Source: an uncultured Candidatus Binatia bacterium
Lineage (GTDB): Bacteria; Desulfobacterota; Binatia; UBA9968; JAJDTQ01
Length of the DNA: 64,000 bases
Direction of reading: 5' to 3'
Assembly (NCBI GenBank): GCA_965213675.1
Contig: OZ243916.1
Location: 2,944,001 to 3,008,000, forward strand
Numbering within the stretch: the stretch's first letter is position 1; each line of letters begins with the position of its first letter. The translations under genes and the position numbers were made by a program. This document shows, in pieces, positions 1 to 64,000 of this stretch. The notes beneath the pieces are model-generated. The model was not told where the DNA came from. It did not search any database and worked only from the letters and a program-made list of their open reading frames with translations.

Positions 1-167
1 AAGCGTTCGGGATCCACCGGACCGGAGAGGCCCAGCGCCTCAGCGCCCCGGCCCGCCCAGGCGCTCGCCTCGCGGTGCACCCCGTCGTCCCTGGCGTAGT
101 AGCCGTCCTTCTCGAAATAGCCCACGCCCTGCGACGGCGAGGCGATCTTCCCGATGGCGGCTACCAT
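1..167 (-). CDS. MobF/TrwC-type conjugative relaxase, N-terminal part (runs off the window)
   Basis: Not in the ORF track. Manual translation from ATG at 167 gives MVAAIGKIASPSQGVGYFEKDGYYARDDGVHREASAWAGRGAEALGLSGPVDPER, matching the TrwC N-terminus (tyrosine cluster Y-x-x-x-D-x-YY, then W-x-G-x-GA-x-x-LGL). Confidence 0.85.
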   Translation of the reverse strand, partial: MVAAIGKIASPSQGVGYFEKDGYYARDDGVHREASAWAGRGAEALGLSGPVDPER

Positions 168-346
168 CGCGGCAGCCCCGCGACGGAGGCGAAATAAGCG
201 GATTCCCGTCGGTCCATGCAGGCCAGATATGCGCTCTCGGATCGCAGAACAAGGGACGAAGGAACGGCCTCATCGTCCTGTCCCCGCATGTCCGCAATTG
301 GCGCCCGAAATCGTCCCCGCAGGGACTTGCATGTCCTACGACAGCC

Positions 347-364
347 TGATATCAATTTGATAAC
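347..364. promoter_or_regulatory. Putative autoregulatory operator of the RHH antitoxin
   Basis: Palindrome TGATATCA (347-354) followed by TGATAAC (358-364), about 20 bp upstream of the antitoxin start; resembles TGxTAxCA sites bound by FitA-type proteins. Confidence 0.4.
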
Positions 365-384
365 TGACAGCGGGAGGCGAATCC

Positions 385-645
385 ATGGTGACGATCAATG
401 TGCGGCGGCTCGACGACGACGTGGTGGACCGCCTCAAGCAGCGTGCAGCGCAGAACAACCGCTCCCTGGAGGGCGAAGCACGCCACATCCTGCAATGCGC
501 GGCCGACGACGACATGGCGGCGAAGCGCGCCGCGTTCCGGGAAACCATGAAACGGCTGCGTCCCCTGACCGAAGGGCGCAAGCACACCCCGGCGGAGGTA
601 CTGATCCGCGAGGATCGCGACCACGGCCATCGCGACAACTTCTGA
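385..645 (+). CDS. FitA/Arc-like ribbon-helix-helix antitoxin
   Basis: MVTINVRRLDDDVVDRLKQRAAQNNRSLEGEARHIL; GGGAGG RBS; stop overlaps the start of a PIN toxin gene. Confidence 0.85.
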   Translation: MVTINVRRLDDDVVDRLKQRAAQNNRSLEGEARHILQCAADDDMAAKRAAFRETMKRLRPLTEGRKHTPAEVLIREDRDHGHRDNF

Positions 646-1073
646 TGCGCTTCGTCGTCGATGCGAGCGTGGCGGTCAAGTGGCTGGTCGCCGAGGACGA
701 GACGGAAGTTGCGGAGGAACTGGCGACGAGCGGCCACGACCTTCACGCGCCGCGACTGATGGCTTCCGAGGTCGCCAATGCAATCTGGCGCAAGGCGCGG
801 ACGGGCGAGATAGAGCGTCGCGCTGCGGGCATCCTTTTGGCGGACGTGCCGGACATGCCGGTGCGCTGGGGCGCCGACGAGCTGGTCTCCGCCGACGCGG
901 TGCGTCTGGCGCTGGCGCTCGACCGCCCGATCTACGATTGCATGTATCTCGCGCTCGCCCATCGCATCGGCGCGGTCATGCTGACGGCGGACAGTCGATT
1001 CGCTAATGCCGTTGCGCTGACCGAGCACGGCGGGTCCATCCTGACGCTGGCCGATTACGCAGAAACGCGATGA
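645..1073 (+). CDS. vapC: VapC-family PIN domain toxin
   Basis: Start reassigned to ATG 645 (TGATG overlap). Motifs VVDASVAVKW, EVANAIW, YDCMYLALA, LTAD. Confidence 0.88.
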   Translation: MRFVVDASVAVKWLVAEDETEVAEELATSGHDLHAPRLMASEVANAIWRKARTGEIERRAAGILLADVPDMPVRWGADELVSADAVRLALALDRPIYDCMYLALAHRIGAVMLTADSRFANAVALTEHGGSILTLADYAETR

Positions 1074-1147
1074 TCGCGAAATTTTTTCGATCATCCTCCA
1101 GGCATCCCCTGTCCCTTGATGTCCTGACAGGAGAGGCCGTGTGGGGA

Positions 1148-1402
1148 CAGCGGGCCGCTTCCATCGAGGACCAGTTCCGGGTCTGCCGCGAGCACGCGGA
1201 ACGCGAGGGCTGGAAGATCGCCGGCGCCTACCGCGACGCGGCCATATCGGGCGACAGCGTGATTCTGCGCCCCGGCATCCAGGGGCAGATGGAGGACGCG
1301 CAGCGGGGCCTGTTCGAGGTTGTGGTCGCCAAGGCGCTCGACAGGGTGAGCCGCGACCAGGCCGACGTTGCGACCCTCTACAAGCATCTGCGCTTCGCGG
1401 GC
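1148..1402 (+). pseudogene. Serine recombinase (resolvase catalytic domain) fragment
   Basis: SIEDQFRVCREHAEREGW...YRDAAISG...RPG...LDRVSRDQAD; lacks the N-terminal YxRxS motif and stops just before the znuB 3' end. Confidence 0.8.
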
Positions 1403-1447
1403 ACGCCTACGCCTGTTCAGGAGTGGGCGGCTCGTCCATTGTCGCCC

Positions 1448-2260
1448 CTACATGCGAGCGGCGACGCCCGGTGTGCGCCGGGGCCGGCGCAGGCGCGTGA
1501 GCACGAACAGCGCCAGCGCCGCGGTCACGATGGAGGGTCCCGACGGGGTGTCGAATGTGGCCGAGGCGAACAGCCCGCCGGCGATGGCGAGGACGCCCGC
1601 GGCCGCCGCGCCCGCGGCCATCCTCTCGGGACTGGACGCGAAGCGCCGCACCGTGGCCGGCGGTATTACCAGCAACGCCACGATCAGCAGGATGCCGACG
1701 ATCTTGACGGCCACGGCGATGAGCGCCGCCACCAGGAAACCGAACACCAGCCGTGCGCGTTCCGGCCGGAGCCCGGCGACGGCGGCGATGTCGGCGCTCA
1801 CGGTAGCCGCCAGGAGCGGGCGCCAGATCCATCCAAGGACCGCCAGGGCGGCGGCGCCGCCCGCCCAGATCACGGCGATGTCCGAGCGCGTCACGGCGAG
1901 AATGTCGCCGAAGAGCAAGCCGTGCAGGTCGAAGCGCATGCTCGGGAAGAACGCCAGCACCACCAGGCCCAGCGACAGTCCCCCGTGGGCAAGCAGGCCC
2001 AGGATGGTGTCGGCGGGCAGTGTCTCGCTCCGTTCGAGATGGTGCATGATCAGCACCACCGTCGAGGCCGTGGCGAAGATGCCGATGGAAAGGTCGATTT
2101 CCAGGACGAGGGCCGCCGCCACCCCCAGCAGCGCCGAGTGCGCGATGGTCTCGCCGAAGTAGGCCAGCCGCCGCCACACCACGAAACAACCGGTGGGCCC
2201 GGTGACCAGCGCCAGCCCGACTCCGGCCAGCAGCGCGCGCGTGAAGAAGTCGTCCAGCAT
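1448..2260 (-). CDS. znuB: Zinc ABC transporter permease
   Basis: GCFVVWRRLAYFGETIAHSALLG, LFGDIL, DTPSGPSIV; hydrophobic; adjacent to the ATPase gene. Confidence 0.92.
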   Translation of the reverse strand: MLDDFFTRALLAGVGLALVTGPTGCFVVWRRLAYFGETIAHSALLGVAAALVLEIDLSIGIFATASTVVLIMHHLERSETLPADTILGLLAHGGLSLGLVVLAFFPSMRFDLHGLLFGDILAVTRSDIAVIWAGGAAALAVLGWIWRPLLAATVSADIAAVAGLRPERARLVFGFLVAALIAVAVKIVGILLIVALLVIPPATVRRFASSPERMAAGAAAAGVLAIAGGLFASATFDTPSGPSIVTAALALFVLTRLRRPRRTPGVAARM

Positions 2261-2263
2261 CGT

Positions 2264-2980
2264 TCAGCCGGGCGTTCGGCGTCGGGACGCGGGCGAGGAG
2301 TCCTCGTCGTCGCGGGCGAGTTCCTTGAACCCGCTGATGCCGAAGGGAGGGTTGTCGTGCTCGTGGGGCACCAGAACCACGAGGTCGTCGGCCGTGTCCA
2401 TGGCCTTCTGGAGATCGTGGGAGACGATGAGGACGCCGCAGCCGAGGTCGCGGCGAATGCCCTCGATCAGTTCGTGCACGACGTCTGTCCCAGTGGCGTC
2501 GACGCCCTGTGCCGGTTCGTCGAGCACCAACAGGTCCGGCCGGTGGATCAGCGCCCGCGCCAGCAGCAGCCGCTGGAACTCACCGCCGGACAGGGTGGTG
2601 ACAGGCGGGTCGCCGAGGCGTTCCAGGCCCACGGCGGTGAGGGAGGCGTCGATTCTGCTTGCGGCGAAACGACCGGTGAGCGTCATCATGCGGCGCAGGG
2701 TCAAGGGCAGCGTGGGGGTCACGGGCAGTCTTTGCGGCACGTAGCCCACCTGGAGATCCGGTGCCCGCGCCACGTGCCCTTCGTCCACGTCAAGCAGGCC
2801 CAGCGCGGCCTTGACACAGGTGGACTTGCCCGCGCCGTTGGCGCCGATGAGGAATACCAGCTTGCCGCGCGCCACCTTGAGGTCCACGTGCCGGATGATC
2901 CAGCGTTCACCCCGCCGTACACCGATTCCTCGGGCGTTGACGAGCAGGCTGGGAACGTTTTCGCGTGAAGATGCCGTCAT
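2264..2980 (-). CDS. znuC: Zinc ABC transporter ATP-binding protein
   Basis: Walker A GANGAGKS, GYVPQ, LSGGEFQR, LVLDEP, VSHDL. Confidence 0.9.
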   Translation of the reverse strand: MTASSRENVPSLLVNARGIGVRRGERWIIRHVDLKVARGKLVFLIGANGAGKSTCVKAALGLLDVDEGHVARAPDLQVGYVPQRLPVTPTLPLTLRRMMTLTGRFAASRIDASLTAVGLERLGDPPVTTLSGGEFQRLLLARALIHRPDLLVLDEPAQGVDATGTDVVHELIEGIRRDLGCGVLIVSHDLQKAMDTADDLVVLVPHEHDNPPFGISGFKELARDDEDSSPASRRRTPG

Positions 2981-3214
2981 CCGTGAGAGGCTCGAAAACC
3001 GGCCACGATGGATGGTACCAGTGTATTGTATTCACGATCATCAGGGCAACTCGTTCAGCATGGCGACCCCACGCTGATCGAGGATTGGCGTACAGGGCTG
3101 GCTGGGTCCGTTCCAGTCCTCACGAGGGCGTGTGCCGAACCGTGGACTTCCGCGCGAATCGGCAGTGTGGGATAATCCTGCTCGTCCAGAAAACGGCCGG
3201 CTCATGGAGGGGTC

Positions 3215-4150
3215 ATGAAGAACACCATCTGCGCGGCAGTCCTGCTCGCTGGTTCAATCGTTGTATCTTTCCCGGCTCACGCGGCGGACCGGGTCGTGGC
3301 GACGTTAAAGCCGGTGCATTCACTGGTGAGCGCGGTGATGGCCGGGGTGGGCGACCCTTACCTGATCATGCGCGGCGCGGAGTCGCCGCACACCTACCGC
3401 ATGCGCCCCTCCGATGCCGGGGTCATCGGCAAGGCCCGCGTCATCTTCATGATCGGTGAACTCACCGAGACGACCTTGGTGGGCCCCATCCGCAAGCTCG
3501 GCCGCAAGGTCCGGGTGGTGGAGTTGGCCGAAGCGCCGGCGCTGGTGCGCCGGCCGTTGCGCACCGGCGGCGGCTTCGAGGACGGCGATGACGGACACGC
3601 CCACGGCCACGGCCATGGAGAGCATGACGAATTCGACATGCACGTGTGGCTCGACCCGGTGAACGCCGGATGGATGACCCTGGCCATCGCCCGAGCGTTG
3701 TCGGAAACCGATCCGGCCAACGCCGCGAAGTACCAAGCCAACGCGGACGCGCTGATCATCCGCCTGGAAGCCCTGCAGGCCGAGTTGGCCGCGGAACTGG
3801 CGCCTGTGCGGAAAGAGCCCTTCATCGTGTTCCACGACGCGTATCAGTATTTCGAGAAGCGTTTCGGGTTGAACGCCGCGGGCTCGGCTGTGGTCAGCGC
3901 CAGCCGGACGCCCGGTGTCCGCCGCGTCCGGGAGCTGCGCCGCAAGGTGCGCGAGTTGGGCGTGGTGTGCGTGCTCGCCGAACCACGCCACGATCCCCGC
4001 TTCGTCAGGGTCATCACGGAAGGCACGGATGCGCGCGCCGGCGCCGTCGACCCCACCGGCGTCGCCATCGAACCCGGCCCCGACATGTACTTCGCCTTGT
4101 TGCGCAACATGGCCGCGTCCTTCAAGGCATGCCTGGCCCCGTCGGGTTAG
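3215..4150 (+). CDS. znuA: Zinc ABC transporter substrate-binding protein
   Basis: Signal peptide, SPHTY, His-rich loop GHAHGHGHGEH, HVWLDP, FHDAYQYF; divergent from znuCB. Confidence 0.9.
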   Translation: MKNTICAAVLLAGSIVVSFPAHAADRVVATLKPVHSLVSAVMAGVGDPYLIMRGAESPHTYRMRPSDAGVIGKARVIFMIGELTETTLVGPIRKLGRKVRVVELAEAPALVRRPLRTGGGFEDGDDGHAHGHGHGEHDEFDMHVWLDPVNAGWMTLAIARALSETDPANAAKYQANADALIIRLEALQAELAAELAPVRKEPFIVFHDAYQYFEKRFGLNAAGSAVVSASRTPGVRRVRELRRKVRELGVVCVLAEPRHDPRFVRVITEGTDARAGAVDPTGVAIEPGPDMYFALLRNMAASFKACLAPSG

Positions 4151-4186
4151 AAGGTTCCCAAGACGTCATCCCCCCGCCCTTCTCCT

Positions 4187-4316
4187 CGTCATTCCCGCGG
4201 AAGCTGGAATCCATGGGTGAGGAGGGGCCGAAACCGGTGTGTCTCCCGCCTCACCTCGCGAAAAACCCGCTTTCGCGGGAATGATGTTTCGAGGCGTTAG
4301 AGTTTGAAACGCAGTC
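4187..4316. repeat. REP-like palindrome (GTCATTCCCGCG family), degenerate, followed by an IS-end-like motif
   Basis: CGTCATTCCCGCGGAAGCTGGAATCCA ... CCCGCTTTCGCGGGAATGA, then GAGTTTGAAACGCAG. Confidence 0.75.
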
Positions 4317-4344
4317 CCAGTGCTCTCAAGGGGTTTCTCGACAC

Positions 4345-6930
4345 CTACGGCACCTGCGCACCCACACGCACTTGGAGACGATCTCGGATCTCCTGGTAGA
4401 CAGGAACGCCTTGCCCGGTTTCAACGGTGACGGCAATTCCGTAGTTGATGTGCTGATCGAGTTTACCTGCCTGTTCCCTGCAAAAGATGTGCAACAGGAT
4501 TTGTCCGTCATCGACAAACGGTATCGCTTTATTGCCCTCGTATCGAGTATGGAACACCGTGCCGCGGGGAACCGATTTGTCGGACGGCTGGTCGCTCGAC
4601 CTTGCGACCCCGGCAGCGGCATCGAATTTCTTGGCTGGGCTGACTTCCAGCTTTGCCCTGCGATACGCTTGATGGCGCGGGTTAGTAGGCGAAAACCAGG
4701 CAGCGCTCACGGTAATGGCTCTCGGTTCCGTGACCCTTTCCAGGCTCGGCGGCAGAGGAATACGATGAATATTCGTGTCGCCGGCAGCAATGGTTCCGTA
4801 ACCCACCATTGTCGCTCGGTTCGGAGCACACTCCATCGCCTCTTCGATACGAGGAACGCCGTAGCCCAACAACCGGCTTACGTTGTCGAGACGCTCGACA
4901 TGTCGCCCTCGTCCGTGGGGGCCATAGAGGTCGTTCAACCGCGTCGCATGGCTTCCCCATTTCGTTCGATGAACAAGTAACGCCTTTATCACGACCGCAT
5001 AGAATCGTGGATCCATGTTTGCGAGCATGGATCCACCAGCCACGTCCATCAGAGCCTCGAACAAGCGATGCGCGGCGCGTGTCGCCAAGGCCGTGGCGGC
5101 ACTGGTCCCATTTATCGGCCTTGTGCGGTCGAGAGCTCCGGCAGGGTCCGGGCAAGCGGCGGCCAAACCGTATCGCCCCCCGGGAACGACGTTGAGCGGC
5201 CCGCCGCCTGACTGAAACCGCACATGTTCGCGACCGCCGGGTAGATGCAAGTCGGGCTTGATCACCTTGCGGTGGCCCGGGCCCAACGCGGAGCTGATGT
5301 TGGGCAAGTTCCCGTCTCGATAAGGATCCACGGCCATCGCGCCCCGCGACCCATCAAGCGTGTCTTCATGCGCCGCTCCGACTGTCACGACATTGAGCGC
5401 TTCCGCTGGAGACAGGAGGGTTCGGTACGCCTTTTGGTCGAACAGAGCTTGAAGCACCTTGCTCTCGCGCTTTTCCGCCGATGCGCCTTCAAAAGTCGTC
5501 CAATCGGAAAACCCGTCGATTGGAAGTGGTCGGTTCACGTTGCCGGCGCTTACCAGGAAGAGAATACCATATCGTTCGGAGAGATAGTCGAGGAGTCTTG
5601 CCCACGGGCTCATCGGACGGCTGAAGGGCCGTCTCGGGTCCCCCAGGGAGAGATTCACCAGGAACACTTCCGGAGCTGTCGCCGCGCCTTGCCCGTCCCC
5701 TTCCTTCATGCGCCTCACCGCGCGATATATGACGTCGACCAGAAGGCGATCCTGCCTCGGCTGCTCGTGGAGACCGTTTCCCGGCGCGTAGAGGACGGGC
5801 CGCACGTGGATCCTGCGATTGATCGAAGGTTGGCCAAGGTTTCGGTCGCCGTGCAGAATCAACGAGGCCATTGCGGTTCCGTGCTGGCGCTCAGCAACAG
5901 TGCTCATGGGTTCAAGGTTGTCCGCATCGTCGACATCCAGCCGTCCGTCCAGCAGGTGGTGGTTTTGCACCGGGATTCCGTCCAGCAACGCCGCTATCGG
6001 CGGAAGGTTCTCGGGAGGTTCGGTTGGATGAACGGGTTCGGCCTGTGGTGGGTCACCAGGTTCCGAGATATCGACCGAGGATTGCGGACGCAGGAACATG
6101 ACATCGTCGCAGATGGCCAAGGGGATCGCCTCACGGGAAATGAGACGGGTGATCTCGGAAGCCGGGAGGTCGATCAGGGCCGCGTGGTACCCAATCTCTT
6201 GAATGACCTGATGATCGATGATATTGCCGTTTGCACTAGACACCGCGGCTTCAAGTTGACGGTATGCCCCTTGTCTCAATGCATCGCTGTGGCGGAACCA
6301 CAGTTCAGCTTCAATCCGGCGGACTTCTCCCGAGTATTCCTCGAGTTCTTCCCTCCATTGCTCCGCAGTCTCGTCAGTGATTCGATCCGCCAATCCCCAC
6401 GGCCTGATGTCGCGCAGACTCGAAAAAATATCACGCCACCGAGTCAGCCCACGTGGGAGGGCTTCTCCGCTTTGCCACCGGCTCCAGAGCGATACCAACT
6501 GGTTCAAAGCGCCGACGTCGGGCATTGCCAGATACAGCCGGCCACCGACGTTCTTGTCCGTTCGACGCTCTCTCTCCCTACCCTGACGAGTGTCTTCCAC
6601 GAAGAAATCGTCGTCCGACTCAAACTCGATCTCTTCACCAGCGAGAAACTCCAGTCCCTCGACTTGTCCCGCCAGCGCGTAGAAATCGCCCACTGAGCCA
6701 ACGACCTCCAGGACGAGCGCACGCTCTGGCGCGATGCTCGATGGGTCATTGCGGAGTGATAGCTCGGCGGACTCCGATGACAGGACGTTCTGCAGGCGAT
6801 TGAATCTGGCTCCGAGACGTTGTCCTTGGCGTTCCTGGGACAGGCTACGGCTACTCGGTACGAAACGACTTGGCTGGGGTCGGATGCCCCGTTCGAACTG
6901 TGGGAGGGGTAGAAGTGGATACTCCGGCAT
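4345..6930 (-). CDS. ietS: S8 subtilisin-like serine peptidase, IetS-like
   Basis: Triad motifs LLDG, QHGTAMAS, GTSAA, plus SAGN and KPDL; no signal peptide; directly downstream of an AAA ATPase gene. Confidence 0.82.
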   Translation of the reverse strand: MPEYPLLPLPQFERGIRPQPSRFVPSSRSLSQERQGQRLGARFNRLQNVLSSESAELSLRNDPSSIAPERALVLEVVGSVGDFYALAGQVEGLEFLAGEEIEFESDDDFFVEDTRQGRERERRTDKNVGGRLYLAMPDVGALNQLVSLWSRWQSGEALPRGLTRWRDIFSSLRDIRPWGLADRITDETAEQWREELEEYSGEVRRIEAELWFRHSDALRQGAYRQLEAAVSSANGNIIDHQVIQEIGYHAALIDLPASEITRLISREAIPLAICDDVMFLRPQSSVDISEPGDPPQAEPVHPTEPPENLPPIAALLDGIPVQNHHLLDGRLDVDDADNLEPMSTVAERQHGTAMASLILHGDRNLGQPSINRRIHVRPVLYAPGNGLHEQPRQDRLLVDVIYRAVRRMKEGDGQGAATAPEVFLVNLSLGDPRRPFSRPMSPWARLLDYLSERYGILFLVSAGNVNRPLPIDGFSDWTTFEGASAEKRESKVLQALFDQKAYRTLLSPAEALNVVTVGAAHEDTLDGSRGAMAVDPYRDGNLPNISSALGPGHRKVIKPDLHLPGGREHVRFQSGGGPLNVVPGGRYGLAAACPDPAGALDRTRPINGTSAATALATRAAHRLFEALMDVAGGSMLANMDPRFYAVVIKALLVHRTKWGSHATRLNDLYGPHGRGRHVERLDNVSRLLGYGVPRIEEAMECAPNRATMVGYGTIAAGDTNIHRIPLPPSLERVTEPRAITVSAAWFSPTNPRHQAYRRAKLEVSPAKKFDAAAGVARSSDQPSDKSVPRGTVFHTRYEGNKAIPFVDDGQILLHIFCREQAGKLDQHINYGIAVTVETGQGVPVYQEIRDRLQVRVGAQVP

Positions 6931-6937
6931 CGGCCAT

Positions 6938-7918
6938 CTAGGCTACGTCCCGCTGACGCGCCCTCCTCTTCCACACCTTTAGCTGCTCGGCGACGATCGC
7001 TTTCAGCGGTTTCTCGCCCATCGACAAGGCATGTCGTCGGCGCACGCCGCGACAGAACTCCTCCGCTTCCGCGTAGCTGATTTTGCCAAGTGACCTTGCC
7101 ATGGTCTCCGCGGCTATCCCCAAGGACTCATTGGACCTGTCCGCAAAGGCTTTTACATAGCGGCTGATGTCAGCCTGCGACGGCGCTGGCAATTCAAGCC
7201 GAAGTTGAAAGCGTCGCCAGACAGCGCGGTCGAGAAGTTCGGGATGGTTCGACGCCGTCACGACCACGGTGTATGTTGGCAGGTCGTCAACCTGCATGAG
7301 CAACGAAGTCACGACGCGTTTGATTTCGCCCGTTTCGTTGACGTCACCGCGTTCCTTGCCCACGGCATCGAACTCGTCAAAGAAGAGGACACATGGTGTC
7401 GTCCGGGCATAGTCGAAGACGCGCCTTAGGCGGCTCGCCGTTTCGCCGAGGAAACTGCCGATGATTGCGTCATAGCGGACTACAAAAAACTGAACCGCCA
7501 TCGCTTCTGCAATAGCCTCGGCGAGTGAAGTCTTCCCGTTGCCGGGCGGGCCGACCAGCAGGACGCGATGACGTGGCTCCAGGCTGTGGGAACGCAGCAA
7601 CCCGGCACGGTTCTGCTCCTCGACCAGCTCACGGCACGCCCGTTCACAGAGTTCTGGCAAAAAGAGCTCTTCAAGACGTTTTCGCGGCGTGACTTCCAGA
7701 AGGTAGTCTCGCGCACGCATGCTTGGTTCCATCGCAAGGAATCCCGTGTGGCGGCCGTTGCCGTTGTTTTTCAACGCACGTGCCAAGCGTTCGGCAAGGA
7801 CGTTGTGTTGTTTGGCACGCTCCTCCGCGATGATCGCTTCGACAGTCGACACCATTTCGTTCCGGTCACCGGAAGCACCGGCCTTGACTAGGGAAATGAG
7901 GAGGTCGCTACGAGCCAT
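6938..7918 (-). CDS. ietA: AAA+ ATPase, IetA-like
   Basis: Start at MARSDLL; GPPGNGKT, LFFDEFD, GEIKRVV, LDRAVWRRF. Confidence 0.85.
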   Translation of the reverse strand: MARSDLLISLVKAGASGDRNEMVSTVEAIIAEERAKQHNVLAERLARALKNNGNGRHTGFLAMEPSMRARDYLLEVTPRKRLEELFLPELCERACRELVEEQNRAGLLRSHSLEPRHRVLLVGPPGNGKTSLAEAIAEAMAVQFFVVRYDAIIGSFLGETASRLRRVFDYARTTPCVLFFDEFDAVGKERGDVNETGEIKRVVTSLLMQVDDLPTYTVVVTASNHPELLDRAVWRRFQLRLELPAPSQADISRYVKAFADRSNESLGIAAETMARSLGKISYAEAEEFCRGVRRRHALSMGEKPLKAIVAEQLKVWKRRARQRDVA

Positions 7919-8129
7919 ACCGATTACTCCGTCGTTTCTCCTGCCGCTCAAGCTTCTCCGCAGCAGCTTCCAGCAACCAGTTGTTGCGGGAGATGGGCAC
8001 GTCTCTCGTCTCGATGTACCTATCGATCTGACGCAGCAACGCCTCCGGAAACCGCATCGTAACGGCTATCCTATCTTTTCCTTTGACCTGGTGTGCCGGA
8101 GTCAAGCGATTTCTCATAAAACGATCCAC
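7908..8129 (-). CDS. Small ribbon-helix-helix-like DNA-binding protein
   Basis: IAVTMRFPEALLRQIDRYIE...ISRNNWLLEA beta-alpha-alpha pattern; 3' end overlaps the ATPase start; true start may be ATG 8117. Confidence 0.65.
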   Translation of the reverse strand: MDRFMRNRLTPAHQVKGKDRIAVTMRFPEALLRQIDRYIETRDVPISRNNWLLEAAAEKLERQEKRRSNRYGS

Positions 8130-8213
8130 CGACTAAACATGATGTCATTATGCCACCATAAGAAGTTCGGAAGAATCAATCAATAGCCGACGACCCCATG
8201 CTCCAGTACAAGG

Positions 8214-9722
8214 TCACCGGATGACCTCGGCTCGTCCTCCGGCTGGTGTCTGTACACCGGCCCTCCTCGCCAGGTCTAGGGCGTATCCCTCACCGCGCAC
8301 TTGTATGTGTGCGTAGTCCGTCCGTCGCGTGAGCCCCTCCACCAGCCACGTTACCGGCTCTGACTCGAAGGGATATTCCCGGGGCGGACCGGCCGCGCGC
8401 ATGGTGTCGATCTCGTCGCGGGTCAGGAAATAGCGCAGCAGCAGTTCCTCGTCCGAGACGCCGGGGCCGCCGTACCTGGAGCGCAGCTCTGGGAGGGTGG
8501 GCTCGGGCGGTTCCCACGCGGCCAGCTCCCGGGCGCGCGGGGACGCCAGGATGCGGTCCTTCACATCCGGGTCCATGGAGTCGCTCCCTTCCCGCCCCCA
8601 GCGCCCCAAGGCGTAGAGAATCACTTGGTCGGTGACGGACTTGTAGCGCTCGCCGACGATGATGTTGATGGCCGCCTGGCTGCCCACGAACTGGGACAAG
8701 GGCGTCACCATGATGGGGTAGCCCAGCTCTTCGCGCACCCGCACCACTTCTTCCATGGCCCGTTCCATGTGGCCGTCCAGGCCCACCCGCGCGAGTTGGT
8801 GGCGCAGGTTGGAGATCATGCCGCCCGGGACCTGGTGCAGGTACTGGTTGTAGTCGTATTCCACGGGCGCGCCGATGGGCAGGCCCTCGCGCCGGGCGAC
8901 CCCGGTGAAGTATGCGGAGACCGGCCGCAGCGCCTCTTCGTCCACCGCGGTTTCGTAGCCCAGGCTGCGGGCGTTGGCGGCGACATTGAACAGCGACGGG
9001 TTGGAGGAGCCATTGGCCAAAGGCGGCAGCGCGGTGTTGATGATGCGGATCCCCTGGCGAATGGCCTCCAGAGCGCACAACGGCCCGAGTCCGGTGGTGC
9101 AATGGGTGTGGAACTCCAACGGGATGTCGCCGATGTTCGCCTTGATGAGCGGCACCAGCGCGCGGGTACGGTCCGGCGTCAAGAGCCCTCCCGGGTCCTT
9201 GAAGCAGATACGCGCCACCGGCACCGTTGCCGCTTGGCGCGCGCGCTCGGCGAAGTATTCGTCGGTATGCTTGGGCGAAACCGAGTAGATGATATTGAGG
9301 ATCGGCTCGAGGCCGGCTTCGGTGGCGATGCGCACGGTCTTGCGCCACCCGGCGACGTCGTTCCATTCATCCGAGATGCGCCCCTGGCGCACGCCGTTGG
9401 CCGCCATGCGCTCCAGGAAAATGCGCTGGATGACCTCCGGGGTCAGCTCGAAGCCGTTGCGGCTGCCGATGATGACCCGGAGGGGCGTCTCCCGGATCTT
9501 CCCGGCCACCCGCCGGATGCGCTCCCAAGGGTCCTCGTGCAGTTCGCGCACGCACTTCTTGATATGCGAGCTGGACATGAGCTCCATGCCCCGGAAGCCC
9601 GCCCGGTCCATGCGCTCGCCCACGGCGAGCATCATCCCCGTGCGCATGGACTCCGCCCACAGGCTCTGGTGTCCGTCGCGGAGCGTCGTGTCGACGAATT
9701 CGATGGGCTCCGATTGAGTCAT
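8214..9722 (-). CDS. Pyruvate carboxylase subunit B / oxaloacetate decarboxylase alpha-like carboxyltransferase (no biotinyl domain)
   Basis: DTTLRDGHQSL, EDPWERI, FKDPGGLL, HTHCT, QVPGGMISNL, GYPIMVTPLSQFVG. Confidence 0.85.
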   Translation of the reverse strand: MTQSEPIEFVDTTLRDGHQSLWAESMRTGMMLAVGERMDRAGFRGMELMSSSHIKKCVRELHEDPWERIRRVAGKIRETPLRVIIGSRNGFELTPEVIQRIFLERMAANGVRQGRISDEWNDVAGWRKTVRIATEAGLEPILNIIYSVSPKHTDEYFAERARQAATVPVARICFKDPGGLLTPDRTRALVPLIKANIGDIPLEFHTHCTTGLGPLCALEAIRQGIRIINTALPPLANGSSNPSLFNVAANARSLGYETAVDEEALRPVSAYFTGVARREGLPIGAPVEYDYNQYLHQVPGGMISNLRHQLARVGLDGHMERAMEEVVRVREELGYPIMVTPLSQFVGSQAAINIIVGERYKSVTDQVILYALGRWGREGSDSMDPDVKDRILASPRARELAAWEPPEPTLPELRSRYGGPGVSDEELLLRYFLTRDEIDTMRAAGPPREYPFESEPVTWLVEGLTRRTDYAHIQVRGEGYALDLARRAGVQTPAGGRAEVIR

Positions 9723-9763
9723 TGAGGTTTCCTTTCACTGGTGCAGGGAAACGGATTCACGTG

Positions 9764-11293
9764 TCAGCGCGGTTCCGCCGCGGCGTTGCGCCCGGCAATG
9801 CGGCCGAAGGCCAGCACCTCGGTGAGGTTGCTGGCGCCGGGATAGTTCTGGGACCACAGGGAGCCCAGCTCGCCGGCGCTGTACAGGCCCGGGATGGGGC
9901 GGCCCCAGGCGTTCAGCACCTGGGCGCGGGCGTTGCGGCGCGGGCCGCCCTGGGTGTTGAACAGGCTGGGCCACAGGGCGGCGCCGTAGAACGGGGGGTG
10001 CGCCAAGGGGCGCAACGTGTCGGGAGAGCGCCCGAGGGCTTCGTCCCGGCCGGTGGCGCACGCTTGGTTGTACTCGTTCACGGTCCGCTCCAGATCAGCG
10101 GGGTCGAGGCCCAGGGCGCCCGCCAGCGCGGTCGGGGTGTCGCCCTGCTTGATCCAGCCCCGGGCCACCTCGGCGGCGTTGTCCGCGCTCCAGCGGTTGT
10201 GTTCGGCCGCCGCGCAGTGCCGCGCGGTCGGCTCACGCAATGCCTCCAGGTTCTCGCTCCAGCGACAGGGATCGGTCACGGCGCCCCGGTCGGTGTTGGC
10301 CACGGGACCCGCCTTGCAAGTCGCGTCGTCGAAAACCACGAAGGAGGGAACCCGTGGCCGTTCCATGCTCTCCAGGTCCAGTTCCTTCACCAGCGAGCCC
10401 ACGGCGTGGGCGTCCATGGCGGTTTCGTTCACGAAGCGGCGCGCGCGCCGATCCACGTAGATGAAGCCGGGGCCGGGCATGGCGTGGATGATGGCGCCGT
10501 CGAAGCCGTCCACGCGGTAGCCGAAGCCCGCGGCCACAGCGTTCATGTGCCACAGGGACGCACCCGCGTCCGCGGCCAGGCGGATGCCGTCGCCGGTGTG
10601 GCCGGACGCGCCCAAAGACCAGAACCGCTGCCCCAGAAACTGGAGTTGCATGTCGGCGTCCTGCTCGTAGCCGCCGCAGGTCAGGATCACCGCCTTGCGC
10701 GCATGGATAACGATCTCCTCGCCCCCACGCCGTGCGGTGAGCCCGGTGACCGCGCCGTCGCCATCGCGCAGCAACCGCACCGCCGGGCACTCGAACAGCA
10801 CCGGAATGCCGCGCTCGTCGACGTTGCGCGCCAGCAGGTCCCACAGGTCCCGGCCGTTGGCGGTGGTGTCGCCCTTGACCCGGAGCCGCGGCCCGACGCC
10901 GTCCGCGCCGGGCTGCTCCGGCGAGGCGGCGCCGGTGGGATAGACGGGATAGCTCGCGGGCGCGGCCTGGAGCGGGTCTACCACCACGTCGCCGCCGAGG
11001 GAGCGCAGCCAGGGCTCGTTGTCGTGGCTCTCGCGCACCAGGGTCTCGATGACCTCCGGGTCCGTGGCGCCGCCGCACAGGAAGGTGATGTGCTCCACCG
11101 CCCGTTCCACCGCTCCGAAGGTACGCACCGAGCCGGCGGACAGCCGCGTGTTACCGCCGCCCGCGGCGGCCTTCTCCACGATCAGCACCTTGGCGCCCAT
11201 GTCGGCGGCGGTGATGGCCGCCGCGGCGCCGGCGCCGCCGTAGCCCACCACGGCCACGTCGGTTTCGCGGGACGACACCATGACCTTGCTCAT
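9764..11293 (-). CDS. FAD-dependent oxidoreductase (flavocytochrome c / 3-ketosteroid dehydrogenase-like, FAD_binding_2)
   Basis: VVGYGGAG, GGNTRLSAG, TGDG, RRFVNE, TQGG, IPGLYSAGE, FGRIAG. Confidence 0.85.
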   Translation of the reverse strand: MSKVMVSSRETDVAVVGYGGAGAAAAITAADMGAKVLIVEKAAAGGGNTRLSAGSVRTFGAVERAVEHITFLCGGATDPEVIETLVRESHDNEPWLRSLGGDVVVDPLQAAPASYPVYPTGAASPEQPGADGVGPRLRVKGDTTANGRDLWDLLARNVDERGIPVLFECPAVRLLRDGDGAVTGLTARRGGEEIVIHARKAVILTCGGYEQDADMQLQFLGQRFWSLGASGHTGDGIRLAADAGASLWHMNAVAAGFGYRVDGFDGAIIHAMPGPGFIYVDRRARRFVNETAMDAHAVGSLVKELDLESMERPRVPSFVVFDDATCKAGPVANTDRGAVTDPCRWSENLEALREPTARHCAAAEHNRWSADNAAEVARGWIKQGDTPTALAGALGLDPADLERTVNEYNQACATGRDEALGRSPDTLRPLAHPPFYGAALWPSLFNTQGGPRRNARAQVLNAWGRPIPGLYSAGELGSLWSQNYPGASNLTEVLAFGRIAGRNAAAEPR

Positions 11294-11415
11294 GGCGATG
11301 TCACTCTCATGGCGGCGTCACCCTCCTCCAACTTCACCGGCTTCCAATGCTGCACGTCCTTGGGGAAACGCTGATGGATTGCCCCTTGGACGGTGGCCTC
11401 CTTCGAAACGGCGTC

Positions 11416-11537
11416 CTTCGACTTCGCGCCGCTGGCGCGGCGCTACGCTCGGGACGAACGGTTGTAGGGCCCACTACCCGTTCGTGCTGAGCCCTTCGAC
11501 AAGCTCAGGACAGACCTTGCGGAGCGAAGTCGAAGGG
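11416..11537. repeat. Intergenic nested palindromic element (CCCTTCGACAAGCTCAGG type)
   Basis: Outer inverted repeat CCTTCGACTTCGC...GCGAAGTCGAAGG enclosing ACGAACGG...CCGTTCGT and CTGAGC...GCTCAG stems. Confidence 0.7.
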
Positions 11538-11538
11538 C

Positions 11539-12588
11539 TCACTCCGGCTTCACCAGGCGTCCCTCTCGTACCAGCCGCTCGATGATCTTGCGCGCCTCGG
11601 CGCGGGTCTCGACAGTGTCCTGCAGCTTGCGGTCGCGCCAGCCGTCGTTGGGCCAGCGCTTGGCCTTGGCGTAGACGGGCGCGTACATGTCGCTGCGCAG
11701 CTCGATGAGGAAGTTCCACACGTGGCCCGAGTCGGTCATGCGCGTGCGCTCCCAGCGCAGGTTGTCGATATCCACCATGCCGGTGACCACCGCCTCGCCC
11801 GGGGCATCGGCCGACGCCTGCACGTGGCCCATGTAGTCGATGACCTGGGTCATGCCGCGGTAGCCGCCGGTGGGGCGGTTGGAGCCCACGAAGGCGCCGC
11901 AGTTGACCGACAGGAAGTAGCACAGGTTCTCGTAGGCGCGGGCGCGCCGGAGCACGTCCCAGGCCTCGCCCTCGGGCGCGTAGGGCTCGGCGGTGGGGTG
12001 GATCAGCACCTCCGCGCCGCGCAACGCCAGGCAGCGGGCCATCTCCGGGAACACCACGTCGGTGCAGGTGAGGCACCCCAGCCGGCCGATCTCGGTATCC
12101 GCCACCGGGAACATGGCGTCCTCGCCGTAGCGCTCGGTGTACTCGGTGTAGACATCGCCGGGTCCGGTGTAGGTGGTGTTGAGGTTGTTCGGCCCGTTGT
12201 TCTTCCGGTACTTGAGGACGATGTTGCCGTCCGGGTCGATGATGAAACTCGTGTTGAAGAGCCGGCCGGGCCAGTCGTCGTCGCGCTCGTAGAGGTTGCC
12301 GGCGATGTGGCAGCCGCGCTCCTTGGCCTTGCGGCCGATCTGGTCGGTGACGTCGCCGGGGATGGTCTCGGCCAGGGCCAGCCACTCGTCCACCGACCGC
12401 GGCCGGTACTGGCCGATGATGCCGTACTCCGAGAACACCGCCAGCTTCACGTCCCCCAGGCGCAACGCGGTCCAGTCCAACAGCTCGAAGATGCGCCCGA
12501 GGTTCTCGTCGATGATCGCGTTGCGCTCCTTCGGTTCGACGATGACGCGGGTCTGTTGCTGTATCAGTGCGACTCGATAGGGTCTCAT
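11539..12588 (-). CDS. Nitrilase-related carbon-nitrogen hydrolase
   Basis: Glu-Lys-Cys triad contexts VFSEY, KYRK, LTCTD; FNTSFIIDPDG; RARAYEN. Confidence 0.85.
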   Translation of the reverse strand: MRPYRVALIQQQTRVIVEPKERNAIIDENLGRIFELLDWTALRLGDVKLAVFSEYGIIGQYRPRSVDEWLALAETIPGDVTDQIGRKAKERGCHIAGNLYERDDDWPGRLFNTSFIIDPDGNIVLKYRKNNGPNNLNTTYTGPGDVYTEYTERYGEDAMFPVADTEIGRLGCLTCTDVVFPEMARCLALRGAEVLIHPTAEPYAPEGEAWDVLRRARAYENLCYFLSVNCGAFVGSNRPTGGYRGMTQVIDYMGHVQASADAPGEAVVTGMVDIDNLRWERTRMTDSGHVWNFLIELRSDMYAPVYAKAKRWPNDGWRDRKLQDTVETRAEARKIIERLVREGRLVKPE

Positions 12589-12600
12589 GAGGCCTCCAAC

Positions 12601-12805
12601 GTTGTGTCAATACTCCGCTCGGAAGAGAAATGGCACGCACGACCCGAATCGTCATTCCCGCGGAAGCGGGAATCCAGGGGTGGGGAGGGGCAAACGGCGT
12701 CGCTTCCCGGCCCCACCACCCCTGGATTCCCGCTTCCGCGGGAATGACGATTCGTAACGGTTCCGTCTCACGAGTTTTGACACAGCCTGTTTCGAGGAGA
12801 TGACG
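12601..12805. repeat. Composite repeat: IS-end-like inverted repeats enclosing a REP-like palindrome
   Basis: Perfect 39 bp inverted repeat 12645-12683 / 12716-12754, bracketed by GTTGTGTCAATACTC and GAGTTTTGACACAGCCTG. Confidence 0.85.
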
Positions 12806-12850
12806 ATACGGGGCGTCGGCCTCACCCCGTGCTCACGCGGAGTCCTGGCA

Positions 12851-13015
12851 CTAGTGTGGTGTCTGGATAACTCGCGTCATAAACTGCGGGTTTTTTTCGC
12901 CGTCGGCTGCGTTGCTCTTCCTTGCGTGGTACCCGCCACTGCTCGTCATCGCGCCTTGCCGACGACAAAAAATCCTCCGCAGATTATGACCCGAATCAAC
13001 CAGACACCACACTAG
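12851..13015. mobile_element. CTAG-bounded ~165 bp MITE-like element, copy 1
   Basis: Terminal inverted repeat CTAGTGTGGTGTCTGG / CCAGACACCACACTAG extending imperfectly to about 39 bp; core shared with 27681-27844. Confidence 0.75.
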
Positions 13016-13914
13016 CGCCATGTGCTGTTCACCGTCTCCAGGTACCACTCCGCCATTTCCTCGCGCTTGGGATACCACACTCCGTCGAAGGATTTCACGT
13101 AGTCCACGAACTCGCGCAGGGCGCGGATGGCGTAGGCCTGGCCCATGACGTGGGGGTGCATGCCGACGTTCATGATGCGGCCGCTGTCGGCGCCTTCGAG
13201 GTAGAGCTGGTCGAACTGTTCCTTGAACAGGTCCAGCGCCTGGGAGGTGGTGCGGCCGCCGCGGGAGAACACGGCAAAGTCGTTGACGTCGTTGGAGTAG
13301 GGGATGCACACCAGCGGTCCGTGGCGGGTGTTCAGTAGATAGGGCTGGTCGTCGTTCAGGTAGTCCGCCTGGAACAGCAGGCCCAGCTCCTTCAGGATGT
13401 GGGGCGTCTCGTGGGTGCTCCGGAGCGACGACGACAGCCATCCCCGGGCCGGCCGCCCCACCGTTTCGGCATACACGTCCAGAGTGCGGCGAATGATCTC
13501 GCGCTCCTGGTCCGGCTGGTAGGCGTAGTAGGTGAGCACGTCGTTCTGGGCGTAGTTGTGCGCCAGGATTTCCCAACCGCGCTCGTTGACCGCATCGATG
13601 ATGCGCCGGCGCTCGATACCCGTGAGCGCGTTCATGGTGCAGGTCGCCGGCACCCCGGCCTTGTCGAACACGTCGATGATGCGCCACACGCCCACGCGCT
13701 GGCCGTACTCCCGCCAGGTCCAGTTGGCGTAGTCCGGGACGTTGCCCGGCACCACGTGGGGAATGGTCGCCGGCCCGCCGGGATAGAGTGGCTCCTTGGT
13801 GTCGCGGGTGATCTCCCAGTACTCGATGTTGATGGTGAAGATCATGGCCACCCGCGCGCCGCCGGGCCAACGCAGCGGCGGTCGGTCGGGAAAGGCGACG
13901 TAGTCGTAGAGCAT
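13012..13914 (-). CDS. Polysaccharide deacetylase family protein (PuuE allantoinase-like)
   Basis: Start at MLYDY with AAGGAG RBS; WPGGARVA, EYGQRVGVWR, DDQPY, HPHVMG. Confidence 0.85.
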   Translation of the reverse strand: MLYDYVAFPDRPPLRWPGGARVAMIFTINIEYWEITRDTKEPLYPGGPATIPHVVPGNVPDYANWTWREYGQRVGVWRIIDVFDKAGVPATCTMNALTGIERRRIIDAVNERGWEILAHNYAQNDVLTYYAYQPDQEREIIRRTLDVYAETVGRPARGWLSSSLRSTHETPHILKELGLLFQADYLNDDQPYLLNTRHGPLVCIPYSNDVNDFAVFSRGGRTTSQALDLFKEQFDQLYLEGADSGRIMNVGMHPHVMGQAYAIRALREFVDYVKSFDGVWYPKREEMAEWYLETVNSTWR

Positions 13915-14154
13915 GGGAAGCTCCTTTCGGGGTTGGGATCGGATTCGGGCAGGGTAGCATTTCCCTGCCCCCGCGTCCTGAGCCACGGTTCCTCTGCCAG
14001 GGCCGGCTCCATGCGGACAGGGCATCCGCTGCGCTGCGTCAGGTTACGCGGTTTGCGGGCATGACCGACGTGAACCCTGGAAACAGATCACAAGCGGTCG
14101 ACGGTTGCGCACGCACGCCAACACGCGCACAATGACCATGGAGGTGCGAAAACC

Positions 14155-14691
14155 ATGCGACGATTTCAAACCAGGACGCGGGCCTTGGCGGTGGCGTTGC
14201 TGCTGGCCGTTGCGCTCTTGGCGGCGGCCGGGAACGCGGCGGCTTCGCTGGTGGGCAGGCAGGCGCCGGAGTTCACCAACGATACCTGGATCCACACGGA
14301 GGGGGCGGCGCTGCGGCTGAAGGACCTGCGTGGGAAAGTGGTCCTCATCGAGTTCTGGACCTACGGCTGATACAACTGTGTCAACACACTCCCATCGTTG
14401 GTGGGATGGCACAAGGAATACGGCCCCCGGGGCCTCGTCGTCGTGGGAATCCACTCGCCGGAGTTTTCCCACGAACACTCGCTGGAAAACGTCAGGAACG
14501 CCTGCAAGGAACTGGGCATCGAGTTCCCGGTGGCGCAGGACAACGACTTCGCCACCTGGAAACGCTACGGCACACGCTACTGGCCCACGATCCACATCAT
14601 CGACAAGAAAGGCGTGATCCAGTACACGCGCTTCGGCGAGGGCGGCTACGACGAGATGGAAGGGATCATCCAGCGGTTGCTGGCCGAGTAG
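14155..14691 (+). CDS. Exported TlpA/DipZ-like redoxin, probable selenoprotein (UxxC)
   Basis: ORFs 14155-14370 and 14398-14691 are in one frame, separated only by TGA 14368-14370. Readthrough gives LRGKVVLIEFWTYG-U-YNC-VNTLP...GIHSPEF...YWP. Confidence 0.85.
14377..14413 (+). promoter_or_regulatory. Putative bacterial SECIS element
   Basis: TGTGTCA (14377-83) pairs with TGGCACA (14407-13); TCCCATC (14390-96) pairs with GGTGGGA (14400-06); GTT apical loop 27 nt after the UGA. Confidence 0.65.
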
Positions 14692-14945
14692 ACGCTGGCC
14701 CTGTCAAGATGGGTCACGGTGTCGCGGTATTGGGGCGGGCTCTTTGCGGTGAACCCTTCGAACAGGCCTTCCATCCGGGCCATGCGCTGGCGCACGTCTG
14801 ATACGTCCCGCCGCAACTCGCCGATGGCTGCGTTCGGTTCCTGCTGGCCGTTGCGAATCACACGGTGCAGCGTGATTCCTGTGCCAAATATGGCGACCCT
14901 GAGCATGGCGACCCTGACCGCAACAAGACCGATCACGGGTTCCAT
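14646..14945 (-). CDS. Small hypothetical protein (hydrophobic N-terminus, coiled-coil C-terminus), possibly degraded
   Basis: IGELRRDVSDVRQRMARMEGLFEGF heptad pattern; 3' end overlaps the redoxin gene. Confidence 0.45.
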   Translation of the reverse strand: MEPVIGLVAVRVAMLRVAIFGTGITLHRVIRNGQQEPNAAIGELRRDVSDVRQRMARMEGLFEGFTAKSPPQYRDTVTHLDRASVYSASNRWMIPSISS

Positions 14946-14977
14946 GATTTGAACTTTACGTCACGGATCGCGTGGTT

Positions 14978-15625
14978 TCAGCCCGCAGCCGGGCAGCTTA
15001 CCCCGGTGCCGCCCAAGCCGCAGTAGCCCCAGGGGTTCTTGGCGAGGTACTGCTGGTGATAGTCCTCGGCGAAGTAGAAATCGCCGGCGTCCAGGATTTC
15101 GGTGGTGATGGCGCCGTAGCCGGCCTTGGACATTTCTTCTTGATAGCGCTCGCGTGATGCTTCGGCGGCCTGCTTCTGGGCGTCGCCGTGCGTATAAATC
15201 CCGGAGCGGTACTGCGTGCCCACATCGTTGCCTTGGCGCATGCCCTGGGTGGGGTCGTGGGCTTCCCAGAACACCCTGAGCAGGGAGCTGTAGGTCACCA
15301 CCTTGGGATCGAACACCGCCAGCACTACCTCGTTGTGCCCGGTCCTGCCGGTGCACACCTCCTCGTAGCTGGGATTCGGCGTCAAGCCGCCGGCGTATCC
15401 CACGGCCGTGGTGTAGACTCCGTCGAGCTGCCAGAAACAACGCTCCGCGCCCCAGAAACAGCCCAGTCCGAACACCGCCTGCTCCATGCCCTCGGGATAC
15501 GGCGGCTCCAGCGGATGGCCGTTCACGAAATGCGTTTCCGGCACGGGCATCTTGTCCTGCCTTCCGGGCAGTGCCCTGGCCGCGTCCGGCATCTTCGTCT
15601 TCTTGCCCAGCAAGCCCCAAAGCAT
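14978..15625 (-). CDS. msrA: Peptide methionine (S)-sulfoxide reductase
   Basis: [48 protein letters not shown]. Confidence 0.96.
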
Positions 15626-15810
15626 CGATTCCTCCTTTCGCAGGAACCGCGCGCATCGCGATTCGCCGCTCTCTTAACCATGCCATGTTGGGGGACGGTT
15701 GCAAGACGGGGCGCGGGGGTCGGACGGAGGCGGGACCCGCCGGGGGGGGGGAGCGTGCTGTACCAAACGCCAGTCTAGTTGCGTTTGGTAGCACTATATG
15801 CAAACGTGCT

Positions 15811-16950
15811 ATGCATATGGTACGGCGAAGCCACTGGATCAGGACCATCGAGGAGCTTTGGGGAACGAAGTCCGTGATCTGGCTCGCAGGCGTCCGCAGA
15901 GCGGGAAAGACATTTCTTTGTCAATCCTTGCCGGATGTCGAGTATCTTGATTGCGAGCTGCCGAGCGTGCGCCGAACGTTGGAGGACCCGGAAGGCTTCC
16001 TCCGGGATGTGGTGGCTCGCAGGGTGATCCTCGACGAGGTCCACCGCCTCCCCAATCCGTCGGAACTCCTGAAGATCGCCGCGGACTACCACCGCGACAC
16101 GAGGATCATCGCAACGGGGTCCTCCTCGCTGGGAGCGTCCCGAAGATTCCGGGACACGCTCACCGACCGGAAGCGCGACCTGTGGCTGACACCCATGTTG
16201 ATGCAGGACGAGCAGGAGTTCGGCGCCCGGGGGCTCGATCACCGTTTCCGGTTCGGCGGTCTTCCGCCGTTCTACCTGGCCGAGGCGGTGCCCGAGGGCG
16301 GCTTTCAGGACTGGATCGATTCCTATTGGGCCAAGGATGTCCAGGAACTGTTCCAGGTGGGGCGTCGCTGGTCCTTCATGCGGTTCGTCGAGCTGATGTT
16401 CGCCCAAAGCGGCGGCATGTTCGAAGCCGCACGGTTGGCGGGTGACTGCGAGGTCAGCCGCACGACCATCACCCACTATCTGCGGATCCTCGAAGACACC
16501 TTCGTCATCCAGGTCATTCGGCCCTACAGCACACGGCGCGCCACCGAGATCGTCGCGGCGCCAAAGGTCTACGGCTTCGACACGGGGTTCGTCAGCCGGT
16601 TCAAAGGGTGGGAGAGTTTGCGCAACGAAGACCGCGGCGCCCTGTGGGAACACTACGTTTTGAACGAGTACCTGGGCCGCCGGCAGAAACGAGACGTGCA
16701 CTACTGGCGCGACAAGCGCGGCCACGAGGTGGACTTCGTCACCCTTCGGCGCGGGATGCCGGTCGCCATCGAATGCAAGTGGCGCGCTGACCGCTTCGAT
16801 CCGCGCAACTTTCACGCGTTCCGCAAGGCGTACCCCGAGGGGGAAAATTTCGTGGTCACTCCCGATACGGAACGGTCCTACACGCGGCGCGACGGGCACG
16901 TCCAGTACCGGTTCGTGGGGCTGGCAGACTTGGTCCGGCGGCTGGCGTAG
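15811..16950 (+). CDS. AAA_14 / DUF4143 ATP-binding protein
   Basis: GVRRAGKT, ILDEVH, ATGSS, PKVYGFDTG, YWRDKRGHEVDF, IECK; start 15811 or 15817. Confidence 0.85.
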   Translation: MHMVRRSHWIRTIEELWGTKSVIWLAGVRRAGKTFLCQSLPDVEYLDCELPSVRRTLEDPEGFLRDVVARRVILDEVHRLPNPSELLKIAADYHRDTRIIATGSSSLGASRRFRDTLTDRKRDLWLTPMLMQDEQEFGARGLDHRFRFGGLPPFYLAEAVPEGGFQDWIDSYWAKDVQELFQVGRRWSFMRFVELMFAQSGGMFEAARLAGDCEVSRTTITHYLRILEDTFVIQVIRPYSTRRATEIVAAPKVYGFDTGFVSRFKGWESLRNEDRGALWEHYVLNEYLGRRQKRDVHYWRDKRGHEVDFVTLRRGMPVAIECKWRADRFDPRNFHAFRKAYPEGENFVVTPDTERSYTRRDGHVQYRFVGLADLVRRLA

Positions 16951-17026
16951 CCTACGTCACCGGCCCAGGCGGGCCGGCTACAACCTGTTGCTTCCGGGCC
17001 GCTCCGCGCGGTGCTATCCCCTAGTC

Positions 17027-17917
17027 ATGGAAACCGGCATCGCCTATGCGCTGGCGGCGGCGCTGTTCTGGGGCATTTCGCCGGTGCTGGTGAAGCGCGG
17101 GCTCCGGGACGCCAATCTGAGCGGCGCGGTGTTGCTGCAGCAGGCGGGGTCGGTGCTGACCATGCTGGCCATCATGGCGCTCTCGTCGGGCGCGGCGTCC
17201 CTGCGCATGCCTTGGACGGCCGCCGGGGTGTTCGTTTCCGTGGGCCTGGTGGGGAGCTTTCTTGGCCGCACCTTCGTGCTCAAGGGCATCGACGAGATCG
17301 GCGCCTCCAAGGCCAATTCCATCGCCAACTCCGCCCCGCTGCTCACCGCGATCTATGCCATCGTGTTGTTGGGCGAGACCGCCACCGCGGGCATTCTGGT
17401 GGGTGTCGTGCTCATCGTGGGGGGACTGTTGCTGATTACCCGCGGCGGGCCGGACGGCGACCCACGCGGCCCGGTGCCTTTCAAGGCTTTCCTCAATCCG
17501 CTTCTGTCCATCATCTTCTTCGGCTTCGGCCCCATCCTCAAGAAGCTCGCGATCCTCTCCGGCGGCACGCCGATCCCCGGCGCGCTCTTGACGCACCTCA
17601 CCGGCCTGGCGCTGGTGGTCACCTGCGGGCGCTTCCTGCGCATCGACTGGCGCGAGGGAATCCGCATCTCGGCGAAAGGCTACGCCGTTCTGTTACTGTC
17701 GGGAGTCGCCCAAGGGGTGGGATCGGTCCTCACCTATCTCGCCGTAACCCATGCCCCGGCCATCATCGTCGCGCCCGTGTGGAATGTGCAGCCGCTCATC
17801 ACCTTCTCCCTCGCCCGGCTGATCCTGCGCGAAGACGAGACCGTGACACTCAAGGACGGCCTTGCCGCGGTGCTGGTGGTGGCGGGGGTGTTCTTCCTGT
17901 TTCAGGCGCGGGGGTAG
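17027..17917 (+). CDS. DMT/EamA family transporter
   Basis: About ten hydrophobic segments in two repeats; start METGIAY. Confidence 0.85.
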   Translation: METGIAYALAAALFWGISPVLVKRGLRDANLSGAVLLQQAGSVLTMLAIMALSSGAASLRMPWTAAGVFVSVGLVGSFLGRTFVLKGIDEIGASKANSIANSAPLLTAIYAIVLLGETATAGILVGVVLIVGGLLLITRGGPDGDPRGPVPFKAFLNPLLSIIFFGFGPILKKLAILSGGTPIPGALLTHLTGLALVVTCGRFLRIDWREGIRISAKGYAVLLLSGVAQGVGSVLTYLAVTHAPAIIVAPVWNVQPLITFSLARLILREDETVTLKDGLAAVLVVAGVFFLFQARG

Positions 17918-17974
17918 CCGTCATTCCCGCGAGACCGGATTGGCCGAAACGCCCCAGACACCATACTAGGAGCC

Positions 17975-18002
17975 TTGTGTTAATCCAATATTGGACTATA
18001 AC
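17975..18002 (+). promoter_or_regulatory. Putative promoter with operator for the Xre-RES pair
   Basis: TTGTGT-16 bp-TATAAC with the perfect palindrome TCCAATATTGGA (17984-17995) in the spacer. Confidence 0.55.
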
Positions 18003-18024
18003 TAATTCTGAATTGGAGACACCC

Positions 18025-18462
18025 GTGGCCGTCACACCCGCATATCCCGAGACACGTCATGAAGCACCCGGTTTGGTAGACTTGTCAAATCGCGCTGAAC
18101 GAGCCCGCCTCACCCCCGATGCGGTGCGTGCGTTCTTCAACATCATGGGCTGCTGGAAGATCCGGGACGACGATGCGCGCCGGTTGCTTGGGGGGATCTC
18201 GAACGGCGCCTACTACACGCTCAAGAAGGGATCTCGCCGGCCGCTCGACGAAGACAGGCTGCGGCGGATCTCCTTCTTGGTGGGTATCTTCAAGGCATTG
18301 AACACTCTCTACGGCGACGAGTTGGCCGATCTCTGGGTGCAACGTCCGAACCGGAACCGGATTTTCGGTGGGTTGACTCCGTACGAGTATCTCGCCCGAG
18401 GCGGTTTGCCGGCCTTCGCAACCGTGCGGCAGCTGTTGGATGCGCGGCGGAGCGGCCATTGA
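18025..18462 (+). CDS. Xre/MbcA/ParS-type antitoxin
   Basis: GTG start after GGAG; AFFNIMGCWKI, RISFLVGIFKAL, WVQRPN...FGGLTP, VRQLLDARR; overlaps the RES gene. Confidence 0.85.
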   Translation: MAVTPAYPETRHEAPGLVDLSNRAERARLTPDAVRAFFNIMGCWKIRDDDARRLLGGISNGAYYTLKKGSRRPLDEDRLRRISFLVGIFKALNTLYGDELADLWVQRPNRNRIFGGLTPYEYLARGGLPAFATVRQLLDARRSGH

Positions 18463-19151
18463 AGATTCCGGTTCTTTCCCGGCTACGGCAATCCGATACA
18501 CACCGGTTGATTCCGTCGAAGTACAGCGGGAGTGGAGACAACGTCCTGGCCCGCATCGCGGACAGTGACGACCACCTTCGTGGGATCATGGAACTCGATC
18601 TCGCCACCGACGCGCGCCGCATGGCTGAAGCCGGTCGGTTGCCGGGCATCGGCATTGACGAACTCGTCGCCGGCATTCCCCATGCCGGCATCATCAATGC
18701 CGTCTTTACCTACGCCCACCCGCTGGGAAGCCGCTTCAACGGTCCGGGACGCGGTGCTTGGTATGCAGGCGCCGAACTGGCCACGTCACAGGCCGAAGTC
18801 GCATGGCACAAGTGGATCGAGCTTGTGGAGGTCGACTGGCTGGAGGAGAGCGTCACTTACGACGACTATCTCGCGGACTTCGCCGGCGAGTTCCACGACA
18901 TCCGGGGCGACCTTGCCTTCGAAGGTTGCATGGATCCCGACAGCTACATCGAGTCCCAATCACTCGGCGAGACACTTCTCCAACAGGGATCGTCCGGCAT
19001 CGTCTACCCCAGCGTGCGCCGCAAGGGCGGCGTCTGTATGGCCTGTTTCCGGCCCGCCTTGGTGGACAACGTCCGCAAGAGTGCGCGGTACCGGTTTACC
19101 TGGCTCGGGTCGCCGACGCCGGTGATCCGGCTTGAGCAGAGTTACCCGTGA
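18459..19151 (+). CDS. RES domain toxin (NAD+ phosphorylase family)
   Basis: THRLIPS, SRFN...GAWYAG, AEVAWH, YIESQ, GIVYPSVR. Confidence 0.88.
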   Translation: MKIPVLSRLRQSDTHRLIPSKYSGSGDNVLARIADSDDHLRGIMELDLATDARRMAEAGRLPGIGIDELVAGIPHAGIINAVFTYAHPLGSRFNGPGRGAWYAGAELATSQAEVAWHKWIELVEVDWLEESVTYDDYLADFAGEFHDIRGDLAFEGCMDPDSYIESQSLGETLLQQGSSGIVYPSVRRKGGVCMACFRPALVDNVRKSARYRFTWLGSPTPVIRLEQSYP

Positions 19152-19188
19152 TGCGGGCAAAACGGGGCCTGCGGCGCCGGGTGAATGG

Positions 19189-19524
19189 CTACGTCAGCTC
19201 CCCGAACACGGCGATCCAGATGCATGGCGGCATCCGGCTCGTGTAGTCGACGCGGTGGCGTTGATGGGCGGGAATGAGCACGTGGTCGCCGGCGTTGAGT
19301 GGGAGTTTCTCGCCGTTCCCGTATTCCAGTACGGCCTGGCCCTGGATCAGCGCGACCCATTCGTCGCGGTCCTGGTCGTACCATTCCCCGGCGCGCGAGG
19401 TCTGACCGGCAGAGACGATGCGCTCGATCTTCACGCCCCGGTGGGGGATGAGGTCGACGGACTCCTCGTCGTCCGGGAGCGGACGGGGCACGTTGAAGAG
19501 ATTGGCCGGTTTATTCTCCATCAA
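19189..19524 (-). CDS. Cupin domain protein
   Basis: IERIVS, WYDQDRDEWV, IPAHQRHRV. Confidence 0.85.
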   Translation of the reverse strand: MMENKPANLFNVPRPLPDDEESVDLIPHRGVKIERIVSAGQTSRAGEWYDQDRDEWVALIQGQAVLEYGNGEKLPLNAGDHVLIPAHQRHRVDYTSRMPPCIWIAVFGELT

Positions 19525-19622
19525 GTCCCCTGAACCCGAAAGTCCTGCGGCGCAAGCTCCTGGCGCCCGCCCGCTTCACGAAGAGGGTCGTCGTGGCGAC
19601 ACCACACTAGCCGTGTCCGGCC

Positions 19623-20690
19623 TCAACGTCCGCCGGCCGGCGGACGGAACAGCGCGAACACCTTGTCGGAATTGGAGATCCACGATTCCAGGAAGACGAT
19701 GTCGTCGGGCTTGCGGCCGATCTCCGACATGGCGCCGGCCAGGGCGAACCAGTTGAGCAACTCGTGGTGGCCGCGGTCCTCGGCCTCGGGCAGGCTGGTC
19801 TTGCGCCAGGTTTCCCAGTCGCCATCCCGGAGCGCGGCGAAGTAGCGCTTGTCCGACTCCACGTCGGGATACATGAACGAGTGCTTGGCGGTGAGAAACG
19901 AGTGGGACCAACTCGATGAAGCGATGAGGGCCACGCGCCAGGGGCTGTCCGCGAAGGCGCGGGCGGTGGCGGCGCCGATGTCGAAGCAGCGCCAGGGCTG
20001 GGGGCCAGGCGGGTCGAACCGGTCGGCGATGTTTTGGGCGGCGGAGGGGGTCAGCGGTACGCCCCGGCTGCCCACAAGCTTGCGGCCGTAGGCGTTGACG
20101 GTGAATGGCACCAGCGGGTACGGGAATCCCTGCCGGTCCCAGTCCAGGTACAGGATCGAGTTGATGAAGGCGTGTCCCAAGCCCCGGTGGAGCGGCTTGT
20201 AGGAGTAGGCCACGTCGAAGCCGTTGTCCAGCAGGCTCGACGCCAGGTGCTTGCCGGCCTCCTGGTGCCCGTTGATGGTGAAGACCTTGTCGTCGGGTTC
20301 GTCCCACATGTTGGCGCCACGGCGTGTGTGGGTCCACGGCTGCGATTCCACCGAGTCGTAGGCCAGAATGGAGAACGCGGGCACGCAGTCTTCCTGGTAG
20401 TTTTCGTACTGGTCATCGCCCCACAGGACGCACAGGTCGGGCTGGAATTCGTCCAGGGCGCGGCGGGCGATGCGGAAGCGGTGGATGAGTTCCTGGCGGT
20501 GGGCGTCGGAGTGGCCCTGTCCGTCGTCCGCGCCCCACTGCTCGCGCATGGGCGCGGGCCAGTTCTCCAGGTGGCGCAACCGCTCCGGCAACGCGGGGTC
20601 CTCCAGGCACATCCGGATGCGCCGGGTCATGTTCCCCTGGAATCCGAGTCCGGGGTAGTGCGTGATGCCCAGTCCGAGTATTTCTCCCAT
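19623..20690 (-). CDS. LigB-like extradiol ring-cleavage dioxygenase family protein
   Basis: GLGITHYP, WGDDQYEN, LGHAF, ASSSWSH, HELLNW. Confidence 0.75.
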   Translation of the reverse strand: MGEILGLGITHYPGLGFQGNMTRRIRMCLEDPALPERLRHLENWPAPMREQWGADDGQGHSDAHRQELIHRFRIARRALDEFQPDLCVLWGDDQYENYQEDCVPAFSILAYDSVESQPWTHTRRGANMWDEPDDKVFTINGHQEAGKHLASSLLDNGFDVAYSYKPLHRGLGHAFINSILYLDWDRQGFPYPLVPFTVNAYGRKLVGSRGVPLTPSAAQNIADRFDPPGPQPWRCFDIGAATARAFADSPWRVALIASSSWSHSFLTAKHSFMYPDVESDKRYFAALRDGDWETWRKTSLPEAEDRGHHELLNWFALAGAMSEIGRKPDDIVFLESWISNSDKVFALFRPPAGGR

Positions 20691-20799
20691 GCCCGTGCTC
20701 CCTTCCCTGGATGACCTGCCTGTTCGTCCCGAGTCCGGTCAACCAGGCGTCCTTCGACATCGCGCCGCGAAGCAGGTGGATGCGAACCTGCCGCCGCCC

Positions 20800-21624
20800 T
20801 CACACGGCGATGGTCTGCCCCCCGTCCACCACCAGAGCGTGGCCAGTGACGAAGGAGGCTTCGTCGGACACCAGGAACAGCACGCCGTAGGCCATCTCTT
20901 CGGGCCGCGCCATGCGCAGCAGGGCCTTGTTGCTGTCGGCCATGCGCTTGCGCTGTTCGGGGGTGGCGGCCTGGAGCGACGGCACCGGCGGGTGTCCGCG
21001 AAAGCGCGGGGTCTCGGTGGCGCCCGGACAGATGCAGTTCACGCGGATGCCCTTGGGGCCGTAGTCCAGCGCCATCTGCCGGGTCAGGCTGATCACCGCA
21101 GCCTTGGTGGCGCAGTAGGCCGGATAGTTCGCAGAGGCCAGCAGTCCGAAGGTCGACGCCGTGCTCACGATGTTGCCGCTGCCCTTCTCGATCATGTGGG
21201 GCACCGCCGCCCGGACGCTCCTCTGGATGGCGTTCAGGTTGAGGGCCATGATGAAGTTCCATTCCTCGTCGGTGTGTTCATGGACCTGCTTGCGGATGCC
21301 GCCGCCGGCGTTGTTGTAGAGGATATCCACGCCGCCGTAGGTGTCGATGGCTGTCCGCACCATCTCCTCGGGACCGCCATCCGCGGTCACGTTCACATTC
21401 AGAAAGGTGGCCGCACCGCCCTCGTCGATGATGAGCTGGTCCACCCGCGGCGTCAGGGTCTCCTGGATGTCGCAGCACACGACGCTGGCGCCTTCGCGCG
21501 CGAACAGCCGGGACGTGGCCCGTCCGATGCCGCTGTTGGCCCCGGTAATGATGGCCACTTTGCCCCGTAGCCGCCCCCGCCCCTCCCCCAGCATGGGATG
21601 CTCGTCGTTGTTGGCGTTCGCCAT
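20800..21624 (-). CDS. Short-chain dehydrogenase/reductase
   Basis: TGANSGIG, NNAG, YCATK, VDGG. Confidence 0.92.
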   Translation of the reverse strand: MANANNDEHPMLGEGRGRLRGKVAIITGANSGIGRATSRLFAREGASVVCCDIQETLTPRVDQLIIDEGGAATFLNVNVTADGGPEEMVRTAIDTYGGVDILYNNAGGGIRKQVHEHTDEEWNFIMALNLNAIQRSVRAAVPHMIEKGSGNIVSTASTFGLLASANYPAYCATKAAVISLTRQMALDYGPKGIRVNCICPGATETPRFRGHPPVPSLQAATPEQRKRMADSNKALLRMARPEEMAYGVLFLVSDEASFVTGHALVVDGGQTIAV

Positions 21625-21724
21625 GGTTTGCCTCCTTGATTTGTGCGCCTCGCGGCTCGTTCTCCCTTATCGGATCGACTGGTGATTTCCAAGCGGGTAC
21701 CCTTCGAATCGTTGTCCCGCGCAT

Positions 21725-21863
21725 CAGGCTTTGTGAAAACTCGTGAGGCGGGGACCCGGCGGATCGTCATGCCAGCGGAAGCGGGAATCCAGGGGTGGGA
21801 GAGATCGCGTCGCCGTGGGCCACAACTCCACCCCGCCGGGATTCCCGCTTCCGCTGGAATGAC
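21725..21863. repeat. IS-end-like motif plus REP-like palindrome
   Basis: CAGGCTTTGTGAAAACTCGTGAG (21725-47), then inverted repeat 21766-21790 / 21839-21863. Confidence 0.8.
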
Positions 21864-21959
21864 ATAAACACTTATACAAGGTTGGCGCCCGGGATCCGGG
21901 TCTGCGGGTTAACGTCGCCGGCACAATTCGCTACAGTGAAGCCATCGGGGAGGATTGAA

Positions 21960-22844
21960 ATGGACCAAGCGGACGAAAGATTCGTGGATGTGGACGGCGT
22001 TCGCACGCGCTACTTCGAGAAGGGCAGCGGCGAACCGCTGGTGCTGTTCCACGGCGGCAACTTCGGCTCCAACGACGCGGCGGACTGCAGCCTCGACTGG
22101 AATCGCAACTTTGACGCCTTGGCAAAGTGGTTTCACGTCTACGCGGTGGACAAGCTGGGACAGGGGCTGACCGGCAACCCCAAGAGCGACGACGACTACA
22201 CCATGGCCGCCACGGTGCATCACGCCCTCGCCTTCCTGGAGACCCTGAAGCTCGGCAACGTGCACCTGGTGGGGCATTCCCGCGGCGCCTACCTGGTGGC
22301 GCGCATGACGCTGGAACGGGCGGACCTGGTCAAGTCCGTGATCCCGGTGGACACCAACACGCTGGCGCCGGGCGTGGGGCGCAACGACATCGTCTTCGCC
22401 AACGCGCCGCAGCCGCGCCTGAGCCGCGAGAGCCAGCGCTGGGTGTACGAGCGCTACTCCTACGACCACAACCACATCACCGACGACTGGCTCGACGCCT
22501 GCGTGGCCATCGCCCAACTGCCCAAGTACCAGGTGGCGGTGGAGAAGATGGAGATGCAGGGCCTCAAGGTCAACCTCTTCCTGGCCCGGCACGGGCGCCA
22601 GAAGGAAGAGACCCTGGGCTGGATCCGCGACCGCGGCCTGCAGCGCCCCACGCTCCTGGTGTGGGGCTACAACGACCCCACTGCCACCCTCGACCAGGGC
22701 CTGCGCCTCTACGATCTCATGGCCGGCAGCGAGCGCCGCACCCAGATGCACATCATCAACCAGGCCGGCCACTTCTCGTACCGCGAGCACCCCGCGGAGT
22801 TCAACGAGGTGCTGCGCGCGTTCATCGCAAGCCAGTCCGGGTAA
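21960..22844 (+). CDS. Alpha/beta hydrolase (meta-cleavage product hydrolase-like)
   Basis: HGG, GHSRG nucleophile elbow, WGYND, AGH. Confidence 0.85.
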   Translation: MDQADERFVDVDGVRTRYFEKGSGEPLVLFHGGNFGSNDAADCSLDWNRNFDALAKWFHVYAVDKLGQGLTGNPKSDDDYTMAATVHHALAFLETLKLGNVHLVGHSRGAYLVARMTLERADLVKSVIPVDTNTLAPGVGRNDIVFANAPQPRLSRESQRWVYERYSYDHNHITDDWLDACVAIAQLPKYQVAVEKMEMQGLKVNLFLARHGRQKEETLGWIRDRGLQRPTLLVWGYNDPTATLDQGLRLYDLMAGSERRTQMHIINQAGHFSYREHPAEFNEVLRAFIASQSG

Positions 22845-22972
22845 CGGCGGGGCGGTGCCCGGCGCGCCGTTCGAGAAGGCCTCCCGGATGCTTGAAAAGA
22901 CCCGCCGGGGTGAATGGTCACCGTCGAGAACTGGCGTATTGAACACTGATGTCGTGAACAGGAGGGAAACGC

Positions 22973-23314
22973 ATGGGCAAATACATGTTCCACACCACGT
23001 ATACCGGCAAGGGGCTGGTGGGGCTCTTGAAGGAGGGCGGCAGCCGGCGGCGGGCGGCGTTGACCCAGACCATCGAGGGCATGGGCGGCAGCGTGGAGGG
23101 GCTTTACTACGCCTTTGGCGACACCGACCTGTACATCATCGCCGAGCTGCCGGACGATGCCACGGCGTCGGCCGTTTCGCTCCACATCGCCAACGCGGGC
23201 GCCCTCAATATCAAGTGCACGGTGCTGATCACGCCGGAGACCGTGGACGAGGCCGTCAAAAAGAAGGTGCCGTACCGGCCGCCGGGCGCACGGGCAACCC
23301 GCGGCCGGAAGTAG
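22973..23314 (+). CDS. GYD domain protein
   Basis: YYAFGDTDLYII, YRPPG; AGGAGG RBS. Confidence 0.75.
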   Translation: MGKYMFHTTYTGKGLVGLLKEGGSRRRAALTQTIEGMGGSVEGLYYAFGDTDLYIIAELPDDATASAVSLHIANAGALNIKCTVLITPETVDEAVKKKVPYRPPGARATRGRK

Positions 23315-23363
23315 GCGCATTCGCGGCGGCACCGGCAGAAGCGGGCGCCGGTGCCTTCCACAC

Positions 23364-25274
23364 ATGCCCCTCGTAAACTTCGAAGACATCTCGCTGGAAC
23401 TGGGCGACCAGCGGTTGCTGGCCCACGCCGAGTTCGCCATCGAGCCGGGGGAGCGGGTCTGCCTCATCGGCCGCAACGGCGCGGGCAAGACCTCCCTGCT
23501 GCGGCTCATTACCGGGAGGCTCGAACCCGACCACGGCGAGATCCACTACCAGAGCCGCATCCGCGTGAGCGAGCTGGAGCAGGCGCTGCCCGAGGAACTC
23601 GGGCAGACGGTGCGGGAATACGTCACCACCGGGCTGGCGGACCTGCAGGGGCTCATCGATCTCTACCAGCAGCGTTCCCGGGAGACCCTGGACCGCAAGG
23701 GATTGCTGGAGCTGGAGGCGCTGCACCGGGAGATTGACGCCCACGGCGGCTGGAACGTGGACCAGCGCGTGGACACGGTGCTGAGCGAGCTGGACCTGCC
23801 GGCGGAGCGGCGGCTGGGGGAATTGTCCGGCGGCTGGCAGCGGCGCGTGGGGCTGGCCCGGGCCATGGTCGGCAACGCTGAATTGCTGCTCCTCGACGAG
23901 CCCACGAACCACCTCGACCTGAGCACCATCCAGTGGCTCGAGGACCGAATCTACCACTACGCCGGCAGCGTCCTGTTCATCACCCACGACCGCGCCTTCC
24001 TGCGTCGCCTGGCCACCCGCATCGTGGAGCTGGACCGCACCCGGCTCACGAGCTGGCCCGGCACCTACGACCACTTCCTCCGGCTCAAGGAGGAAAGCCT
24101 GGCGGAGGAGTCCCGTCACGATGCCTTGTTCGACAAGCGGCTGGCCCAGGAGGAGGCGTGGATACGCCGGGGAATCAAGGCGCGGCGCACGCGCAACGAG
24201 GGACGGGTGCGCGCGCTCATGGCCATGCGCGAGGAGGCGGCCCAGCGCCTCAAGCCCCAGAGTCACGCCCGCATCCATGTGCAGCAGGGGGGCCAGTCGG
24301 GCCGCAAGGTTGTGGAGTTGCGCAACGTCACCCACGGCTACGGCGGCGAACCCGTGATACGGAATTTCTCGCTGCGCCTCATGCGCGGCGACCGCATCGG
24401 CCTCATCGGCAACAACGGCGTGGGCAAGAGCACGCTCCTGCGCATCCTCGTGGGTGAGATCAAGCCCGACTCCGGCACCGTGGAGATGGGCGCTAACCTG
24501 GAGTTCGGCTATTTCGATCAAATGCGGCGCCAACTGGACCCGGACAAGACCGTGGCGGACACCGTGGCGGACGGCCGCGACCACGTCTTCGTCAACGGCA
24601 AACCGCGCCACGTAGTGGGCTATCTCAAGGGTTTCCTGTTCAGTCCCAAGCGCGCCTTGAGCCCGGTGGGCGCGCTCTCCGGCGGCGAGTGCAACCGCGT
24701 CATCCTGGCGCGCCTGCTCACGCAGCCCGCCAACCTCCTGGTGCTGGACGAACCCACCAACGACCTCGACATCGAGACCCTCGAAGTGTTGGAGCATCAA
24801 CTCGTGCGCTACCGTGGGACGCTGCTGGTGGTGAGCCACGACCGGAGCTTCCTGGACAACTGCGTCACCAGCACTCTGGTGTTCGAGGACACGGGCGCGA
24901 TCCAGCGCCACGCCGGCGGCTACACCGACTGGCTGCGCCGCGGCAAGGCCCTGGCCGTTACCGACGATCCCAACCGCGGGAGTTCCCGGGAGCCGGCGCG
25001 GGACCGGCGGGAGACCCGGTCCCGCCCCACCAAGCTCAGCTACAAGCTGCAACGGGAGCTGGACGGGCTGCCGGGCCGGATCGAAGTCGTGGAACAGGCC
25101 GTGGCCGCGCTGGAAGAGAAGACCCGGCAGCCCGACTTCTACGCTCAGCCCTTCGCCGACGTGCAGCCGGTCCTGGACGAATTGAAGACGGCCAAGGCGG
25201 CTCTGGACGAAGCCCTGGAGCGCTGGACCGAGCTGGAGACGCTGAAGGAGGAGGCGGAGGGGCGCTCGCGGTGA
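23364..25274 (+). CDS. uup: ABC-F family ATPase Uup
   Basis: Two ABC domains (GRNGAGKT, GNNGVGKS), EEAWIRRGIKARRTRNEGRVRAL, C-terminal KLSYKLQREL. Confidence 0.9.
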   Translation: MPLVNFEDISLELGDQRLLAHAEFAIEPGERVCLIGRNGAGKTSLLRLITGRLEPDHGEIHYQSRIRVSELEQALPEELGQTVREYVTTGLADLQGLIDLYQQRSRETLDRKGLLELEALHREIDAHGGWNVDQRVDTVLSELDLPAERRLGELSGGWQRRVGLARAMVGNAELLLLDEPTNHLDLSTIQWLEDRIYHYAGSVLFITHDRAFLRRLATRIVELDRTRLTSWPGTYDHFLRLKEESLAEESRHDALFDKRLAQEEAWIRRGIKARRTRNEGRVRALMAMREEAAQRLKPQSHARIHVQQGGQSGRKVVELRNVTHGYGGEPVIRNFSLRLMRGDRIGLIGNNGVGKSTLLRILVGEIKPDSGTVEMGANLEFGYFDQMRRQLDPDKTVADTVADGRDHVFVNGKPRHVVGYLKGFLFSPKRALSPVGALSGGECNRVILARLLTQPANLLVLDEPTNDLDIETLEVLEHQLVRYRGTLLVVSHDRSFLDNCVTSTLVFEDTGAIQRHAGGYTDWLRRGKALAVTDDPNRGSSREPARDRRETRSRPTKLSYKLQRELDGLPGRIEVVEQAVAALEEKTRQPDFYAQPFADVQPVLDELKTAKAALDEALERWTELETLKEEAEGRSR

Positions 25275-25386
25275 GACGGGCGTGAATTCTTCCAGATTCA
25301 GGTAGTTCGTCAGGGGTACGGTACATTCAGGGCCCTACATTGCCTGCCCCTGGAACTTCCGATAAGAAGGTGTGCGGAGACAACCC

Positions 25387-27684
25387 ATGAGAAAACAACG
25401 ATTGTCAGTGGCCGGGCACAGCTCCATGCGCGTGGACGCGATGGAGAAGGTGTCGGGGACGGCGTTCTACACCGGCGACATGGAGCTTCCGGGGATGGCC
25501 CATGCCAGGATCCTGCGGAGTCCCGTGCCCCACGCGCGCCTGCTCAAGGTGGACGCCGCCAAGGCAAGGGCGCTGCCCGGGGTCATCGACGTGCTCACCC
25601 GGGACGAGCTGGCCGGCCTCAACTACATGTACGGCGCCACCTACAAGGACCAGGCGGTGGTGGCGGTGGACAAGGTGCGCTACGTGGGCGACCCGGTGGC
25701 GGCGGTGCTGTCCGCGGACGAACTGGTGGCGGAGGAGGCGCTGGCGCTCATCGACGTGGAGTACGAGGAACTGCCGTTCGTGGACAACGTGGATGACGCG
25801 TTGGCGCCGGGCGCGCCACTGGTGCACGAAGGAGACGTGGCCAGGGCCGAGCTTCGGGGCTCCACCTACGGCGCGCCGGAACGGTTCAAGGGCACCAACG
25901 TCTGTTATTACTTCGGCTACTCCCGGGGCAATGTGGATCAGGGCTTTGACAAGTCCGACCACGTGTTCGAGGACGTCTTCCGCTTCTCCAAGGTGCAGCA
26001 TTACTCGCTGGAACCGCACATCTGCGTCGCCCACCATGACGGCGAGCGCCTGACGGTGTGGAGTTCGTGCCAGGACCCGTTTACCCTCCGGGGGCACTTG
26101 GCCGGGATCTTCAAGCTGCCGCTCAACCGGGTGCGGGTGGTGGTGCCCTACGTCGGCGGCGGCTACGGCGGCAAACTCTACGTCAAGGCCGACCCCATCG
26201 CCGCGGCGCTGTCGGTGCGCAACCGCCGTCCGGTCAAGCTGGCCATGAGCGCCAATGACAGCTTCAAGACGGTGACGCGCCATCCCGCGCGCATCCGTAT
26301 CAAGACCGGGGTCACGAAGAAGGGCTTGATGGTGGCGCGGGAGCTGGAAATCTATATGGACACCGGCGCCTACGCCGACGCCGGACCGCGGGTGACCCAG
26401 AAGGCGGGCTATCGAGCGGTGGGTCCCTACCGCGTGGCCAACGTCAAGATCGACGCCCACGGCGTCTACAGCAACACGGTGCCGGCGGGCGCGTTCCGCG
26501 GCTTCGGCGCGGTGCAGGTGGCTTGGGCCTACGAGTCCCAGATGGACATGATCGCCAGGCGTCTGGGCATGGACCCGCTGGACTTCCGCCTCAAGAACCT
26601 GCTGGACAAGGGCGAGCCGTACACCCCCGGCGACACCCCGGTGGACTGCGACCTCAAGCAGGGGCTGCGCAAGGTGGCGCGGACGCTGGACTGGAAGAAG
26701 CCGACGCCGCCCAACGTGGGCCGGGGTGTGAGCGTTTGTCTGAAGGACGCCGGCGGCACCTACAAGGTGGCCGGGGCCACGGTCAAGATGTCGTCGGACG
26801 GTAGCGCCGTGTTGCTTACGGGCACCGTGGAGGTGGGACAGGGCAGCCGCACGGCGCTGAGCCAGGTGGTGGCGGAGGAGTTGGGCATCAAGCTGGAGCA
26901 GGTGTCCGTGGCCCAGTTGGACACGGACGTGACGCCCTTCGACGTGTCCACCAGCGCCAGCAGCTCCATGACCGTCATGGGCCTCGCCACCCAGCGGGCC
27001 GCCCAGGACGTGAAGAAGCAGTTGCTCAAGGCCGCGGCCAAAGTCATGGGAGAGAAGGCCGCCGACCTGAAGCTCAAGGGCGGCCGGGTGCGCGGCGCCA
27101 AGGGGCGCGGGACGCCCTACAGCGAGGTCATTGCCGGCTACTACGGCAGCTCCGCCACCGAGATCGTCGGCCGCGGCGGCTACCAGGACAGGAAGAGCAA
27201 GACCGCGGTGCTGGGTTCCCCCACCACCTTCTGGGAGGTGGGCTGGGGCGGCGTGGAGCTGGAGGTGGACCCGGAAACCGGGGTCATCCGCATCCTCAAG
27301 TTCGTGTCCATGGCGGATGTGGGCCGGGCCATCAACCCCCTGCAGTGCCAAGGCCAGGACGAGGGCGGCGTTCTCTTTGGCATCGGGCACACCATCCTGG
27401 AAGACATGGTGTACGAGAACGGCCAGCCCTTGAACCCCAACCTCATCGATTACCGTGTCCCCAACTTCCACGACCTGCCGGAGAATTTCATCTCGGAGCT
27501 GATGGAAAGCGGCAATGGCCCCGGCCCCTTCGGGGCCAAGGGCATGGGCGAGGGCGGAGTGTTGCCGGCCGCATCCGCCATTGCCGCGGCCGTGGAAGAC
27601 GCCGTGGGCGTACGCATCTGCGACCTGCCACTGTCGCCCCCCAAGGTGTGGCAGCGGCTGCAGGAGAGGGAGAGCGGGGGCTAG
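25387..27684 (+). CDS. Xanthine dehydrogenase family molybdopterin-binding large subunit
   Basis: GGGYGGK, AFRGFG, EVGQG, AINP, GAKGMGE. Confidence 0.9.
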   Translation: MRKQRLSVAGHSSMRVDAMEKVSGTAFYTGDMELPGMAHARILRSPVPHARLLKVDAAKARALPGVIDVLTRDELAGLNYMYGATYKDQAVVAVDKVRYVGDPVAAVLSADELVAEEALALIDVEYEELPFVDNVDDALAPGAPLVHEGDVARAELRGSTYGAPERFKGTNVCYYFGYSRGNVDQGFDKSDHVFEDVFRFSKVQHYSLEPHICVAHHDGERLTVWSSCQDPFTLRGHLAGIFKLPLNRVRVVVPYVGGGYGGKLYVKADPIAAALSVRNRRPVKLAMSANDSFKTVTRHPARIRIKTGVTKKGLMVARELEIYMDTGAYADAGPRVTQKAGYRAVGPYRVANVKIDAHGVYSNTVPAGAFRGFGAVQVAWAYESQMDMIARRLGMDPLDFRLKNLLDKGEPYTPGDTPVDCDLKQGLRKVARTLDWKKPTPPNVGRGVSVCLKDAGGTYKVAGATVKMSSDGSAVLLTGTVEVGQGSRTALSQVVAEELGIKLEQVSVAQLDTDVTPFDVSTSASSSMTVMGLATQRAAQDVKKQLLKAAAKVMGEKAADLKLKGGRVRGAKGRGTPYSEVIAGYYGSSATEIVGRGGYQDRKSKTAVLGSPTTFWEVGWGGVELEVDPETGVIRILKFVSMADVGRAINPLQCQGQDEGGVLFGIGHTILEDMVYENGQPLNPNLIDYRVPNFHDLPENFISELMESGNGPGPFGAKGMGEGGVLPAASAIAAAVEDAVGVRICDLPLSPPKVWQRLQERESGG

Positions 27685-27844
27685 TGTCGCGTCCCGTAAA
27701 TTCCTGGGATAATTTGCGGGTCTGTTTCGCCGTCGGCTGCGTGGCTCTTCCTCGCGTGGTGCCCGCCACTGCTCGTCATCGCGCCTTGCCGACAAAAAAG
27801 ATCCTGCGCAACTTGTCGCAGGAATTTACGGGACACGATACCAG
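27681..27844. mobile_element. CTAG-bounded ~165 bp MITE-like element, copy 2
   Basis: Arms CTAGTGTCGCGTCCCGTAAATTCCTG / CAGGAATTTACGGGACACGATACCAG; core nearly identical to 12851-13015. Confidence 0.75.
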
Positions 27845-27892
27845 GAGCCCGTCGCCGCAAGAGATTGGTTGAATCGTCATGCCCTGTTGACT

Positions 27893-28110
27893 CCGTCATT
27901 CCCGTTTTCCAGGCTGTGTTGAAACTTCACCCGAACAGGAAATGGCACGGTCCTCCCATACCGTCATTCCCGCGGAAGCGGGAATCCAGGAGGGGTGAGG
28001 CGGGGCAAAACGTGCCCCTCCCCACCCCTGATTCCCGCTCTGCGGGATGACGGTAATGGGGGCGTCGTTGCCCCGGGAGTTTGGAAACAGCCTGTCCCAC
28101 GGTAATGGCG
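27893..28110. repeat. Nested composite repeat (REP arm / IS-end-like IR / REP / IR / REP arm)
   Basis: CCGTCATTCCCG, CAGGCTGTGTTGAAACT, REP 27961-28053, GAGTTTGGAAACAGCCTG, CGGTAATGGCG. Confidence 0.8.
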
Positions 28111-28132
28111 CTGCGGGGCCAAGGAGCCCATC

Positions 28133-29137
28133 ATGTCAGACCCCACCCGTTTTCGAGCCATGGTCGTCAGCGAGAGGGAGGACAAGACTTTCTCCCGCGT
28201 CATCACGGAGAAGTCGGCGGACGACCTGCCGGAAGGCGATCTGCTGGTGTCGGTGGCTTATTCCTCTCTCAACTACAAGGACGCGCTGTCGGCCTCCGGC
28301 AACAAGGGCGTCACCCGCAACTTTCCCCACACCCCCGGCATCGACGCGGCGGGCACGGTGGTGGAGAGCAGCGTGGGCGATTTCGCCGCAGGCGATGAGG
28401 TGGTGCTCACCGGCTTCGACCTGGGGGCCAACACGGACGGCGGCTTCGCCGAATACGCGCGGGTGCCGGCCGCCTGGGCGGTAAAGCGTCCGGACGGCTT
28501 GAGCCTCAAGGAAAGCATGGTGTACGGCACCGCCGGCTTCACCGCGGCGCTGTCGGTGCTGCGCCTCCTGGAGGGCGGAGTCACCCCGGAGTCGGGCGAC
28601 GTGCTGGTGACCGGCGCCACCGGCGGCGTTGGCTGCCTGGCCGTGGCCATACTGGCCCAGGCCGGCTACCGGGTAGTGGCGTCCACCGGCAAGGAGGCGG
28701 AGAAGGACTTTCTCACGGGTCTGGGCGCGGCCGACGTCATCTCGCGGGAGGACGCGGACGATCAGTCCGGCCGCCCCTTGCTTCGGGGTCTTTGGGCGGG
28801 TGTCGTGGATACCGTCGGCGGCAACATCCTCGCCACCGCCATCAAGGCCTCCAAGTACGGCGGGGTGGTGACGTGCTGCGGCAACGTGGCCTCGGTGGAG
28901 TTGAACACCACGGTGTTCCCGTTCATTCTGCGGGACGTGCGCCTCATCGGCGTGGCCACGCCGGACTGCCCCGCGGACATCCGCGCCACCCTGTGGCAGA
29001 AGATGGCCGGCGAGTGGAAGTTGCCCAACCTGGACGCGGTCACCATCGACTGCTCGCTGGACGAGTTGGACACCCACATCGAGAGCATACTCAAGGGCGG
29101 GGTGCGCGGCCGCGTGGTGGTGGACCTTTCGCGCTGA
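28133..29137 (+). CDS. YhdH/YhfP (AcuI-like) zinc-independent MDR oxidoreductase
   Basis: YSSLNYKD, GTAGFTA, TGATGGVG, FPFILR. Confidence 0.9.
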   Translation: MSDPTRFRAMVVSEREDKTFSRVITEKSADDLPEGDLLVSVAYSSLNYKDALSASGNKGVTRNFPHTPGIDAAGTVVESSVGDFAAGDEVVLTGFDLGANTDGGFAEYARVPAAWAVKRPDGLSLKESMVYGTAGFTAALSVLRLLEGGVTPESGDVLVTGATGGVGCLAVAILAQAGYRVVASTGKEAEKDFLTGLGAADVISREDADDQSGRPLLRGLWAGVVDTVGGNILATAIKASKYGGVVTCCGNVASVELNTTVFPFILRDVRLIGVATPDCPADIRATLWQKMAGEWKLPNLDAVTIDCSLDELDTHIESILKGGVRGRVVVDLSR

Positions 29138-29147
29138 CGGACACTCC

Positions 29148-29282
29148 GACTATCTCGGCAACGTGCAGACGCCGTTCGACGAGGACGACGTGCGGCGGGC
29201 GGTGGCAAGCCTCAAGGAGAAGGAAGTCGAGGCGGTGGCCGTCAACTTCCTCTTCAGCTTCCGGAACTCCGATCACGAGGAG
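29148..29282 (+). pseudogene. Hydantoinase A / oxoprolinase internal fragment
   Basis: DYLGNVQTPFDEDDVRRAVASLKEKEVEAVAVNFLFSFRNSDHE matches the G-x-V-x-x-P-x-D...EA-x-AV-x-FL-x-S-x-x-N-x-x-HE segment. Confidence 0.75.
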
Positions 29283-29295
29283 TGCGGTGGCGAAC

Positions 29296-31485
29296 TCAGG
29301 GGTTGTGTACGATGTCGAGGGCGGCGTCGTCGAGGCCCAGCGATCCGAGCACCGGACCGAAGTACCCCGCGAACGTGCCCGTCACGGAACCGTCCACGAT
29401 CACAGGCTGATCGTCGCCGCAACGGACCACAAGGGCATCCGCCAAGGGGCGGGACAAACGGCTGAAACGAACCTCGTCCTTCGGGCAGATTCTCGGCGCG
29501 CCGTCGTCGAGTGTGAGATCCTCCTTCGGAACGTCCCCCACAACCACGCGGTCGGCAAACAGGAGCACCCAGCGCGCCCGAGCGTTGCCCGACGACGCCT
29601 CGAACACCGCGACAGCCGGCTTCTGAACGTCTGGAGCAACGACGCGGTCTGCCGGCGCACGACCTGCCTGCGCGCCGACCTGACGCAGGATCGCCGGAGC
29701 CGACACTGGCGGAACGGTTGAAAGCGTACCGTACTCCAGGCGGGCACGCAGGCGCGACTCCACCGCCTTCAGATATCGTGACCAGAGCGCAGCGATCTGC
29801 TTGCGCTCCGGGAGCAATACCGAAGCGTTGAACAGCATCATTTGGTCGTGCTCCACTGGCCAGTCCGCCGGTGCGTGGGTCGCCAGCAGATCGACGAAGG
29901 ATGAGAGCAGTGGTTCGGCCAAGGGGTCTCCCACCAGATCGCCTGGGGGCTCGATCCAATGCGGCTCACCGTCGGCAACGCTGTCAGCATTGAGGTCGCC
30001 ATGGTCGAAGGCGACGGACATCGCCTTGTCCAACAGCACGCGGTGCATGCCGGCATCGCCAATGCGCTCACGCGCCACCACGGCGAACGCGCTGTTTGCG
30101 ATCACCTGCCGCGCCTCCCCGATGTCGAGGCGGCACCAGTCGCAGGCGAGTATCGCGAGCTGAACGAATCCCTCCTCGATGCGTATCTCCTCGCGGCTGC
30201 CGGCGCCGATCAGATCGACCTGCAGGCCCATGGACAGCCGCTTCTCCAACTCCTCTATCGCCTTGCTGGGCTCCGGCTCGTTCAAACCGCGCATGTCCCG
30301 CAGGACCGCGCCGAGAGACTCGGCAATGGCGTGGCGTTGCGCGGGGCGCAAAGACGCGAAGTCGGTGGGCGGCGTCAGGGTGGAATCCAGTTCCGCGTCG
30401 TCCGCCAGCGCGCGCAGCAGCGCCAGCTTGGCGAATTCGTCCGGAATCTGCGCGCGCAGAATGCGGTCCAACAGGAGCTTGCGGTTGTGGTCGATGCCCG
30501 GAATCAGCGTGTGAATGCGAAGCGCCTCGACGAGCCCCAGCCAGTCCGCGCTCCGATACGTGTGTCGCGGATCGTAAGTGCGCGCCACCTGCAGATAGAC
30601 CAGCGCGACGGAACCCTCCAGCAGTTCCTTGAGCCAGCCCTCGCCGTATGTCTTGAGAACGTGGGTGCCGACTCGTGTCATCGCTTCCCCGGCGAGGGTC
30701 GTTGCCACAAGCGTCACCGGATTCATGCCGAGAGCAATGCGCCAGGCCATCGCCGCACCGCGCAGGTAATGCTTCCAGGGGGTGTACATCCCGTAAAGGT
30801 GGCGAACCTTCTGCACCCGTTCGAGCCACACCATGACTTCCCTCACGGTCCAGCCGGGGACGTCGACCACCGGCGCCTGCCGCGCCACTTGCAGGAGTTC
30901 GCTGATGGCGGACCGGGCGGCGAGGGCGATGTCGCCGATGCGCGCATCGAGTTCCGCCCGCTCGGCATCCTTCCCGTACAGCCGGGCGACTTCCTTTACG
31001 ACGTCGCGGATCTCCTCGAACACGGCGCTGGCGTTGACCCCGGCGATCTCCCCGTGTTCCTGCTTTACGTAGCGCCGGTCGCGGATGCCATCCCAGACAC
31101 GGTCGCAGCGGGTCTGGATCATCTTGCCGAGCCGTGCGTCCAGTTCCGGCGGCGCCTCATCCGTTTCCGGGCCGTGAGACCCCTGGAGCTTACGCCAGGC
31201 CTGCTCCGCCGGCGACATGCCCTCGGCCGCCCAGCGCGTCTGAACCTCTTTCAGATCCTGCTCGCGCAGTTCGTTGATGTGCTGCCCCACCTCTGCGGCG
31301 ATCCTTCGGTCCGCGGCAGCGGATCGCGTGAGGCCCGCCGCGAAGCCGAACGCGCCGGCGCCGAAGAGGCACACCGCCGCCCCGACTTCCACCGAGACCA
31401 GGATGAAGAGAGCAATTCCGGAGATCGTGACGCCGCATCCGGCCAGGAGCCAGCCCACGGACGCGTTCATTCGGAACAATCGCAT
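29296..31485 (-). CDS. Large hypothetical protein with two N-terminal transmembrane helices (729 aa)
   Basis: Long ORF; ATG 31485 with AAGGAGG RBS; no catalytic motif recognised. Confidence 0.7.
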   Translation of the reverse strand: MRLFRMNASVGWLLAGCGVTISGIALFILVSVEVGAAVCLFGAGAFGFAAGLTRSAAADRRIAAEVGQHINELREQDLKEVQTRWAAEGMSPAEQAWRKLQGSHGPETDEAPPELDARLGKMIQTRCDRVWDGIRDRRYVKQEHGEIAGVNASAVFEEIRDVVKEVARLYGKDAERAELDARIGDIALAARSAISELLQVARQAPVVDVPGWTVREVMVWLERVQKVRHLYGMYTPWKHYLRGAAMAWRIALGMNPVTLVATTLAGEAMTRVGTHVLKTYGEGWLKELLEGSVALVYLQVARTYDPRHTYRSADWLGLVEALRIHTLIPGIDHNRKLLLDRILRAQIPDEFAKLALLRALADDAELDSTLTPPTDFASLRPAQRHAIAESLGAVLRDMRGLNEPEPSKAIEELEKRLSMGLQVDLIGAGSREEIRIEEGFVQLAILACDWCRLDIGEARQVIANSAFAVVARERIGDAGMHRVLLDKAMSVAFDHGDLNADSVADGEPHWIEPPGDLVGDPLAEPLLSSFVDLLATHAPADWPVEHDQMMLFNASVLLPERKQIAALWSRYLKAVESRLRARLEYGTLSTVPPVSAPAILRQVGAQAGRAPADRVVAPDVQKPAVAVFEASSGNARARWVLLFADRVVVGDVPKEDLTLDDGAPRICPKDEVRFSRLSRPLADALVVRCGDDQPVIVDGSVTGTFAGYFGPVLGSLGLDDAALDIVHNP

Positions 31486-31800
31486 GCCATCCTCCTTCGG
31501 GGAGTGGTGTGCCGCCGGCTGGAGCCGTAGCGCAGGGCCCGGCAGCCCCATCCCTGGCGGTCGGCTCCGGCCGCGGGTCGAATTGGCACTTGAGTGAATC
31601 GTGGGATGTTCTTCCCCTTCCATGCGTTGTAGGCCAAAATGGACTCGGCTCCAACAATCCAGTGTTGGCGCGCGCCACGGGGACATTGCCGGCGGAGACA
31701 CACCCCACAACTCCAGGGCGCCTTGCGACGTATGTGGCCGGCGCAGTAGCTTGTCGGGAAGGAGTTCCAGGCCATCGAGTTCAACGTGTCGCCCGGACGC

Positions 31801-31944
31801 GTGATGAGCCCGGAGTTTCCGGCGACCGTCAACCACCATTCCCCAACCCCGCACTTGGTCTACAACTGCGTCCTCGCCGCCATCGGGAAGTTCAACCCGA
31901 ACCGGGCGGTGGCCCCGTCCGGCTTCGGCATCGGCGCCCTTGAC
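31801..31944 (+). pseudogene. Hydantoinase B / oxoprolinase internal fragment
   Basis: Manual translation VMSPEFPATVNHHSPTPHLVYNCVLAAIGKFNPNRAVAPSGFGIGA resembles the P-x-FPA-x-V...AL...P-x-R-x-x-A region of HyuB. Confidence 0.5.
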
Positions 31945-31968
31945 CTTCTCCTGCAGGGGTCCTAAACT
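31940..31968 (+). promoter_or_regulatory. Sigma70-type promoter
   Basis: TTGACC-17 bp-TAAACT. Confidence 0.65.
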
Positions 31969-31974
31969 AGCGAC

Positions 31975-32033
31975 AATACCCCTTGCGGTTTCGACCGCAG
32001 GGTGCGGGGCCTCTTCGGAGGCCCTTGCTTTTT
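31975..32033 (+). ncRNA. Putative short structured RNA or leader: two UUCG hairpins ending in an intrinsic terminator
   Basis: TGCGGT-TTCG-ACCGCA hairpin, then GGGGCCTC-TTCG-GAGGCCCT stem followed by TTTTT, 12 bp before the NYN start. Confidence 0.55.
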
Positions 32034-32045
32034 CAGCAGGCCTGC

Positions 32046-32668
32046 ATGCGCACCATCGTCTATGTAGACGGCTTCAATCTCTACTACGGAGCCCTCAAGG
32101 GTACGTCATGGAAGTGGCTGGACCTGGTCGCGCTCTTCGAGAAGGTTCTCCAGTCACACCACCAGATCCTCGCGGTCAAGTATTTCACGGCACGGGTTTC
32201 GGGAACCGCCCGGGACCCGTCGAAACCACAACGGCAGGATGTCTATCTACGCGCGCTGCAGCGATACCGGCGAGAAGTCGCGGTGTCTTTCGGACATTTC
32301 CTCAGTCACGCGGTGAGAGCCCCATTGGTACAGCCGGTTGGGACCTGCGCACTGTGGACGTGATCAGGACCGAGGAAAAGGGCTCCGATGTCAATCTCGC
32401 CGTGCATCTCCTCAATGACGGCTGGTTGAGTGCCTACGACTGCGCCATTGTTGTGAGCAATGACAGTGACCTTGCCGAAGCAATGCGCTTGGTGAAACAA
32501 CAACAGGGTAAGCGTATCGGGCTGGTCACGCCGGGCACAGGCCGTCCATCCCGGCAGCTTATTGCGCACGCGGACTTCACACGGAATATCCGGTCGAATG
32601 CCCTGCGGCGCTCCCAGTTGCCGGATCCAATTCCCGGCACAAACATCCGCAGACCCTCCCGGTGGTAG
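32046..32668 (+). pseudogene. NYN (LabA/DUF88, PIN-like) ribonuclease, frameshifted near 32340
   Basis: N-half YVDGFNLYY...KYFTA in one frame; C-half EEKGSDVNLA...SNDSDL in another; one added base would join them. Confidence 0.85.
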
Positions 32669-32980
32669 GGTGGCTACCCGCCACCCCTACGGCAGCACAG
32701 AGCGGGCCGACTATCACGGATTTCTCACGCGGGCCGGATGGCGAGAAACTCGTTCAGGCGCTCGCTCACGAGCCTACGCCGGTGTTCTCTTGGGGGCAGT
32801 CTTATCGAGCCGAAAGAGGACGTTCTCTTTCGCGAAACCCTTAATCAAGAATTTCGGAATGTAGTGTTGAGGTTTAATCTGCCCGGACATGGCACCACAT
32901 CAAGGATGGGAACTTGAGTGCTGGCTGGCGCAGTTCAGTGAGGAGATGGTGAGGGGGCGCCCCGAGACCCCTCGGAAACT

Positions 32981-34144
32981 TTACCCGTCCAGCTTGAACA
33001 ACCGTTCCGCATTGCCGTGGCGGATGAGCTCCTTGGTCTCTTCGGAGAGGTTCTGGTTTACGGCCAGGAGTTGGACGTCACGGAACTTCATGCTGCCGCC
33101 GGGGTCGTCGTGGGGGTAGTCGGTGGCGAACAGGAAGCGCTCGGGGCCGAGGAACTCGATGGCCTCGGGCAGGGCGGCTTCCTCGGTCTCGATGGTGAAG
33201 TAGAAGTTGTTGCGGAAGTAGTGGCTCGCGGGCTTCTTGTTTTTCTCCAGGAATACTTCGGGGCCGTAGAACGCCCGGTGGCGGCGCAGCTTGGCCTTGA
33301 CCCCGCGCATGACGTCGGCATCGGCGTCCCCGTCGTAGTCCACCGGAGGGCCGTTGAAGGCCGCGTCGAGCCTTTCCACCAGCGGCTTGATGAAGCCCGT
33401 GCCGGCCTCGGTGAAGATGAACTGGAGCCCGGGAAAGTCGTCCAGCAGGCCGCTGGTCACCAGCGACACCAGGCTCACCTGCCCCTCCTGCGGCGCGAAG
33501 AGGTAGAGGCCGTCCTTCTGGAAGTTGGGCAGATTGCTGATGCGGTGGCCGTGCTGGATGTTGTGCAGGAAGATGGGCATTTCCATCTCCTCGGCGCGCG
33601 CGAAGAACGGCCACAGCTCCTTGTGGCTGCCGAGGCTTTCTCCGTAGGGGTGGTCCTGGACCGGGTACACCTTGTCCAGCACCACCGCGCAGAACCCTTC
33701 TTTCCGGGCCCACTCCATCTCGCGGATGGCCGCGGGCACATCCTGGAGTTGCACGATGGCCACGCCGACGAGGCACTCGTGGCGCTCCATCATGCGCAGG
33801 TTGGACAGGTTGTAGGAGCGGGCAATGGCCGACGCCAGCGCCGGCTCGATCATGTACGTCCACCAGCCGGAGAATTGCGGCAGCACGAACTGCCGATCCA
33901 CCCCCAGTACGGGCAACTCGTCGAGCCGCACCTGGAGGTCCACCAGCCCCTTCATCTTGGCGCCGGAGCCGGGCGCGCCTAGCGGCGTTACGCCGGGAAC
34001 CTCGGGCGGCCCGCCCGGAAAGTCGATGTCGGCGAGCAGTCCGTCGTCGCTGTACCGTGGGATCGGCGCCTTGTCCCGGAACTCCTCGGGCATGTCGTCG
34101 AAGGCGTCGTTGGGCATGATATGGGTGTCGCAGTCGATGATCAC
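32981..34144 (-). CDS. Amidohydrolase_2 family protein
   Basis: IDCDTH, PIFLH, TEAG, FATDYPH. Confidence 0.88.
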   Translation of the reverse strand: MIIDCDTHIMPNDAFDDMPEEFRDKAPIPRYSDDGLLADIDFPGGPPEVPGVTPLGAPGSGAKMKGLVDLQVRLDELPVLGVDRQFVLPQFSGWWTYMIEPALASAIARSYNLSNLRMMERHECLVGVAIVQLQDVPAAIREMEWARKEGFCAVVLDKVYPVQDHPYGESLGSHKELWPFFARAEEMEMPIFLHNIQHGHRISNLPNFQKDGLYLFAPQEGQVSLVSLVTSGLLDDFPGLQFIFTEAGTGFIKPLVERLDAAFNGPPVDYDGDADADVMRGVKAKLRRHRAFYGPEVFLEKNKKPASHYFRNNFYFTIETEEAALPEAIEFLGPERFLFATDYPHDDPGGSMKFRDVQLLAVNQNLSEETKELIRHGNAERLFKLDG

Positions 34145-34307
34145 TGTGGATTCCTCCTGGTCAATGAGTAGCTATTAGCGCCGTTGCGCGGCGTTGGCAA
34201 GTTTGCCGACTCCACGCGAGGAGGAGCCTACGGGTTCGCCCACGCGACCATAACTTGATCCCGCCGTTACCTGTCCTTAACGATCGCATGCCAGGCTTCC
34301 CTCAGGC

Positions 34308-35303
34308 ATGAGAGTCGCGGTCGCCACCGACGCTTGGGAACCACAGGTCAACGGCGTGGTGCGCACGCTGCAGCAGACGGGAGCGCACTTGGCGGAGTTG
34401 GGACACGAACCGCTCTTCGTAACGCCGTCGGACTTCACCACCGTCCCCTGCCCCACCTACCCGTCGATCCGGCTGGCGCTCCTTCCAGGCAAGGGAGTCG
34501 GACGAATCCTGCGGGATTTCGAGCCCGACTCTGTCCACATCGCCACCGAGGGACCCATCGGCCACGCCGTCCGCTCCTTCTGCCGTGGCGCCGGCATCCC
34601 CTTCACCACCTCGTTCCACACCCTGTTCCCCGAGTACCTTCGCGCGCGGGTTCCGTTTCCGGTGACCTGGTCGTACGCCTATCTCCGACGGTATCACGGC
34701 CGCGCCGCCCGCACCTTCGTGGCCACCCGCTCCCTGGCCGAGCACCTCCGGGGGCGTGGCTTCGACAACCTCGCCATCTGGGCCCTCGGCGTCGACACGG
34801 AGATGTTCAAGCCGGGCCCCAAGTCGTTCCTGCCGGGCCCGAGGCCGCTATCCATGTACATGGGGCGCGTGGCCGTGGAAAAGAACATCGCGGCGTTTCT
34901 CGATCTCGACCTGCCCGGGACCAAGTACGTGGTGGGCGACGGGCCCGACCTGAACGGCCTGCGTTCCAGGTACCCGGAGGTCCGGTTCACGGGACAGAAA
35001 CTCGGCGACGAGCTCGCGGCCCACGTGGCCGCCGCCGACGTGTTCGTTTTCCCGAGCCTGACGGATACCTTCGGGCTGGTCATGCTCGAAGCCATGGCCT
35101 GCGGCGTGCCCGTGGCCGCCTTTCCCGTCACCGGACCGTTGGACGTGGTCCGGAACGGTAAGACCGGCGTGCTGGACCGCGACCTGCGCACCGCGGTGCT
35201 CGGCGCCGTGGAGCTGGATCCCGGCGACTGCGTCGCGTACGCCGGGCAACACACATGGCTGGAGTGGACGAAACGGTTCGTTTCGCTACTGGTGCCGGTT
35301 TAA
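34308..35303 (+). CDS. GT4 glycosyltransferase, Agt-like glycolipid synthase
   Basis: TDAWEPQVNGVVRTL, HIATEGP, GRVAVEKN, FPSLTDTFGLVMLEAMACG. Confidence 0.88.
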   Translation: MRVAVATDAWEPQVNGVVRTLQQTGAHLAELGHEPLFVTPSDFTTVPCPTYPSIRLALLPGKGVGRILRDFEPDSVHIATEGPIGHAVRSFCRGAGIPFTTSFHTLFPEYLRARVPFPVTWSYAYLRRYHGRAARTFVATRSLAEHLRGRGFDNLAIWALGVDTEMFKPGPKSFLPGPRPLSMYMGRVAVEKNIAAFLDLDLPGTKYVVGDGPDLNGLRSRYPEVRFTGQKLGDELAAHVAAADVFVFPSLTDTFGLVMLEAMACGVPVAAFPVTGPLDVVRNGKTGVLDRDLRTAVLGAVELDPGDCVAYAGQHTWLEWTKRFVSLLVPV

Positions 35304-35384
35304 CGACAACGCTGGCCCGCCGGTTGATTCGGTGCGGCAACAACTACCCTGCACGAAACGTCTCCTCGGAAACGGAACGTCACC

Positions 35385-36269
35385 TCAGGAATCGTCACCC
35401 CCCAACGTATGGACCTTCTCCAGCACCGCGTTGCGATGGTGGAGACCGCCGTTATGGGCGATCAACGGTACCGGTTCCAGCGCCGTTCCCGGGTCGCCTT
35501 GCCCGATCCGTTGCGTGTCCTGCCAGTGCAACAACTCCAGGCTCCCGTCGTCATGCTCCACCAGCGCGCTGTTGCTCTCCACCCAGTCCCCGCAGTTGCA
35601 GTAGGTGATGCCGTTCAATGGAATGATCTGGGGCCGGTGGATATGTCCGCAGATGACCCCGTCCACTCCCAGGCGGGCCGCCTCGAACGACACCGCCGCC
35701 TCGAAGTTGCTGATATAGCGCATGGCGTTCTTGACTTTGTGCTTGATGGCGCCGGCCAGGGACCAGTATGGGAGACCGAGCTTGCGGCGGACCAGGTTGA
35801 GCCGGGTGTTGATGCCCAGCAGCAGGTCGTAGGCGTGGCTGCCCAACAGCGCGATGGCCCTGGACGAACGCACCACGCTGTCGAACTGGTCCCCGTGGAT
35901 CACGAGAAAACGCTTGCCGTCGGCCTTGCGGTGGACGATGCGGTCCGCGATGCGGATGTTGCCGAAGGCCATGCCGTTGTAGTCCCGCAGCATCTCGTCA
36001 TGGTTGCCCGGCACGTAGATCACCTTGGTGCCGTATTTGGCCTTGCCGAGGATCGTTCGCAGAATGTTATTGTGGTCCTGGGGCCAGAAGGGCCGCTCTC
36101 GCACGGACCAGATGTCGATGATGTCACCGACCAGATAGAGAAACTCGCATTCCACCGAACGGAGGAAGGCCAGCAGGGACGTGGCGCTGCATCCGCGAAA
36201 TCCCAGGTGGATGTCGGATAGCCACACCGTGCGGTAGAATTGCGCAGCCGTTCCATTCTGATTCGACAC
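35385..36269 (-). CDS. plcP: PlcP-like metallophosphoesterase (LpxH-related phospholipase C)
   Basis: SDIHLG, GDIID, WPQ, GNHD, HGDQFD, CGHIH, NCGDWVE; GTG start after GGAGG inferred. Confidence 0.75.
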   Translation of the reverse strand: MSNQNGTAAQFYRTVWLSDIHLGFRGCSATSLLAFLRSVECEFLYLVGDIIDIWSVRERPFWPQDHNNILRTILGKAKYGTKVIYVPGNHDEMLRDYNGMAFGNIRIADRIVHRKADGKRFLVIHGDQFDSVVRSSRAIALLGSHAYDLLLGINTRLNLVRRKLGLPYWSLAGAIKHKVKNAMRYISNFEAAVSFEAARLGVDGVICGHIHRPQIIPLNGITYCNCGDWVESNSALVEHDDGSLELLHWQDTQRIGQGDPGTALEPVPLIAHNGGLHHRNAVLEKVHTLGGDDS

Positions 36270-36668
36270 GTTGCCACCTCCATTTGCGAGCATGGACAAG
36301 GCTCGGAGATCCGTGTCGTTCGCCCCGGATTCTCCTTGGCAAGGGTATCGTGTCGGTGTGTCGTCACGATGATGGGGTTGCGTCGGAAACGGGAAGTGTT
36401 TGTTGACGTTCTGTTACGCAACGAAGCGGACCAACGCGCCCGGACGGAGTGTCAGGTCGCGGGGCCTGTGCGGGCGGCGGCTCCGATTCCGGCGACTCGT
36501 CCGCCCGCAGGACCGCGCGTCTGGACGCACCAGACCTTGCGTCCGGAGGCGTCGACACGTATGCCGAAGCCAGGCATGTGGCGGTTTCAGACCACGGTAT
36601 CGCCGGATTCGACCGACAGTGCGTCAACGGCGCGAAAAACATGATACGAATTGACAACGGTCCTCACC

Positions 36669-37385
36669 ATGTGCGGCCGATACACCCAGACGGCGAAGCT
36701 CCAGGACCTCGTAGACCGCTTCGGCATCGACGAGCCGGACTTCGATCCGGCGCCTCGGTATAACCTGGCGCCCAGCCAGGACGCGCCGGTGGTGGGAGTG
36801 AACCCGAAGACGCCGGATACCCGTGCCCTGCGGCTGATGCACTGGGGGCTTGTGCCTTACCACGCCAAGGACGCGGCCAGGCCAATTATCAACGCCCGGT
36901 CGGAAACCCTGGCCCAACGGCCCGCCTTCCGGAGCCTGCTACCGAGGCGCCGCTGTCTGGTGGCGGCCGACGGCTTCTACGAGTGGCGCAAGGAAGGCCG
37001 CGTCCGAACCCCCATGCGCTTCACCCTCAGAAGCGGAGAGCCGTTCGCCTTCGCCGGCCTTTGGGACCGATGGCTCCGGCCCGACGGAACCCCGCTCTAC
37101 TCGTTCACCATCGTCACCACGAGCCCCAACAGCCTCGTTGAGCCGGTGCACAACAGGATGCCCGTCATCCTGCGCCCGGAGGATGAGGCCAGGTGGCTCG
37201 ATCCCGCCATCACCGACTCGGCGGCGCTGTCACCACTGCTCAAACCCTACCCTGCCGAAATGATGGACGGGTACTGCGTCTCGCGGGCCGTCAACTCGCC
37301 CGTGAACGACTCGCCCGAGTGCATCGCGCCGGACGAAGCACCGCTTACCTTGCTACGTAAACCGAGCTTGAAGGCTGATCCATAA
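36669..37385 (+). CDS. SRAP (YedK/HMCES) abasic-site protecting protein
   Basis: MCGRY start, RYNLAP, INARSET, GFYEW, HNRMPVIL. Confidence 0.93.
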   Translation: MCGRYTQTAKLQDLVDRFGIDEPDFDPAPRYNLAPSQDAPVVGVNPKTPDTRALRLMHWGLVPYHAKDAARPIINARSETLAQRPAFRSLLPRRRCLVAADGFYEWRKEGRVRTPMRFTLRSGEPFAFAGLWDRWLRPDGTPLYSFTIVTTSPNSLVEPVHNRMPVILRPEDEARWLDPAITDSAALSPLLKPYPAEMMDGYCVSRAVNSPVNDSPECIAPDEAPLTLLRKPSLKADP

Positions 37386-37386
37386 A

Positions 37387-37403
37387 GGTATATTTTCTAT
37401 ACC
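37387..37403. promoter_or_regulatory. Putative operator directly before brnT
   Basis: Inverted repeat GGTATA-N5-TATACC abutting the GTG start. Confidence 0.5.
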
Positions 37404-37676
37404 GTGCCAGCATTCGAGTGCGATCAGCGGAAGAGCATACGAAACCTTGGGAAGCACGGGATCGATTTCGTCGCGGCGCAGGCACTTTGGGAGGACCCCG
37501 GGCGCGTCGAAATACCCGCGAGGACCACGGACGAGAAGCGGGTTCTTGTTGTCGGCCGCGTCGGCACCAAGCACTGATCCGCTGTAGTCACTCCCAGAGG
37601 GGATAGTGTTCGCATCATTTCGGTGCGCCGGTCTCGACCGGAGGAGGTAGCCATATATGAGAGCGAAGAAATTTGA
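37404..37676 (+). pseudogene. brnT: BrnT toxin with internal stop codon
   Basis: Manual translation VPAFECDQRKSIRNLGKHGIDF...GTKH*SAVVT...RIISVRRSRPEE; TGA at 37575-37577. Confidence 0.85.
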
Positions 37677-37890
37677 TGCCGACTTCGACGCCGGCAAGGA
37701 CATAACCGCCGCTCTCGATTTGCCTGCCGCACGTCGTCCGGCTCGAAAACAACGACGGGTCAACGTGGATTTCCCGGTCTGGATGGTCGAATCCCTGGAC
37801 CGGGAGGCCAGTAGGCTCGGAGTCACTCGCCAATCGATCATCAAGCTCTGGTTGGCGGAGCGGCTGGAGCGGTCGGCCGCGAACGGCTGA
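37657..37890 (+). CDS. brnA: BrnA (CopG-like) antitoxin
   Basis: FDADFDAGKDI...RVNVDFPVWMVESLDREA...GVTRQSIIKLWL; GGAGG RBS. Confidence 0.88.
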   Translation: MRAKKFDADFDAGKDITAALDLPAARRPARKQRRVNVDFPVWMVESLDREASRLGVTRQSIIKLWLAERLERSAANG

Positions 37891-37917
37891 AATGGCTGCC
37901 CTGATCCGCCACTGGGT

Positions 37918-37970
37918 CCCGGCCCCGGACCCCGGGTCAGGCCCGGGGAAACTTGATCCGGGGCCGGGAT
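37918..37970. repeat. GC-rich palindrome between convergent genes
   Basis: TCCCGGCCCCGGA ... TCCGGGGCCGGGA inverted repeat with an internal CCCCGGG..CCCGGGG stem. Confidence 0.6.
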
Positions 37971-37982
37971 GGGGAAAAGAGG

Positions 37983-38327
37983 CTACTTCGCCGCGCAGAC
38001 CATGATTTCCACCTGGGTGCCCGGGGTGAGCGCCACGCCGATGGCGGCCCGGGCCGGGAGGTTGTCCTTGTCGATCCAGGCCATCCAGGCCTCGTTCATC
38101 TCGTCCTTGGCGTCGATGTCGGCGAGATAGACGGTGGACGTGAGGATGCGGGACTTGTTGGTGCCAGCGAGGGCGAGGATCTCGTCGATCTTGGCCAGCA
38201 CCTGCTCGGTCTGGCCCTTCGTGGACAGGGACTTGTCGTCGGCCACCAGGCCGGACAGGTATACACGATCGCCGTGCACCACGGCGCGACTGTTCCAGAC
38301 TTGCGGTTTGATGTGTTCGATGCTCAT
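37983..38327 (-). CDS. RidA/YjgF family protein
   Basis: VYLSGLV, QTEQVL, MNEAW, PARA, VEIMV. Confidence 0.9.
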   Translation of the reverse strand: MSIEHIKPQVWNSRAVVHGDRVYLSGLVADDKSLSTKGQTEQVLAKIDEILALAGTNKSRILTSTVYLADIDAKDEMNEAWMAWIDKDNLPARAAIGVALTPGTQVEIMVCAAK

Positions 38328-38486
38328 CGGAAGACAGCCTCCTTGTGAAGAATTTCCAGGACGCTATGTGTTCGCGCTCGCGATGTCAACGCAGAATGCA
38401 CGGTCCTATTTCACGTCACCTCCTCTAATCATCAGTCCGGGCCAAATTAAATTGCCTTCGAGGCGAATATCTGTCATGATCCCCAT

Positions 38487-39695
38487 ATGATTCACCGTTG
38501 TCGCATAAGCAACTTCCAATCCATCCGCGAAGAAGTGCAGCTTGATTTCCGTATTCCCCGCACCTGCCCCAACCTGCCGCGTTTCCGGCAAGCCCATTCG
38601 GGGAATGGCGTTCGCCTTCCCGGCGTGATCGCCTTCGTAGGGCCCAACGGCTCCGGTAAGACGACATTGCTGCGGGCCATAACCGAGTCCATCGAGTTTG
38701 CACATCGTTCGTTCGATCTGGGTGCGTCCCAAAACATCCCTTACTTCCTCCCGTTTCTTTCTTCGGAGGCGAAGGCCGCTCCAACACGGATTGAAATGGA
38801 CTTCGATGCAGCGTGGTTTTCCGCAGATTCCGGTGAACCGTCCCTCTGCCGGTATGCCCTGGAACTAGAGCGAAACGGTTCCGACCTCAACTCTGTGAGG
38901 GTTTACGCTGAAACGCTCCACACGTTCCCCAACGGGCGCCCTCGGCGAATGATAGAGCGGCGTGGCGACGGCCCGGTCTACGTTGCCAGTGGCCTCGGAA
39001 TACGGCGCGGTGACGACCGCCTCTCGTCCGTGCCTGCCAATGCGTCGGTAATCTCGACTCTCGCGCGTCTGGGGGTGGCTCCGTTCCCTTTGATTGCCGA
39101 GGATCTCGGGAACGTTCAAAGGAATCTCATTGGTTCATCACCTTGGCGACCTGATACCGAAACAGTGACGCGTTTCTACGGGGACCGCCCCGCGTTGCTG
39201 GACAAGCTGTCCGATCGGTTGCAGCGTTTCGATCTCGGGATACAGACCTTGAGGATCGCCGTGTTGCCTGACGGCCAGCCGATACTGCTTTGCGATCATC
39301 ATGGGTTGGACGTGCCCGTCGTCATTTCCCAGGAATCCACAGGTACCCGTCATCTCGTGCATGTGTTCCCCCAGCTCGACTTTGCGCTCCAAACCGGTCA
39401 CGTTGCGATCATGGACGCCCTGGATTCCGAGTTTCATACGGAGTTGGTCGCTGAAGTCTTGCGGTGGTTTCAACGTCCCGAGACCAATCCCCACGGCGCC
39501 CAGTTGATCTGCTCCCTACACAACCAGTCCGTCCTCGAAGAGCTTGAAAAGGAGGAACTCTTCATCGTCGAAAAGGGCCAGGATGGCGCCACCCGGGCGT
39601 ACGGTGCGAAGCAGGTGCACGGCCTCCGCCGGACGGAAGACCTCCACAAGCGATATCGTAGTGGCGTTCTGGGTGGACTTCCCACGTTCGGTTGA
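38487..39695 (+). CDS. RloA/AbiLi-like ABC-type ATPase (AAA_21)
   Basis: NFQSI, GPNGSGKT, ESTGT, QLICSLH, C-terminal YRSGVLGGLP. Confidence 0.85.
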   Translation: MIHRCRISNFQSIREEVQLDFRIPRTCPNLPRFRQAHSGNGVRLPGVIAFVGPNGSGKTTLLRAITESIEFAHRSFDLGASQNIPYFLPFLSSEAKAAPTRIEMDFDAAWFSADSGEPSLCRYALELERNGSDLNSVRVYAETLHTFPNGRPRRMIERRGDGPVYVASGLGIRRGDDRLSSVPANASVISTLARLGVAPFPLIAEDLGNVQRNLIGSSPWRPDTETVTRFYGDRPALLDKLSDRLQRFDLGIQTLRIAVLPDGQPILLCDHHGLDVPVVISQESTGTRHLVHVFPQLDFALQTGHVAIMDALDSEFHTELVAEVLRWFQRPETNPHGAQLICSLHNQSVLEELEKEELFIVEKGQDGATRAYGAKQVHGLRRTEDLHKRYRSGVLGGLPTFG

Positions 39696-39698
39696 CGC

Positions 39699-40250
39699 AT
39701 GCCGCGCCCTCCGTCCATTCCCTCCCGCAAGCGCATCTTCGTTGGGACCGAGGGCGAGAGCGAACGGGCATTCGCCGCTTGGTTGCAGCAGTTGTGCAAT
39801 CAACTAAAACAGCCCGTGCACCTCGATATCTCCCTCGGCAGCGGCGGGGACTGCCTTCAGATAGTGGAAGATGCAATCGTCCGCTATCGAGAACGTTCGA
39901 AGCGACATGGCCGGTTTGCCGATGGTTGTGTGCTGCTCGACGCCGACCGCTTGCGTCGAGACCAGCGGCATGGTCGCGATCCCGAACCCGTCGCGTGTAG
40001 CGCAGGCCTACGCCTTGTTTTCCTCAAACCAAGAATCGAAGGGCTGTTGGTCCGTCTTCATCCCCGCTGTGAGAACCGTCAGTTGTCGGCCCGTAGTGTC
40101 GACGTAGAACTTCGCAGGCTATGGCCGGAGTATCGGAAACCTGCCTCGTCCCGCGCTTTGGCAGAGCGGTTCGGTCTGGATGATCTGCGGCGCGTTTGCC
40201 GTCGCGACGAGGGCTTGGCGGCGGTGCTGAAAGTGCTCGGTTTGGCATGA
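39699..40250 (+). CDS. rloB: RloB-like (TOPRIM-related) protein
   Basis: IFVGTEGESE, LLDAD, PRIEGLLVRLH; 3 bp after the ATPase gene. Confidence 0.75.
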   Translation: MPRPPSIPSRKRIFVGTEGESERAFAAWLQQLCNQLKQPVHLDISLGSGGDCLQIVEDAIVRYRERSKRHGRFADGCVLLDADRLRRDQRHGRDPEPVACSAGLRLVFLKPRIEGLLVRLHPRCENRQLSARSVDVELRRLWPEYRKPASSRALAERFGLDDLRRVCRRDEGLAAVLKVLGLA

Positions 40251-40314
40251 CCCCGGAAGCCTTGGGGACGGGTGTTTGACTCGCACTCGTCGGCCACCCG
40301 GCCGTTGTACTGAA

Positions 40315-41772
40315 TCACTGTTTGTTGTCACCGTGTTGGGCTCCGTCCCTTTTCCCACGGCTGCGGAACAGCGACGCCGCCGCGGCCAGGGCGCACAGCA
40401 CTGCGGCGGTCAGGAACACGAGCTGGAAGGCGGTCACGAAGGCGCCCACCTCTCCCAGGTCCGCGTGGGCGACGCGCCAGCGTTCGAACATCAAGCTGGC
40501 GCCGGTGACGCCGAATACGATGCCGGCGGTGCGCATCATCTGGTTGATGCTGCCGGCGACGCCCTGGTGCTCGCGGGGGATGGCGCCCATGACGAAGCTC
40601 ATGTTGGGCACCTGGAAGGTGCCCAGGCCGAGTCCCACCAGGGCCAGGGACAGGGCCGCGGTGGGGTAGTCGGAGCCTGCGTCCAGGCCGCTGGCCAGCC
40701 ACAGGCCCACCGCCTGCACGGCCAGGCCCGCGGAGCTGAGCCCGGCGGTGCCGATGCGGTCGGACAAGCGGCCGGCGAAGGCGGCGGCAAAGATGGTCAT
40801 CACCGCGGGCGCGAAGATGAGGAGGCCGACCACAACCCCCCGGTAGCCCAGGATGTCCACGGCATAGTAGGGGACCAGCAAGCCGATGGGGAACCGGGTG
40901 GCGTTGGCCGCCAGGGTCAGCAGGTTGGCGAGGGTGAAGGCCGGCCAGCGGAACAGGTCGAGGTTGATGACGGGCGCGGCCACCCGCTTCTCGGTGACGA
41001 GGAAGACTACCAGGCTGACCGCCCCGGTCAGCGCCAGCGCGAGTACCTCCGGATCCGTCCAGCCGAGGTCGCGGCTCCGGGTCATGGCCAGCAGCAGCGC
41101 GCCGGCCGCCAGGGTGAGGGTTACGGCCCCCAGAAGGTCGAACCGCTCGCGGGAGGCCGCGCGTTCCACGGATTGCACGCGGCGGGAGGTGAACCAGGCG
41201 ATGACCAGGGCGGGAAGCGCCCGGTAGAAGTAGACGCCGCGCCAGCCGAAGGCGTCCACCAGCACGCCCCCCAGCAGCGGTCCCATGGCGTACCCCGTGG
41301 CCAGGTTCATCTGGTAGAACCCCAGCGCCTTTCCGCGCTCGGCGCCGCTGACGGCCAGGGTCACCAGCGCCGGCGCCGCGCCGAACACCAGCGCCACACC
41401 CACCCCCTGGAGCATCCGCCCCATGAGCAGCCAGGCGAAGGTCTGGGCGGAGCCGCAGACGACGAACGCCACGGCGCTGATCAGGAGGCCGATGGTGAGG
41501 ATGCGCCAGTGGCCAAAGATGTCCGCCAGCCGGCCGCAGCCCAGCAGCAGGCTGGCGTGTGTCAGCACGTAGCTCACCACCACCCACTGGATGGACAACA
41601 GGTTGATGTCGAACGCCGCGGTGATGGCCGGGAACGCGATGTTCACCGACGTGTCCGAAGACGCCAGCAGGCCGCCGAACCCTGCGATGAGCAGCGCCGG
41701 GTTGGACCAGATGCGGGTCGGCGGTGATGCCGAGTCGGACAAGGAACCCCGCCGATCAGGTTGTGCCAACAC
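40315..41772 (-). CDS. MFS transporter (DHA2-like)
   Basis: DTSVNIAFP, GRLADIFG, GPLLGG, FDLLG; start position uncertain. Confidence 0.88.
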   Translation of the reverse strand: MLAQPDRRGSLSDSASPPTRIWSNPALLIAGFGGLLASSDTSVNIAFPAITAAFDINLLSIQWVVVSYVLTHASLLLGCGRLADIFGHWRILTIGLLISAVAFVVCGSAQTFAWLLMGRMLQGVGVALVFGAAPALVTLAVSGAERGKALGFYQMNLATGYAMGPLLGGVLVDAFGWRGVYFYRALPALVIAWFTSRRVQSVERAASRERFDLLGAVTLTLAAGALLLAMTRSRDLGWTDPEVLALALTGAVSLVVFLVTEKRVAAPVINLDLFRWPAFTLANLLTLAANATRFPIGLLVPYYAVDILGYRGVVVGLLIFAPAVMTIFAAAFAGRLSDRIGTAGLSSAGLAVQAVGLWLASGLDAGSDYPTAALSLALVGLGLGTFQVPNMSFVMGAIPREHQGVAGSINQMMRTAGIVFGVTGASLMFERWRVAHADLGEVGAFVTAFQLVFLTAAVLCALAAAASLFRSRGKRDGAQHGDNKQ

Positions 41773-41817
41773 TCGTGGGACAGCGGCGTTCCGTAATCGT
41801 CATTCCCGCGGATGCCC

Positions 41818-42636
41818 TCAACCGCAGCGTCCCGCCAGCCACTGTTCCAGCCGCTCGTTGTAGGCCTCGGGCCGCGTGCCGCGCATCATGTGGCCGATGC
41901 CTTCCCAGAACTCGAACACGACCCGCGGCGAGGCGATGCTCCTGAGATGGCCCAGCTCCTGGGCGAGGATGGCGCCGGGCTGCGGCGACACCGTGGCGTC
42001 TCCCACCAGGATCAGCGTCGGCACCTGGATGCGCTGCAGGCGCTCTTCGGACGCCAGCGCCCAGTCCCGGTTGTCGGTCAGGAGCCGTGTCAGGGCGTGG
42101 GGCGAGAAATGGCGGTTGCGGTAGACCTCCCAGTCCTCCTGCTCCGGCGAGAGTCCGCGCTCCCTGGCCTCGGCCCGGATTTCCTCCTCGGGCCGCGCGA
42201 GCCGCGCCAGGGCGCCGGGCAGGGCGGTGACGAAGGCGTGCTGCATGCGCCAGTAGACCGGATCCTCCAGGAAGGCGCGGGAGATGTCCTCGGGATGGTC
42301 CGACGCCAGTATGGTGCCGATGTTGCCGCCCCAGGAATGGCCGGCGTAGGCCGGGCGCTCGAGCTTCAGCTTGGCGATGAGCTGGTGCACGTCTTCGGCG
42401 AAGTCGCGCAGGCGGTAGCCGGTCATGGGCTTGTCCGACTCGCCGTGGCCCCGGAGGTCCGGCGCCACCACGTGGTAGCGGCCGGCGAAGTGCTCGGCCA
42501 CTCCCGCCCAGCCCAGGCTGTAGTTGGTCCAGCCGTGGACCAGCAGCAGGTCCGGGTCCGCGGGGTCGCCCCACTCCCGGTAGTGCATCCGGATGCCCTG
42601 AACCTCGGTGAAGCCGCTTCTGGGGTCTTGGGCCAT
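41818..42636 (-). CDS. Alpha/beta hydrolase
   Basis: HGW, DLRGHGES, GHSWG; GGAGG RBS before ATG 42636. Confidence 0.88.
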   Translation of the reverse strand: MAQDPRSGFTEVQGIRMHYREWGDPADPDLLLVHGWTNYSLGWAGVAEHFAGRYHVVAPDLRGHGESDKPMTGYRLRDFAEDVHQLIAKLKLERPAYAGHSWGGNIGTILASDHPEDISRAFLEDPVYWRMQHAFVTALPGALARLARPEEEIRAEARERGLSPEQEDWEVYRNRHFSPHALTRLLTDNRDWALASEERLQRIQVPTLILVGDATVSPQPGAILAQELGHLRSIASPRVVFEFWEGIGHMMRGTRPEAYNERLEQWLAGRCG

Positions 42637-42724
42637 GATCGTCCCTCCATGTGCAACGGACGAGGATAGTGATACACGTTTTGGGAAGTTTTGAGCAATT
42701 GGGACGGAACCAAGAGGAGAGGAC

Positions 42725-44218
42725 ATGAGCCCGACCACAGACTCGTTCACGTTGCCGGAAACCACCATTGCGGATATCCACGCGGCCTACGCCGCCGGCA
42801 GCCTCACGGCGCGCCAACTGACGCAGATGTACATCGACCGCATCGAGTCCTATGACCGGGGAGGGCCCCGGATCAATTCCATCATTACCGTGAACCCGGC
42901 GGCGCTCGAGGAGGCGGACCGCCTGGACGCAGCGTTCAAGGGCACCGGGAAGGCGGGGCCGCTCCATGGCATCCCGGTGGTGATCAAGGACCAGGCGGAC
43001 GTGAAGGGGACCCCCACCACCCTGGGCTCCTTGCTGTTCAAGGATTACTACCCGGACCGGGACTGCCGGGTGGTGGAAAAGCTCAAGGAGGCCGGCGCCA
43101 TCGTATTGGCCAAGACCACCCTGGGCGAACTGGGCGCGGGCGACACCCACGGCTCCCTGTTCGGCTCCACCCGCAACCCCTACGACGTGCAACGCACCGT
43201 GGGCGGCTCGTCGGGCGGTTCCGGCGCCGCCGTCTCCGCCAATTTCGGCACCGTCGGGATCGGGCAGGAGGGACTGGCGTCCATCCGCCGGCCTTCCACC
43301 TGGAATTGCATCGCCGGTATGCGCCCCACGGCGGGCCTTGTGAGCCGTAGCGGCGTCTACTCCGGCTGGCCCCAGGAGGCGGGGTCGCTGGGTCCCATGG
43401 CGCGCACGGTCCGGGACATGGCGACGTTGCTGGACGTCATGGTGGGCTACGACGGCGAGGACCCGCTAACCTCCAGGGGGGTGGGACACGTGCCGCCGAG
43501 CTATACGGGTTTCCTGGACGCGGACGGTCTGCGGGGAGCACGGATCGGCATCCTGCGGACACCCATGGGCTACAACACCGACCCCGAGGCGGACGATTTC
43601 AAGAGCATCACCGGGGTCCTCGACAACGCGGTGGAGGAGCTGCGCGCCGCCGGCGCCGAGGTGGTGGACCCGGTGGAACTGGCGCGCCTGAACGAGTTGC
43701 TCGCCAAACGTTGCGCGGATCCCACCGCCGGGGAAAGGGCCTTCGACATCTACATGTCCCGGAGCGCCAACCCACCGTACCGGACCCGCGAGGACGCCAT
43801 GGCGTCGCCGGACTACCCCAGGCTCACGGCGCAGGTGCAGGCGCGCCTGCGCATCACCTCCGACCCCGCGGACCACTACGAATACCTGCTGGCCCGAGAC
43901 CATCTGATGATCCACCTGCTCAAGACCATGGCTGAGCACCGCCTGGACGCCATCGTGCACAAGGCCGTGGAGCACCAGCCCACGCTCATCGCCGACGGCG
44001 TGAAGCCGCCCTTCGTGAACCACAAGGGCGCGCCGCACCTGAACACGTTTCTCGTCTACGTGCCCACGGTCACGGTGCCCGCGGGATTCACCGCCGACGG
44101 CCTGCCTGCCGGCATCAGTTTCCTGGGACGGCCCTACGAAGATGGCCGAATGATCCGGCTGGCCTACGCCTACGAGCAGGCCACGCACCATCGGCGGCCG
44201 CCGGAGAGCACGTCGTAG
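42725..44218 (+). CDS. Amidase signature family protein
   Basis: GPLHGIPVVIKD, GGSSGGS, SIRRP. Confidence 0.92.
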   Translation: MSPTTDSFTLPETTIADIHAAYAAGSLTARQLTQMYIDRIESYDRGGPRINSIITVNPAALEEADRLDAAFKGTGKAGPLHGIPVVIKDQADVKGTPTTLGSLLFKDYYPDRDCRVVEKLKEAGAIVLAKTTLGELGAGDTHGSLFGSTRNPYDVQRTVGGSSGGSGAAVSANFGTVGIGQEGLASIRRPSTWNCIAGMRPTAGLVSRSGVYSGWPQEAGSLGPMARTVRDMATLLDVMVGYDGEDPLTSRGVGHVPPSYTGFLDADGLRGARIGILRTPMGYNTDPEADDFKSITGVLDNAVEELRAAGAEVVDPVELARLNELLAKRCADPTAGERAFDIYMSRSANPPYRTREDAMASPDYPRLTAQVQARLRITSDPADHYEYLLARDHLMIHLLKTMAEHRLDAIVHKAVEHQPTLIADGVKPPFVNHKGAPHLNTFLVYVPTVTVPAGFTADGLPAGISFLGRPYEDGRMIRLAYAYEQATHHRRPPESTS

Positions 44219-44283
44219 GAGATTTCCGACCCCCTCGTCATTCAAAAACTGCGGTCGGAACGAAATGGCAGGGACGCCCCGAA

Positions 44284-44390
44284 TCGTCATTCCCGCGAAA
44301 GCGGGAATCCAGGGGTGGCGAGGAGGGGTTCTACGGTGGTGCCTCCTCCGCCCAACCCCACCTGGATTCCCGCTTTCGCGGGAATGACGA
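44284..44390. repeat. REP-like palindrome (GTCATTCCCGCG family)
   Basis: Perfect 30 bp inverted repeat 44284-44313 / 44361-44390. Confidence 0.88.
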
Positions 44391-44423
44391 GTAATGGATG
44401 GAACGTCGATGGAAGGAGCCGGC

Positions 44424-45053
44424 ATGCGAGAAAAGAAGAACGCGATCCAGTGGATCTATTCCTCGAAGAACAACACCGAGTTGGAGGAGCGCTACGACGA
44501 GTGGGCCGCTTCCTATGACCGGGACTTGAATGCCGACTTCGGCTGGTTGAGCCCGCGGAAGGCCGTGGATGCCTTCGCCAAACGGGTGCCCCGGCACGGT
44601 CGAATCCTGGACGCGGGCGCCGGCACGGGCATCGTGGGGGAGTTGCTGCACGATGCGGGTTTCGAGTTCCTGGTGGCCATGGACCTGTCACAGGGGATGT
44701 TGGACGAGGCGGCCCGCAAGGGCGTCTACAAGGAGTTCCACCGGATGGCCATGGGTGCCCCCCTGGACTTCCCGCCGCGGACCTTCGACGGTGTCATCAG
44801 CGTGGGCGTTTTTACCGTGGGGCACGCTCCGGCCGGCTCCTTCGACGAGTTGGTGCGCGTGACTCGTCCGGGCGGCCACATCGCCTTTTCGCTTCGCCCG
44901 GACACCTACGAGCAGGACGGCTTCCGGGACAAGCAGTCCTCGCTGGAGGCCGGGGGCAAGTGGCGGCTGGTGGAGGAGGGGGAGAAGTACCAGCCCATGC
45001 CCAAGGGAGAGCCCGACGTGTACCACCAGGTGTGGGTGTACCAGGTGCTGTAG
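44424..45053 (+). CDS. Class I SAM-dependent methyltransferase
   Basis: YDEWAASYD, ILDAGAGTG, DLSQGML; AAGGAG RBS. Confidence 0.88.
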   Translation: MREKKNAIQWIYSSKNNTELEERYDEWAASYDRDLNADFGWLSPRKAVDAFAKRVPRHGRILDAGAGTGIVGELLHDAGFEFLVAMDLSQGMLDEAARKGVYKEFHRMAMGAPLDFPPRTFDGVISVGVFTVGHAPAGSFDELVRVTRPGGHIAFSLRPDTYEQDGFRDKQSSLEAGGKWRLVEEGEKYQPMPKGEPDVYHQVWVYQVL

Positions 45054-45217
45054 GGCGGCGGGTTTCAAGCAGCCGCCCCGCATCCCGCCGTCGGTCGATA
45101 CGCCCGTTCCGGGCTCTCCGCCGTCCGGAGAAATCTTCGCGAATCCCTTGATGCGAAAAGGCCGGGAACGGTATAAGGGACACAAAACAGGGGCTATTCG
45201 AAGGAGGTAGAACGATC

Positions 45218-46336
45218 ATGTCCGGTCAACTCAATACACGCATTATCGACGGCGACGGCCACATCCTGGAGGACAACCCGGGAATCCTCGAGCACATGGA
45301 CGGGCCGTACCGGGACATCGCCGCCAAGAAGGGTATCATCTTCCCGCCCATCGACCATCTGCACGACGGCCGCGCGGTGGAGACGCCGCCGCTCCGGGAC
45401 GGACGCGAGAAGGTCGGCCCTGACGGTTGGCTGAGGTTCCTGGACGACGTGGGTATCGACTGGACGGTGATGTATCCGACCCAGGGGCTGGGCTACGGCA
45501 AGATCGTGAGCCTCGACTACGCCATCGCCGCCTGCAAGGCGTACAACGACTGGACGTACCACACGTATCTGCAGCGCGACCCGCGCTTCAACGCCATGGG
45601 CCTGATCCCCATGCAGGACCCGGAGGAGGCGGCCAAGGAATTGCGCCGCATCGTCACCGAATTGGGCATGATGGGCGCCATGATGCCGTCCAACGGCCTG
45701 CCGCTGCCGCTGGGCGCCAAGGCCTACTGGCCCATCTATGAGGAGGCGGACCGCCTGGGCTGCTGCCTTGCCGTGCACGGCGGCTGCCACGACCGCTTCG
45801 GGCTGGATCAAATGAACATGTACGTGCCCGTGCACGCGCTGGGGCACCCCTGGGGCATCGCCCTCAACTGCGCCAACATCCTCTACAACGGCATATTCGA
45901 CCGTTTCCCCAACGTGCGCATCGCCTTTCTCGAAGGCGGCGTGGCGTGGCTGCTGATGCTGCTGGAGCGGCTGCATGCATCCCACGAAACGCACTTCCAG
46001 TACATCCCTGACGGCGAGTTCAGCATCGGCGAGGATCAGGACCCGGCCAAGATCATCAAGCAGCTCATCGAGGAAGACCGCTTCTACCTGGGCATCGAGA
46101 CCGAGGAACTGACGCTGCCCTTCGCCATCAAGACCGTCGGGCACCGGCCGTTCCTGTACTCCTCGGACTTCCCCCACGAGGTCACCACCCAAAGTTGCAT
46201 CCACGACCTCGGCGAGCTGATGGAGAGCGAGGAGATCACCGGCGAGGACAAGGCCGCCATGCTCTACCGCAACGCGGAGCGGTTCTACAAGCCGGAGGGC
46301 ACGGGCGCGGAAGCCGCCAAGGCGGCCAAGGCATAG
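45218..46336 (+). CDS. Amidohydrolase_2 family protein
   Basis: IDGDGH, AYNDW, FLEGG, SSDFPH. Confidence 0.88.
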   Translation: MSGQLNTRIIDGDGHILEDNPGILEHMDGPYRDIAAKKGIIFPPIDHLHDGRAVETPPLRDGREKVGPDGWLRFLDDVGIDWTVMYPTQGLGYGKIVSLDYAIAACKAYNDWTYHTYLQRDPRFNAMGLIPMQDPEEAAKELRRIVTELGMMGAMMPSNGLPLPLGAKAYWPIYEEADRLGCCLAVHGGCHDRFGLDQMNMYVPVHALGHPWGIALNCANILYNGIFDRFPNVRIAFLEGGVAWLLMLLERLHASHETHFQYIPDGEFSIGEDQDPAKIIKQLIEEDRFYLGIETEELTLPFAIKTVGHRPFLYSSDFPHEVTTQSCIHDLGELMESEEITGEDKAAMLYRNAERFYKPEGTGAEAAKAAKA

Positions 46337-46445
46337 CCGGTTCCACAGGGCTTTCCCGAGCCTGAAGGGGCAGGGCGTAGGTCACGCTCTGCCCCTTTTA
46401 CAATGAACGTACGAGGGCGCGTGACGCCCCGAGAAGGAGAAGCCC

Positions 46446-47531
46446 ATGAACGAATGCCGCGCCGCCGTGGTGGTATCCCACAACGAACCGCTGGAAATAC
46501 AGAAAGTGCCGATCCCCGAACTGGAGCCGGGGGCGCTGTTGGTGCGCATCGATGCGTCCACGATCTGCGGCACCGACGTGCACCGCTGGCACGGCCCCCT
46601 GGGCGGCGGCGACTCGCTGCCCATCATCACCGGGCACGAGCCGTGCGGCTACATCGAGGAGATCAACGGCGAGCGCACCGACATCCTGGGCAAACGGGTG
46701 AAGCCCGGCGACCGCGTCGTGTGGAGCTACGTCGCCTGCGGCCATTGCTACTACTGCACCGTGGCGCTGCAGCCGTGCATCTGCCCGGGGCGGGCCTCCT
46801 GGGGGCACAACCGCAGCGATGAGTATCCTTATCTGCTGGGCAGCGTCTCCGAGTACATGTACGTGCCGCCGCCCTGCGAGATCATCAAGGTGCCCGAAGA
46901 TGTCACCTCGGCGTCCGCGGCCGCCTCGGCCTGCGCCTACCGCACGGTCATGCACGGCTACGACCGGCTCGGCGCCATCAAGAGCCACGAGACCGTGGTG
47001 ATCCAGGGCAGCGGCCCGCTGGGCAACTTCGCCACCGCGGTGGCCAAGGACCACGGCGCCAAACAGGTGCTGGTCATCGGCGCCCCGGCGGCGCGCCTGG
47101 AAGTGAGCAAGCGCATGGGCGCGGACGCGGTGCTGAACCTCGAAGAGGTCACCGACCCCAGGGACCGCCGCCAGTGGGTGCGCGACCACACCGACGGCCG
47201 CGGCGGCGATGTGGTTATCCAGGTGGCCAACAACATGGCTGTGCCGGAGGGGCTGACCCTGCTGCGCGGCGGCGGCACATTCGTCAACATCGGCGCCGGC
47301 GGCAAGGCCGACATCGGCGTACAGAATCTCCCCCAGGAAATGATCCTGCACACCATCCGCTCCGGCGAGCCGCGCCACTGGCTCCAGGCCATCGACTTCC
47401 TCTCCTCGCGCAAGGACACCTTCCCGTTCGAGGAAATGATCAGCGCCGAGTACAAACTGGACCAGGTGAACGAAGCGCTGCAGGCCATGGCGAAGTACGA
47501 GATCGTCAAGGGGGTCATCCACTTCAATTAG
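46446..47531 (+). CDS. Zinc-dependent alcohol dehydrogenase family protein
   Basis: CGTD, GHE, CGHCYYC, GSGPLG. Confidence 0.92.
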   Translation: MNECRAAVVVSHNEPLEIQKVPIPELEPGALLVRIDASTICGTDVHRWHGPLGGGDSLPIITGHEPCGYIEEINGERTDILGKRVKPGDRVVWSYVACGHCYYCTVALQPCICPGRASWGHNRSDEYPYLLGSVSEYMYVPPPCEIIKVPEDVTSASAAASACAYRTVMHGYDRLGAIKSHETVVIQGSGPLGNFATAVAKDHGAKQVLVIGAPAARLEVSKRMGADAVLNLEEVTDPRDRRQWVRDHTDGRGGDVVIQVANNMAVPEGLTLLRGGGTFVNIGAGGKADIGVQNLPQEMILHTIRSGEPRHWLQAIDFLSSRKDTFPFEEMISAEYKLDQVNEALQAMAKYEIVKGVIHFN

Positions 47532-47724
47532 GAGCTTGCGCCGCGGGAATTCACGCAAGCTTCCAGGGTCGGCCAGCCGGATTGCCTGAACGAGTCTTGC
47601 ACGGGCGGCCGGCTGGTCGCCTCCATCCGTTCGATGGGAATTCGTAATGCGGATACCGGGACTGGCGGGGTCGGACCTTGTATATGGTATTTGCGAGCCA
47701 ACTAACTGATTACAAGGAGATTTC

Positions 47725-48726
47725 ATGCGCACAATCGTGATGGGCACCGGTCCCATTGGGGGCATCATCGGCGGACGTCTGGCCCGGGACGGACAGGACG
47801 TCACCTTCGTGGACGTTGACCGGGAGCACGTCGCCGCCATCCGCGAGCACGGGCTTCAGGTGGACGTGCCCGACGGGGCGTTCAACGTAAAGGCAAACAT
47901 CGTCACTCCGGACGAGATCGAGGGCGCCTTCGACGCGGCGTTCATCGCCGTTCGCTGCAACTACACCCGCGACACGCTGAAGACCGTTGTGCCGCATCTG
48001 AAGGACGGCGCGCTGGTGGTGTCGATGCAGAACGGCATCAACGTCCCGCTTCTGGAGGAGGCGGTGGGCGCGGACCGGTCCGTGGGCATGGGCATCCGAA
48101 TGGGGAGCCGGCGCACGGCCCCCGGACGGGTTCACACCGCGACGCGCGGCCACCTCTACATCGGCCATTCCCACGGCCGCACGACGCCGCGGCTGGAAGA
48201 TCTCAACGCCGCGCTCGATGCGGTGATCCCCAGCGAGATCACCGACAACATCATCGGCGTGCTCTGGAGCAAGCTCACCTACACCTGCTACGGCTATTTC
48301 GGTTCACTGGCCAACAAGTCCATGGTGGAAAGCTGTGCCAGCCCTGACGACCGCCGGCTGCTGGTGGATTTCCTGGGCGAGGTGGTGGCTGTGGGCGCGA
48401 CCGCCGGCGCTCGGTTCATCCCATTGAGAGAGTACAATCCGCCGGACTTGCATCCTGACAAGCCGGTGGAAGCGCGCATGGCGATCGTGAACGGCTACGC
48501 CGAGTCCTGGCGGGACGATGACCTCAAGGGTCCGCTCCGGCAACTGCTGGCGGGGACACGGCTCGAAGTCGAGTTCACCTTGGGCCACGTGGTGCGTGAA
48601 AGCGCCCGGCTCGGATTGTCCACGCCGCTGTGCGATAACCTCCTGGCCATGCTTCTGGATCTGGAAGCCGGCAAGCGCCAACTCGGCCTCGCCAACTACG
48701 CCGAGTTGGCAGCCTGCCGGGCCTGA
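47725..48726 (+). CDS. Ketopantoate reductase family protein
   Basis: GTGPIGG, MQNG, WSKL. Confidence 0.8.
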   Translation: MRTIVMGTGPIGGIIGGRLARDGQDVTFVDVDREHVAAIREHGLQVDVPDGAFNVKANIVTPDEIEGAFDAAFIAVRCNYTRDTLKTVVPHLKDGALVVSMQNGINVPLLEEAVGADRSVGMGIRMGSRRTAPGRVHTATRGHLYIGHSHGRTTPRLEDLNAALDAVIPSEITDNIIGVLWSKLTYTCYGYFGSLANKSMVESCASPDDRRLLVDFLGEVVAVGATAGARFIPLREYNPPDLHPDKPVEARMAIVNGYAESWRDDDLKGPLRQLLAGTRLEVEFTLGHVVRESARLGLSTPLCDNLLAMLLDLEAGKRQLGLANYAELAACRA

Positions 48727-48732
48727 CCGACG

Positions 48733-49096
48733 CCCGCCTTCGTCATTCCGGCGAACCAAGCGGTGTCAAGACTCCGCTCGACCAGGACTTGGCGCCGCCG
48801 CTCGGTACCCGGCACGGCCGCTCCATAGCGGCACGGATACCCCATACCGTCATTCCCGCGGAAGAATCCAGGGGCAGTGGTGGGGCACTACTGGGGCGTT
48901 TGCCCGCCTCGCCGCCCTTGGTCCCGCCCCCGATCGGGGTCGAGGGCAAGCTTTCGCGGGAATGACGACCCGGGGTATTGGTGGCGATTCTCATCCATGT
49001 GGAGTTTGGCACAGCCTGTGTCGCGGGAATGGCGAATTCGTTACGTTTCCTCATGGCGAGCATTGGCACAGCATTTTTCGCAGGAATGACGGCGGG
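48733..49096. repeat. Nested composite repeat
   Basis: Outer CGTCATTCCGGCGAA / TTCGCAGGAATGACG; middle GCGGTGTCAAGACTCC / GGAGTTTGGCACAGC; inner CGTCATTCCCGCGGAAG / CTTTCGCGGGAATGACG. Confidence 0.8.
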
Positions 49097-49156
49097 AACG
49101 CGTTGCCGTCTAACTGAAATACGGACTTACCTACGGCTAGTGGAGGGATCTGTCAT

Positions 49157-50674
49157 ATGAAGCGCGCCGCGATGGGGTTGTTGGTTGTCGTCCTGTTGGC
49201 GGGCGTGACGGTCTACTGGCTGACGTTCATCCGGGTCACTAACGGCGGGTTGGCCTTCGAGAACAAACTGGCGATCCCCGAGCAGTTGTTCGGCACCGTC
49301 GTGGACGGACGCCGGCAGTTTCAACTGACCGTCGACGAGGGGACCCGGGAGTTCCTGCCGGGCAGGCAAACGCCGACGGCCGGCGTCAACGGCCCGTTTC
49401 TGGGGCCGACGCTGCGGTTGCGTCAGGGTGAGGACGTCGATCTGATCGTCCGGAACGAACTGGACGAGATGACCACCATGCACTGGCACGGAGCGCACGT
49501 TCCCGCCCGCATGGACGGCACGCCGCACCAGAAGATCCAGCCCGGGACATTGTGGACCGCCAGCTTCCAGGTCCATCAACAGGCCGCTCCGCTGTGGTAC
49601 CACCCGCATCCGCACGGCGCCACGGGGCGGCACGTCTATCAGGGCGTCGCGGGCTTCATGTGGATCGACGACGAGAACAGCGAGGCGCTGGATCTGCCCA
49701 AGACCTACGGCGTTGACGACATCCCACTCGTGATCCAGGACCGGCTGTTCGACGAGGACGGTGCGTTTGACTTTGCCATCAACCAAGGCGCCGTTTACGG
49801 CGACACCATGCTGGTCAACGGAACCTGGAGTCCGTTTATCGAGGTCGAGTCACGCCGCATTCGGCTCAGACTGTTGAACGGCTCGAACGCGCGCATCTAC
49901 TACATCGGCTTTGACGACAACCGCGCGTTTCACCAGGTCGCCACGGACGGCGGATTCCTCGAGACCCCCCTCCAAACCGACCGCGTGACCCTCGCTCCCG
50001 GCGAGCGGGCCGAGATCCTGGTGGACTTCAGCGATGGCGCCGGGGCGGTGTTGAAGAGCTACCCGGAAGCCGGGTTGCTGGAGACGATGGAGGCATTCTT
50101 CGGGGGGATCGGCAACGGGCACCTGGAGTTGTTGAAGATCGTTCCCCGGCCGGCAAAGCGCGCATCCCACGCACTGCCGGAGCGCCTCAACACCATCTCC
50201 CGCATCGATGCCTCACAAGCCGCGAAATCCCGGCCGATGGTTTTGGGAGGGCCGATCCAGGGCGCACAGGGAGGACGGTTTGCTGGAGGCGGACCGGGTC
50301 CGGGGCCGCCGATCAACGGCAAGATCATGGACATGGGGAGAATTGATGAGGTGGTGCGGCTGGGAGACATAGAGATCTGGGAAGTGGACAATCGCGGGGG
50401 TCAGGCTCACCCTTTCCACATCCACTTGGTGCAGTTCCAGATTCTCGACCGCAACGGCCAACTGCCCAGCGGCGCCGAGCTCGGCTGGAAGGACACGGTC
50501 CTGGTGCCTGCCGGTGACATCGTCCGGATCATCATGCCCTTCGATCGATATGCCGATCCGGAAACGCCGTACATGTACCACTGCCACATCATGGAACATG
50601 AAGATAACGGGATGATGGGACAGTTCCTGGTAGTGGAAGACCCGGAGCGACTCGCCAACCGTACTGGAGATTAG
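49157..50674 (+). CDS. Multicopper oxidase (CueO/SufI-like)
   Basis: HWHG, WYHPH, HPFHIH, HCHIMEHED copper motifs; N-terminal membrane anchor. Confidence 0.93.
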   Translation: MKRAAMGLLVVVLLAGVTVYWLTFIRVTNGGLAFENKLAIPEQLFGTVVDGRRQFQLTVDEGTREFLPGRQTPTAGVNGPFLGPTLRLRQGEDVDLIVRNELDEMTTMHWHGAHVPARMDGTPHQKIQPGTLWTASFQVHQQAAPLWYHPHPHGATGRHVYQGVAGFMWIDDENSEALDLPKTYGVDDIPLVIQDRLFDEDGAFDFAINQGAVYGDTMLVNGTWSPFIEVESRRIRLRLLNGSNARIYYIGFDDNRAFHQVATDGGFLETPLQTDRVTLAPGERAEILVDFSDGAGAVLKSYPEAGLLETMEAFFGGIGNGHLELLKIVPRPAKRASHALPERLNTISRIDASQAAKSRPMVLGGPIQGAQGGRFAGGGPGPGPPINGKIMDMGRIDEVVRLGDIEIWEVDNRGGQAHPFHIHLVQFQILDRNGQLPSGAELGWKDTVLVPAGDIVRIIMPFDRYADPETPYMYHCHIMEHEDNGMMGQFLVVEDPERLANRTGD

Positions 50675-50772
50675 AACTCCGCAGGACAGGTAATCATGGA
50701 GACTTTTGCCCTAGGAGCTACAGTGAAGGCGGGCTGGTGGACAAATTTTACCTATAACCCCATAATATCCGG

Positions 50773-51984
50773 ATGCAGTACCCCAGGGCTCTGGCTGACC
50801 GGCTGCTCCGGCTCGCGGAGCACTTTCCGGCGGTGGTAGTCACCGGTGCGCGTCAGGCGGGCAAGACGACCCTGATGCGCGCCACCTTTCCGGATCATCA
50901 CTACGTCTCCCTGGACCTCCCCACCACGGCCGACCAGGCCGAACGCAATCCGGACCTGTTCCTGCACCACCATCCGGCGCCCGTGCTCATCGACGAGGTG
51001 CAGTACGCGCCCGGCCTGTTCCGCCACGTGAAGGCGGCGATCGACGACCGTCGCCATGACATGGGCCGCTACATCCTCACCGGCAGCCAGAACTTCACGC
51101 TCATGAAAGGGATCTCGGACAGTCTTGCGGGCCGTTGCGGGATCGTGGAGTTGGAAAACCTGGCGCTGCACGAGATCGACGCCGTGACCCCAACCGGTGA
51201 CGACGCGGCCAGCCTCGCCGGCCTGATGGCCCGGGGGCAGTTCCCGGAGTTGTGGCGCGAGCCGGAGCTGCCGGCGGCGGATTTTTTCGCTTCCTATCTG
51301 GCCACCTACCTCGAACGGGACGTGCGCCAGATCCTGAACGTGGCGAGTCTCCGGGATTTCGAGCGCTTCGTTCGCGTCCTGGCGGCGCGCTCGGCGGCCA
51401 TGCTCAACAAGAGCGACGTCGCACGGGACACCGGCGTGGCGGTGAAGACCATCGGCGAGTGGGTGAGCGTGCTCCAGGCGTCCGGCCAGATCGTCCTGCT
51501 GGAGCCCTGGCACGTGAGCTTCGGCAAACGAGTGGCGAAGACTCCGAAGGTCTATTTCCGCGACAGCGGCCTGCTCTGCTTTCTGCTGGGGCTTGACGCC
51601 TCCACACTGCTCACCTCGCCAGCCCTGGGCGCTGTATGGGAGACGTTCGTGTTCGCGGAGATGCGCAAGCTGAACGAGGCCGAGTCCGCGCCTGTCAACT
51701 TCTGGTACTATCGCGACCAGCGCGGCCAGGAGGTGGACTTCGTGCGCGACGCCGGCGGCGTCCTCGGCTTCATGGAGTGCAAGTGGACCGAGCGGCCCAC
51801 CCTGCGTGACGCGCGCGGGTTGCTGCGAGTGAACGCCGGGCTGGCCGCGTCCAACAGCCCTTGGCGCCCCGGCCCGCACTACGTCATCGGCCAGCCCGTG
51901 TCCAGCCATTCCCTGGGTGAGGGCGTGACCGCCGTGTCGCTGCGCGACCTCCCCGCCATCGTCTCCGGGAATCCGCTCGCCTGA
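50773..51984 (+). CDS. AAA_14 / DUF4143 ATP-binding protein
   Basis: GARQAGKT, IDEVQ, LTGSQ, TYLERD, PKVYFRDSGL, EVDF, ECK. Confidence 0.88.
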   Translation: MQYPRALADRLLRLAEHFPAVVVTGARQAGKTTLMRATFPDHHYVSLDLPTTADQAERNPDLFLHHHPAPVLIDEVQYAPGLFRHVKAAIDDRRHDMGRYILTGSQNFTLMKGISDSLAGRCGIVELENLALHEIDAVTPTGDDAASLAGLMARGQFPELWREPELPAADFFASYLATYLERDVRQILNVASLRDFERFVRVLAARSAAMLNKSDVARDTGVAVKTIGEWVSVLQASGQIVLLEPWHVSFGKRVAKTPKVYFRDSGLLCFLLGLDASTLLTSPALGAVWETFVFAEMRKLNEAESAPVNFWYYRDQRGQEVDFVRDAGGVLGFMECKWTERPTLRDARGLLRVNAGLAASNSPWRPGPHYVIGQPVSSHSLGEGVTAVSLRDLPAIVSGNPLA

Positions 51985-52093
51985 CCGGTTGCGCTGGACA
52001 TCGTTGCCTCTCCGCGCCCAAAGACATAGTAGTGGCACAGTCTGGAACGTCGGCTTCAGGCGGGATGAACGCCGCCAATGAGGAGAAACGCAC

Positions 52094-53074
52094 ATGGAGT
52101 ACCGCCAGTTCGCAACCACCGACTGCAAGGTGTCGCCCATGGGGCTCGGCTGTCTGAGCATGTCGGGCATGTACGGCGCCGGCAACGACGATGAATCCAT
52201 CGCCACACTGCACCGGGCCTTCGACCTCGGCATCAATTTCCTGGACACCTCCGCCAGCTATGGCAACGGCCACAACCACGAGCTCATCGGCAAGGCCATC
52301 AAGGGCCGGCGCGACCAGGTGGTGATCCACTCCAAGTCCGGCAGCCCGCGGTCCGCCGCTGGCGCCGGCCTCGACGGCGGCAGTTCGCCCGAGTACCTCG
52401 TCCAGACCTGCGAGGAGAGCCTCCAGCGGCTGGGCATCGACTGCCTGGACATGTACTGCATGTCCCGCATCGACCCCGCCGTCCCGGTGGAGGAATCGGT
52501 GGGCGGCATGGCGCGCTTGGTGGAGCAAGGCAAGACCCGTTACATCGGACTCTCCGAAGCCAGCGCCGATTCCATCCGCCGCGCCCAAAAGGTCCACCCC
52601 ATCGTCTCGCTCCAGATCGAATACTCACTCTGGTCCCGGGACCCCGAGCAGGGCAACATCGAGGCCTGCCGCGAGTTCGGCATGGGCCTCATGGCCTACT
52701 CGCCCCTGGGCCGCGGCTTCTTCGCCGGCGCCGTCCGCAGTCTCGACCAGCTCGCCGAACGCGACGGCCGCCGCAACCAGCCCCGCCTCCAACCGGGCAA
52801 CATCGAGCGCAACCTGGAACTGCTCGCCCAAGTGGACGAAGTCGCCAGGGAGAGGGGCATCACCACGACCCAGCTTGCCCTGGCTTGGCTCATGGCCCAA
52901 GGCCCCGACATCATCCCCATCCCCAGCAGCAAAAGCCGCAAGCACCTGGAGGAGAACATCAAAGCCGTTGAGGTGGAGTTGACGGAAGAGGACCTGCAGC
53001 GGCTGGACGCAATCCTCCCTTACGGCGCCGCCGCCGGCAACCGGACACGAGACATGAAACGGGTGAACGTGTAG
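52094..53074 (+). CDS. Aldo/keto reductase
   Basis: GLGC, DTSASYG, IGLSE, EYSL, YSPLGRG. Confidence 0.93.
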   Translation: MEYRQFATTDCKVSPMGLGCLSMSGMYGAGNDDESIATLHRAFDLGINFLDTSASYGNGHNHELIGKAIKGRRDQVVIHSKSGSPRSAAGAGLDGGSSPEYLVQTCEESLQRLGIDCLDMYCMSRIDPAVPVEESVGGMARLVEQGKTRYIGLSEASADSIRRAQKVHPIVSLQIEYSLWSRDPEQGNIEACREFGMGLMAYSPLGRGFFAGAVRSLDQLAERDGRRNQPRLQPGNIERNLELLAQVDEVARERGITTTQLALAWLMAQGPDIIPIPSSKSRKHLEENIKAVEVELTEEDLQRLDAILPYGAAAGNRTRDMKRVNV

Positions 53075-53135
53075 GTGCAAACTTGAAGCGGAATTTGATT
53101 TGCCTTAGTAACCGTAGAGCTTCGATTCTTGGCAT

Positions 53136-53354
53136 TTGCAGGTCGATATAATCAATTTGAGGAAACAGGAGATAGGAGGGGAGGCCTATTGTATGGCGGT
53201 TGAAGGCTCCGAACGACTCAAGAGTCTAGCGGAACGGGAAATTCGGAATGACGTAATGCATTTCGATCCGGACGGTATAGACCCTAATGACACGAATAAA
53301 CTGGAAGAGATCGCCCAATTCTTTCGCGACTTACGGCGTGTAGGAGCAATATAG
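53136..53354 (+). pseudogene. Possible C-terminal fragment of a HEPN-domain protein
   Basis: IRNDVMHF matches the RxxxxH motif; AT-rich; no convincing start. Confidence 0.45.
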
Positions 53355-53798
53355 GTGCGGTCTAGGGCACTGTTGTGTTTTAGAGGACGCGGCAAAACCG
53401 ACACCCTTCTCCCTTACCCCGCTGTTGGCAACCGGGCACGAGATCCGGAAGTATGAAACCAGCCTACTCGAAGGGTTCAGGCCCACCGTCAATCTGAGGG
53501 ATACAGAGCCTGAGGAGAGGCTCGCCGAGGGGCTAAGCGTCCTACAACCGGGACCGTACGCGCGACAGCCTCCGCGGCCGGTCACCGCTCGACCGGCTGT
53601 AGGATCTCCTACGCGAGGCTCCTGCCGGCCAAGAGGGGTCGCCGCCGGCTAAGATCAGAATCGCGAGTTTAACTTGCCTCGGAAAGCTTGGCCCACAATT
53701 CACCCGGGTCGTCGTTGAGACCATGTAGGCAGACGACACAGATGGAGCAAGTGAACGTGTAGAAGGGCGTCGAAGATTACTTGGACTGGACACCGCTA

Positions 53799-54821
53799 TC
53801 AGTCCCGTTCGGGCTGGTTCGTCGACGGCTGTGCACAAACATTGGGTAGGCGGTCATTGATCGCGATTGCCAAGTCACAGCCGAAGTTTCGTGTGTTGTC
53901 GGTGACTACCGTCTGCGCTCCCGTCGCCGCGACATACGCAAGGGTTTCTTCGAAATCAGCGTGGTTCGACAAGGCCACGCGATAGGCCCGATCTGAAAAG
54001 ACCTTCAGCGGATGGTCGTGGTCGACCATGTACGCGCTACAGGTGACCATTGTCCCCTCGACTCGCTCGTTCTTGAAACCGTCGCCCTTTGAGTAGAGCC
54101 GCACATATGAACGCTGTTGCACGGCGTGCCTGCCGTCGGCGGAATCGAGCGGAACCAGTACTCCGGGCGCGAGGCCATGCTGCTGGTATACCTGCACGCG
54201 CCGGATTAGCCGCTCGGTGGCCAGAAGGGGAACGCCCACGTTGTCTCCAAGCACCTGCAAGGTGCGTTCGATGGTTCCGGGGTGGGCGTGGATATGGACT
54301 GAACCGTGCCGTAGTCTCGCACAGACTATTTCAGACAGGCAGGCTTCCGCTTGGTCCTGCGTGTAACCTCGGACGCTACGGGGGTTACCATAAGTACTGT
54401 CAACGACCAGTTCATCGACTTGGATCACGTTGTCGAGGGGCCATCCGAAGTCGCCGGAATATCCAATCCGATGACCGTCTGGCAACTCCAGGGCAACCTG
54501 ACACGATCCAAGCATGTGGTTCGATGGGACTAGATGTAACGTAAAGCCTTTTCCCAGATCATGCGCGACACCGCGTTCGACCGGGTGGAAGTTCTCTCGG
54601 TACTCCAGATCAGCATTGTACTCGGCAATGAGCAAAGCATAGGTCTCAGGGCTTAGCAGGAACTCCTGCAGCCCCTTGCTCTTGTTGAACGCACCCATGT
54701 GGTCTTCATGGACGTGTGTCTGGACACGGAAGCGGCAGCCATTAGCGAAACCGTCGCACACGACCATCTCGCCGAGGCAGACAGCGCCACTCTCCCGCAC
54801 GTCAACCATCGGGTCAGGCAT
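53799..54821 (-). CDS. MBL-fold (beta-CASP-like) nuclease
   Basis: THVHEDH (HxHxDH), SNHMLGS, YSGDF, DSTYG, SNHADF; ATG 54821 overlaps the upstream stop. Confidence 0.85.
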   Translation of the reverse strand: MPDPMVDVRESGAVCLGEMVVCDGFANGCRFRVQTHVHEDHMGAFNKSKGLQEFLLSPETYALLIAEYNADLEYRENFHPVERGVAHDLGKGFTLHLVPSNHMLGSCQVALELPDGHRIGYSGDFGWPLDNVIQVDELVVDSTYGNPRSVRGYTQDQAEACLSEIVCARLRHGSVHIHAHPGTIERTLQVLGDNVGVPLLATERLIRRVQVYQQHGLAPGVLVPLDSADGRHAVQQRSYVRLYSKGDGFKNERVEGTMVTCSAYMVDHDHPLKVFSDRAYRVALSNHADFEETLAYVAATGAQTVVTDNTRNFGCDLAIAINDRLPNVCAQPSTNQPERD

Positions 54822-55524
54822 TTGCGACACACTCCGCAACAAAGGCGCGCAGCAGAGATTCAATGTCTTGCTTGCCGACATGCTTCATTGACACGCCAAA
54901 ACCCTCGTCCCCGACCAAGGTGAAAATTTTGGGGCCTAGGCGTCCTGACGCCCCCTTTAGCCCGATTTTCTCCACGCCCGCCGCCAACATTGCATCCCTT
55001 TCTCTTTGTGGAAGCTCCGCAAGAGCTCGCTGTGCACCGCGATCAAGTATGGTGCCGATGAACACGTAACGCCGGTCGATTGCTTGCCGCATGTTGATGA
55101 CTTCCTTCACGCACTCGCTGACCGGCCGTCGTGAGCGTTCGCGCAGTTGCACGACCTGTCGGACCTCTTTGCTATTCAGGCCGTTGGCGAGTATCGCTTC
55201 GGCGACCGTGCGTTGGTCGTCAGCTTTCGGAAGTCGGGTGAGTTCGGTAGCACATGAGAACCCCACGGCATCTCGAGGGCTGCCCCAACTTATCACGTGC
55301 CGGAGGTCGTCCGGGAGGTCAAGAATACGCAGGAAACGTCTAACGCCCGTCGCGTCGATCCAGGTCTCCTTTGCACATTCGTCAAGTGAACTGCCGGCAT
55401 CGCATGCCCGCTGCAGCAATGCACCGACTTCGACCGGCGAAAGTAGACGCTCCTTTCTATGTTTCCCGTAGCCGACCGACATCCGGAGACGTCCAAGTTC
55501 TAGAGGGCTCAGACCTGGGAGCAT
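54814..55524 (-). CDS. ParB/Spo0J-like HTH protein lacking the N-terminal CTPase domain
   Basis: LSPVEVG...SLDECAK...VRRFLRILDLPDDLR...ELTRL...GLNSKEVRQ follows the Spo0J central helical pattern. Confidence 0.6.
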   Translation of the reverse strand: MLPGLSPLELGRLRMSVGYGKHRKERLLSPVEVGALLQRACDAGSSLDECAKETWIDATGVRRFLRILDLPDDLRHVISWGSPRDAVGFSCATELTRLPKADDQRTVAEAILANGLNSKEVRQVVQLRERSRRPVSECVKEVINMRQAIDRRYVFIGTILDRGAQRALAELPQRERDAMLAAGVEKIGLKGASGRLGPKIFTLVGDEGFGVSMKHVGKQDIESLLRAFVAECVANA

Positions 55525-55538
55525 GATGGCTACTAATC

Positions 55539-56357
55539 TCAGAGTCCGCGGCCGGTCAGCGCCTCTTCGATGAGCATGACGGTCGCGTCTCCCTGGTTGG
55601 TGCCTTCTTCCCGGGCGACCTGCTGGATGGCACGATGCGTATCCTGTGTCACGGTAGCGACAACCTGGATGACCTTCGAGCCGGACTTCGCGCCCTCTAT
55701 AACCTCTACGACAGACTTGTCGGGATTGTCTCTTCGATCCTCCTCCACCTTCTTGCGTTGGGCTCCTGACATCGATGCCATCTCCTGGGCCAAGACAAGG
55801 GCGTCGTCGGTGTTGACCGCGCCGTCGTCGTCCGTTGCCGAATCCTGCGCACGCAGTGCGGCATTGACATCAACTTGTCCTTCGTCGACCAAGTCCTTCA
55901 GTTGTTTCACCAGCCGGGGGTACTTTACGTAGTCCCGCACTTCCCGATGGGGCAGGCCTGTTGTCTTGACCACGTCCTGAACGCTTCCGTATATGTTGTA
56001 AAGGTAAAGGATTCCATCCTTGAGTTCTTTGCCCGACAGCTTGCGACGTATTAGGTTTTCGGTGATGGAGATTGTCTTGGCCTCAGCCTGCCCGACTTGG
56101 CTGTCAAGCACGGCGGCCGAGATGGTGTCTCGATTCAGCATCTTGTAAGCGAGGAAGCGCCGCTGACCTGTAAGGATCTCCCATTTCCCGGGCTGTTGTT
56201 TCGACTTGCAAACCACGATCGGTTGCAGTAGCCCTTGCGCTTCGATACTTGCGGCGAGATCCTCAACGCCGGCCCCCGGGTTCTCTGTCCGGACCTGTCC
56301 CAGACCAATTACCAAGTCGTCGAGGGGTATTTCGCGGTAATCGATGATTTTTGCCAT
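55539..56357 (-). CDS. ParB/Srx family protein
   Basis: LAASI...GLLQPIVV, TGQRRFLA, ENLIR; AAGGAG RBS before ATG 56357. Confidence 0.85.
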   Translation of the reverse strand: MAKIIDYREIPLDDLVIGLGQVRTENPGAGVEDLAASIEAQGLLQPIVVCKSKQQPGKWEILTGQRRFLAYKMLNRDTISAAVLDSQVGQAEAKTISITENLIRRKLSGKELKDGILYLYNIYGSVQDVVKTTGLPHREVRDYVKYPRLVKQLKDLVDEGQVDVNAALRAQDSATDDDGAVNTDDALVLAQEMASMSGAQRKKVEEDRRDNPDKSVVEVIEGAKSGSKVIQVVATVTQDTHRAIQQVAREEGTNQGDATVMLIEEALTGRGL

Positions 56358-56361
56358 GGCT

Positions 56362-57774
56362 TTAGTCTCCTTCGGTTGCATTGGAAGAGGGCGAAAGGGT
56401 GCCCTCCGCAAGTTCTAAAATCTCCATGAGTTCGCGCTTGGTGAGTCGCCCGCGCACCGTCCCCACAGATTCGATGACCTCGTCGAATAGGGCCTCCTTC
56501 CGGTCGAGCACTGTAGCTATGCGCTCTTCGACCGAGTCTCGGACCAGGAAACGGATGACATGCAGCGGCCCTTCCCGTTCGAAGCGGTGCGCTCGGTAGA
56601 CTGCCTGGAACTCGACTGCAGGATTCCACCAGCGGTCGAACAGGACGGCGTGGGTCGCCTCCCCGAGGTTCAGGCCGACGCCGCCGGCACGAAGGGAAAT
56701 CAATAGTGCCCGCGGTGTTTGGCCTGTCCTGAACCGGTCGATAGAAATCTGTCTCTCGGCTGCCGGCATGGAACCGATCAGAAGGTCGTGGGGTATTCCG
56801 ATCCGCTGGGAAATCTGCCGAAGGGTCTGGACGAACTGCGAAAACACAATCATCCTCGCCGATTGCCCAGCGCCTTCGCAGATGGCTGTGAGGGCCTCCA
56901 GTTTCGATGAAGCACCGCTCTCGACGTCGTAGTTGCAGATCACCTTTAGTCGCGTAATGAGACCGAGCATGGCGGCGTTGGAGTCTTCCTTTTCCCCGCC
57001 GATTTGTGCCGTTCTGGCCGCCCACAGATCGTCGTAGGCGATCCGTTGTGGCGACGAGAGCTCGAGGTACAGATCCTGTACGATGACAGCCGGCAGTTCG
57101 GCCCGCACTTCACGTTTCCGCCGCCGCAGCATCATTGCCTCCAGCCTCTTGTTCAGCCGTGTTGCATCGGGATCCCGACGAATATCGGGGTCCAGGAAGG
57201 CGAGGATTGAGGCGACGTCTTCGCGGTCGTTTTCGAGCGGCGTCGCAGACAGTGCCCACGCACGTTTTCGCGGCAGCAGCCGGCAGGCGAGTGCCGTTGC
57301 GGAGTTCTTGTTCTTGATGCGTTGCGCTTCGTCCAGGATGACGAGATCGAACGTGCCTTTGGGAATCTGATCCAGTCCGTCTTGACGGATCTGTTCGTAA
57401 GAGGAGACGAGAACAGGGATCGGCAGCAGGTAGAATGCCTTCCGGCTGGCGGCCCCGCCCTGAAGCCGTCGCGTCGCCAGTGACGGTGCCCATGTAGTGA
57501 GTTCGGACATCCAGTTCAGCGTCAGCGAGGCCGGGGCCACGATCAAGGCTCGGTCGATCCCCTTTTGTCCATTGAGGAGAAGTGCAAGAGCGATTGCTGC
57601 CTGGACGGTTTTTCCCAATCCCATCTCGTCAGCGAGAAGGGCAGACGTGGACTGGTACAGGAATGCCACTCCCTCCCACTGGTACGTGTGAAGGGCGGCG
57701 GGGAGCATGAGTTGATCTTCGGCCGCGCTCCGGAGATCTTGCACGTCCAGCGTCACTCGAAGACCCACACCCAC
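56362..57774 (-). CDS. SNF2-family ATPase (core only)
   Basis: LADEMGLGKT, LDEAQRIKN, SATPLEN, VFSQF, AGGVGLNL, WWNP...RAHR; start uncertain. Confidence 0.9.
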   Translation of the reverse strand: MGVGLRVTLDVQDLRSAAEDQLMLPAALHTYQWEGVAFLYQSTSALLADEMGLGKTVQAAIALALLLNGQKGIDRALIVAPASLTLNWMSELTTWAPSLATRRLQGGAASRKAFYLLPIPVLVSSYEQIRQDGLDQIPKGTFDLVILDEAQRIKNKNSATALACRLLPRKRAWALSATPLENDREDVASILAFLDPDIRRDPDATRLNKRLEAMMLRRRKREVRAELPAVIVQDLYLELSSPQRIAYDDLWAARTAQIGGEKEDSNAAMLGLITRLKVICNYDVESGASSKLEALTAICEGAGQSARMIVFSQFVQTLRQISQRIGIPHDLLIGSMPAAERQISIDRFRTGQTPRALLISLRAGGVGLNLGEATHAVLFDRWWNPAVEFQAVYRAHRFEREGPLHVIRFLVRDSVEERIATVLDRKEALFDEVIESVGTVRGRLTKRELMEILELAEGTLSPSSNATEGD

Positions 57775-57891
57775 ACGGCAGCTTCAGCGATATCTCGTTG
57801 GCATGTCTCGATAACCGCCCGCGAAATGTGCTGTGTCATCGAAGTTAGCCTGTGACCAGCGAACTGCAAATACATATGACTTCATTGACCA

Positions 57892-59664
57892 TTAGCTCTC
57901 CTCGCGTCCGGAAAAGCACCACACCTGAGCGGCCGCCTTTGCGAGGTCCCTTGAGCGTTCGGCCACCGCCGTCGGAGTCCACTCGTCATGTATAGCTACA
58001 TCGCGTGTCATTCCAAATGGGCTGGTCTCAAAAACAGCCTTCTTGGCGGCGAAGTTCGCGTTGAAACGGTGCCGTGCATGATTGCCGCTGTCGCCCAGCA
58101 ATGTCAGATTCCCGATTCGAGCAACCCAGTCCCGGAGGTCGTATCCCACCGACGTGAAGCCGGTCCAACCGGACCAGTAGGTCTCCGACTGCGGCAAGAT
58201 GTGTTCCACGGAACATCCTTCATAGTCGAATGCGCGGCCTTCACGTTCTTGCTTGCCGTTGATTCCGAACAACAGTCGTTTGGCTCGCCGGGAATCGGTC
58301 ATCTGAACATCGAGGAGGCGAGAAATAAATCGTGTGTCGTCCATTATCATCAAGTCATCACATTCTTCGAGATCTGTTTTTATGTCGAGGTCAGCGACCT
58401 TGCTACTGGTCGCGATTCTCCTGGCACAATTGGCAAAACCCGGCTCTACTCTGGATGGTTCGAATTTGGCCCCGCAGAAGGAGAGGCGCATCACGAAGGA
58501 AGAAAGGTCGCTGAGGCAGTGATGCGCGGCTTTGGCTACTGCTCTCCGGTACCGATCTTCGGCTTCGATGAACTTCCGTAACAATGCAAACATTAGCGGT
58601 TGCACGACCTTATAACCACCCAATTCCTGAATGAACACAGGCAGATTACGTTTGTGTCGGGTGGTGCCGGACGCCGTGCAGAAGGCATTAAGCAGTTCCT
58701 TGCTTGGGTTTGTGGCAGTGATAGTCCGGAACAGTTCCACGGCAGCGGGACTAGCAAGCTCATGGACTAGCGCGTAAACGTGCTTGTCTCCATCCGGTCG
58801 TCGCCCAGGATTGCGGATCTTCGCCCGAGTATCGCGATAAAAGCGGGTCTTCTGAAGATAGCCGTACCGACATTGAAAGAAACAGCGGAAATACTCTTGG
58901 GATCGCGTAGTGCTTCGAGTAGTTGCGAGGACGCTTTCAAGCTGCTCGTGGACGGTGGCGCGCCGCTCTGAGTCGGCAGGATCTGTGAAGTACGAGTAAA
59001 GGTGGTTTCGAATTAGATCAACGTCATCCAGTCGCTTGCCTCGTCCATTGAGGGCTTCGAAAACGGCATTGGCGTCCTCTGTCTTGGGGACGTAGAGGAC
59101 ACCAATCTCGACCTTCTGCGTCAGGAAATCGAAAAACGTTTGGGTCTCACTCGGCCCCATTGCGCTGACGAACAGGGCCACTTCGTTCCAGGCGGAGGTC
59201 AATTTGCCGTTCGTCCCGATGTCGAGGCCACGGATAATCTGAGTAAACCGCGATCGGTCTTGGCGTGGCGGCTCGACGCGAGGCACATCCCGGGTCGTGT
59301 CGTCGAAGTTGGTGACCGCGTTCTCCGGGCGATCGAACAGTACGCGCAACGCGAGCATTTCACGGCCAGCGTCCGTGTCGCGGTTATTTGCGAACCGCCG
59401 GCCGAATGCAGCAAAGAGTAGGGAGAGGGTGATCATGCGCTGCTGACCGTCGTTGATTTCCCAAACATCCTCACCCGCGACCAGCATAATGGACCCGAGG
59501 AAGTAACTTGCCCGATCTTCGTCCAGGGCTTCTTTGAGGTCGACCAACAACTCGGTGACCTGCTCTACGGTCCAGTCGTAATACCGCTGATGCCACGGCA
59601 CTGTGAACCGTCCCTTGAGGAAGAGCTCGGACACGAGCAATGCCTCTGACGTGATCTGGGTCAT
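57892..59664 (-). CDS. DUF262 + DUF1524 (HNH) protein, GmrSD/SspE-like
   Basis: QRYYDW, DGQQR, FEALNGRG, then EHILPQ and IGNLTLL. Confidence 0.88.
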   Translation of the reverse strand: MTQITSEALLVSELFLKGRFTVPWHQRYYDWTVEQVTELLVDLKEALDEDRASYFLGSIMLVAGEDVWEINDGQQRMITLSLLFAAFGRRFANNRDTDAGREMLALRVLFDRPENAVTNFDDTTRDVPRVEPPRQDRSRFTQIIRGLDIGTNGKLTSAWNEVALFVSAMGPSETQTFFDFLTQKVEIGVLYVPKTEDANAVFEALNGRGKRLDDVDLIRNHLYSYFTDPADSERRATVHEQLESVLATTRSTTRSQEYFRCFFQCRYGYLQKTRFYRDTRAKIRNPGRRPDGDKHVYALVHELASPAAVELFRTITATNPSKELLNAFCTASGTTRHKRNLPVFIQELGGYKVVQPLMFALLRKFIEAEDRYRRAVAKAAHHCLSDLSSFVMRLSFCGAKFEPSRVEPGFANCARRIATSSKVADLDIKTDLEECDDLMIMDDTRFISRLLDVQMTDSRRAKRLLFGINGKQEREGRAFDYEGCSVEHILPQSETYWSGWTGFTSVGYDLRDWVARIGNLTLLGDSGNHARHRFNANFAAKKAVFETSPFGMTRDVAIHDEWTPTAVAERSRDLAKAAAQVWCFSGREES

Positions 59665-60833
59665 AAGGGATGTACGGATTTGAGAAGGGCGAGTCGACCG
59701 TTTTCGGTGATCTCGTCACGCCACCAAACGTCTTCGATGCACTCGATCTCAGCAGGAGTGATAAGCGTGTCACCGACCATCTTCTCTAGTGCCAAAAGTC
59801 GTTCGAGAATTGTCCGGCGTACGGTTAAGCTAAATGGGCCGAATACTTGGGAACCGTCGGACCGGTTCCGAGGGTTACCGTCACGGCGCACGGGAAGTCG
59901 ATTGCTGTCATCCTCCCGCAAGGTGATGAGCCATTCGCGGAAGTCCGACAGGCGTTCCATCTTTGTGGCCTCCTCGTGCCCAGAATCGATCAGGCCCCGG
60001 ATGCTGCGGTCTTTGGCGACCACCGTACATGTCCAACAGCCGAATCGTGGGGAGGAACTGCCACATGATGGTGCGTCGTCTTGTGTCATTACTAGTGGAC
60101 ATTCTCCCCCTCCGGCTTGACGATAGAGAGTGATCAGCCGGCGATGGTTGCCGCCCCATGGTGGGCGGCGTTGCATCAATACCATCCAGACATCCTCATC
60201 GCTGAGGTCGGCAAGCGGGGAGAATATCCGACAGCCCTCCACAGAGTCGTGTTGATTGCTTTTCGTGGCAGACACTTTGCGACGGTCCATGCCTCGCTGC
60301 CGGTTCTGCGACTCGCTTCGCCGGGTCCCGATGAGGAGAATAGCTCCGCCGTGCTCTTTCACGAGGTCTCTTAACAGCCGGCTGGTCGGTCGTATTTTCA
60401 TCCGGTCCGTGCACCACCGAAAATTTCTGGTGGGCGGTATGTATCCACGTCCTATCACACTGACCCAAAATGTCTGATCGACGGCCGGTGTGGTAACGCG
60501 AATGTCAACAGGCATTTCCTGGTCCGCGGCGGCGTCTCCGATCACGTTGAGCGATCCTCGGAGATGCCGAATGACGAGCGGCGACTCGACTAGAGTATCA
60601 TTGCCGACGATGAAGATGGATCGCTGCCGTTGGTCTGTTGGTAGCCCGGCAACTGTTTCCCAAATCATCTGTAGGAGAAGGGTGGAGTCCTTCCCTCCAG
60701 AATAAGCAACAATCCAGGGATGGCTGTGCTTGCGACAGTACTCCCGTCGGAGGGTCTCTGCGATCTTCTTGAGTCGCGTCGGTAGACTCGTCAGGCTGTT
60801 ACTGGTCGAAGTTGAACTCGTTGGCGCTTTCAT
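59661..60833 (-). CDS. dndC: DNA phosphorothioation sulfurtransferase DndC (PAPS reductase fold), short form
   Basis: PWIVAYSGGKDS, DTLVE, FRWCTDRMKI, GTRRSES, RFGCWTCTVV, GPF. Confidence 0.9.
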   Translation of the reverse strand: MKAPTSSTSTSNSLTSLPTRLKKIAETLRREYCRKHSHPWIVAYSGGKDSTLLLQMIWETVAGLPTDQRQRSIFIVGNDTLVESPLVIRHLRGSLNVIGDAAADQEMPVDIRVTTPAVDQTFWVSVIGRGYIPPTRNFRWCTDRMKIRPTSRLLRDLVKEHGGAILLIGTRRSESQNRQRGMDRRKVSATKSNQHDSVEGCRIFSPLADLSDEDVWMVLMQRRPPWGGNHRRLITLYRQAGGGECPLVMTQDDAPSCGSSSPRFGCWTCTVVAKDRSIRGLIDSGHEEATKMERLSDFREWLITLREDDSNRLPVRRDGNPRNRSDGSQVFGPFSLTVRRTILERLLALEKMVGDTLITPAEIECIEDVWWRDEITENGRLALLKSVHPL

Positions 60834-61975
60834 GCCGTAATGCTCCGAAGGGTTGACACAGCGTCATTGACGCGTTGTCCAGCGAAGTCGACCTCTGCCT
60901 CTGTAGTATAGCGACCAACGCTGAATCGTACGGAGGAGAGTGCCAGCGTTTCGATGACACCGAGTCCCTCCAGCACGTGTGATGGCTCAATTGACGCCGC
61001 CGTGCATGCGGAACCTGCCGAGATCGCAATATCGCCAAGAGCAAGCATCAACGACTCGGCTTCCACGCCGGGAAAGGCAATGTTCAAGATGCCTGGGACT
61101 CGCGCGGTAAGGTTGCCGTTGATGACCGCCGCCTCAATCCCGTCCAACCAGCCAAGGAGGCGTCGGTCGATGGCTGCTACCCGCTCCGCATCGCTACTCT
61201 GACAGTCATTGATGAGCCGCGCCGCGGCTCCTAGACCAACGACCTGATGGGTCGCCAGCGTCCCAGCCCGCAGCCCGCCTTCCTGTCCGCCCCCGTGGGT
61301 CTGGGGCACGAGCAAGGGCCGGACGGAGCGGCGCACAAATAGAGCACCGACACCTTTCGGGCCATATATCTTGTGGCCACTCAATGACAGGAGGTCTACT
61401 CCCATGAGCGAGACATCGATCGGGAGTCGTGCGGCGCTCTGTACGGCGTCGACATGAAACAGTGTGCCGTTTTTCCTTACCACGCGCGCTATGCTCGGGA
61501 TATCAGTAACAGTCCCAACCTCATTGTTTACGTGCATAAGAGAGACTAGCGCGGTGTCCGGTCGAAGATCCGCGCGGACGACATCGGGCGTGATCATGCC
61601 ATCGGCGTCAGGTGTGAGGTAGGTCACCGCCACGCCCTGGCCAGAGAGCCAGTCTGCGGTATCGAGTACTGCCTTATGCTCTAGTGAGGAGACGAGGAGA
61701 TGTCGACCGCGTACGCTAGGCGATAGCATTACTCCCTTGATGGCCAAATTGATCGCCTCTGTCGCACCGGAGGTCCAGAAGATTTCATCGGCATCTGCGC
61801 CGATCAACCGCGAGACATGCCCGCGGGCATCCTCAATAGCCTCTGAAGCTGCATGCCCAAAGCGGTGGGTGACGGAATGCGGGTTCCCGAAGACGCCGTC
61901 GGCTGTCAGAAACTTGACCATCGTGTTCGCGACTTCCGGTGCAACAGGGGTCGTCGCGGCGTAGTCTAGGTACAC
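60830..61975 (-). CDS. dndA: Cysteine desulfurase DndA/IscS-like
   Basis: YLDYAATTP, TSGATE, HVNNE, SGHKIYGPKG, SAGSAC; GTG start at 61975 inferred; stop overlaps the dndC start. Confidence 0.88.
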   Translation of the reverse strand: MYLDYAATTPVAPEVANTMVKFLTADGVFGNPHSVTHRFGHAASEAIEDARGHVSRLIGADADEIFWTSGATEAINLAIKGVMLSPSVRGRHLLVSSLEHKAVLDTADWLSGQGVAVTYLTPDADGMITPDVVRADLRPDTALVSLMHVNNEVGTVTDIPSIARVVRKNGTLFHVDAVQSAARLPIDVSLMGVDLLSLSGHKIYGPKGVGALFVRRSVRPLLVPQTHGGGQEGGLRAGTLATHQVVGLGAAARLINDCQSSDAERVAAIDRRLLGWLDGIEAAVINGNLTARVPGILNIAFPGVEAESLMLALGDIAISAGSACTAASIEPSHVLEGLGVIETLALSSVRFSVGRYTTEAEVDFAGQRVNDAVSTLRSITA

Positions 61976-62246
61976 GCCCTCTTCTGGATACGATACCCAC
62001 TCGTCGCCTACGGAAGACAGTTTTCGATGTGTTTTCAATAAGTTACTCGGTCTATGAGGTGCCCCCGTGGCCCTTCCCAACCCTAATAGACTCGGCGGCT
62101 CTACCGTTCTAGTCCGTTTGGAATGAATCCACACATATGGATGTAAATGCAAAACTGATGCCAGTGTCTGTTGGGTCGAGTCTCGCAGATTTCCTTCGGT
62201 GGTTCAACGTATTGTTCTCGACGACCGCTTTACCTGCACTCCCCAC

Positions 62247-63032
62247 TCAGGACATCAACCGCCCGCCGGAAACGTTCAACGCCTCGCCGGTCGTGTGTGA
62301 GGAATCGCTCGACGCCAGGAAGAGGGCGGCATTCGCCACCTCTTCGTGCAGTGCGTGCTTCCGTAGCGGGGTGTGGGCCAGGACGCCCTCCCACAACTCC
62401 TCGAAGGAGACGCCGAGGCCCTTGGCGCGGTCGTGGTACATTTCCCGCAGGTCGGCTTCGTCCATGCCGCCGGGGCAGATGACGTTGGCGCGCACGCCCG
62501 AGGGCCCGGCCTCCTTGGCGATGGTCTGGGTGAGGCCCAGAAGGCCCCACTTGGCAGCGCACAGGGAGCCGCGCAGGGCCATGCCCTCGCGTCCGGCAGT
62601 GCCGGAGATGCTGACGATGCTGCCGCGCTTCTGCTCGATCATCACCGGCAGCGCCGCCTTGCAGCAGAGGAAGATCGCCTTGAGGTTGACGTTGAGGACC
62701 TGATCCCACTCGTCCTCGGTGATCTCGTGCACCTCGACCATGGGCCCGCGGAAGCCGACGCTGTTGACAAGGATGTCCAGCCGGCCCAAGCGGCTCACCA
62801 CGTCGGCCACCATCCCGTCCATCTGCGCCGCGTCCGTGGCATCGGCCGTCATGGCTACGGCCTCGCCGCCCTTCTGTCCGATGGCTTGGACGACCCCGTC
62901 GAGCTCCGGCTCCATCTTCTCGAGATCCACCAGAACGATCTTTGCGCCCTCACCCGCGAAGGTGTGGGCGATGGCCTCGCCGATGCCGCGGGCGCCGCCG
63001 ACGATGACTGCAACCTGGTCTGCCAGTTTCAT
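62247..63032 (-). CDS. Short-chain dehydrogenase/reductase (atypical active-site helix)
   Basis: GGARGIG, ICPG, NVSGG; LCAAK in place of YxxxK. Confidence 0.88.
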   Translation of the reverse strand: MKLADQVAVIVGGARGIGEAIAHTFAGEGAKIVLVDLEKMEPELDGVVQAIGQKGGEAVAMTADATDAAQMDGMVADVVSRLGRLDILVNSVGFRGPMVEVHEITEDEWDQVLNVNLKAIFLCCKAALPVMIEQKRGSIVSISGTAGREGMALRGSLCAAKWGLLGLTQTIAKEAGPSGVRANVICPGGMDEADLREMYHDRAKGLGVSFEELWEGVLAHTPLRKHALHEEVANAALFLASSDSSHTTGEALNVSGGRLMS

Positions 63033-63163
63033 GCGTTCCTCCCAGCCTTGGTCGCCGTGATTGTTGAGGGATGTTTCATATCAATGATGGTAGTGACGGG
63101 TTCGGCGCCCTCCACTTGAACCACGGGTTCAGGCGCGAAAGTACCACCGCCGTCACGAATGCA

Positions 63164-64000
63164 TCAAGCCGCCCCCAGCGCCGTCACCACGGCGATGACT
63201 CCGGCCACGGTGACGCCGGAGAAGATCGTGGTCCAGAACACCACGTCGCCGGTGAGCTCGGCGTCGCCGTCGAGCTCGATGGTGAGGATGAGGGTGTTGA
63301 CGGCGGTGGGGGCGGCGGCGCCGATGATGAGGTGGGCGCCGGGCCAGGGCCAGAGGCCCAAGGCGTAGGCCGCGGCGCCGATGAGCGCGGGCAAGGCCAG
63401 AAGCTTGACGAACGCGACGGGCACGACCTCCCGCCACCGGCGCCAGCGGGCGCCCTTGGCAAGCTGGGCGCCCAGGGCCACGAGCATCATGGGCACCAGC
63501 GCCCCGGACAGCGAGCGCAGCGGGAAGGACGCCCACACCGGCAGGAAGTCCACGCCGTTGAAAGATCGCAGACGGATCTCCCGCAGCACGAACGAGCTCA
63601 CCAGCGCATAGGGTATGGGAAGCTTGAGGATTCCCAGCGCCTCCCGCGCGTGGCCGCCCTTGGCCACCGCCAGCACCGCGTAGCCCAGGATCCAGACCAG
63701 CAGGTTGCTGAGCATGACGACCAGCGCCTGCACGTGCAGCCCGGCCTCGGTGTTGGGCTGGCCCGCGAACAGCGTGCCGCCCTCGACGTAGAGCAGGTGG
63801 GCCACCGGGATGCCGAAGTTGCCGGCGTTGAAAACGATGCTGCCGAGGATGACGGCGGCAATGGTCTTGTTGGGCGCGCCGATGGCGCGGCTACTGGTGA
63901 ACAGCAGTACCCCCAGGACTCCCAGGACGATCAGGAACACCAGGGCGATGAGCCCGATCTGGCCCCAGGGGATGTCGCTGTCGTAGATCTTCACCAGCAG
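63164..64000 (-). CDS. AEC family transporter (5' end outside the window)
   Basis: NAGNFGIP, LGAQL, PTAVN; frame stays open to the window edge. Confidence 0.85.
   Translation of the reverse strand: MLVKIYDSDIPWGQIGLIALVFLIVLGVLGVLLFTSSRAIGAPNKTIAAVILGSIVFNAGNFGIPVAHLLYVEGGTLFAGQPNTEAGLHVQALVVMLSNLLVWILGYAVLAVAKGGHAREALGILKLPIPYALVSSFVLREIRLRSFNGVDFLPVWASFPLRSLSGALVPMMLVALGAQLAKGARWRRWREVVPVAFVKLLALPALIGAAAYALGLWPWPGAHLIIGAAAPTAVNTLILTIELDGDAELTGDVVFWTTIFSGVTVAGVIAVVTALGAA

Follow-up and report, generated by a model that had tools for sequence, protein, structure and literature searches.

Dnd-type phosphorothioate (PT) modification is described as having an obligate core of DndD/CxC and DndE (PMC10853773, in its section 12). 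In the Tdp system, according to PMC12914056, tdpC alone suffices for PT synthesis. Together with IscS-DndBCDE, the DndI protein described in 2024 forms a defence system (PMC11662687), and ParB-fold proteins partner modification enzymes, DndB with DndC and DpdB with DpdA (PMC12839542). Neighbourhoods of DndC and DUF262 are mentioned in passing in PMC6790972 and PMC12914056.

The operon studied here is situated in a window of 64,000 nucleotides, the whole stretch of DNA analysed. All seven co-oriented open reading frames that an initial annotation had placed at 53799-61975 are present there on the minus strand (Table 1), and the domain identities it had proposed agree with profile and structure matches. 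ATGA at 60830-60833 is common to the dndA stop and the dndC start, and ATGA at 59661-59664 to the dndC stop and the start of the DUF262/DUF1524 gene, here called G, both as annotated. The annotated gap of 4 bp between SNF2 and ParB holds if ParB starts at ATG 56357 (MAKIID...), where it is placed because conservation begins there; its open frame reaches TTG 56411. Equally, the overlap of 8 bp between HTH and MBL holds with an MBL start at M21 (54821), the open frame reaching ATG 54881 and residues 1-21 of the longer ORF being disordered in the model. Concerning dndA, GAAGAGGG is situated just 5' of GTG 61975 and homology begins at this codon, which is the likely start; the open frame continues beyond it to TTG 62152. 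The G+C content is 0.54-0.61 over about 53-62 kb versus 0.64-0.68 in the flanks, which carry aldo/keto reductase and SDR genes, such that the operon is indeed the more AT-rich part.

Table 1. Genes of the operon, their positions in the window and the matches that identify them
Gene	Product	Position	Strand	Matches
dndA	IscS/DndA-like cysteine desulfurase	60830..61975	-	Aminotran_5 2e-82; PADLOC SspA 5.7e-144, DndA 5.3e-141
dndC	short DndC (390 aa), PP-loop/PAPS-reductase-type sulfurtransferase, G-linked clade	59661..60833	-	TIGR03183 340.3 bits
G	DUF262 (ParB-fold NTPase) + DUF1524 (HNH) protein, 590 aa	57892..59664	-	GmrSD_N 3.3e-25, GmrSD_C 1.1e-17
SNF2	core-only SNF2-family helicase/translocase, 470 aa	56362..57774	-	SNF2-rel_dom 7.9e-45, Helicase_C 8.8e-19
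ParB	ParB/Noc/KorB-type protein, N-terminal NTP-binding domain + HTH	55539..56357	-	ParB_N 3.2e-13; TIGR00180 above cut-off
HTH	ParB-type HTH protein without N-terminal NTPase domain, with C-terminal alpha/beta domain	54814..55524	-	HTH_ParB 1.1e-5
MBL	beta-CASP metallo-beta-lactamase-fold nuclease	53799..54821	-	TIGR04122 7.7e-13 (below cut-off); Foldseek

With canonical DndABCDE, the operon shares a DndC above the TIGR03183 cut-off (290.4 bits) with PP-loop and Cys cluster, and an adjoining cysteine desulfurase, which itself scores below the NCBIfam cut-offs for IscS and for DndA. The source genome, however, has no DndD/CxC ABC ATPase, DndE or DndB match, and the operon's DndC covers profile positions 6-350 of 447, i.e., it lacks the C-terminal approximately 100 positions. 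In the IscS-DndBCDE-DndI system, a DUF262 + DUF1524 protein is likewise encoded beside the genes of a Dnd writer; it carries the DGQQR and HNH motifs and is collinear with G. The likeness is distant, however, and a His in G occupies the position of DndI Y25; moreover, neither DndBCDE nor dndFGH accompanies the operon, whose G protein has a predicted interface with DndC. In SspABCD-SspE, too, one locus encodes a DUF262/DUF1524 protein along with a desulfurase and an enzyme of PAPS-reductase type, whereas the enzyme here is of DndC type (PADLOC DndC 7e-113 versus SspD 1.1e-6), DUF4007/SspB gave no match in a search that had no positive control, and the SspE models cover only the N-terminus of G. 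Tdp is a precedent for PT writing without DndD and DndE (PMC12914056), but G, SNF2, ParB and MBL are not among the partners by which it is described.

The restriction modules DndFGH and PbeABCD occupy the same position as SNF2-ParB-HTH-MBL, each forming a block of several genes joined to those of a dnd writer; however, no DndF, DndG, DndH or Pbe model is found among the PADLOC matches listed (for SNF2, the best 25 of 41 families), and the block consists instead of a SNF2 core, a ParB clamp, a ParB-HTH protein and a beta-CASP nuclease. The Dpd 7-deazaguanine system possesses a ParB-like NTPase (DpdB) and a SNF2 helicase (DpdE) in its DNA-modification island, and among the best 25 of 41 PADLOC families the DpdE helicase core is the best match of SNF2. 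DpdE is much longer, however, and SNF2 corresponds to its C-terminal helicase core only; the locus contains DndC as modification enzyme and no TGT/DpdA. In PADLOC, the whole locus fits no family set and HTH and MBL match no model, and our literature search found no description of the SNF2-ParB-HTH-MBL block; to this extent the proposal of a possibly undescribed system is supported, although a Dnd writer with a DUF262/DUF1524 protein has a precedent.

The lack of DndB, DndD, DndE and SspB noted at the outset extends to the 4.53 Mb source genome (97.7% complete, 8% contaminated), in which no match to DndD, DndE or DndB was found, nor to DUF4007 (SspB), the latter in the search without positive control. 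Five other genomes with the operon likewise yielded neither DndD nor DndE; the searches for both recovered them on a Mesorhizobium plasmid that has both. DndE is matched in none of 80 DndC-anchored loci, and among 112 dndC-bearing loci, 75 contain G only, 23 DndE only, 14 neither and none both. In a DndC tree (FastTree, midpoint root), the G-linked DndCs group in one clade of their own (84 rows; SH-like support 98), from which DndDE-linked rows are absent; since this entire clade is without DndDE, a recent deletion of dndDE relative to close relatives can be set aside. SGGKDS and the Cys cluster (C245, C257, C266, C269) of DndC are invariant. The nearest outgroup, a plasmid relative with 48.6% identity, is also short (355 aa) and adjoins DndD and DndE in a dndA-dndC-dndD-dndE operon, so that short length is, on present sequences, not special to the G-linked clade.

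Of the 74 loci anchored on DndC that extend at least 7 kb downstream, 39 contain all six genes from dndC to MBL, and in 37 of these the order dndC-G-SNF2-ParB-HTH-MBL is collinear, such that the operon is not due to chance; dndA is situated directly upstream in 29 of these 37. The collinear loci span at least 8 phyla, DndC identity in this spread being 56-94%, and DndC exceeds the cut-off patchily, in 6 of 18 genomes of the same genus. Between the two copies in the assembly, pN/pS is 0.13-0.16 (dndA: 0.16 versus the C18 copy), indicating purifying selection. Judged from its sequence record, the operon is real and widely transferred, and its low G+C content, patchiness, spread over at least 8 phyla and purifying selection appear defence-like.

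Rather than being the single, indivisible seven-gene system initially proposed, the operon can be separated into two modules, dndA-dndC-G and SNF2-ParB-HTH-MBL, since the former takes other partners and the latter mostly accompanies canonical dndCDE elsewhere. The first module is found with GIY-YIG+DndB instead of the SNF2 block in 25 of 74 loci, and also with an ABC-ATPase/FtsK block. Concerning the second, of 42 metagenome loci that are anchored on MBL and have sufficient flank, 38 contain SNF2, ParB and HTH upstream of MBL. Of the metagenome loci of at least 12 kb with ParB, HTH and MBL, 27 of 28 contain a dnd gene (dndC in 25, DndD or DndE in 20, G in only 3); one of the loci reads dndC-dndD-dndE-SNF2-ParB-HTH-MBL-dndA (L091). 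Beside these observations of gene content, conservation, modularity, absence of DndDE and linkage of the SNF2 block to dnd, we favour, with about even confidence, the reading that the operon, known here from its genes, is a horizontally mobile putative PT-type modification/defence island, in which dndA-dndC-G is a putative DndDE-independent PT writer/sensor and SNF2-ParB-HTH-MBL a Dnd-dependent effector arm.

A physical tie between DndC and G is supported by co-folding, which scores 0.74 versus 0.00 for the best of three controls, a prediction and not a measurement of binding. For comparison, 58 of 80 solved complexes and 2 of 110 mismatched pairs attained that mark, counts that are only rough here because the alignments were our own. 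Contacts agree to at least 91% among the three runs, with partner pLDDT of at least 83, and those of lowest error involve residues 378-386 of DndC, beyond the region alignable with DndDE-linked DndCs; as the PDB contains no DndC chain, a remembered complex is an unlikely source of the result. Identities to the window's proteins covary for DndC and G (r = 0.89, 36 loci, one reference), whereas those of DndC or G versus SNF2, ParB, HTH and MBL do not (r -0.29 to 0.21). Against the tie, this covariation may reflect no more than close linkage, and between two co-assembled strain variants dndA-dndC is about 92% identical and G through MBL 99-100%, so that exchange has parted DndC from G over a short distance.

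The initial annotation had called G a modification-sensing nuclease, in agreement with its DUF262/DUF1524 architecture; given the predicted binding to DndC and the mutual exclusion with DndE, G may also belong to the writer. As a counterpoint, G could be only a restriction sensor like DndI and SspE: DndA and DndC alone, perhaps with housekeeping factors, would write the mark, and G would be purely a PT-sensing NTPase-nuclease that spares self and nicks unmarked invader DNA, a possibility we consider real but rather unlikely. Besides the shared architecture, the only PDB sequence match of G is DndI (9JFL, E 1.3e-8, three short stretches), PADLOC matches G to 'Orf5' (8e-47) and SspE (1.7e-11) next to HEC-06 (5.8e-68), and DndI itself acts in defence with IscS-DndBCDE (PMC11662687). 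With 45% mean identity versus 61-64% for DndC, SNF2, ParB and MBL, G is moreover the fastest-evolving of the seven, as is typical of immune sensors, and the reported sufficiency of tdpC in Tdp (PMC12914056) suggests that a DndC might work without any partner. A free-standing reader, however, would need no interface with DndC; it would not be expected to adjoin dndC in 72 of 78 loci, nearly obligatory for the clade, nor to avoid DndE throughout the 112 loci while effector arms vary freely. Furthermore, the PT-sensing Y25 of DndI aligns with a nearly invariant His in G. DGQQR, H488, N519 and N535 are invariant in G.

The role of SNF2-ParB-HTH-MBL is suggested by context and folds. Among the best 25 of 41 PADLOC families, the matches of SNF2, in which GKT, DEAQ and QAxxRxHR are conserved, are confined to the helicase cores of DpdE, ZorD and DrmD. 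ParB, with conserved GQRRF and TENLIRR, matches Noc, Spo0J, ParB and KorB in the PDB (E 2.7e-10 to 1e-6). The HTH protein has no match in PADLOC, PHROG or NCBIfam; its model (pLDDT 92.1) resembles the DNA-binding domains of Spo0J/Noc/ParB in Foldseek (about 105-130 columns, E about 1e-3), and it falls into the Atlas cluster 'ParB HTH domain-containing protein' (score 0.94). MBL has no Pfam or PADLOC match, and its closest sequence model is that of a ligase-associated DNA-damage-response exonuclease; the structure model (pLDDT 86.9) resembles Artemis, SNM1A, Apollo and CPSF73 (E 3e-15 to 1e-12, TM about 0.6-0.7), with HxHxDH (H56, H58, D60, H61) and NHAD (N306-D309) invariant.

With SNM1A, Apollo and Artemis being repair nucleases, the block might instead repair nicks or oxidative breaks at PT sites, or be a helper that loads or regulates the Dnd writer, a role proposed for DndB or DpdB, rather than a restriction arm. 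This is unlikely in our judgement, although ParB-fold partners of modification enzymes are documented (DndB-DndC, DpdB-DpdA; PMC12839542) and the block is nearly exclusive with GIY-YIG+DndB in G-linked loci (both in only 2 of 74 with at least 7 kb downstream). The block and DndB occur together in 7 of 30 long metagenome loci, and ParB is therefore not simply a substitute for DndB. Further, about half of the dndA-dndC-G loci lack the block, but the block is hardly ever seen apart from dnd genes, the pattern expected of a restriction arm requiring a self mark.

That this DndC clade makes no DNA phosphorothioate, and together with G adds or processes a different mark or has another nucleic acid as substrate, appears improbable. 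Two components regarded as obligatory for Dnd modification in PMC10853773 are missing, as are the C-terminal approximately 100 positions of the DndC profile; yet DndC exceeds the equivalog cut-off with its PP-loop and Cys cluster invariant, a cysteine desulfurase gene is directly upstream in 63 of 79 loci, the nearest outgroup belongs to a DndD-DndE operon, and the same SNF2 block serves canonical dndCDE. A decaying, non-functional remnant after dndDE loss, which the absence of dndD, dndE and dndB from the genome might suggest, is highly improbable, being contradicted by the 37 collinear loci in at least 8 phyla, the conserved catalytic motifs, the low pN/pS and the intact translational coupling via ATGA overlaps.

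In the favoured modification/defence island, the desulfurase would load sulfur onto the short DndC, which is predicted to be coupled physically to G through its clade-specific C-terminal tail. G would contribute NTP-driven DNA engagement and nicking, as DndD and DndE or SspC and SspB do elsewhere, and may sense PT as well, as DndI and SspE do. The ParB-type clamp and its HTH partner would engage DNA, along which the SNF2 motor would translocate, and the Artemis/SNM1-like MBL nuclease would degrade DNA without the sulfur mark.

The seven co-oriented genes announced in the initial annotation are real. Seven minus-strand open reading frames were confirmed, encoding in operon order a cysteine desulfurase (dndA), DndC, a DUF262/DUF1524 protein (hereafter G), an SNF2 helicase, a ParB protein, a ParB-HTH protein and an MBL nuclease. 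The ATGA overlaps at the dndA/dndC and dndC/G junctions are as described, and the 4-bp gap between SNF2 and ParB and the 8-bp overlap between HTH and MBL hold if the two genes start at the ATG and at M21, respectively, listed below. Both of these starts coincide with the onset of conservation, and residues 1-21 of the longer MBL reading frame are disordered in the structure model, which agrees with the M21 start. The stated AT-richness was also found (G+C content of 0.54-0.61 over about 53-62 kb vs 0.64-0.68 outside). Adjacent to the aldo/keto reductase gene lies a stretch that may be an island edge or remnant. In a scan for promoters and terminators, the site count was no higher than in shuffles.

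Positions of the operon, its junctions and its neighbours in the window
Feature	Position	Strand	Remark
Aldo/keto reductase gene	52094-53074	+	operon border
Stretch between aldo/keto reductase gene and MBL end	53075-53798		about 720 bp; short ORFs only, zero family matches
Seven-gene operon	53799-61975	-
MBL start (M21)	54821	-
ParB start (ATG)	56357	-
dndC/G overlap (ATGA)	59661-59664	-
dndA/dndC overlap (ATGA)	60830-60833	-
dndA start (GTG)	61975	-	plausible, unproven
SDR gene	62247-63032	-	operon border

Concerning the first two genes, the desulfurase has the class-V aminotransferase fold, adjoins dndC and matches the SspA and DndA models of PADLOC (here always HMM matches of individual models) at about 1e-141 to 1e-144; it stays below the NCBIfam cut-offs for DndA (TIGR03235, 375 vs 480) and for IscS. 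DndC (390 aa) exceeds the cut-off of the DndC equivalog TIGR03183 (340.3 vs 290.4 bits), spanning positions 6-350 of 447, with the C-terminal approximately 100 profile positions missing. Its PP-loop SGGKDS and a Cys cluster are invariant across 37 relatives; comparison with PDB sequences gave zero matches, and the PDB holds no DndC structure. Short DndC proteins form a large family (5672 matches among 8000 candidates scored), the best 120 matches being 359-399 aa long and 66-89% identical. The only relative of this DndC clade in IMG/VR viral contigs shares 24% identity, giving no sign of phage carriage. DndC-like genes unaccompanied by dndD or dndE abound on conjugative plasmids (e.g., on a Streptomyces plasmid, locus L084); among 2527 matching plasmid records, 1906 were typed as conjugative, and all are below 60% identity and distant from the G-linked clade described below.

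Both domains of G score above gathering (GmrSD_N, 89.8 vs 33.2; GmrSD_C, 64.6 vs 23). Its top PADLOC models are HEC-06 (5.8e-68) and 'Orf5' (8e-47), the SspE models match its N-terminus only, and its sole PDB sequence match is Salmonella DndI (9JFL, E = 1.3e-8), to which it is collinear. DGQQR, H488, N519 and N535 are invariant. G thus shares with the DndI family, as defined in PMC11662687, the DUF262 N-domain with DGQQR and the DUF1524 HNH C-domain, whereas the phosphorothioate (PT)-sensing Tyr (Y25 in Salmonella DndI) is replaced by the aligned H25, a residue that hardly varies among 37 sequences. Furthermore, DndI acts together with IscS-DndBCDE and shares a transcript with dndFGH, whereas the genome hosting G has no matches for DndB, DndD or DndE.

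This genome (4.53 Mb, 97.7% complete, 8% contaminated) was searched beyond the window for dndD and dndE, as the initial annotation had proposed, and neither was found. DndD (TIGR03185, E ≤ 0.001) gave zero matches here and in five other operon-carrying genomes; DndE gave none here with TIGR03184 or PF08870, none with PF08870 in four other carriers, and none by tblastn in the 80 DndC-anchored loci treated below. The same searches recovered both genes on a Mesorhizobium plasmid used as positive control. DndB (PF14072) was likewise unmatched in the own genome, as was DUF4007 (SspB), the latter in a search run without a positive control. A DndD-like ATPase is present in two of the 80 loci (L004, L069), where it is part of a different block. 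Across the 31 genomes searched overall, the window's own included, DndC passes its cut-off in 8; within the genus the distribution is patchy, with DndC above the cut-off in 6 of 18 genomes. DndD exceeds its own cut-off in genome G024 only.

G and DndE exclude each other: among 112 dndC loci, none contained both, 75 contained G only, 23 DndE only and 14 neither. In a midpoint-rooted FastTree phylogeny of 226 DndC sequences, one group of 85 rows comprises all 76 G-linked sequences, eight without G detected nearby and one unlabelled representative; 84 of these rows form a clade (SH-like support 98) with zero DndDE-linked sequences inside. On this tree, the G-linked, DndDE-less DndC clade is monophyletic. 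A recent deletion of dndDE was rejected, the entire clade being without them. The nearest outgroup DndC of known context (355 aa, 48.6% identity) sits in a dndA-dndC-dndD-dndE operon; shortness of DndC alone therefore does not explain the loss of DndDE, and the idea that a short DndC compensates for the missing pair was rejected, since the 355-aa protein accompanies DndD and DndE on the Mesorhizobium plasmid.

Co-folding predicts that DndC binds G: the pair scored 0.74 and the best of three controls 0.00. Of 80 solved complexes 58 attained the mark, as did 2 of 110 mismatched pairs; these counts apply only approximately here, own alignments having been used. Contact agreement among runs was at least 91% and partner pLDDT at least 83. 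The contacts of lowest error run from DndC residues 378-386 into G at about 305-324 and 366; in 24 of 26 comparisons, the alignment to DndDE-linked DndC proteins reaches no further than residues 366-377, such that the contact residues lie beyond it.

The search for DndC relatives (one genome per species) yielded 526 stretches, of which the best 80 were taken as loci L003-L082. Among these best 80, dndA is found upstream of dndC in 63 of 79 and G downstream in 72 of 78. Of the 74 loci that extend 7 kb or more downstream, 39 contain SNF2, ParB, HTH and MBL together. The gene order recurs elsewhere, a point the initial annotation had left to be checked: 37 of these 39 six-gene loci are collinear with the window, 29 of the 37 with dndA directly upstream, and L006 and L041 have the SNF2-ParB-HTH-MBL block in inverted orientation. 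At least eight named phyla are represented among the 39 loci, and DndC identities of 56-94% across them speak for horizontal transfer that was recent and intense. Several of the DndC-relative records carry candidate genus names presumably coined for sponge symbionts. In L038, a second DUF262/DUF1524 gene follows MBL in opposite orientation.

The position after dndA-dndC-G may be taken by other genes. A DndB-family gene is situated downstream in 25 of the 74 loci, in 22 of them with a small GIY-YIG nuclease alongside; the pair (110 aa and a PF14072 protein of about 425 aa) lies just downstream of G (L010, L012, L033 and about 22 more). It and the four-gene block are near-exclusive alternatives: block and DndB occur together in L037 and L053 among the 74, and additionally in L051, whose downstream flank is shorter than 7 kb. 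L073 has two DndB-family genes in tandem. A third accessory block, consisting of an ABC-type ATPase (about 676 aa), an FtsK/SpoIIIE-domain protein, an AAA ATPase and a hypothetical protein, follows G in L004 and L069, and dndE on the Mesorhizobium plasmid (L083, 12962-18526). In 8 loci, none of these modules is present.

As to the block itself, its first protein, an SNF2 helicase, consists of the helicase core only and has kept its motifs intact. The ParB/Noc/KorB-type protein (N-terminal domain plus HTH) exceeds the TIGR00180 cut-off and has PDB sequence matches; 35 sequences keep its GQRRFLA and TENLIRR boxes (GxxRxxA and ENLxR motifs), and by domains and motifs it is a predicted CTP-dependent clamp of the ParB/Noc kind. 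In the HTH protein (model pLDDT 92.1), a DNA-binding HTH domain of the ParB/Noc type is joined to an alpha/beta domain at the C-terminus, while the N-terminal NTPase domain is missing; no meaningful match for the protein was found among PDB sequences. It shows no significant similarity to the ParB protein, so the two are not recent paralogues. The MBL model (pLDDT 86.9) has a beta-CASP MBL nuclease fold, with Foldseek matches to Artemis, SNM1A, Apollo and CPSF73; H56, H58, D60, H61, H122, D144, D161 and H307 are invariant, as are the motifs HxHxDH and NHAD, and from these motifs and the modelled insert it is classed as a predicted beta-CASP MBL nuclease. Neither the HTH nor the MBL protein matched any PADLOC or PHROG model, and MBL gave zero matches in plasmids.

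Searching metagenome contigs from the MBL side gave 110 relatives, and 80 of these were retained as loci L085-L164. HTH precedes MBL in 63 of 65 of these MBL-anchored loci, and in the 42 that extend 3.3 kb or more upstream, the full set of SNF2, ParB and HTH precedes it 38 times. Thirty loci are 12 kb or longer, and 28 of them combine ParB, HTH and MBL; 27 of the 28 contain at least one dnd gene, 25 dndC, 20 DndD or DndE, and only 3 G. L091, for instance, reads dndC (542 aa, 562 bits)-dndD (488 bits)-dndE (87 bits)-SNF2-ParB-HTH-MBL-dndA. The block is therefore a Dnd-linked accessory module, serving canonical dndCDE as well as the writer that lacks DndDE. The way in which identity to the window's proteins covaries across 36 loci also points to two modules: covariation is found within dndA-dndC-G (r = 0.89 for C-G, 0.67 for A-G, 0.48 for A-C) and among SNF2, HTH and MBL (r = 0.41-0.62), but not between DndC or G and SNF2, ParB, HTH or MBL (r = -0.29 to 0.21). 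The proposal of one undescribed PT-linked system consequently stands in part: the DndDE-less, G-coupled clade and the apparently undescribed block support it, whereas the division into two modules and the block's predominant association with dndCDE do not.

The assembly contains a syntenic second copy, on a 44-kb contig (C18), of about 40 kb of the window's contig (C1:2979129-3018791), with the whole operon at 93-100% protein identity. It looks like a co-assembled strain variant, consistent with the contamination estimate of 8%. Between the copies, dndC and most of dndA (window 59400-61400) are about 92% identical, and 46.9-59.4 kb, G through MBL included, 96.6-100% (G through MBL 99-100%). 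Such a pattern suggests that the writer genes were exchanged by allelic replacement, with a breakpoint close to where dndC and G meet; given the identity step, recombination can separate DndC from G. The C18 variant of the neighbourhood also contains a repeat of about 1.3 kb (C18:10633-11964), probably an insertion sequence, with copies of 94-96% identity at about C1:1271196, 1480784 and 2649074.

Compared with known systems, the operon shares with canonical Dnd (DndABCDE) a DndC above the curated cut-off and differs from it in having neither DndD nor DndE. It differs from SspABCD-SspE in that its second protein is of DndC and not SspD type (PADLOC, 7e-113 vs 1.1e-6), besides the unmatched SspB. 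BREX type 4 is remote: the BrxP match reaches just 1.1e-10, and models of PglZ, BrxC and BrxL match none of the seven proteins. In the literature searched, no description of the four-gene block or of the DndDE-less clade was found; the supplements of PMC10853773 and PMC12914056 may list such neighbourhoods. The main text of PMC10853773 lacks the words lactamase, CASP and metallo and mentions SNF2 only for DndH. PMC12914056 names 'DUF262' among potential undescribed PT systems, derived from a small DndC cluster in which a P-loop NTPase occurs as well. For sponges, dndA/B/C-like genes of Thaumarchaeota, including a DUF262/DUF1524 'dndB-like' gene, are described in PMC6790972, and PMC5099237 reports a phosphorothioation system that is enriched in metagenomes, though 'not functionally complete'.

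Tentatively, and with the odds rather against it, the operon can be regarded as two undescribed things, a three-gene PT writer in which G, docked on the DndC tail, replaces the DndD-DndE scanning pair that is regarded as obligatory, and a new Dnd-dependent restriction arm. In the mechanism proposed for the operon, which is about as likely as not, the desulfurase would make a persulfide, DndC would activate the backbone phosphate and transfer the sulfur, and DndC-bound G would take over from DndD/DndE or SspC/SspB by engaging and nicking DNA in an NTP-dependent manner. Like DndI and SspE, G may in addition be a reader of the mark, and would then both help to write and read it. Counting against this reading are the conserved His at the position of DndI Y25 and the separability of DndC and G by recombination. 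G may instead be only a reader without part in writing; in favour of this, PMC12914056 states that the Tdp system needs no more than tdpC to synthesize PT. The predicted docking argues for the writer role. In the restriction arm, the ParB clamp and its ParB-HTH partner would load on DNA, the SNF2 motor would translocate along it, and the Artemis-like beta-CASP nuclease would degrade unmarked DNA, PT links blocking it on self DNA. The block may alternatively be a writer helper or repair module; dndA-dndC-G is often found alone and the block almost never without dnd genes, which fits a restriction arm that needs a self mark.

PMC10853773 treats DndD/CxC and DndE as the indispensable Dnd core and puts taxa without them down to poor assemblies; this view is challenged by the absence of the pair from genomes whose loci come from records titled chromosome-level MAG assemblies. 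If dndA-dndC-G writes PT, the three genes would make up a compact writer that could serve in the engineering of PT DNA, and a single protein, G, would couple writing and sensing. The SNF2-ParB-HTH-MBL block, apparently an undescribed Dnd-dependent four-gene accessory module, would be a candidate PT-linked effector module of a fourth kind, next to DndFGH, PbeABCD and SspE/DndI, and would bring ParB-type clamps into restriction.
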